Positions 1 through 61,742 of a stretch of DNA of 61,742 nucleotides are shown one piece after another (position 1 is the first letter of the stretch; each line of letters starts with the position of its first letter). This stretch comes from Aplysia californica (lineage: Eukaryota), in contig NW_004798067.1 of the NCBI RefSeq assembly GCF_000002075.1, forward strand, positions 173,110-234,851. The letters run 5' to 3'. Under the pieces are notes generated by a model. It made no database searches, had not been told where the DNA came from, and saw nothing but the letters and a program-made list of their open reading frames with translations. A program made the position numbers and the translations under genes.

Positions 1-698
1 GTTACGTGTAGGACACGACTGTTAAAACCCCACTGAAAGTGGTTCAAGCTCGCTGGCCTCTCGTGGTAATTTTTAGTTGGTGGCCGAGCCCCGGTCTGAC
101 CTCCCGCTCCTGCACGAAGGTAATAAATCAGTGTCAGTCGGTGTCGGTCGGCCACTCCCGTGCTTAACAACCGTGACGATAGCGATGCCCGCCGCCGTGC
201 CTGCGTATTGGGTTCCCGCAATTTTTGTATCACTTTCCCTTGTTATTTCTCCCCATCTAATGAACCTAGATGCCTCATTTTAAAGATCGTCTTAATACTA
301 ACAAGACGGTCCCACTTTCGCTCCGGAAACCTCACTGGTGTTATAGCATTTACGCACTTCGCAGTACAAGTGTTTTGTTAACCTAAAGTTGCCTTTTAAA
401 GTATATTTCATTTTGGAGTTTATCTTCTCTAAAGCCAAACTCAGATTTTCACGAAATCTCTCTGCTTCCCTTGGGACAGTGATATGTGAATGGACTTCGT
501 ATTTGAATTGTGTGAGCAAGTGTTATTTGTGGGAAGTGAATGTGTGATTATATACGATTTTTTTTTTTTAAAGGGTACCCCTTTCCTTGTGCGTGATTAA
601 CTCGGACGTATTCTTTCATTTCTCTTCTTTAAAATATCGTGTTATTTTTCCAACATTTCTCTTATCGATTTGTTGGAATATTTAATCCCTGTTAAGAA

Positions 699-2028
699 AT
701 GGAGAAACATACAGAGGATTCGCATGTTCAAAAGCTGCACGAACTTTGCAGAACTTGTGGTGGCAGAACACTGTCAGTCAAGCAGAAGGCAGAGAAAAGG
801 CGACCCCTGCAGAGTTCTAAATTTGCGTCGGACATTCTCTTGGCCTTTGGTGTTAGCATTACAACGGACTCACAGACAGTACATTCAAACACCATCTGCA
901 AATCTTGCGTGGACAAGATAAGACATATAAAGAAACATTGCTATCAGGGCACTTTAACACGGGCAAGGGAACTCGCCGAAAGAAGTAGCCATATTTGGTG
1001 CCAGTATGACCCAACGTTGCCAACTGATAGCTGCCCCACATGCCTGTGGCATTATGAGACTTCTTTGGGCAACCAGATCAAAAAGGATAGCCCCGCACAG
1101 ATAGCTTCAATCTCCAAAGAATGCACACCAGACACAACAATATCATCAGATTCCATTTGTACAGACACAACGGCATCATCACAAGCTGACACAGATGTGA
1201 GTGCACAGTCACGCACACTCACGCTAGATACAACACACAGTGACACGGCAACACCAGGAGACAACACAGTAGGACTCACTGACACAGTGAACGAATCAAT
1301 AGAGGCTGACACAGATGTGAGTGCACACACACTCACTCCAGATATGATACACAGTGACACGGCAACACCAGGAGACAACACAATAGGACTCACTGACACA
1401 GTGAACGAATCATTAGAGGCTGATACAGATGTGAGTGCATACACACTCAATCCAGATACGATACACAGTGACACGACAACACCAGGAGATAACACAGTAG
1501 GACTCACTGACACAGTGAACGAATCGATAGAGGCTGACAGAGGAGATGGTGACACTAACACGATGGAGGCACCTTTGATGGGACCCCCACCCCGCCCTAT
1601 TGCTTGTTCTACACCAGCCAAACCCAAACCAAATGTAGCAGACATGAATACATCACCTGCTTTCAAAACTGACAGATACTTTCATGAATCTTTACAAAAA
1701 TCACTTTCACAGCCGCTAGATAAAGCTGAAGAAAAACTACTCACAAGTTTTGTGAGACGAAAATTGCATAACTCAAAAACAAACACGTTTGAATGCAAAA
1801 CAGGAGGGCAGTCAGTACTTGTAGCACGACTAAAGAAACTAAGGAAACAATTAGCACAGGAAAAAACAAGCACAAAACGAAAGACAGCCAAATTAGTTTC
1901 TGTTGTAAGGGAAATCACTGAAGGCACATCCAATGACAGCATCATCGCAGAACATGCAAACGAACTGAAGAGAGTCAAGGCACCATAGAGACGCAAAGTT
2001 TGTGAAGAAGCAGGGTTCAGTTGCACAC
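699..2028 (+). pseudogene. Transposase N-terminal part: RAG1-like/Chapa zinc-binding domain, T/D/S-rich repeat and KTGGQ basic region
   Basis: ORF 699-1988 has H-x7-CRxCG (HVQKLHELCRTCGG), D-x4-H-x4-C-x2-C (DSQTVHSNTICKSC) and W-x2-(Y for H)...C-x2-C (WCQY..CPTC). This is the pattern of the RAG1 N-terminal region (HQANLRHLCRICG..DVDSIHPTEFCHNC..WHPHTPSCDIC). TAG at 1986-1988 looks premature, since the frame continues RRKVCEEAGFSCT up to a (CT)n tract. Confidence 0.8.
1185..1540 (+). repeat. Coding tandem repeat inside transposase ORF (units of 120, 114 and 114 bp; ~38 aa)
   Basis: GCTGA(C/T)ACAGA recurs at 1185, 1305, 1419 and 1533; peptide unit ADTDVSAHTLTPDxIHSDTATPGDNTVGLTDTVNESIE. Confidence 0.95.
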
Positions 2029-2041
2029 CTCTCTCTCTCTG

Positions 2042-2095
<54 letters not shown>
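2029..2095. repeat. (CT)n microsatellite at the junction of the two transposase halves
   Basis: Direct inspection. Confidence 0.95.
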
Positions 2096-2098
<3 letters not shown>

Positions 2099-2926
2099 AT
2101 CACTACGCGTGGGGAGAAACTAAAAGGGGAGATTAGACATTTAGAACATTGCTTAGTACTTTCTGATTCTGAGGAGGAGAGAAGTAACTTTCAGAACCAA
2201 CTGATGGAGAAAGAAGACAGGTTGTCTGAGTTAGAGCATGAACCCCTTAGCCCTAGGACTAGCCCTATCTGTTCTCATTTAGACGCCATACTAAACTCAC
2301 ACAACATCACACCGCAGGCATACGACAGCCGCTCTTTCATTAGCGATCACTGCCACAAATACATCATGAGTCGCGTTTATAAGGACCTCACGGCATTTAT
2401 TGTAAAAGAAACAGTAAAAAAACACCCACTATCAAAATATAATTGACACCTCTTACACTCTCAGAGAAGAATTCAATCAATTAAACAACACATTTAGGGA
2501 CCTTCACATCCACATCTCACACGGTCAACCAGTGTCAAAAGACAGACTACCACTACCACACATTGACACATGCATCAAAACTTACATGTCATTCCACAGG
2601 AGACACTTTAATGAAAAGGTACTTCCCAAACACCACATTCTCGAAAACCACTGCATCCTGTGAATACAAACTTATGGGTTTGGTTTGGCTTTACATGGGG
2701 AACAGGATGTGGTGAACTCATCCATGCTTCTGTGGCAAAGCTAGAGAGAAGAGGAGCTGGGATACGCAATATTTAACAGCAGCTGAAAGTTGTCGTGCAA
2801 TCTCAGCACCTCTTGTCAAATTCAGAACTTTTATCTAACGCGCCTCCGACATAGAAAAAAGGTGATAGTGCAATCAACTCTTCACTACTCCAAAACTGTG
2901 GACTTCCCAGAAAAACAATTAAGTGA
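2096..2926 (+). pseudogene. Transposase C-terminal catalytic remnant (frameshifts and stops)
   Basis: Reads PICSHLDAILNSHNITPQAYDSRSFISDHCHKYI, frameshifts at the A-run near 2416-2422, then ...KVLPKHHILENHCIL*IQTYGFGLALHGEQ/GELIHASVAKLERR.... PKxHxLExH...GEQGxExxH is the C-terminal catalytic Glu motif region of Chapaev/Transib/RAG1-related transposases. TGA at 2661-2663, a frameshift near 2706-2712 and further stops follow. Confidence 0.8.
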
Positions 2927-3336
2927 GTTTTGATATTTGACCATTTCTGATGTATTTTAGGTGAATTTGAAGTAATGTTTAAGGTTTGATTAATTGAAAT
3001 TTGATTTTAAAATATACCCCCCCCCCCCCCAAGGGCAATGCTGAAATATGAGCATTTTTTGTAACGCTATATATATTTATCGTTATTTCATACAATTTTG
3101 CATCTTTCTCAGTGGGTGCAGAAGTTCCCTCTTGTTCCAAACGGGCAAAATAAAAAGACGATAAAGTCACCGATCGGCGTATTTTGCAAGTTTAATTATC
3201 CTAAAAATGAAATAAACAATGCTGTCAGCGGGGAATTCCCCTTGCCAGGAGTTCATGACCCTGTGACCGGGGTCAGATTACAAAATGCGGGGCGCTGGCT
3301 GCCTGCGAACTAAAGTACCACTTCCTAACAGCCGTG

Positions 3337-3745
3337 ACAATTCTATTACCGTGACAATTTTCCTCAGGTGGAGGGGATGAAATTATTGTTACATGTACGA
3401 AATGATTGTTACATGTAGGAAATTATTGTTACATGTACGATTATTACCCTAACGATTTTCTTCAGGTGGAGGAGATGAAATGATTGTTACATGTACGAAA
3501 TGATTGGTACATGTACGAAATGATTGTTACATGTACGAAATGATTGTTACATGTACTATTATTACTGTGACAATTTCCCCAGATGGAGGAGATGAATGGA
3601 TATTTATATATATATACGACTATTGTCGTTATAATTTCCTCCACGTGGAGGAGATGAAATAACTGTTACATGTACGAGATGGTTGTTACATGTACGAAAT
3701 GATTGTGATTATTACCGTGACAATTTCTCCCAGGTGGAGGAGATG
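3337..3745 (+). repeat. Intronic tandem array: 20-bp AATGATTGTTACATGTACGA units plus copies of the downstream splice acceptor and exon start
   Basis: Copies of pyrimidine tract + CAG|GTGGAGGAGATGAA with AG at 3366, 3464 and 3581, an AC-mutated copy near 3643, and the true acceptor AG at 3732-3733. Confidence 0.9.
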
Positions 3746-5064
3746 AAGATCCGACTGAAGGACCTGGACCAGGAGAATAGGCTGTACAAGAAGATGCAGT
3801 TCCGACAGGAGAAGGCTCTCAAGACATTTGAGGAGAAGGAGAACGACCTACCCAGCATCCTGGACAAGCACAACAACGAAGTCAGGTCAGTGTCTGGTCA
3901 AGTGTGTCAGTCTCGTCCAGGTCAGTTTGTCAGTGTGTCAGTTTTGTCAGTGTGTCAGTTTGGTCAGTGTGTCAGTTTGGTCAGTTTGTCAGTGTGGTCC
4001 AGTGTTTCAATTTTGTCAGTGTGTCAGTGTGGTCCAGTGTCAGTTGTTTCATCTGTGGTGTCCTCTGGTCAGTCTTGTTAGTATGATCAGTGTGGTCAGT
4101 GTGGTCAGTGTAATATATAAGTATGGTCTGGTGTGAGCTATTTCTTTAGTGTCCTCTTGTCAGTCTGGTCAGTGTGGTCCAGTGTCAGCTGTCTCGTGTC
4201 CTCTGGTCAGTGTGGTCAGTGTAATAAGTATGGTGGTCTGGTTTGAGCTATTTCTTTAGGGTCCTCTTGTCAGTCTGGTCAGTGTGGTCCAGTGTCAGCT
4301 GTGTCGTGTCCTCTGGTCAGTGTGGTCAGTGTAATATATAAGTATGGTCTGGTGTGAGCTATTTCTTTAGGGTCCTTTTGTCAGTCTGGTCAGTGTGGTC
4401 CAGTGTCAATTGCCTTCATGGTGTTCTGGTGTCAATCTGGCCAGGAGATCTTGCTCGCTTTTCAGGAACAGGACGGGAGGGGGGGGGGGGGAGTCCCATT
4501 ATTTTCCTTTGAAGAACAATTATTATACTAAGCATTAAATTTGTTTTCTATGTGTTCATCTATTATCTTTTTGTTTTCAAATGGAACTCTGTAAATGTTC
4601 AGATATTTTCACAAAGTCCCAGTGGTATCTGTCTTTTCCGGGGCATTTTGTCAGAAAAGTTTGTCATCTGTGATATTTCCTAACCCCCCCCCCTCTTTGT
4701 TAGTTTTTGCTGGATGGAATGGAGAAGCGAAATCAATAATCGTAGAGACTCTTGATTTTGAGATGTGAGGGCGCTAGTCTCAAGTCCACATTGGCCCAAA
4801 GACAATTTTTATTTGGGCCTGTGGTTTGTTTTCAGATCTTTGAAAGAACAGAACAGACGGCTTCGGGAGAAGTATGAGAAATCAGATCGCTACCTTCGAG
4901 ACGCCGAGGATGAGTTGGAAAAAGTGAAGAAGAGAATGAAGAAGTACAAAGAAATAGTGGAGGAGAAAGACTTAAAAGAGAGAGACGAGCTGAGCCGTAA
5001 GCTGACCCGAGCGGAGATCGACATGGAGGAGAAGGATGTCAAAATTAAGGTGAGGACAGAGAGG

Positions 5065-5111
<47 letters not shown>

Positions 5112-8100
5112 AGAGAGAGAGAGATGTCTTTTTCTGTACCATTGCTTTGGAGACTACCTTGTTACCATGTGGTAATAATAATAGATTTTTGAGGTATCCT
5201 GGTGAAATCAGGCTCTCGTCAAAATAATAAAATGTTCATATAAAAACACATTTCCATGTGAAATTTACTGAAAAACGTTGATTAATTGCAAAAAAATATA
5301 TGATTTTTAAGTTTTCAAGGAATCTCAAGCTATTAAAGTAACCAAACTTTGGCGGCCATTTCCTTGCTTATTTTATCACTGGAACCATTTTCTTTAATTG
5401 CAAATATCCTGGATTTCTTTTCAAGATAAATGGGGATTTTTTTCCGTTGAAAGCAAGGCAAATTAACAAGCTTTCAGATGATACCTATAACTCCACATGT
5501 CTAAAAATTGATGAGTGCCTGATTCCACCGCGTTGTGATACATTTCATTTATATAGCGCTCTGTCCCATATAAGTATAATCTCTGAGCCCTTTACACCGA
5601 TCACATGATCACTGAGCGTAATATTTCATACACACAAGATGAAACATTTCACATTAACAAGAAATCCAGTTCAACCACACAAAGAGGAACTTTCCTAACC
5701 ATACATCGATTGTATACACATAAGGACAGCGGTAAAAACGAAACATACTGGCACTTACTGACTCACTACAACTAAGAATTAAACAAATGTTGATTCATTG
5801 AGTTGTTGGAACTGTTAGAGGGAGGAGAAAAAAGATTTGGTAATGTTTGCAAAGATTCATCAGTTATAATAATAATAAAGATCATTTCTATTGCGCCCAC
5901 TCCCGTGTGAACACAGCTCCAGGGCTTACATTATGTTAAAAGTGAATTGTCTTGCTGAAGAATTTGTGTACTCAACGCTTTTGATAACTGTAAAGAAGAG
6001 GAGGAAGAAGAAAAGGAAAGGAGAAGAAATTAACCCATTACTAAGATACTATGGACATGATGAGTGTTATGTTTGTGTTCTGTATCTAGGAACTTCAACG
6101 GCACCTCGAAGTGCTCAAGAAAAATCATCGTCATGAGCTGGGCATTGAGGCTGCCAGGTTGAAGGAAATGAAGAGGCAAGTGGATGACATGGAGGAACAG
6201 AACGGAAAGCTGTCCACACAACTCAAGGTAAGACCATGGAAGTTTGTTTTTTTTCATTTAGAAATATTCTTAACTGCTCAGAGACAAAACAATTGTGTTT
6301 TTGACTGATGCTATTTGTCCATCATCTACTTTGAAAAAAGATTTTGAGGACGTGAATGCAGATCAGGGCTCTAAAATAAGACTTTTTGCATTAAAAATGA
6401 TGATAATACAAATACTTTAAAAAAAAGTAAAGTGTTATGTACTATTGCCTTTCTCACACTTTGTCAGAGTAAGAGCTGCCTTCTGTGATTGGGATAAATG
6501 TGAGTGTGGCGCTCATGCCTCATACATAATGTAAATTACTTGATAAAGTTTCTCTTGCTGTCTCCTCTCACTGAAAATTTCCCCTCTCACTCCTCCTCCT
6601 CCCTGCTGTCGTTGTCCTGTCAATGTGGCCAGGTTTTCTAACTCTCTGTTCCAGGGCTTTGTGTCTGAAAGGGAAAAGAAGCAACGTTTGTCACTGGTGA
6701 CGATATTTCCTATCCTCCCCCCCCCATCTTTGTTGCTTTTTGCTTACTTCTCCAGTTTTGTTTCATTTGTTTGACTTAAGTCACAGTTTTGTATGTTTGC
6801 GCAGACTTCTGTTCTCCTCACTCGTGGCTCCCTCAGATTATCCGTCTTGTCTCTTCTGTACTTTTTTTTCTGGTCTTTATTTTTTGTGGTTCTAATTCTT
6901 GACTTCTTTTTTTTTTCGTCATTAAAAATTTTTAAACATTTATTTCCTGTTGATTTGTGTTTTTGTATATTTGACATTTTCTTCTGAGCGTTGGTCAGTC
7001 ACTTTTTATTTGACAGCCTTCAGGCGACTTGAATGTAGGAGTTTATGTTGTGCTATAGGATTAGCTGTACCTGTATATATGTTTATGTTGGGTATGAGTC
7101 CCAGTTTTTGCCGCACCCCCAGAACTAGATTCACAGCGTTTGTTTCAAAGGACATTGTTCACCTTTTGTGCTCTCCCATAGTTTGATATCGTGAGCCGCC
7201 GTTAGCATTCATTTCCACTGAATAACTTTTAAGTTTCATTTCTTTTATCACAGCATTTTGCTTTTACTTGTCATCATTGTCGACATCACAATCATAATCT
7301 TAGTCATTCTCATCACCTCATCATCCTAGTCAACTCATCATCATTACCATCTTGATCTTCATCATGTTTTACAGTGGAAAAAATATACTTGAGACTTGGA
7401 TAGGGTTGATAATATTTAATCAGATGTTCTTATAGATGTTCATCGTTTGGCCCCTTGGGCTTCTGAAGGGACACAGTGTCTGATATTTTAAAAAGTGAGT
7501 TACAACGCCATAACAAAAAAGCATTCACTATAAGTTACGAAATGGTCGGTGGCCTAGTGGTTAGGCTCTCGGACTCGCAACCGTAAGGTCGTGGGGGTCG
7601 AATCCCGTCAGGGGCCCGACATTGTGTCCTTGGGAAAGGCACTTTACACGAATTTTCGTCACTTCACCCTGGTGAGAATGGGTACTCGGCTATAGACAGC
7701 GAAAGATCTTGTCAGTTTGTTAGTGTTTGAGCGCATAATCAGCTGCTCTCACTGTATGCTTCCCGGGAAGCTGAGAATGTTTCGGAGTGTTCTATGGTCT
7801 GCTGGGGTAATAATATAGTGTAAAGCGCATAGAGCCTGCTGTTGAGCGGGGATATGCGCTATACAAATGCTATTTATTTATTATTATATGGACGATATAT
7901 CGGAAAGAGCCGAAGCTCTGAAAAAGAAAAGCTAACTATAGTGCGGTCTAAAATTTGTGGTGCAACTTATCCTCAAATATCTCTTTAACGAGTAAATCAA
8001 TGGCATCCATACTTTTCATAGCAGTTTGTATCAATTTGTCTTAACTAAATGATATTTTTCCAGAACAATTGGGGCTAGATTAAAAAACTTTTCTTCATAA

Positions 8101-11100
8101 ATTTATGTAAAATACTTGAAATCTATCTCACGTAAAATGATATTGTTCACAGCACCTCCCGCTTCTCACACACATTTTGATTATGCATATATGGCCTACG
8201 TCACAGCTCATCAATGACAATGTTTACTTGCAAAACTTGTTACAAGAAATTATTGTTAAAGTAAACACATTTTTGCACTAATGGCTCTCAATACATGCGT
8301 TCAAAAAGCATAATGTCCCGATTAGAAAAACATGACGGACTTGCTATTAAAAGCAATATTGCCCCAGCTGTAAACATTTCAAAATGTGCAGAAACCACTC
8401 ACTTGTATTTTTTATTAGTGTTTATTAAGGAATTTTCTAGAATACAGCTTGCAGGTGTTTACGAAAAAGTTGATCTGTTAAGACAAATTCATACAAGTCA
8501 CTGTGCAAAAATTGGAGAACCTGTGTTTGATAGTTGAGAAGATATTTGAAAATAAGTCGCACACGATTTTTTGACCGCACCATAGTTACTGCCATGTTTC
8601 TGGCTGAGCGTATAGATATATGTTATAATAATTGGTCACACGTCTTGTTGAGAGCTGACACAGGAGTGGCACAAAATAAATTGGGGGGGGGGGGGGGGGG
8701 GGGGTAGATGTACATTCAAGTGTAAAAGCACAAAGAAAGGGAAAACACGAAGGTAAAAGTCTCACCACCTCATGTTTTACTGTAGAAAAAATATACTTGA
8801 GACTTGGATAGGGTCAGTCATTTTTAATCAGATGTGTTCATATAGATGTTCAAATGTTTCGCCTCTTTGACTTTGGCTTCTTCAGAAACATAGCGTCTTG
8901 ATCATCACCATCATCATCATTGTAGCTGTTGTTTACGGAAGTATCTGACTCATCTCTCTTGAGATATTAATTTAGCCACTTCCCATTTCCATCTGTTAAA
9001 AAATGGTCACACTGTCACAGCTGAGGACTCCTACAACAGAGTTATGGGCCTTATTTCAGCAGTCGCGCACGGAAAACTCAAATGTGTCGAGGAGTGACAA
9101 ATGTGTTCAGAACACATCCATTATTCGGGTCAACCAAAAATAAAAATTAAAGAAATTTCAGTCAGGGAATGGTAAATTGTACGAGCTGTTGTTGATTTCG
9201 AGTTTTGTGTGTTTGTGTTAGCTGTACCAAACTGTATTTCTAAACAAAGGTTAAATTTTGCAGCACATTCAAATGGATAAGGACGCCCTAACTCTGGTAA
9301 AACTTCCCTCCCCAACCTTGAGTCCAGACTGTACAAACAAAGTGTCTTCTTGTTTGTGCATCATATCAGAAAACAGTAACCTCATTAATAAACTTTCTCT
9401 TGGATATTTACTTTTTGTTTTAATGTTTGTGGATGAATGGTGGGTGCTCTGGTATGGTTTGCTCCTTGTTTCCTATCAAACATTTATCATCCTTTTCTCT
9501 CCTTCTTTTTTGTGTTTGTTACTCTCTTGTGACACCTCAAATCTTCAACCTTTATATGACCCAATTGTTTTGCAAGTGACATAAAATTCTTTTTAATTCT
9601 AAAACTAAAAATAAATTCTTGGTCCATTTCTCTGGTAGGCAAACACCCCTGGAGTTCTCTTGCTGTGCTAAACCCTTTTAGCCCTGACCCTCTGAGGCTA
9701 CCATGTTCCTCTGCCTGAGCTCTTGAGCAATATATTACTAACATTTATATGATCATCTCTTGACGTCATCCAAGGGCGTGCTACTCCCCTAATTATCTAG
9801 TTCCCACAGTAAAGATAAGAGTCATGTCCCTTGACATCACACCAATCATGGTAGCCCTCGTCATAACCAGCATCTAATTGGTCGCTTTTAAGGACAAGCG
9901 GGCTAACCCAGATTTCGGGGATTTCCAGAAATCTTGACTAATACACCAAAAGTAGGCATTGCCCAACCTATAGGAGAAGTTTGGTTTCATTGGTGTGTAT
10001 ATATGTTTGGTTATAGAGAAAACTCTCCTTGTCTTTTAAAGAAACTGAACAAGGGGCGAAAACTATAGATTTTCTCAAAACAGCATTTTTCGGGATAGCC
10101 CACTTGTGCTTAAAAGCGACCAATTCGTGACGATCCTCAAAATAATCAATAACGTACTGTTTAGTAAACACTGTTTTAGGTGCGTGTTTTGTCCTTGACG
10201 GGCTGAGCTGAGGATAGTGTCTCGCTCACCACTGTACAGGTGGCTAGGCATACGGGCAATCTTGAACGTTACCGGTGTACTGGTGGCGAGGGTTTAAAGG
10301 GTTAAATGAAGTCTAAGGCTCAACAGCACTGAGAAACACTGTTCCCTTCAAGCAGATTTTTACTTCAGTTGTGTTAAACTTTCCCCTCTTTTGAGATTCT
10401 GGTTGAGTTTGAGCTGATTCATTACCCGCGATCTGCTGTTGTGCCTTTGCTGTGTACTGTGGCTGAATTTTTTTACTGTATTTTTACTTTTTGCCACAAT
10501 TCATTATTAATTGATTTAGATATTTAATTACTTTTGAGATTGGGTAGTTGGAGGACACCACTGGAAGGTTCTACTTCTTTTCCTTAGCTTTAGTAAGTGT
10601 TTTACGGCACTTGCAACACAATAGGGTCATATAAGTGTCAAAGATTAGAGGTGTTACAAGAGTAACAAACACAAAAAAGAAGGAGGGGAGATAAAGACGA
10701 TAGATGTTTGATAGGAAAGAAGAAACAAACCACACCAGAGCACCCGCCAACCACCCATGTTTCCTCTTTTCTTTCCCTCTCTTGTTCCTGTCTATCTTTC
10801 TTAGTTCTTCCCAGTGCTAAATGACAGTTATTGTGTGGATGTCCTTCTCTTTACTCAAACTCAAACTTAGTTCTCTTAGAGCCTGCTACTGCAGTTATTT
10901 AAGTTTTATCTTATGTGCTGTATCTGACAGGAGAAGGAAAAAGCTTTGGAGCAAACGAACATCTACAGCAACCGGCCGACGATGGACGACTCCCAAGCGG
11001 GTTCTCCCATCCGAAGAACTAAGAAAAAAGCTTCCTCGATGACAGACCTCACTCCGCGGGACAAGGCAAAGTTTTACGCTGAGAAACGAAGGGAAGAGCT

Positions 11101-14100
11101 CAGGAAACAGAAAGAGGTCAGGGACGTCTGTATGCCTCTGGCTGTCTGTTGTATCACATATGTTCGTAATAATCTGTGTATATTAACTGATTCATTATCA
11201 TCATCATCATTGCCTTTCTCACCCTACACCAGGGTATAGGCCATGGACAAACACCTTCCACTTTTCTCTATCCTGGGCTAGCCTCTTGATGTTATTCCAT
11301 ATCTTCCTACTTTTCTGTACATCGATTTCTGTGATTCTTCTCCAGGTACCACTCGGTCTTCCCCTTGATCTCTTACCCTGTGGATTCCAATCCAAAACTT
11401 TCTTTGTTATGCAGCTGATTCAGCTGGCTGATAATTCTGTTAACTCATTCGCTACGTATTATTTTCCGCTTGTGGACGATTTTTTTTCGGGAGGGCGAAA
11501 TGACATGATGACTAGTGCGAAGTTCACAGGTCTTGGGGGCCATAAATTCAAATAAATATCAACATATTATATACCAACATTTTCAGTATGGTTTGTAGAA
11601 TACATCTGTATTGTTTATTTTGAGTATTTTTCAACTTTGGTTCCTGTAAGAGTCGATTATGCAACACAATTGTGATTGGCTGTGGATAAAATTTGAAAAC
11701 AAAAAATTTATAATCTCAGATGAAACTCAAAAAATATGTTTGCACCTAGTCAAATTATACATCAAAATAACCATAACTGTATATAGAACAGGAAATATAT
11801 TGAAAAATGAGCAGTTATTTACATGCATTCCATAATATTTGTACATTTGGATCATAACCTCCGATATTGAAACAAAAAAAATTTATAATTATTTTGAAAA
11901 AAGGATCCCAAGCAGAAAAAAACACTCGTATCTTATATGGAATTATTCAGAATTGCATTTGGAATAAACCTATACATGTCTTGGGTGGTACTTTTTGAGT
12001 AAATTCACCAAAAAGTAGTGATTTTGGGGAGAAAAAAAATATTTTGACTATTTAGATCTAGGCCTAGATCTCGCTCTCAAAAATATTGATTTCTCAATTA
12101 CAGTGCACTGGCAATTTGAGTCCAGTAGTATCAATATTATAAAGAAGAGTCCTACACTTCTTTAGTGAGCAAAATAATTATACATTTTGTTGTGTAAAAG
12201 TGCTAAGACTGGTGTCTGGGCTATAATTTGGGCTTCGCGATAAAACAATGTTGTATAAACTTCGAAATCGTGTTTCAAAACTGAATCAAAACTTCCGATT
12301 TTCGGTGGAAACGCTTGACCCGGAAGTCAACTTTATATTATGACCTTTATTTTAACATGGATATGTGGATTGAAAAAGAAACCAAGCTAAAATTGAAGTC
12401 GGTTCTTGAGCCGCCAGGGGTGGCTTAGAGTACTGACGGCACTTTCGCCGAGCCGCCCGCCACGGCTCGGCGTAGTGAATGAGTTAATGGGTTTGGTGAA
12501 GGAGAACTCATGGAGAGAAAAAGTAAATCCACAAAGAGAAATGAGAGGGGAGCAGGAAAGAAATGGGAAGTTCCCATCGTACCGTCATAGCTCCATCATA
12601 TGTATACACGAAGCTGAAAGGACACAGGAAAATAACTCCCCCATAGACTCAAGATTTCTGCTCAAACAACTAGCAGCAGGAACCTCAATGCCTTATCTCT
12701 TGCAAGCCGCTCACGACGGCTCTAGGTCGGAACCGCTGTGCTAGTGAGTCGCTGGCAGCAGCTCGAGCACATACTTTTATGACGACTTCAACATCAAATT
12801 ACTTTTCAGTCATCACAGAAAACAGGTCTCTTTTACCGTGGGTTCATTCATTAGACAAAAAACTATCAAAATAAGTTCACTTGTTCTGATTTCATAACCA
12901 CTTTAGTGACACATTTGTCCATTTTAGATTTTGTACCAAAAAAGGGGCCCGGCATAATGGATTTACCCCCTCAGAGATAAAGAGTTAAAGTGCAAACTCC
13001 CACGCCTTTCATCATTCTATCATAATTTGTCAAGATTCAACTACATTTGCAGGAATGAAACTTTTTAAAAAATGACTTTTATATCAATTGTTAAAGTTTT
13101 GGTCTTTTTTCTTCTCTATAGTTGAAGGCGGAGCAAGATAGAAAGAAAAGGGAGAAATGGGAGAAAGAGGAACGTGAAAGAGAGAAAAATGCTGCCCCTC
13201 CAACCCCTCCTACTCCCACAACCCCTCCAGAATTCTCCTTCAACAGTTTGGACAAAGGGCTTGAGGAGAAGGAAAGGGAAGACCGACGCCGGAGGGAAGA
13301 AGAGGATAGAAAGTGGAGGGAGAGACAGGAAGAGGAGTCTCGTTTGAAGGAGGACCTGAATAGGAAGAGAAGGGTAAGACTGAGACTGAGTGCTTGATGA
13401 AGTACAATGCAATCCTGATAAATCAAAAGCACAGTAACCACTGTTTTTTACGGGTTAAAAAAAAAAAGTGTTTTTACACCTTTATCAACAAAGTTTCGAT
13501 TATTCAGGAGGCAGGCCTCAAGCCTTCCAGTCAGGGACAACCCAGGCTGAGAGGGATACAACATCCTAGCAGAAAAACCGAGATACTTGATAAGAATTCT
13601 CCTCACTCTGGAATCAAGCTCAGGTCTCCTGCATGTAACTCAGCTTCTTATTTCTATGATTGATTACCATCCTTTGTTTATTGTGTTACCTGTAGATCAT
13701 TACTTCCGTCTTCCTTTTTTAGATCTGTTTTGCAGTTGGGGGGTTGTAGAAAAAGCACTAGGTACAAATCGGAAAGATGGATAGAAAGAACAAATAAATA
13801 AGAAAAAAGTTGAATCTCACTGCTACACCAAAGACACTGATGTAACGATTATGATTGGAGAAATGTGAGTGAATGTATGAGAACAGTGAGGAAAGAAACA
13901 AAAATCCTATGTGACTGATACCAGTTGATGTGCCTCATTACTTGTAGTACCATCAGAAAGCCATGTAGAATTTTACAAACCACGCTTGTCAATGTAGGAG
14001 CCTATACCCCAGGAGTGCATGTGTAGGCAATTTCAGGTTGTACTTTTGTTTGACTTCAGCTTCAGTCAACATGTGTGTGAGAACTTTCCTCACTGTTGTG

Positions 14101-14195
14101 TTGTGTGTGTGTGTGTGTGTATGTGTGTGTGTGTATGTGTGTTTACGTGTTGTGTGAGTGTGTGTGTAAGTGTGTTGTGTGTGCGTATGTGTGTA

Positions 14196-14232
<37 letters not shown>

Positions 14233-16124
14233 TTGTGTGTATGAGAACTTTCCCCATTGTAGTGTGTTTGCCATGTTATTCAGCACAGCAACTCTTTCCA
14301 CCTCATCAAAGATTGTATGTAGATGGTAGGCAGGTTATCTGGTGTGGTTTGTTCCTTCTTTCTTATCAGACATCTGTCGTCCTCATCTCTCCTCCTTCTT
14401 TTTTTTTGTTTGTTACGTTTTAGTGATACCTCTAATCTCCGGCCCTTTTATGTTATGACTTATTTGTGTTTAATGTGCCTGATATTCTCTGAAAACTAAA
14501 TTCACAAGAGGGTTCTTGAAATTGGGTTGTATAGGGAATTTTTCAAGCTCTTCATCCACTCTGTTCAGTCCTATCAGAGATACACTTTACATCTTGAGGT
14601 CCCGCTTACAGGTAGTATGTAGAAACATGCAGTGTTGACAAAGGTGGTACATTCATACAATTACCAGTGTTGAAAAAGATTTAGAGTCTATAACAAAAGG
14701 CAGTAATTTAGGAGAGGAAGGGACTGTTCACAAGTGAAGTCAGCTTTCATTTCTTTTTTTCCCCAACCTTTTAGAGCATCGTGGTCGACGTCAACTTTGT
14801 AAGGACCCCCGTCAACTTTTGTCAACTATTCACTGACTAACCCCACCCCCACCCCCCCAGGCTGAGCTGACATCATTTGTGAATGGCTCCGAACTGACAA
14901 AAGCTAGCAATTAATTCTCTTCATTTAAATGGTTTATGTTTTATGCTCTGAAAAATATTTATTGTTTGTTTTCTCTTACAGGATCTTGAACGGAGGCAGG
15001 AAGAAAACAGAAAGAGAGAAATGGAGGATCGAGTCAGGAGAGATAAAGAAGAAAACGAAAGGGCGGAGAGGGAAAGAAAAAACAAGGAGGAAAAAGAAAA
15101 GAAAGAAAGAGAGGAGAGGGAACGTAGAGAAGAGCAGGAGAGAAAAGAGCAATTGGAAAGAGAAAGAAGAGAGAAGGAAAAGTTAGAACAGGAGAGAAGG
15201 ATTGAGCAAGAAAGAAAGAAGTTGGAAAACGACCCATCGATACAAGAAGAACGCAGAAAGAAGGATGAACTTTTGCGAAAACTGCAAGCCATGGATGAGC
15301 TGGGGAGTGCGGGGACAAAGCCAGAGCCACAAAACACGTCTCCCGTGAACCGCAGAAGCAAGGAGAACTCGAGGGGTGGGAGTATTGGCGACGGCTATGA
15401 CAGCCCCAGCAGGCGCAGTGACCGCAAGGAGTACTCGTTCACCAAACCCATCAACAACTTGCATCAGGGAAAGCCGGCGCATGAAGACGTGTCTGTGGGC
15501 TACATCGACCGACAGAGGAACAGGCGGCAGGCATCAAAGGATGACGATGAAGTAGGGGGCTACCAACCGTCGTTTGGACCAGCGAGAAGTGTTGCTTCGA
15601 AACCCACCGGTACCTCGAAGCCAATGTCCATTTTCGATGACGATGAGCCAATGTTCAAACTGGAGAACAACAATCTTGTCAACAAAACTACTGGCCCCGC
15701 AGCAAGGCCAGAGAAGAAATCGACCAATCTGTTGGAAAATTTGTTTGGACCCCAGGCGACCAACAGCAATAAGGAAAATTCCAGTAAAAAGCTGGAAGAA
15801 AACGAAACGTTTTTCGTCACCAACCGCTCCCCGCCACCGCAAAACAACAAACGTGGTAATGCCACCATCTCGTCGTTCCCGTGGGACTCCTCGCCGAGCA
15901 ATACCAAGGTCAACGGCACCCACAAGACATTTGCACCAGAGCGAAATGGTTCTCAAACACTTTTCGGTGGAGGGGCAGCTCTCATTGAAGACGACTTCTC
16001 TCCTGCGGGGAACAGGATGATGCCTAGACGGAGACAGCAGCAGAACATCAACACGTTCTCCACCAAGCCCTCTGTGACAGCGGTGGATAATTTTGACGAC
16101 GAGATCGAGGAAGTGGTTTTATGA
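3734..16124 (+). CDS. LCA5: Lebercilin (LCA5/LCA5L family) ciliary coiled-coil protein, 5' part outside window
   Basis: Exons 3734-3885, 4836-5049, 6090-6227, 10931-11116, 13122-13373 and 14982-16124, all GT-AG and in frame. Lebercilin-domain matches: ENRLYKKMQFRQEKALKTFEEKENDL..HNNEV, ERDELSRKL, LKEKEKALEQTNIYSNR (human LCA5 [42 protein letters not shown]). C-terminus DDEIEEVVL resembles the LCA5 end. AATAAA at 16161-16166. Confidence 0.92.
3880..4440 (+). repeat. GTCAGT-rich tandem repeat starting at the LCA5 exon donor, with a ~115-125 bp higher-order unit after ~4085
   Basis: Donor AG|GTCAGT at 3885/3886 is followed by dozens of GTCAGT(G/T) motifs; TAAGTATGGT...GAGCTATTTCTTTAG blocks repeat three times. 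Confidence 0.9.
5058..5123. repeat. (GA)n microsatellite
   Basis: Direct inspection. Confidence 0.95.
5190..5542 (-). mobile_element. MITE family A copy (imperfect TIR GTGGAATCAGGCTCTCGTCA)
   Basis: Reverse-orientation match to copies at 46278-46706, 53853-54256 and 60037-60508. Confidence 0.7.
7542..7887 (+). mobile_element. tRNA-derived SINE (CORE-like centre, LINE-like 3' tail)
   Basis: Pol III A box TGGCCTAGTGG (~7550), B box GGTCGAATCC (~7595), TGTGTCCTTGGGAAAGGCACTTTA...AATGGGTAC centre, and GTAAAGCGC...GCGCTATACAAAT(TAT)n tail. Homologous copies at ~35786-36138 and ~45757-46092. Confidence 0.85.
7935..8586. mobile_element. Non-autonomous DNA transposon (MITE), TA-flanked
   Basis: TIR ACTATAGTGCGGTCTAAAATTTGTG vs rc of right end ACTATGGTGCGGTCAAAAAATCGTG; TA on both sides (Tc1/mariner-like). 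Confidence 0.75.
9673..10301. mobile_element. piggyBac-like non-autonomous element
   Basis: TAAA|CCCTTTTAGCCCT ... AGGGTTTAAAGGG|TTAA: CCC/GGG termini with a degenerate TTAA TSD. Confidence 0.6.
11192..11420 (-). mobile_element. RTE-clade LINE 3' end fragment
   Basis: Minus strand reads KKVLDWNPQGKRSRGRPSGTWRR...LAQDREKWKVFVHGLYPGVG*, followed by a (GAT)n tail. Confidence 0.85.
11444..12483. mobile_element. TTAA-specific non-autonomous DNA transposon (piggyBac-like)
   Basis: TTAA|CTCATTCGCTACG ... CGTAGTGAATGAG|TTAA: 13-bp TIR with one mismatch and a perfect TTAA TSD. Confidence 0.8.
14094..14245. repeat. Degenerate (GT)n microsatellite
   Basis: Direct inspection. Confidence 0.95.
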
Positions 16125-16414
16125 GAACTTTCGCCGTCTTAGACTTGGAAGTTGTTGACAAATAAATGCACACTTGTGATAGCTGTACATATCAAAATAC
16201 GACCAAAGGCAGACCCGTTGGTATGTGACTCTGACAGGCGAGAAAACATGATATTTTGTTGGGTGGTTGTTTATTATTTTGCATACAGATATGGATGTAT
16301 GAGTGGGTGTATGTGCCCTTGTCACATTTTTATTTATTCTATTGGCTGTATAAAAACCCTTGGTCCTTTTCTTCTTTGTTTATTGTGAGGATCAAGCCAG
16401 AAACAGGTATTCAG

Positions 16415-16705
16415 TAAGAGGTTAGCTTCTACTGTTGTCAGTCGTTGAAGAGAGAGCTTGTGTATACAAGCCATGGAGATTACCTTCTGCTCTTATTTGC
16501 CAGTCTCAGAAAAGAAAGCCATGGAGGCTAGTTTCTCCTGGTTTTTGTTAGTCTTAGAAGAGAGAGCCTGTGCATACAATCCATGGAGGTTAGTTCTTGC
16601 TGTTATTTGTCAGTCATAGAAGAAAGAGCCTGTATACAAGTCCTGCAGGTTAGTTCCTGCTGTTATTTGTCAGTCTTAGAAGAGGTACACAAGCCATGGA
16701 TAGAT
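16415..16705 (+). repeat. ~55-60 bp minisatellite downstream of the LCA5 stop
   Basis: GTCAGTCTTAGAAGAGAGAGCC...AAGCCATGGAGGTTAGTT unit repeated about five times. Confidence 0.8.
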
Positions 16706-17855
16706 TCCCTTCACAAGGTTGATACCTCGTGATGTGCAGGGTTTATTTAGGGAAGTGATGCGTCTATGGTTTGTCAAGTATTTCTTGTTTTCTTTTCTTG
16801 TCTTTTGGTGCCTAGTAATACATAGAGGGAAGCCACAGTACCTCTCTCTCTATGTCTCTGCTGGCTGCTGTCTGTTCAGCCCTTTTACAGCTGTCAATCT
16901 TCCACACATTTATTTCATTATGTTCCCAAGCAGTTAATGAGGTCTTGTATATTTGAGGGCATGACTTTTTTTTTTTTGGCTAATAAAGGTTCATAAACAA
17001 CTTTTTAAAAAAATATTAATGCAGCAGAAAATGACACGAAAGGCAGTAGGTTATATGTCAGAAATTTAATTAGGCACACTTTCGTAAAAATAAACCAAAA
17101 TGTTATTTCGATTATCACATTTGATTTTCGGAAGTGTCAGTTTGTGAGTTTCTGCTTCTTGTAGTTCTATTCTTTCTGTCTTTGTAGGACTTTTGCTATC
17201 TCTTGTGATTTCTGACAAGGTCTCTTGTTGTAGAATACTTCACCAAACATCGAGAAATATTTTCTCTCTGAGAAAGTCTGAGACGTTCCCGCAAGTGGAT
17301 ATTTTAGAGGATGCAACAATGTACGCAAACTTTTACTGTTATCTTACTACTGTACCACATGTTGTATGTTGGCATGATGAAGGCGGATATTTTTACTTGA
17401 GTCTCTTATGATTATGAACAAACAGTTAGTCCTTAATAAATACAGGGAACTTGAAGGCTGAGAGCAAAACATGTGAATGCAGTCCTCTATTGTATTGTAT
17501 TGAGTTGTGTTGTTTTGTTTTATATTGTATTGTTTTTCAGACTGAAGCATAAGCTCTGTGCCGTGACAGTAACAATAAAGCGAGTTTGGCGTTGTAATTT
17601 TAAAAACCTCGTTGTATCAGCCAGTTTGTTATTGATCTGATTTTTTAAGAGAAGAAGCTTAGAAGATCTAGCCAAAATATTTGAAAAATAGCAGTGGTGC
17701 AAAAAATTGAGTGTGCAGGGCAATTTTAAGGTCAGTATAGTTGTTGAATTTTTGTTCGTTTCACGAGATAGACATGCAGATGTTGTGAACTGTTTGTCGT
17801 TTCTTTTCTGTTTCTCAGCATAAGCCGTTTTCTGAGCAAACGTTTCCTGGTCAGG

Positions 17856-17955
17856 ATGGCACTGAGGAAAAGAAAATATCTCTCTCGTGAAACTAAACTA
17901 CATCGATGTTATGAGGGAAGTTGAAAAGGGGGCTCAGAAATAAAGTCAGGAACTG
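17856..17955 (+). mobile_element. Possible pogo/Tigger transposase N-terminal relic
   Basis: MALRKRKYLSRETKL/IDVMREVEKG resembles the CENP-B-type N-terminal HTH start (KRKxLSxExK...VExG); frameshifted and short. Confidence 0.35.
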
Positions 17956-18760
17956 TTATGAACTGAGCATTGCAGACTGATACAACCTGGATAGAAGTTT
18001 CTTGAGAAATAGACATCTTAAATTTTCACGTTTGTCTGACCATTTTCACTTAGACTACTTGCGAGTGGATTCATGGTAGCTGACCTTTGAACCCAACAAA
18101 TTCGTTGGATGCAAGGTTCACTGTGTTTTCACTGTATGTTTTTGTTACATGAAGAGAGGCATGTATAAACAGTTGGAAATTTTACTCATCGTCATTATCA
18201 CTGAATATGCTTCAAACACAGAGAAATATACAATGTAGCTGTTTTTGAGTCATTTCACTCAGCGTGTGGAGTCAAGAACACAGTATATTTATTTCTCCAT
18301 TCCTCTAGGGATGTGAGTACATTATTCACATGTTATAATAAAAGGGCTCACAGCCAATAAAGTTCAACTCAATACTTATGTCACAAAGTACCATTCCAGA
18401 TTTATTAAAAAAAACAATTTTTAAAATGATTTCCTTGCAATATTGTAGTTTTTAAAATCATAACTTTATTCGATTTTATAGGAAAAATAATCTTATTTTT
18501 TAAATTGTATTTTTACTGTTTTTAAATGTAGGCTATATGAAGATGTATGGACAATTGTAGTCACTTCTTGGTGAAAAATGTTATATGAGGAAAGAATCAA
18601 GAGTCTTGAGCAATTCATAAGATACAGTAAATGAAATATAAACTGTGGATGTTTTGTTTGCTGAACATTTGTATTGTGTGGTATGATTTGGAATTAAAAT
18701 TGATATATTTTTATTCAAAATTCATCACGGAAAAGCACAGGATTTCATAATTAAGTAGCG

Positions 18761-18796
<36 letters not shown>

Positions 18797-19970
18797 TATA
18801 TGTTTTTGGTGCTATACTATAATTGTTTTAAACGTTTCCAGCGCGCAGGGTTGTCCTTAACACTGAGCTTGGCCAGGTTATAAGTTATAGCTGTCCCTGT
18901 CACTTAACTTTGTGAATTGTCTCCACCAATATTTGTCTTTTCACAGGTTTCGATTGTTATGTGGTATATTTGTGTTTTCACAAGTTTCGAATGTTGTGTG
19001 ATATTTAGTGTCATAACGTACAGTGATTGTCCAGCTTTTTCTTTTGTCTTATGTGTGGCAGCTGCTTTCGATAAAACCTGAAGGGATATTGAAGAAGTAT
19101 TTATATTTTTTCTTATATCTGGGTCCTGATAAACAAAAAGGCTAAGTTAGTTAGATTTATGCTGTGTTTTACTGTATTATTATGTCAAAGTTTAGACTCC
19201 TCTAAAACTATCGGATAGAGATTTAAAGTAGTTTGAAAAGCCAGAGTTTAGAATTTTCAAGATCCGGACTTGAACCCAGGAAAGTGATATTCTGAAGCTG
19301 GTACTCTACTATTTCACTAGACAGTCTCCCACCTTCTCAGCGTGTGTGGTACTGTATTTATATTAATATTATCACTCTTACCTCCATGTTTGGGAACTGT
19401 GCGGACAAGACTCAGGGTTCTAGACCTTGACCTTGGCTGATTGCTCTATGCTGACCTCGATTTGTGTTCTCACTGGGTGTAAATACAACAAGGCTCGAAC
19501 CCGCATCCTTTGTTCTTGTCTCTTCTTATTCTTGCAGTGTGCATGTACTTTGCTGTGTACAATGAAGTCCCTCTCAAACTGAACATTGTTAACCCGAAAA
19601 CGGCAGTAAACTGAAAGAAAATAAAACTCCTTATTTTACGATACATATACATTCATTATGTATTTAAAAATCTACATGCAGCACATACATTGATGGAAAA
19701 ACAAGGATGAAGGATACATGTTCTTGCGTACAGGGGAACCGTCTTGACCAGTAAACTGTTGCTGCACTTCTATCGTTGATATACTGCGCTCTGAAATATT
19801 ATTTCATTTAGAAGTAGAAGGCTGACCATAATTTAGTAAGTCTATTGCATGCCTGATAACACCAGAAAGGGAAAAAAAGGCTGACTGCAACATAGAAGGA
19901 AAGTCGATTATATGTGGAGTATTTTCAGCTCATGTTGGCCCAGTTGGTTTAAGCAGCCTGCCCCCTAAAC

Positions 19971-20149
19971 CTGTCCCCGTCGTTTTATGCAAGAAAAATT
20001 CTGAAATTATGCAAACTGAGCCCAAAAATGTAAGATTATGCGATTCTGTTAATTTCAACAAAGAATGATAAAGGAAAATAATCAGAAATTATGCAAAAAA
20101 TGATCAAATTTTGCTAAATTATGCGGGGTGCATAAAACCACGGGGACAG
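19971..20149. mobile_element. 179-bp MITE with 21-bp TIR and apparent 6-bp TSD
   Basis: CTAAAC|CTGTCCCCGTCGTTTTATGCA ... TGCATAAAACCACGGGGACAG|CTAAAC. Confidence 0.8.
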
Positions 20150-20977
20150 CTAAACTGACTGAAATATTGTCAAAGGAGGCGTCAAACATTTCCAATCAAA
20201 TATTGATGTAGAATTTGCCTGTTGGATTTATGACGGATTGCTAAAAGGGCTAAGACTAAGAGCCAAAAAAGTTTCATCTACAGTGCCATAGAATACACAC
20301 GAAGAACTGAGGGTAAGGCTTGAGCAACAGTCAGGAAATGAAGAATGGTTTGGATAATAGGGTTAAAAGGCTGAAAGAGTTTGATTTAAAATCCCTTTCG
20401 AAACAGTGAGACCATTTTAGAGAGGAAAAGCATTGAGCATGGCCACTTGAGTGAAAAAAGGTTTCTACAGAGTTGAACGACAAATGCAATGTAATGAGTT
20501 TCACTTCTTTTTCGACCTCAGTGAACTTGTTTCAAGTCCGGCTTTTCTCGGCAAAGCAAAGGACACTTCTCAAACAACTGAAGTTCCTGGCACTGATGGG
20601 GTTTGAACCACAGGTTGTAGTGCACTAGCTACAAATCAATGTTATGCCATACATGTGACTGGAATACTGTGACAGGAATAAGTCTTTTTCATTTAAATAT
20701 GGTAATATAACTTGTGTACATATATATATGACTCCCTTCTTTGCCTTTGCAATCATGTGTTGCCGATTCTGTAAAAACAAAAACGTGCCTTTCACAATAT
20801 TCTTACACAACTCCAGTGATAAGTCATATCACTTCTTGTTCAAATGTCCATTATTCTCTTAAAACATCTGAGTGAGCAGTACACATTTTTTTTTATCTTA
20901 GACTACTTATTTTTGAGAACTGTGTCACAAATCTTGCATGTGAAATATGTGAGGCACAATATTCACAATTCATATTA

Positions 20978-21700
20978 CAGCGGTCTCCAGCTAATAGCAC
21001 GCTCATCAGGTGACAAGAAAAGCGTGCTCTAATCTGATGCGAACTTACAAATCAAATGGGAATAATCTAGAGTGAGTATTCTGTCAAATTTCATTAATTG
21101 GTGTGAACCAGCTCACAGTCACACCTGATCTCCTGTGACGGGCTGGCGACTGACTTTCCTCACTGCGTTGCTCTGTCCAACACCTTCCCTGCCCCAATAA
21201 GTCTTTTCTCCTTGGACAAGCGGCAACATCAAGTACAAGTAACAAAAGAGAGCATGTGGTGTTTGCTTCACTTTTGTCAGTTCCAAGCAAAATGAGTCAT
21301 TTTAGAATGACTGATCTGTTTCTAACAGAAGCACCACATTGCCGTAATAGCTGACAAAACGCCTTTTTCATTTTGGGGCCAAATTTTTTAATTAGCTAAA
21401 CCGAAAGCCTGATCACTTACCTTACTTGTGGGAAAAAAATCAAAGAGACACTGTGACTATTTAAAAAAATAAATTAGAATTCAAATTTCGGAAGAACTCT
21501 ATTTTTAAAAAGTTACGCTGCCAAAAACAACCTTTCTCGAAACTGCTGTGAATAAAAAAGGTGTTTTGTCAGCTTACAGCAGAGCAATGGTATTGCTAAT
21601 GCTATTAGTGCTATTGGACAGTTTGGAATGTGCACTTAGAATGACATTTATAGAGGAAAAATTTACTTTTATCCGACAGGCTATTAGCTGGAGACCACAG
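20978..21700. mobile_element. MITE with TA TSD
   Basis: TA|CAGCGGTCTCCAGCTAATAGC ... GCTATTAGCTGGAGACCACAG|TA. Confidence 0.8.
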
Positions 21701-22899
21701 TATCAACTATGACTAAATGTGGTTTACATCTCACCCATTCAATATGTGTTCCTTTATCATCGCTTTGAAGAACAATTTTTTGTTCATGCTTAATTTCTGC
21801 ATGCAAAATTCTTAAGACTGAAAAGTATAAATGAACTAATCATTGATTTATTTCAGTGTTGAAAATTTGTGAACTATGTTATGTCTACGATTTCTTATCA
21901 TGTAGTATCATAATAATATTCCGTTGTCTGAGGTTTTATCACTTTCCGTCCATATGTTGAAGAGATTCAGACTTCTACTTGTACTTGTAGTCATTGCACA
22001 GAGAATCAACTTTGTTTTATCATAACATTAATTGACTGAAATAACTTTTCGTTGTGAAGATTTTTTTTTTCTCACTGTGTTGATGTCTGTATATTTATTT
22101 AAACAGCATTATTATTTTTTCTTCACTGTGAACACATGGTACTCTGTTACTGCTGTAGATTATTATATTCAAATCAGCAGTTGGGACAACACAAAAATGG
22201 GAACCGGAACTTATACCGTACAACGGTATGAAATGTACTAGATTTCTGGGGTAAATAACAGCCTATTGTCGCCTGAGTACAACAACCCTGTAACCCACAC
22301 TATGTCAAAAAACTTCTTTTTTTTTTCTACTAAATGTAACGTTGCGGATTTTGTGTCGAATTTTAAGATATAAAATGTAGCTTAATAAACATCGCCAGTG
22401 CAACATTCCAACTTAAGTTTTTTTCCGTCTTCTGTAAAATTTTGTTTTTGTGTGATACAGGGTTGTAGTACTCGGACGACGGTATGTCTGTGGGCACAAG
22501 TGAAATTGTTAACTGACGATTGACTGCTTTCTTTCCAGTCAGTTGCCCGCACTTTCATTGGAAAAGTGGCGCAAGTTTGCTTTAGGACCCTGTCTTTTAA
22601 AAAATGTAAGGAACAGTTTTTAAAAATGTTTTTCTGCTGTTTTTTTATTAAATCTTTTATTCTGTGCGAGACCAATATATTTACGTGACTATATAAGGAT
22701 AATCAAGTCTCTTCATTTGTTTTACTCACTACTCATGTGTCAAGAAGGGACTGCTTATTTACTCAAATGTAGATTTCACCATTCTCTTTTTTTTTTTTTA
22801 CTTATTTTTTGTCTCCTGAAAAAAGTCCAAATATTATTTCTCTACATTAAATCTTAATGTTAGTTACCCTATCAATTTTGTGCGTTATTTCTCCAAATA

Positions 22900-23074
22900 C
22901 AGTATAACACGGATAGCTTGAATACGTTGGGACTGGTCTCAGTAGTTTGAGGGATCCGTAGTTCACGGGATATCTTACAAAGATAAAGAAGGGGGAAAAA
23001 AAACGGACAACAGGCACAGTTCGACGGATGCATGATTTCGAGTCTTCTGTGTTCAACCTATCTGTGTTATACTG
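22900..23074 (+). mobile_element. MITE family B (pogo/Tigger-like, TIR CAGTATAACACGGATAG, TA TSD)
   Basis: TIRs and TA flanks visible; homologous copies at 23857-24037, ~45371-45532 (-), ~61064-61223 and a partial at ~29586-29635. Confidence 0.85.
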
Positions 23075-23856
23075 TAGTTTAATTATAAATGTAAAGAATA
23101 GATTATCTCCAATGCTCAGTATAAGTGTAAGACACCGTCAGACGTCACTATTCCAAAAGGCGTGTGGCAGAGTGTTGCACTAAGCAGCCAGAACAAACGT
23201 TCAATTTCTTCTTATCTTTATCTACGATGCACCAACTTCACCACGCAGAGCTGGGTTACACATCACGGTATCTTTGGGACAATAAAGTATCATCTTATCT
23301 ATACCTTACCATGTCTCATCTCATCTTATCTTAATAGCTGTTGTTACAATCTAGGCCAACTTTTGTCATATGGATTGTAGTGTAGGCAAAGGAGCTTGCT
23401 TGAAAGCCCCATCTCAACAGTATGTGGTGATGCAAGTGACCAAACAGCACAACACCGCTAGTGGAGCCCTCTTATTTTACACTTGCTATTTCTCTGTTCC
23501 TTTTGCCTTTTTTTCTCTTGACCTTGAACTGAACAACTGTGATAAATGTGTCAGTGTACTTCTTCTTTTTTTATAACTCTCAAGTTTTGAGTTTGAGGTA
23601 CTCATCTGAATCATGGGCAAGCTTCAACTTCAACACAGACAAAAGCTAATACTATCCCGCAACTTTCATCAATTTTCTTCTGATTCATTTTCTTTTTGAT
23701 CTAAAGAAAACAAAAATATTCATGGTATGAGTATTATTATTACACATGTTTTATTAAGAAATCAGTTTCAACATGAACATGATAAAACATATAGGCAAAC
23801 AATGTCTTCATTCACACATGACACGGATATAAGAACATTTTGCTCTCAACTCTATA

Positions 23857-24037
23857 CAGTATAACACAGATAGCTCCAATTTTCCGGGACCAGCCTCAGT
23901 AATTTGAGGGATCCGTAGTTGTTCGAGGGATATCTTACAAAGAAAAAGAAGAAAAAAACAACAAATGGGACCACAGGAACAGTTCGAGGGATGCATGATT
24001 CCAAGTCTTCTGTGTTCGACCTATCCGTGTTATACTG
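23857..24037 (+). mobile_element. MITE family B copy
   Basis: TA|CAGTATAACACAGATAG ... CTATCCGTGTTATACTG|TA. Confidence 0.85.
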
Positions 24038-47870: not shown

Positions 47871-49659
47871 ACAAAACATGTAGATACATATGTTTAAAAG
47901 ATTATTTTTCATTCAAGTTTGCCTTTTTCTCCTTTTTCTTATAAATTTATGTTTGCTCTTTTCCCTTTTTCTTATAAATTTAAGTTTGCTTATTTTCACC
48001 TTTTTCTTAATATAGATTTAAGTTTGCAGTAGGAGGCAACATAGTTAGAATTCATGTCTTACTCCAACAACATTGGTCAAGGTCTGCTTAGTCTTTTGTA
48101 TTGTATAAAATACAACAATTGTCATATCTAGCTTTGAGACACCTCACGCCAGTGGTTCGCCCGTGATAATGTTTATAAGCAAGTCCCAGTCCTTACCACA
48201 ACATGTACATATCTTTCTTTTTAACTTAATGCCTCACAGTGTCATTAGAATACTTTTTAATCTCATATTTTTCTTTCTTTTTTAAAAACTTATAGCGTTG
48301 CAAGTTTTCACAAAGCAGTGGAAAAATATATTTAATTTTGTATAAAAGTTCACAGTGAGTCCTAACTGTGGTATAACTCTTCAAAGTCAGGGGGCCCTTG
48401 GCTGATGTACCACAAGGTATAAGATTATTTTCAAAAGGCTTGACTGGTTTATATGACACATTCTTAATTTGTACAAGTAGAACTTACAAAATAAGCCTAC
48501 TGATTGACACTCGACAAACATTAAGAAGATCCAAAGTGTCTTTTCTTCATCATCTTACAAAATGAGTCAAACAGGCAACTAAGAAAGTAGACTCTTCCGA
48601 ACAGCTTGATATTTGTCACCAAGATGCCAAACGATATCTGTCAGGTGAACGAGCTCTTTACTCCTGGACATTTTCAACTAGAAGAGTTCCACTGGCGGAT
48701 AATAAGAATAGATGGACAATGACATCGCATCACTCAAAGTTTCACAGAATGAAAGATCAGTTCTTTATAAACAAACTTTAAAATTCTTCAAAATCAGGAA
48801 AATTTTACATTTACACGACATGCACTACGATTTACAAATACACACTGATTGAATGCCTGACTGGTATATGTAGTGCATATATATACTCAGAACATTTTTT
48901 GTTGTTGCTAGTTACCATGATTTTACATTGCAAATGATCTACACCTGTACTTTCAGTCAAAGAGTTGACATTCCATGCTGTGCCAATCATATAGAAATAA
49001 ATTTTATTTACATTTACCGTAGTTTGTTACGTATTTTAATATAGAATAAAATCATTCTTTTTACAACAATTTGTTTTGTTTACTCTTTTCTTTGATCATT
49101 TTTGTGTGCGTACCTGAATTTTACTTTCCTCTGAAGTAGGTCTTGTCTAAAATAAGTGAATACTGTTCTCATTTTGTCTGAGGTGTATCACCCAGGAACA
49201 ACATCGGGGGAACTGCTGCTTTTTCTTTCCTCATCCTTACTATTGTCATTTTTTCTTTACTTCTTTTGTATATTTGTCACTCTCTTGTGAACTTCTATTT
49301 CCGGGGTGCCATGATAGTCGAAGCAGACTTTGTGCTGTTGAGGCTAGAGATATGACCTTTCGCTGTTGCAAGCGCCATAAAACCCTACTAAAACTAAAAA
49401 AAGAAAACACCAGTTAAGTATTTCAGCATGACTGATTTATTTATTCAAGGCACACAAATTTGTTACACACCACAAACACTCGCATTCAGAGTGAAAAACC
49501 AAGGCAGCAGGGGACACAAGAATGCCATTGTATTGACTGATGGAAGGGTTTCTTCTCTTATGAATAACCCGTCAGTTTTCAATGTCCGCCTTCATGCTTG
49601 TCAAAAAGCTAAGCTGGAATTAATAAAACCTTAAATTATGAGAGGTATTATTAAATTAG

Positions 49660-49885
49660 TGTTTGGGACACCTAAAGAGACGTAACAGTCTAGAATATCT
49701 AGCTCTCACTGGCAAAATTGAAGGCAAACGAGGCAGGGGTAGGCCCAAAGCAACCTTCTTACGGAACCTAAACAAATGGGTAACAGGGAAAGATCAGGGA
49801 AACATAGCTTTTTTAAGAGCATCCGAGCAAAGGAATGAATGGAGAACCATGATCACCGATGTATGCCACAGATCTGGTAGTGGTA
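49660..49885 (+). mobile_element. RTE-clade LINE 3' fragment
   Basis: GHLKRRNSLEYLALTGKIEGKRGRGRPK...RNEWRTMI is the typical RTE ORF C-terminus. Confidence 0.8.
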
Positions 49886-50429
49886 GATACATTTAAGGTC
49901 ATGCAGAATAGACACAAAAGGAAATATGACAATGGCAGAAAAGAAAAGAAAAAACAAAAGCCAGTCAGATCCTTCGGAAGAACTCGCTTTCTCTTAAGAA
50001 TAATTTAGAGAATTTACAGATTTTCTTGACTTAGTTACACAACACCTGTGTGCAAAATAGTCCAGTTAAACTAATGTTTTACTGTTAATATGCACAGGTG
50101 TATATAAGGTGCTTGTAAATAAACGTTAATTCATCTGTACTTAGTTCACAACTCAACGTTCTGTCAAGTCTCTACAGTACAAAGACAAACAGCTCATATC
50201 ATAAAGCTGTCTTTTGATTCTACGCCATAAAATGAACAAAACATAGGTGTTGGTGCCAACGAAAGCATACATCTTTATTTGAGTGACAATGTAATATTGT
50301 ATGTTATAAATCTATACATACCACATTGCAAATCAAATTTTTGCAAGGGCAACCAAAGCGAAATAGAACATTTTTGTCATCTTCAAAAACCTTGCCCTGA
50401 AATCCTATTTTCTGACAAAAATACAAACA

Positions 50430-53400
50430 TTAATCTTTTTGAGGAGCTGGCTCTGAGGCAGATTCTGTCTCGGTTGTCCAAACATTTTCCTCCAGAGCCT
50501 CAACCGCCGGCGCCCGTACGGCATGGAGGGCGTAGTTGATGCTCGTGTCCTTGGACCAGGACCACCTCTTGCTGAAGGGGTTGTACCACATGCCGTGGAC
50601 CAGTCTTGTGGAGAAGTTGTCTGAAATAGTTCAACGATACAACGTAAATGAGGGGAAAAATTACTACAACCGCAAAATAAATGCGATTTAGTGTTGGAGA
50701 AAATCAAAATAATATCAGATAGATAACAATAACAATAATAATAATAATAATAATAATAATAGGCTAATAATAAGAAATTGCATATATAATAGCACTCTAC
50801 CCCATACTAGTATAAGCTCTGAGCGTTTTACACCAATCACATGATCATTGAGCAATTCACACAAGAGAAAATATTTCACAGAAACAAGAAAAACCAGTTC
50901 AACCTCATAAAGAAAAACTTTCACAACCATGCATTAATTATACGAAAGATGACAAAAAAAGAAAGAAAAAAGTCATAACAGCGATGTCCCCCAAACTCAC
51001 ACCATGTTGCTGACAATAGTTGCAGCTCAAGTGAGTACAATGTCTGCCACATTTCTCCAGGAATGGGGTAGGACAATGGTAACTCTAAAACAGAAAGTGA
51101 CGGAGCAGACCACACTAGAAAACCAAGAGAGAGAGAGANNNNNNNNNNNNNNNNNNNNNNNNNNNNNNNNNNNNNNNNNNNNNNNNNNNNNNNNNNNNNN
51201 NNNNNNNNNNNNNNNNNNNNNNNNNNNNNNNNNNNNNNNNNNNNNNNNNNNNNNNNNNNNNNNNNNNNNNNNNNNNNNNNNNNNNNNNNNNNNNNNNNNN
51301 NNNNNNNNNNNNNNNCACTTCTCTTGTAACTATTCAAAACAAGTATTTAAAGAAGAATAAGTTAACCCATTCCTTTCAAATAAGAGATTTTTTTTAAATG
51401 ACCAGAGTTCCGACTTACCTTATTTCAAATTAAGGAGAAACCATTTTCAAAGAGGAACAAACATTTTTTGTCAAACCTCAAACCTTTGAATTCCAGTAAT
51501 CTGTCCAAGCAACAATGCTGTAACTACTGGTACGGCAAAACTTCAAGGAAAAAATAGACTACACAGACAAATGCACAAGTTGACACAAATGAGCTAAAGC
51601 ATGCAAGTAACAAACAAAACATTATTCACATAAAACCATCTTTAAATTCCTCCAACTGACATTCACTGATTCCTATGTAAAAGTGAAAACAAAAAAAGAC
51701 ACTGAGAAAAAAAACCCAACAAAAAAGCAGCAAAAAAATGAATGGCTGGGCGCAAGACTCCGACAAATGCCAAATGTTTGTACCCAGCCATCGAAATGTA
51801 CCCTGGTAGAATAATATTATCCATATGCCGTTCAAATGTACTCAGCTAAGAAAGTAAAATTTATCAAAAGAGAGAAAAATTGCTTAAATTTTTTAACAAT
51901 TGTGCCTATATTATGTATTTTTAGTTGCTTTTTTTTTTTTCTCAACATTTTGAAGTCCAATTTCGACAAAATATTTCTTGCTCACATGCAACTGATAAAA
52001 TAGATTAACCTCATCCGTACGTCATGTTTTACTATCGTATCCATACGACGTGGGGAACTCTGTGCCACCACTTTCCAAAGGGGAAATGTACTCGTTATTC
52101 CTATTCATACACTTTGCATAGCAGTCTGTCAAAATGATTTTTTGAGAAATACTGAAAGTTTCAAAGAGATATCGCACTAGAAGTATTCTCAAATGTGAAA
52201 AATACAACCCCGGAGGTACAAATTGACCCCAGGGCGTACAGATAGGGTTAAGAAACTGCAGGTTTTTTTTAAATTTCCAAATGTTGGGCTCAGTACATCT
52301 GAACAGCTGGCCGGTCATGTAAATAAAATCCGGACGATTTTCAAAAATCCGTAATAGAGGATTTATCCAGAATATTGGCACCTCTGACTAGAAAATTGAT
52401 GGCTGGGAGCAAGACTACAACAAATGTCAGACTGTGTAAGGGCGTTTGTCAGAGTCTTTTGTTTGATTCTTTTTTCGTAAGGGTTTTGTTTTTTTTGTAA
52501 GAGTTTTTTTTTTCTTTTTACAGCACTCGCAACTGCAAAAGGTCAAATGAGCCCCGGGGACACATTAACCATTTTCAGTTTGGTAGGAATTAAATTTGAA
52601 TTTTGCACGAGTGGTGACTGAAGCCTACTCTTATCTTTGGTGTGCACAACTTGCTCACCAGACCTCTGAGATTTTTTGCCCTTTTTCGAGAAGGCTACCT
52701 TCCCTAAGATCAGGGGTGTGGTTGAAAGACAGCAGTAAGAAGGAGCCAAGGAATAGCAGTAGAAAGAGTCAGGAGCCCAGAGGAGGGGGAAAAGGAGGTG
52801 ATGGGGTGGGGGCAGAAATTGGAGACGAAAGCAGACGACAGAACATGGTTAGAGAGCAGGAAAGGAGGTGAAAGGAGAAAATTTTAGAGAATAAAATTTT
52901 CCCTCGCTGTCAGGTTTCGAACCCGGGACTAATCGAATGAGAGGCAAACAACTTAACTCCTGGACTATGAGAGTCTCTGTCAGAGTCTTGCATCCAGTCA
53001 TGGATATGCATACAGCTAAACTAACGACAACTGGACCTACTTTTTTCCAGCATGTACTGAAGGTCGAGCGGTGCGATAAACTTGTCCCAGTCGTGTGTGC
53101 CGGGAGAGACCAGCTTCAGCATCTGCTCCGCCACCACGATACCCAGCGCGTAGGACACGGCTGTCTTGTTCAGCGTTGTGAAGAAAACAGAACCTCCAGG
53201 CTGAGGGAATAAATATGGCATATATACTATAATGCAATTCAACATCCACCTGTTTATTATATAACATCATACATTGCAAGACACAATGCATATAATTTTA
53301 CATAGAGGGGAATCCTTGAAAACACAAGGAGCAGACCAAAAAAATCCCTTTCTAAAAAACAACAGTACATGCTGCCTTTGAGTTTAGTATTCACAAATTT

Positions 53401-56400
53401 TTTTTTCAAAGATGAAATAAAACTTGATTTTGTACAAAAGCAAAGGTGTCTGCAGAGGACAACCAGTAGTTTCTAGGGCAGAAGATATTCGGAGACGTCA
53501 CCGCCAAGCACCCAGGAACTATTTGGAGACGCACTCCCGCACACTGATGCACTATTTTGGAGGGGTCAAACAGTGTATTATCTGCTGCAGATCACACACA
53601 TATAGCCACTAAAACTGTTGTAAATAAATTATTTTCAAGAAAATTTCAAACTTAACTGCAAAATATCAAATTATGGGTTAAAACAAGCATGCCCCTCCAC
53701 AACCCCACCAGACTCTTTTACTTGGTCTAGAAGCATAAAGCATTTTGATTGGTCTATCTCTGTCGGAGAGGTCTCCGGATAGATACTGCCAGTTTCTAGC
53801 CAACAAATAAGAGGACTCTTTAATTTGATTCTGTCAGGAAGTCAATTTGCGTGTGTCATGACGCTGTGGAATCAACCGCTCATCAATTTGTGTGGAAATG
53901 GAATGGAGTTATTGGTATCATCTTGTTCATTTGTCTTGCTTCTGATGGAAGCAATTCTCATCTATCTTGAATAGAAGTCGAGATTTGCAATTGAAAGAGG
54001 TAAAATTGGCAACAAAATAGCCGTCAAAGTTTGGAGATTTCTACAACTCAAGAGTGCTTGGAAATAGAAAATTTACAATTTCTGTGTCTTTAATACGTTT
54101 CTCAGTAAAATCCTCATAGAAATGTTTTTACATGGACAGATGAAGTTTCGAACCAAAAAACAAAAATGTTATTAAAATTGCCAAATCGGCGGAAAAAACA
54201 GGTTTCTTCAATTTAATTATATTGACGAGCGCCTGATCTCATAACGATGCCTCACATCATTCATACGGCGGCAAAGGAATCTGCAATGCATGATCTTACA
54301 TGGGAATATACGTTTTCAAAGGTAAATAAATGCATTAAAATTTCATTAGGACATATAAGAGATTAAAGTAGCATTTCCCTCAAGAAAATGATCAACCTTT
54401 ATATATCATTCAGATGATTAGCTCTAATCATTAATAAATTCACAACTGATAATACTCACCCTAACAAGCTTACAAGCGGAAGACACAAACATGTTTGCGT
54501 CTGCTACATGCTCTAGGACTTCTGAAGCAACAACAGCATCAAATTTTCCAGCCTGCGTTTCTGCGATATCCTCTACTGTTGTATGTATGTACTTGATGTT
54601 GTCTCGAATCGCTGGGTCGTGTAAGAGATGGGCTTGTGCAATCTTGATGTTCTCCTCTGAGGCTTCCACTCCAATCACAGACGCCCCTAACCGCGCCAAA
54701 GGCTGGAAACAAAACCAAACAAATGGGAATTTTACTTTTCTGAAAGACAAAATTCAAAGAGCTTTGGGTGGAGACCTCTGTAGAAGTGAAAGGAAAGAGA
54801 AAATATTTTAAGACAGAGAAAATCCCAAGGACATATAAATAGGCCTGGCCATTCAAGCATCTTTCATGAGCAGGCCAATATCGATAAAAAGATAATTCTA
54901 ATTATAGGGACTTATGCAATTGAGAGCGCTGTAAAACTCTAACTAAACCAAACTTATCATACGGACTATCTTGTGGGGCTGAGAGTGAGTGAGACAACTT
55001 TGAGTAATCTTTTCTGTTGATGTTTTTCTGAAACTCTTCTCGTCTGTGCATGTCTCTACTTTTCCTATTATTGTAATGCACATTGAGCATCTTGTTCAGA
55101 TAAAAATAGTATAAATGCAATTTATAATTATTATATATTGGTGCCTGTTTAGTTGAAGGTCTAATATTTCTGGTTTAAATGATGGTCTACAACCAGATAG
55201 GTCTGATAACTGGTTTAGTTGAAGGTCCAATGGGCCACGGACTTGTGACAAGAATCAGTTTACAAATTCCCGCTAAACAGATACAGGCCTGACACTTTCA
55301 TTTGTCAATATTAAAAATGTTTTGGTGGTAGCAGTTTGACGTTGAAGGGGGCCAATACCCCCCCCCGATTTCTTGAAAATAGTCTCGTCTGGTCACATAC
55401 TGTCACAACTTACTGGACAATCACAATCTTTACCACCCCAAAATTCTTTGATCTAAACAACACCACAAAATGAAGCAATCCACCCATCCACCAACCCACA
55501 CGCTACAACTGTAACGTTACCACCTCTGGTCTAAATGCCCCTCGTGCTGCTGTTACCGTGGCCAATAAGGCGGTACTTATGCTACGCTAGAGCACGGTAG
55601 TAGAACATTACCGATTGAGCTGGGTGGGACCTATCTATGGTAGACCACTGTAGATGGGTAGACCTTCAACTAAACCAGCACCAAGATATACCTTGTAGCT
55701 AACTCTAACCCAGTGTTCCAAAAAGGTGGGGTCCATTAAATTAGCATCATCCGCTCGGTACAGTTCAGTTATGTCGGTTTGGAGCTAGCCAGGTTGTTCA
55801 CCACGGGAGAGACAAAACCAACAAAACCAACGATGACTTTCAATAACAAACGCGTTTGTTCTCAAGGCCGTGTTTTAGGAGATTGGTTCGGGCAGTTGGT
55901 CTATTTATAGGGTGCACTGAAGCCATCAGAAGCCAAACCCAACCGAACCAAATTCTCCACGGGGCACAGCCAATAAAATCATGTACTTAAAAATATCAAG
56001 GACAGATGAGCCTAAAAAATACAATCCTTCAAGTCTATATTTTATCAGTACTGAACATCATTATATTCAATTCATACATTATTATACATAAATAAATATC
56101 CTTCCAAAGACACTTTCAATGATAACCTCACCTCAGACAAAATTCCTCCACCGCTCCCAACATCTAGTACCCAGAATCCCTCGAGGGGTTTGTCTGCCCT
56201 GTACTGATCGATTGTCTTCTGAGACATCATGGCGTCTCGTATCAGAGGTATTCTTAATTCATTCAGAGAATGCAAGGCTTCAAATTCTCCTCCTTCATCC
56301 CACCACAATGAAGAAAGCGCAGAAAAATGACTGATCTCCTGCTCATCAATTGTAGATTGCGCTTTTGGTCGCTGGAATTTCTTAGCCTTTTCTTCTGAGC

Positions 56401-58231
56401 TCCTGGGAAAAAAAAAATATATATTATATTGATGGACTGTAGATATCTAGGTTGAAGTAGTTTAATAAAGTTGGAGGGTGGGTTGATAAAATGGAAGGAC
56501 CCTTCAAACCCATCTTTTTGAAATGACGATATTCCGAGCTAAAGAGAATAAAAAATATCTCTATCCTAACTGAAATAAAAAGACGAGGTCAATATTATAA
56601 TTAACTTAGGAAAAAGAGATGGTGTACCATGCACTAGTTTCACATAGAGCATCATTGGTAATCTGGTAGAAATACACTGCCAGGCCACTGTTCACGCTAG
56701 ACTTTGCTTTGCTGCATGGCACCACCGTCTGCATGTTAATGAAACTGTTTTCGGCTCCAAGGACCAAAGTCATGCCACGCAGCCTCGGGTATGGTACTTG
56801 AATTAGTTATAATATAATAATAACTTTAACTTTTATCCGCCGCTTTAAATACCCTTTTGTGTGTCGCGGAAAGAAAGAGACGTTTTTCTGCCACCAGCTG
56901 GAGAGCTTGGGTCAGGGTGATGTAATGAGTGGTTAGTGTGTTTCCCTGACTCCATCTATATCCACTTGGTCGCCCTTTAGCCTTGGTGCCAGTGAATTTT
57001 TTTAATGTAGGAACGTTGTGCTGGATGGTGTGTTGGTAAGGTAATCGCATGAAATGTCCGAACCATTTGATTCTTTGGTGTTGGATGTGATGCATGACAT
57101 CATTTGTGCCCACCATTTCTCTGACTACCGAGTTTCTAATTTTGTCTCGCCTGGTCTTGGTTACTTCTTTGCTCCAATGTCCAATGTCTTCTTGTCCGTG
57201 ATCCATGTTTGGCATGGATAGGTGAGTGTTGGAATTAATATATATGGAGTTGATCATTTTTAGTTTTCTTGTCATCGGGATGTTAGGATGTTGAGTAGTG
57301 GAACAAGCTGGTAACTAGATCTAGTTTTTGTAACATTATTGGCCTTTTGTACTCATGTTTCAATTTTTCTGTTCAGTCGCCTATCCTTGGTGAACATATA
57401 TACTTCCGAGGTACTTAAATTCTTGGACCTGATCTGAGACTGTTGTTGTTGATGGGCATCCTGAGTGGTCTTGGATTTCTGAACTAAACTTTCATTGTCT
57501 CTGTTTTGTTGATGTCGATCTTCATGTCGTAGTTTTGTTACATCGTTTAATAAAAATCTGGTGGTGTAGTGTTGGAGACTTTGTTAATAATTAACTCTAC
57601 ATAATTCTTAAAAATAATTTCATTGTTCTAGATCTAGATCTAGTGAGGGAGACAACAGTCTGTGTAGTGTGATGTCCTCCGTGGCATGTCCATTTCCAGG
57701 CTGCTCCCCTTGACGGGCCCTGTCTTCACTATCTGTCAAACCGTGAATCCTCTAATCTCTCTGAGAATGTAGGCCTATTTACATGATTTTACAAGGGTAG
57801 GCTTGCAGAATGTAGATAGTAGCTCTTGGGAGCTACAAACAGATGTCAGAATGGTCTTGGGCCCGTCTTGGCAAGAACAGTTTGTTTACACACATTAGAT
57901 TCCATTATATATATTATAAAATGTGTTTACAAAATCGTTACATCAAATTACAAGCTTACATGTGCTCCGTACTCTGACTCCGACTTCTCGAAAATGTCAA
58001 ATCAGGAGAACGTCTTTTTCTCTGTCGATAAGGAAAGGCTGTGTGTATTGATGCAACAGTGGAGGATTGGCAGAAATGGATTCTAACATTGTCTGTGTTT
58101 TGGAGCGTCATAGGCCGCTTCCCAATCCTCCTTTCGATTTCAGAAAGTCCCTTTGAGCCACTGGAGGATAAATTTCTGGTGAAGGCATTGCAGATGTTGC
58201 CAAACGTGAAAAACATCTGTCGAACGTTCAT
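50430..58231 (-). CDS. COQ3: Ubiquinone biosynthesis O-methyltransferase, mitochondrial, ~378 aa
   Basis: Exons 58231-57960, 56402-56132, 54702-54460, 53200-53041 and 50620-50430 (1137 nt, in frame, GT-AG). Motifs STIDEQEISHFSALSSLWWDEGGEFEALHSLNELR, VLDVGSGGGILSEPLARLGA, FDAVVASEVLEHV, GTHDWDKFI and GMWYNP...INY. Basic, Ser-rich N-terminus fits a mitochondrial presequence. The start could instead be the ATG at 58216. Confidence 0.95.
53853..54256 (+). mobile_element. MITE family A copy
   Basis: GCTGTGGAATCAACCGCTCATCA ... TGACGAGCGCCTGATCTCATAACGATGCCTCACA. Confidence 0.7.
55133..55690. mobile_element. MITE with ~26-30 bp TIR
   Basis: TTGGTGCCTGTTTAGTTGAAGGTCTA vs rc of right end TTGGTGCTGGTTTAGTTGAAGGTCTA; an internal direct copy of the TIR core lies at ~55211-55230. 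Confidence 0.75.
56830..57760 (-). mobile_element. Decayed RTE-clade LINE fragment (RT C-terminal region)
   Basis: QVQEFKYLGSI (~57400-57430) and KTRRDKIRNSVVREMVG...QRIKWFGHFMRL...KGRP on the minus strand, with many frameshifts. Confidence 0.75.
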
Positions 58232-58597
58232 TTTGACAAAGATAAAAACCAGCGGAATGAAAAGTATCCGTGAATTGATAAAAATGTAAAAGAGGCCGTG
58301 CCCTAAGCATACACGACCTGAGGTCATTCATTCAGAGGCAATGAAGATTGAAGAGTTGGTAGACCCATTATTGACAACACTACTATAGCGAAACGCTAAA
58401 ATGACGAGCTGCCAATTTTTTTTTTTCGCTTCCTTACTTCCTTCCTCTCGGCTCGCTGTCTTGGCTGCTGCTACAACAACCCAGCCCACTAGATAGATCT
58501 TGAGAGCTCTGGCAAGACTTATTCAGAAGACCTTCCACCCAGTGTCATTTTCTGTCATCTTTTCCAGAGTCCAAGGCCCAAGGTCGATTCTTGCACA
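58232..58597. promoter_or_regulatory. Putative bidirectional promoter COQ3/MPC1
   Basis: Divergent ATGs only 366 bp apart; tandem CTTCC (GGAAG, ETS-like) motifs at ~58429-58445. Confidence 0.55.
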
Positions 58598-58653
58598 ATG
58601 GCAGCTGTCTTAAAGTACATGAGAACGAAGGAATTTCGAGATTGGATATGCAG
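58598..58653 (+). CDS. MPC1: Mitochondrial pyruvate carrier 1, first coding exon (rest beyond or unresolved in window)
   Basis: MAAVLKYMRTKEFRDWIC-S(phase 2)|GTATAG resembles human MPC1 ...DYVRSKDFRDYLMS(THFWGP); good Kozak context ACAATGG. The HFWGP exon was not found in the window. Confidence 0.75.
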
Positions 58654-60036
58654 GTATAGACTAAGTTGAAATGATTGCTTTGACATTGAGGTTTTTTATA
58701 TGTTGGGTAGGCCTTGGCCTGATCGGCGCGGGCCTTATCATCACTCCACGCATGATAAACTGTGTGGCATGTAGGTCAGTCGCCAGCGGTGGATGCACAT
58801 TCATAATTTTACATTTTTATGACTCTTCGTTCTAGATCTAGTACTGTCAGAAGTTTGAATCAAGGCCTACTTTTAAAATATATTATTATATTTTTTGGCT
58901 AATGTATTCTGCTAGGCCCTGCTAAAGTCCAACTGGGCGAAGGTGGTGATAGTCCACTTTGTGTCCCACCTGCCACCTCTTGATTAATCTTAATGATAAT
59001 GCATTCACGTCTGTAGTTTAGGATGAGATTCAACTTGAAATTGAGTTACAGTACTTAAAAGCTTTCTTAGTTCTATTATGAAAGTATCATGGATACTGAA
59101 AAAAAAAAGTCTTTTTTAATTTGGTAAATTATTTAAAATCGTGTGTGTATGGCTTGACTTTCAGGGTGTCTTGAAGTTATCCTGCCATGGACTTTGCACC
59201 AAATGGGAGATAAAAATAATCATGACTTTTAGTTACTCACACTGGTAGAGTCTAGATCTAATTGCAAATTGTAGTGAAAGCCCTGCATTGTTACGGTCTA
59301 TTATAATTTTTATAGGACAACAAACGTGAATCTTTTCATGTTTAGTCTAGTTATATGCATTTTGCTGGACGTAGTAGAGACTCTGCCAACCTTCTGTCCC
59401 ACTTGAAAGAAGGTTGCATTTGGACAAAATTGCAGGCTGGTAAAAAGTACATGAGACCCAGTGTAATACTATTTACCAGTTGTGTTCATGGTTTTTAAAA
59501 ACGGAACATTTCATTTAGGTAATATAGACACAGGACCTTTAAACTGACTGTCGCATTTCGTCTGGAAGCTCCTGGTCAAATATATCAAAAGCCCTGAAAG
59601 CCAAATTTTTCAGGAAAGAGAAAAAAAAACTTTCTCTTAAATTAAAAAAAAATTGTCAAAACCGGTACCTAAAGAAAGGTAAAGTTTTAGGCTGTGTATT
59701 CTTTGATGATATAATGATTATAATAAAAGTGATCTGCTCGTGAAAATATGTTCATTGTATATTTTATGTTGGCTATTTTTCTACTTTAAAAAATGAGATT
59801 GGTGGCTGGTACATCGGTCAATCCCCTTTTGAGGCTGTTGAAATGTACTTTACTAAGCCACCAAGCATACTGTTCTTTTTGCGTTCAGTGTTGTTTGTTT
59901 GAGACATTGACTATGATGATACTATGCATGCTACTGGAGAAGATATAATGGTGTTTCATGAGTTTTACCAGCAAAACCGCATTGTGGTGAGCTAATTAGG
60001 GAGCTAAGAAATATTAATAATATTTTTGGTTAAAAA

Positions 60037-60508
60037 TGTGTTACGATGCGGTGGAATCAGGTGCCCGTCAATTTTTGGGCATTTGTAGAGTTATTGGTAG
60101 GGTATTATCTTAACCTCTGTTCATTGCCTTGCTTTTGGTAAAAACAAAACAAAAAAAAGAACACCCATCCAACTTGAATAGAAGTCAAGGTATATTTGCA
60201 ATTGAAGGAGGTTGAGGTAGCCTGGTTTCAGTTGTAAAATTTACGAGAAAATAGCGACCAAAGTTTGGTGATTTCCATTGCTTGAGAGTATTTGGAAACT
60301 GAAAATTAAAATTTTTTTGCCTTAAATCAATGTTGTTTTGAAGAAAATCCACACAGAAATAAAATGTGTTTTTTACATTTAATACATTAAAAAAAGTTTT
60401 TGAGCGGAAGAAAAATTAAATAAAATAAAATTGCCCAACAGCCAGAAAAATGTCAGTTTCTTTGATTTCATTATTTGATGAGCGTCTGATTTCACTACTA
60501 TGCCTCAC
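60037..60508 (+). mobile_element. MITE family A copy
   Basis: GATGCGGTGGAATCAGGTGCCCGTCA ... TGATGAGCGTCTGATTTCACTACTATGCCTCACA. Confidence 0.75.
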
Positions 60509-61063
60509 AAATGATTTCCCTTTTGAAGGCTCGAAACATCCGCTGCATACTCTCTTTTAAACTATGTACACACTTACTGCTGGAACTGCATATGCTTNNN
60601 NNNNNNNNNNNNNNNNNNNNNNNNNNNNNNNNNNNNNNNNNNNNNNNNNNNNNNNNNNNNNNNNNNNNNNNNNNNNNNNNNNNNNNNNNNNNNNNNNNNN
60701 NNNNNNNNNNNNNNNNNNNNNNNNNNNNNNNNNNCCCCCCCCCCCCGCTCACACTCAATGTCTCTTTCACTTTAACACACACAAGAAGAGAGAGAGAGAA
60801 AGAAAAAAGGAGAAAATGGATATTGGTAGAAGGGGGGGTGTTGTGTTGAGGGACAGGGAGGGAAAATGTTTTTCCTCTCATCACTCTTCCTTTGTCTGTT
60901 GGCATTGCTAGAGTTGAGGAGTTTCCATGTCAATTTTGACGGAGAAGATGAAAAACCCCACACTTCCCTCACCCTGAAGAAACCTGGCAGATGAGACTGA
61001 ACTTGTTTGAAAAATAATGTTACAAAATAATGTTACAATGCAGGGGTATCTTTTCCTTAAATA

Positions 61064-61223
61064 CTGTATAACATGGATAACTCGAGTTCGTCGGGACCGG
61101 CCTCGGTAGTTCAAGGGATATCTTACAAAGATAAAGAAGAAAGGGAAAAAATGGGACCGCAGACACAGTTCGACAGATGCGTGATTTGGAGTCTTCTGTT
61201 TTAAACCTATCCGTGTTATACTC
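61064..61223 (+). mobile_element. MITE family B copy
   Basis: CTGTATAACATGGATAA ... GGGATATCTTACAAAGATAAAGAAG ... CTATCCGTGTTATACT. Confidence 0.75.
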
Positions 61224-61742
61224 TTTCTGTATTTTCTATCAAACTAAGCGCCGATGGGTAGTGTATTAGACGTGCTAAAATCACTCTCTTCCGCACAGCA
61301 TCAGGATCCCATTGACCAGTCTTGAAAAATGAAATAAAAAATTATAAGCCCTTTGTTGTCAACATCAGGTCAGTCTTTACAAATAGTACAAATGTGGACT
61401 TACACATCTAAAGATAACATGGTGAATGTCTCCAAGGAACACCCCTTTGTCTAGGCGGCAGGTGTAGGTAGATCGGCCACTGCACCGCATGGCCATAAAG
61501 TCATAAAACGCTTATGTGCTGACCAAGGGAGCATGGCTACGTACACTTGAACAACTGGGATTTGATGGGCCGTGGACATTGTACATTATCTGTTTTTGCT
61601 TTTTGGGATATTTAGAATTTGAATTAGCACACATACAAGCAATACTCCAGGTAAAAAAAAAATGCAATGAAAATTGTTTTCAAAATTTTAGGCTATGACA
61701 TTTTAAGAGCTTGCAGACAACACAAATATATCTATATATAAT

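What the first reader, a model, noticed from the sequence alone, without database searches (positions are those of the whole stretch)
14..57. Asymmetric bipartite termini offset by about one helical turn (12/23-like geometry)
Seen: the left end is CACGACTGTTA-12 nt-AAGTGGT-3 nt-AGCTCGCTGGC. The right end (rc of 3301-3336) is CACGGCTGTTA-2 nt-AAGTGGT-5 nt-AGTTCGCAGGC. The internal AAGTGGT block starts at offset 24 vs 14, a 10-bp difference, and the third block at 34 vs 26. Established: RSSs begin with CAC and differ by 11 bp of spacer (12/23 rule), and RAG-family transposons have bipartite asymmetric TIRs. Inference: a RAG1-N-bearing element outside the RAG/Transib lineage may also use one-turn end asymmetry, which would be a parallel or ancestral form of asymmetric synapsis. 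A single copy cannot exclude a copy-specific indel.
Basis: partly seen in the sequence, partly recalled or inferred. Interest (0 to 1): 0.7.

Follow-up and report, generated by a model that had tools for sequence, protein, structure and literature searches.

The report
Chapaev transposon ends, one turn apart
This is a broken copy of a known jumping gene (Chapaev); in its family and most sister families a shared DNA box lies about one helix turn further in at the left end than at the right, which likely reflects the same long/short end design that antibody-gene assembly uses.

Summary
Window 14-3336 is a decayed Chapaev (CMC/CMCT) DNA transposon. Its third block lies in a 26-bp insertion private to this copy.

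The 10-bp offset is real. In the family, 21 of 30 left ends carry a TTAG box at position 34 and 28 of 30 right ends at 24. In 11 of 12 Chapaev families of this genome (transposases 29-62% identical) the offset is 9-11 bp while the spacers diverge. All 89 inward-facing end pairs join one long and one short end. Two elements from metagenome contigs show the same shift of 10, one with a different box.

A predicted intact sister transposase folds like RAG1 (Z 29.2), and a segment lies where RAG1's nonamer-binding domain does. That segment alone matches only weakly. It likely reads the box; a strict long/short pairing rule is untested.

One-turn asymmetry is known for RAG, RAGL-A and Transib. I found no report for Chapaev, but could not read the two original descriptions. 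The scan noted this twice before, on another piece of this genome and in another genome.

The parts
14..3336 (+). Decayed, non-autonomous Chapaev DNA transposon copy (3,323 bp)
   Evidence: Ends match a family with 4-bp TSDs in 13 of 15 paired copies; 85-91% identical to near-complete copy L062
14..24 (+). Left terminal block (CAC start, 11 bp)
36..43 (+). First half of the left internal block; in the family it runs on to the TTAG box at end position 34
44..69 (+).
73..78 (+). Left TTAGTT box, displaced to end position 60 by the insertion
699..1988 (+). Open N-terminal part of the transposase: Chapa zinc finger (about 699-1070), low-complexity linker with a 234-bp expansion, and the start of the NBD-like segment (from about 1797)
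   Evidence: zf-AD E 0.00044, below cut-off; dN/dS 0.74 vs L062
2032..2111 (+). (TC)n-rich 80 bp standing where about 966 bp of L062, coding both catalytic aspartates, are missing
2111..2857 (+). Broken C-terminal transposase remnant with the H(4)H motif and the region of the catalytic glutamate; frameshifted
3308..3323 (-). Right internal block, TTAG box at end position 24
3326..3336 (-). Right terminal block (CAC start, 11 bp)

Best explanation
The stretch is the left end of a dead Chapaev transposon whose lineage keeps a CAC-starting terminal block and an internal TTAG box 9-11 bp further in at the left end than at the right, and the transposase likely reads that box with a segment related to the RAG1 nonamer-binding domain (NBD). 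Shown: the geometry, its fixation within and across families, 4-bp TSDs, and the decay of this copy. Predicted: the RAG1-like fold with an NBD-like segment on a linker ahead of the catalytic core. Inferred: two such segments pair up and bind one box each. A one-turn difference keeps both boxes on the same helix face, and the paired segments would tilt to hold one long and one short end, as the RAG1 NBD dimer does. Selection on that fit would keep the spacer length while its letters drift. The design is likely inherited from the common ancestor of Chapaev, Transib and RAG.
For: Family: box at 34 in 21 of 30 left-end loci and at 24 in 28 of 30 right-end loci. Twelve families: offset 10 in 7, 11 in 2, 9 in 2, 17 in 1. 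Among 8 families of the 34/24 class, mean pairwise identity is 77% at positions 1-7, 34-38% in the spacers, 76-77% in the box and 25-28% beyond. 89 of 89 inward pairs are long plus short. 0 of 182 heptamer-like sites in the rest of the window have the box at either position. Metagenome elements L324 and L336 both give shift 10 at p=0.0005, L336 with another box and 21-32% identity. Two other organisms keep the right-end spacer length with changed letters (loose ends, compared). The model (pLDDT 95.3) matches RAG1 at Z 29.2, rmsd 3.7, 454 aligned; NBD-containing chains align from model residue 23-25 to RAG1 391 (4wwx_B Z 26.7, rmsd 5.0, 515 aligned). The isolated segment ranks the RAG1 NBD 3rd of 48,161 chains, residues 21-81 on 393-455. 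An Arg-Lys pair at that start is 90% and 83% conserved.
Against: No binding or activity was tested. The isolated segment's match is weak: Z 3.6, rmsd 3.8, 57 aligned, tied with unrelated helical proteins; Foldseek E 2.9. A second profile hits only the RAG1 zinc finger, so the sequence signal for the NBD is not independent. There is no GRPR/K motif as such. The box is T-rich on the strand where the RSS nonamer is A-rich. No RAG2-like gene was seen in the elements, and PMC8355894 (passages) states that RAG1 alone does not prefer 12/23 over 12/12. The families share ancestry, so they are not independent cases. Internally deleted copies keep both parental ends anyway, so 89 of 89 does not prove a rule. 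F10 has offset 17 (one copy). Only 3 of 25 metagenome loci gave both ends, none with a TSD, and one (L321) is not significant (p=0.12).
Confidence: 0.62

Rival explanations
1. Phasing without a pairing rule: the box is bound and must sit on the right helix face, but long/long or short/short pairs work as well; the left/right difference is an inherited accident kept because other offsets break phasing.
For: Offsets cluster at 9-11, as phasing alone predicts. No RAG2 was seen, and RAG1 alone is said not to prefer asymmetric pairs (PMC8355894, passages). Two left ends that lost exactly 10 bp occur (C3:342615 and C3:345818).
Against: No symmetric pair among 89 and no symmetric family among 12. The two shortened left ends lie on one strand and are not an amplified family. 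ProtoRAG is reported to prefer asymmetric TIR pairs (PMC8289069, passages).
Confidence: 0.2
2. The box is read by another part or assembly, such as the N-terminal Chapa zinc finger or extra protomers of a higher oligomer as in piggyBac, so the likeness to 12/23 is convergent.
For: Asymmetric ends are common among cut-and-paste transposons; piggyBac needs its unequal 35/63-bp pair in cells (PMC7351741, passages). The NBD match alone is inconclusive. The box does not resemble the nonamer.
Against: The box positions (24 and 34) fall close to those of the RSS nonamers (20-28 and 31-39, from 12 and 23 spacers). The whole model aligns with RAG1 from the start of its NBD.
Confidence: 0.13
3. The offset is neutral: one ancient 10-bp indel carried along by descent, with no function.
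For: All families are related, and the offset varies by one base in 4 of 12 and by 7 in one.
Against: Spacer letters have decayed to 34-38% identity while length and box are kept over transposases as little as 29% identical. L336 keeps the shift with a different box.
Confidence: 0.05

Closest known systems
Chapaev DNA transposons (CMC/CMCT; PMC4079192, PMC4411706, PMC12730594, bioRxiv 10.64898/2026.01.24.700457; passages of each)
   Same: CAC...GTG ends, 4-bp TSD, one DDE transposase with C(2)C, LH and H(4)H motifs, N-terminal Chapa zinc finger; one sister family also has a RING finger.
   Different: The passages read describe no internal box and no one-turn end asymmetry.
N-RAG-TP of a sea slug (Panchin and Moroz 2008; not held, seen only as cited in PMC8355894, PMC13337447 and PMC2996935)
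   Same: A molluscan mobile element coding a RAG1-N-like protein; this element probably belongs to the same group.
   Different: Could not be compared. From recall, that paper likens the TIRs to RSSs, so part of this finding may be in print. Near-complete copies here carry a full DDE core, not only the N-terminal part.
RAG1/2 with 12/23 RSSs, and PflRAGL-A (bioRxiv 10.1101/2023.08.20.553239, passages)
   Same: CAC-starting heptamer-like block, variable spacer, internal conserved box, 10-11 bp asymmetry; RAG1-like predicted fold.
   Different: 4-bp not 5-bp TSD, no RAG2-like gene seen, no GRPR/K motif, T-rich box rather than A-rich nonamer, 14-16% structural identity.
Transib (PMC1131882, PMC9435367; passages), including AanRAGL's 4/13 spacers
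   Same: Bipartite TIRs, asymmetric in subgroup I and in several insect families; single transposase; Z 25.4 to HzTransib.
   Different: Transib has 5-bp TSDs, an A-rich nonamer and no Chapa domain.
piggyBac (PMC7351741, passages)
   Same: Unequal ends with an internal repeat; the unequal pair is needed in cells.
   Different: Different superfamily and binding domain, and the two ends differ by 28 bp rather than one turn.

Membership tests
Chapaev | 5'-CAC...GTG-3' termini | tested here: met
   Window 14-16 and 3334-3336; CAC in 12 of 12 tabulated elements at both ends
Chapaev | 4-bp target-site duplication (3-bp TWA in Chapaev3) | tested here: met
   13 of 15 paired family copies have an exact 4-bp TSD; the window copy itself has none
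Chapaev | DDE transposase with C(2)C, LH and H(4)H motifs | tested here: met
   Present in near-complete copy L062 and conserved in alignment A1; the window copy has lost both aspartates
Chapaev | [quoted passage not shown] | tested here: met
   Profile hits RAG1 NZD 21wb_A at E 3.9e-6; L194 hits PF12560 at 2.5e-9 plus RING; the window's own protein alone did not hit RAG1
Chapaev | Phylogenetic placement with named Repbase Chapaev transposases | not testable with these tools
   No Repbase sequences are available
Transib / RAGL transposons | 5-bp TSD | tested here: not met
   TSDs are 4 bp
RAGL transposons | RAG2-like gene within the element | tested here: inconclusive
   L178 (4.1 kb) has one ORF of 250 aa or more, the 937-aa transposase; no RAG2 profile search was run
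RSS-like 12/23 ends | Bipartite end with about one turn of spacer difference | tested here: met
   Offset 9-11 in 11 of 12 families and 89 of 89 pairs
RSS-like 12/23 ends | A-rich nonamer consensus | tested here: not met
   The box is (Y)TTAGT, T-rich on the inward-reading strand
RSS-like 12/23 ends | Nonamer-binding domain with a GRPR/K motif | tested here: inconclusive
   Segment aligns by position and weakly by fold; the motif is replaced by GQP and PRK
RSS-like 12/23 ends | Functional requirement for one long and one short end | not testable with these tools
   Needs a transposition assay

The most novel reading that the evidence does not exclude
Chapaev transposases enforce a true long/short pairing rule with an NBD-like dimer and without RAG2, so the 12/23 geometry of V(D)J recombination goes back to the common ancestor of Chapaev, Transib and RAG and can be studied in a single-protein system with an intact natural enzyme.
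Probability: 0.35. Interest if true: 0.75.

Novelty: new variant of a known kind. Interest (0 to 1): 0.52.

Why it matters
Where the 12/23 asymmetry came from, and whether it needs RAG2, is debated (PMC8355894 and bioRxiv 10.1101/2023.08.20.553239, passages). A fixed one-turn offset in a sister lineage with a RAG1-like fold and no apparent RAG2 would date the design earlier than the RAG/Transib split. A young family with an intact 937-aa transposase and known ends (L178) makes the question directly testable. The window's own copy is an ordinary fossil.

Tried and rejected
- The third block as a conserved element: rejected.
- Domestication of the window's open 430-aa frame: dN/dS 0.74 overall, 0.43 in the zinc finger, 1.79 in the NBD-like part, from one pairwise comparison; treated as near neutral.
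- A set of five short-class matches (L355-L359) shares one flank and has no partner end, so it lies inside another repeat and was left out.
- The homodimer prediction of the NBD-like segment gave no verdict (score 0.00, alignment not used).
- The protein atlas gave no usable hit for that segment.
- Single-sequence searches of solved structures found nothing.
- Viral contigs held no relative.
- 19 of 25 metagenome loci gave no usable end and 3 gave one end only.
- 8 of 40 transposase loci of this genome gave no end and 6 only one.
- The family tree was not used for ancestry claims: one row was empty, one covered 186 residues, and it has no root.
- The Chapaev3 ends in the supplement of PMC4079192 (file 2, part 1 of 3 read) are too short to test an offset.
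- Panchin and Moroz 2008 and one review on RAG origins were not held; the Repbase Reports descriptions were not looked up.

Full report
What is there. Searches of the window's genome with the left and right 290 bp gave 46 and 43 matches; the best 30 of each were read. Of 19 regions fetched, 15 held both ends and 13 of these had an exact 4-bp target-site duplication. A near-complete copy (L062, 3,909 bp) has one reading frame of about 940 codons with two stops. The window copy is 85-91% identical to it, lacks about 966 bp that code both catalytic aspartates, and is frameshifted further on. It has no duplication of its own, lies in a tandem repeat and starts 13 bp after a 3.7-kb stretch of N. 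CAC ends, 4-bp duplications, the DDE motifs and the zinc finger make it a Chapaev transposon by the hallmarks in PMC4079192 and PMC4411706 (passages). The named homologues are mostly from gastropods.

On this copy alone the best internal shift between the ends ties at 8 and 10 and is not beyond chance (p=0.14). The third block lies in a 26-bp insertion that occurs once in the genome and is present in a contig of another sample. Without it, the family's internal block is AAGYGGTACTTTAGTT. With a free gap of 0-30, all 31 exact matches have a gap of 12 or 2. The TTAG core starts at position 34 in 21 of 30 left-end loci (others 31, 33, 35, 38, the window's 60, and 4 not called) and at 24 in 28 of 30 right-end loci (2 not called).

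Sister families. Protein searches led to 40 further loci. A finder using only terminal match and duplication, blind to the box, resolved the ends in 19 of them, along with some spurious pairs that I set aside by eye. A box-guided pass and further fetches brought this to 26 with both ends, 6 with one and 8 with none. A RING-bearing family was resolved from copy boundaries and duplications. Box positions, left/right, are 34/24 in seven families, 36/25 in two, 33/24 and 34/25 in one each, and 41/24 in one single copy whose left end resembles a sister family's plus about 7 bp. The 34/25 family also rests on one paired copy. Catalytic regions are 29-62% identical, lowered somewhat by decay. Terminal heptamer and box are about 77% identical between families and the spacers 34-38%; I chose these windows after seeing the data. 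From 365 listed of 1,025 pattern matches, 89 inward-facing pairs within 6.5 kb were found, all long plus short: 61 with offset 10, 22 with 11, 6 with 9. Deletion derivatives keep their parent's ends, so this fits a pairing rule but does not prove one. None of 182 heptamer-like sites in the rest of the window has the box at those positions.

Other organisms. Of 25 metagenome loci, three gave both ends, picked by terminal match without duplications. L324 is 34/24; L336 has a different internal box shifted by 10 (both p=0.0005); L321 is 34/25 and not significant. Three single ends have the box at 35, 34 and 24. Two runs of other organisms hold the window's family, and one loose end in each keeps the right-end spacer length with changed letters.

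The protein. An intact sister transposase (L178, 937 aa) was folded from residue 280 with 87 homologues (pLDDT 95.3). Its best matches are RAG1 (Foldseek E 1.2e-15; Z 29.2), then HzTransib (Z 25.4), far above the P element (Z 11.4). With chains that include the nonamer-binding domain the alignment starts at RAG1 391. Folded alone, that segment gave no significant Foldseek match (best TM 0.46, to RAG1, E 2.9). In an unguided search it ranked the RAG1 NBD 3rd of 48,161 at Z 3.6, tied with unrelated proteins. A profile aligned through the NBD at E 1.5e-5, but a second profile kept only the zinc-finger hit. The GRPR/K motif is absent; conserved GQP and PRK motifs stand there. The NBD-like assignment is plausible, not shown.

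Mechanism. In RAG the NBD dimer binds both nonamers and pivots to fit the 12/23 pair (bioRxiv 10.1101/2023.08.20.553239, passages). The Chapaev boxes sit at nearly the same distances; taking the nine bases that end at the box, a frame of my choosing, gives spacers of 13 and 23. I infer that an NBD-like pair reads one box on each end and that the one-turn difference keeps them in phase (0.62). Whether symmetric pairs are excluded is open (0.35 for a strict rule).

What is known. One-turn asymmetry is described for RSSs, PflRAGL-A (10 bp), AanRAGL (4/13) and many Transibs (PMC1131882, PMC9435367, bioRxiv 10.1101/2023.08.20.553239; passages). PMC8355894 (passages) calls Transib the only other known case of 12/23 asymmetry. 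Six literature searches and the passages read from 15 papers gave no report for Chapaev. I saw nothing of Panchin and Moroz 2008 or the Repbase Reports descriptions; from recall the former likens its TIRs to RSSs, so priority is uncertain. Supplements of the bioRxiv preprints are closed and those of PMC4411706 and PMC9435367 were not read; they may show Chapaev ends. Two earlier notes of this scan reach the same reading; they are unchecked and are not counted as support.

Verdict. The copy is an ordinary fossil. The lineage-wide one-turn end asymmetry is well supported, apparently little described and directly testable. Interest 0.52.

Noticed in passing
window 3728-3886 and about 4834-5049 (+): Two exon-like pieces match Pfam Lebercilin PF15619 (E 2.3e-14 and 5.5e-13); the transposon lies just upstream of them or in an intron, inside a tandem repeat.
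   Followed up: no
window 699-1988: The N-terminal frame stays open for 430 codons, with a 234-bp in-frame repeat expansion, while the C-terminal part is broken; dN/dS 0.74 suggests no domestication.
   Followed up: partly
L061 (G000:C88:1122854-1127187): An element of a sister Chapaev family (C88:1123430-1125714) is nested inside a copy of the window's family.
   Followed up: partly
L178 2268-6372: Young Chapaev family with an intact 937-aa transposase and a perfect 4-bp TSD; a second copy (L180) is also open for 941 codons.
   Followed up: yes
L178 and L179 left ends; G000:C3:342615 and C3:345818: The long spacer of two families looks like a tandem duplication of about 10 bp, and two left ends have lost one unit; this hints at how a long end can arise or collapse.
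   Followed up: no
L329 and L344, right of the transposase: Metagenome Chapaev relatives carry several tandem CAC-starting units at the right end instead of one clear terminus.
   Followed up: no
several families, e.g. L067, L190, L347: Non-autonomous derivatives of different families cluster at about 1.6-2.4 kb and mostly keep the C-terminal coding part.
   Followed up: no
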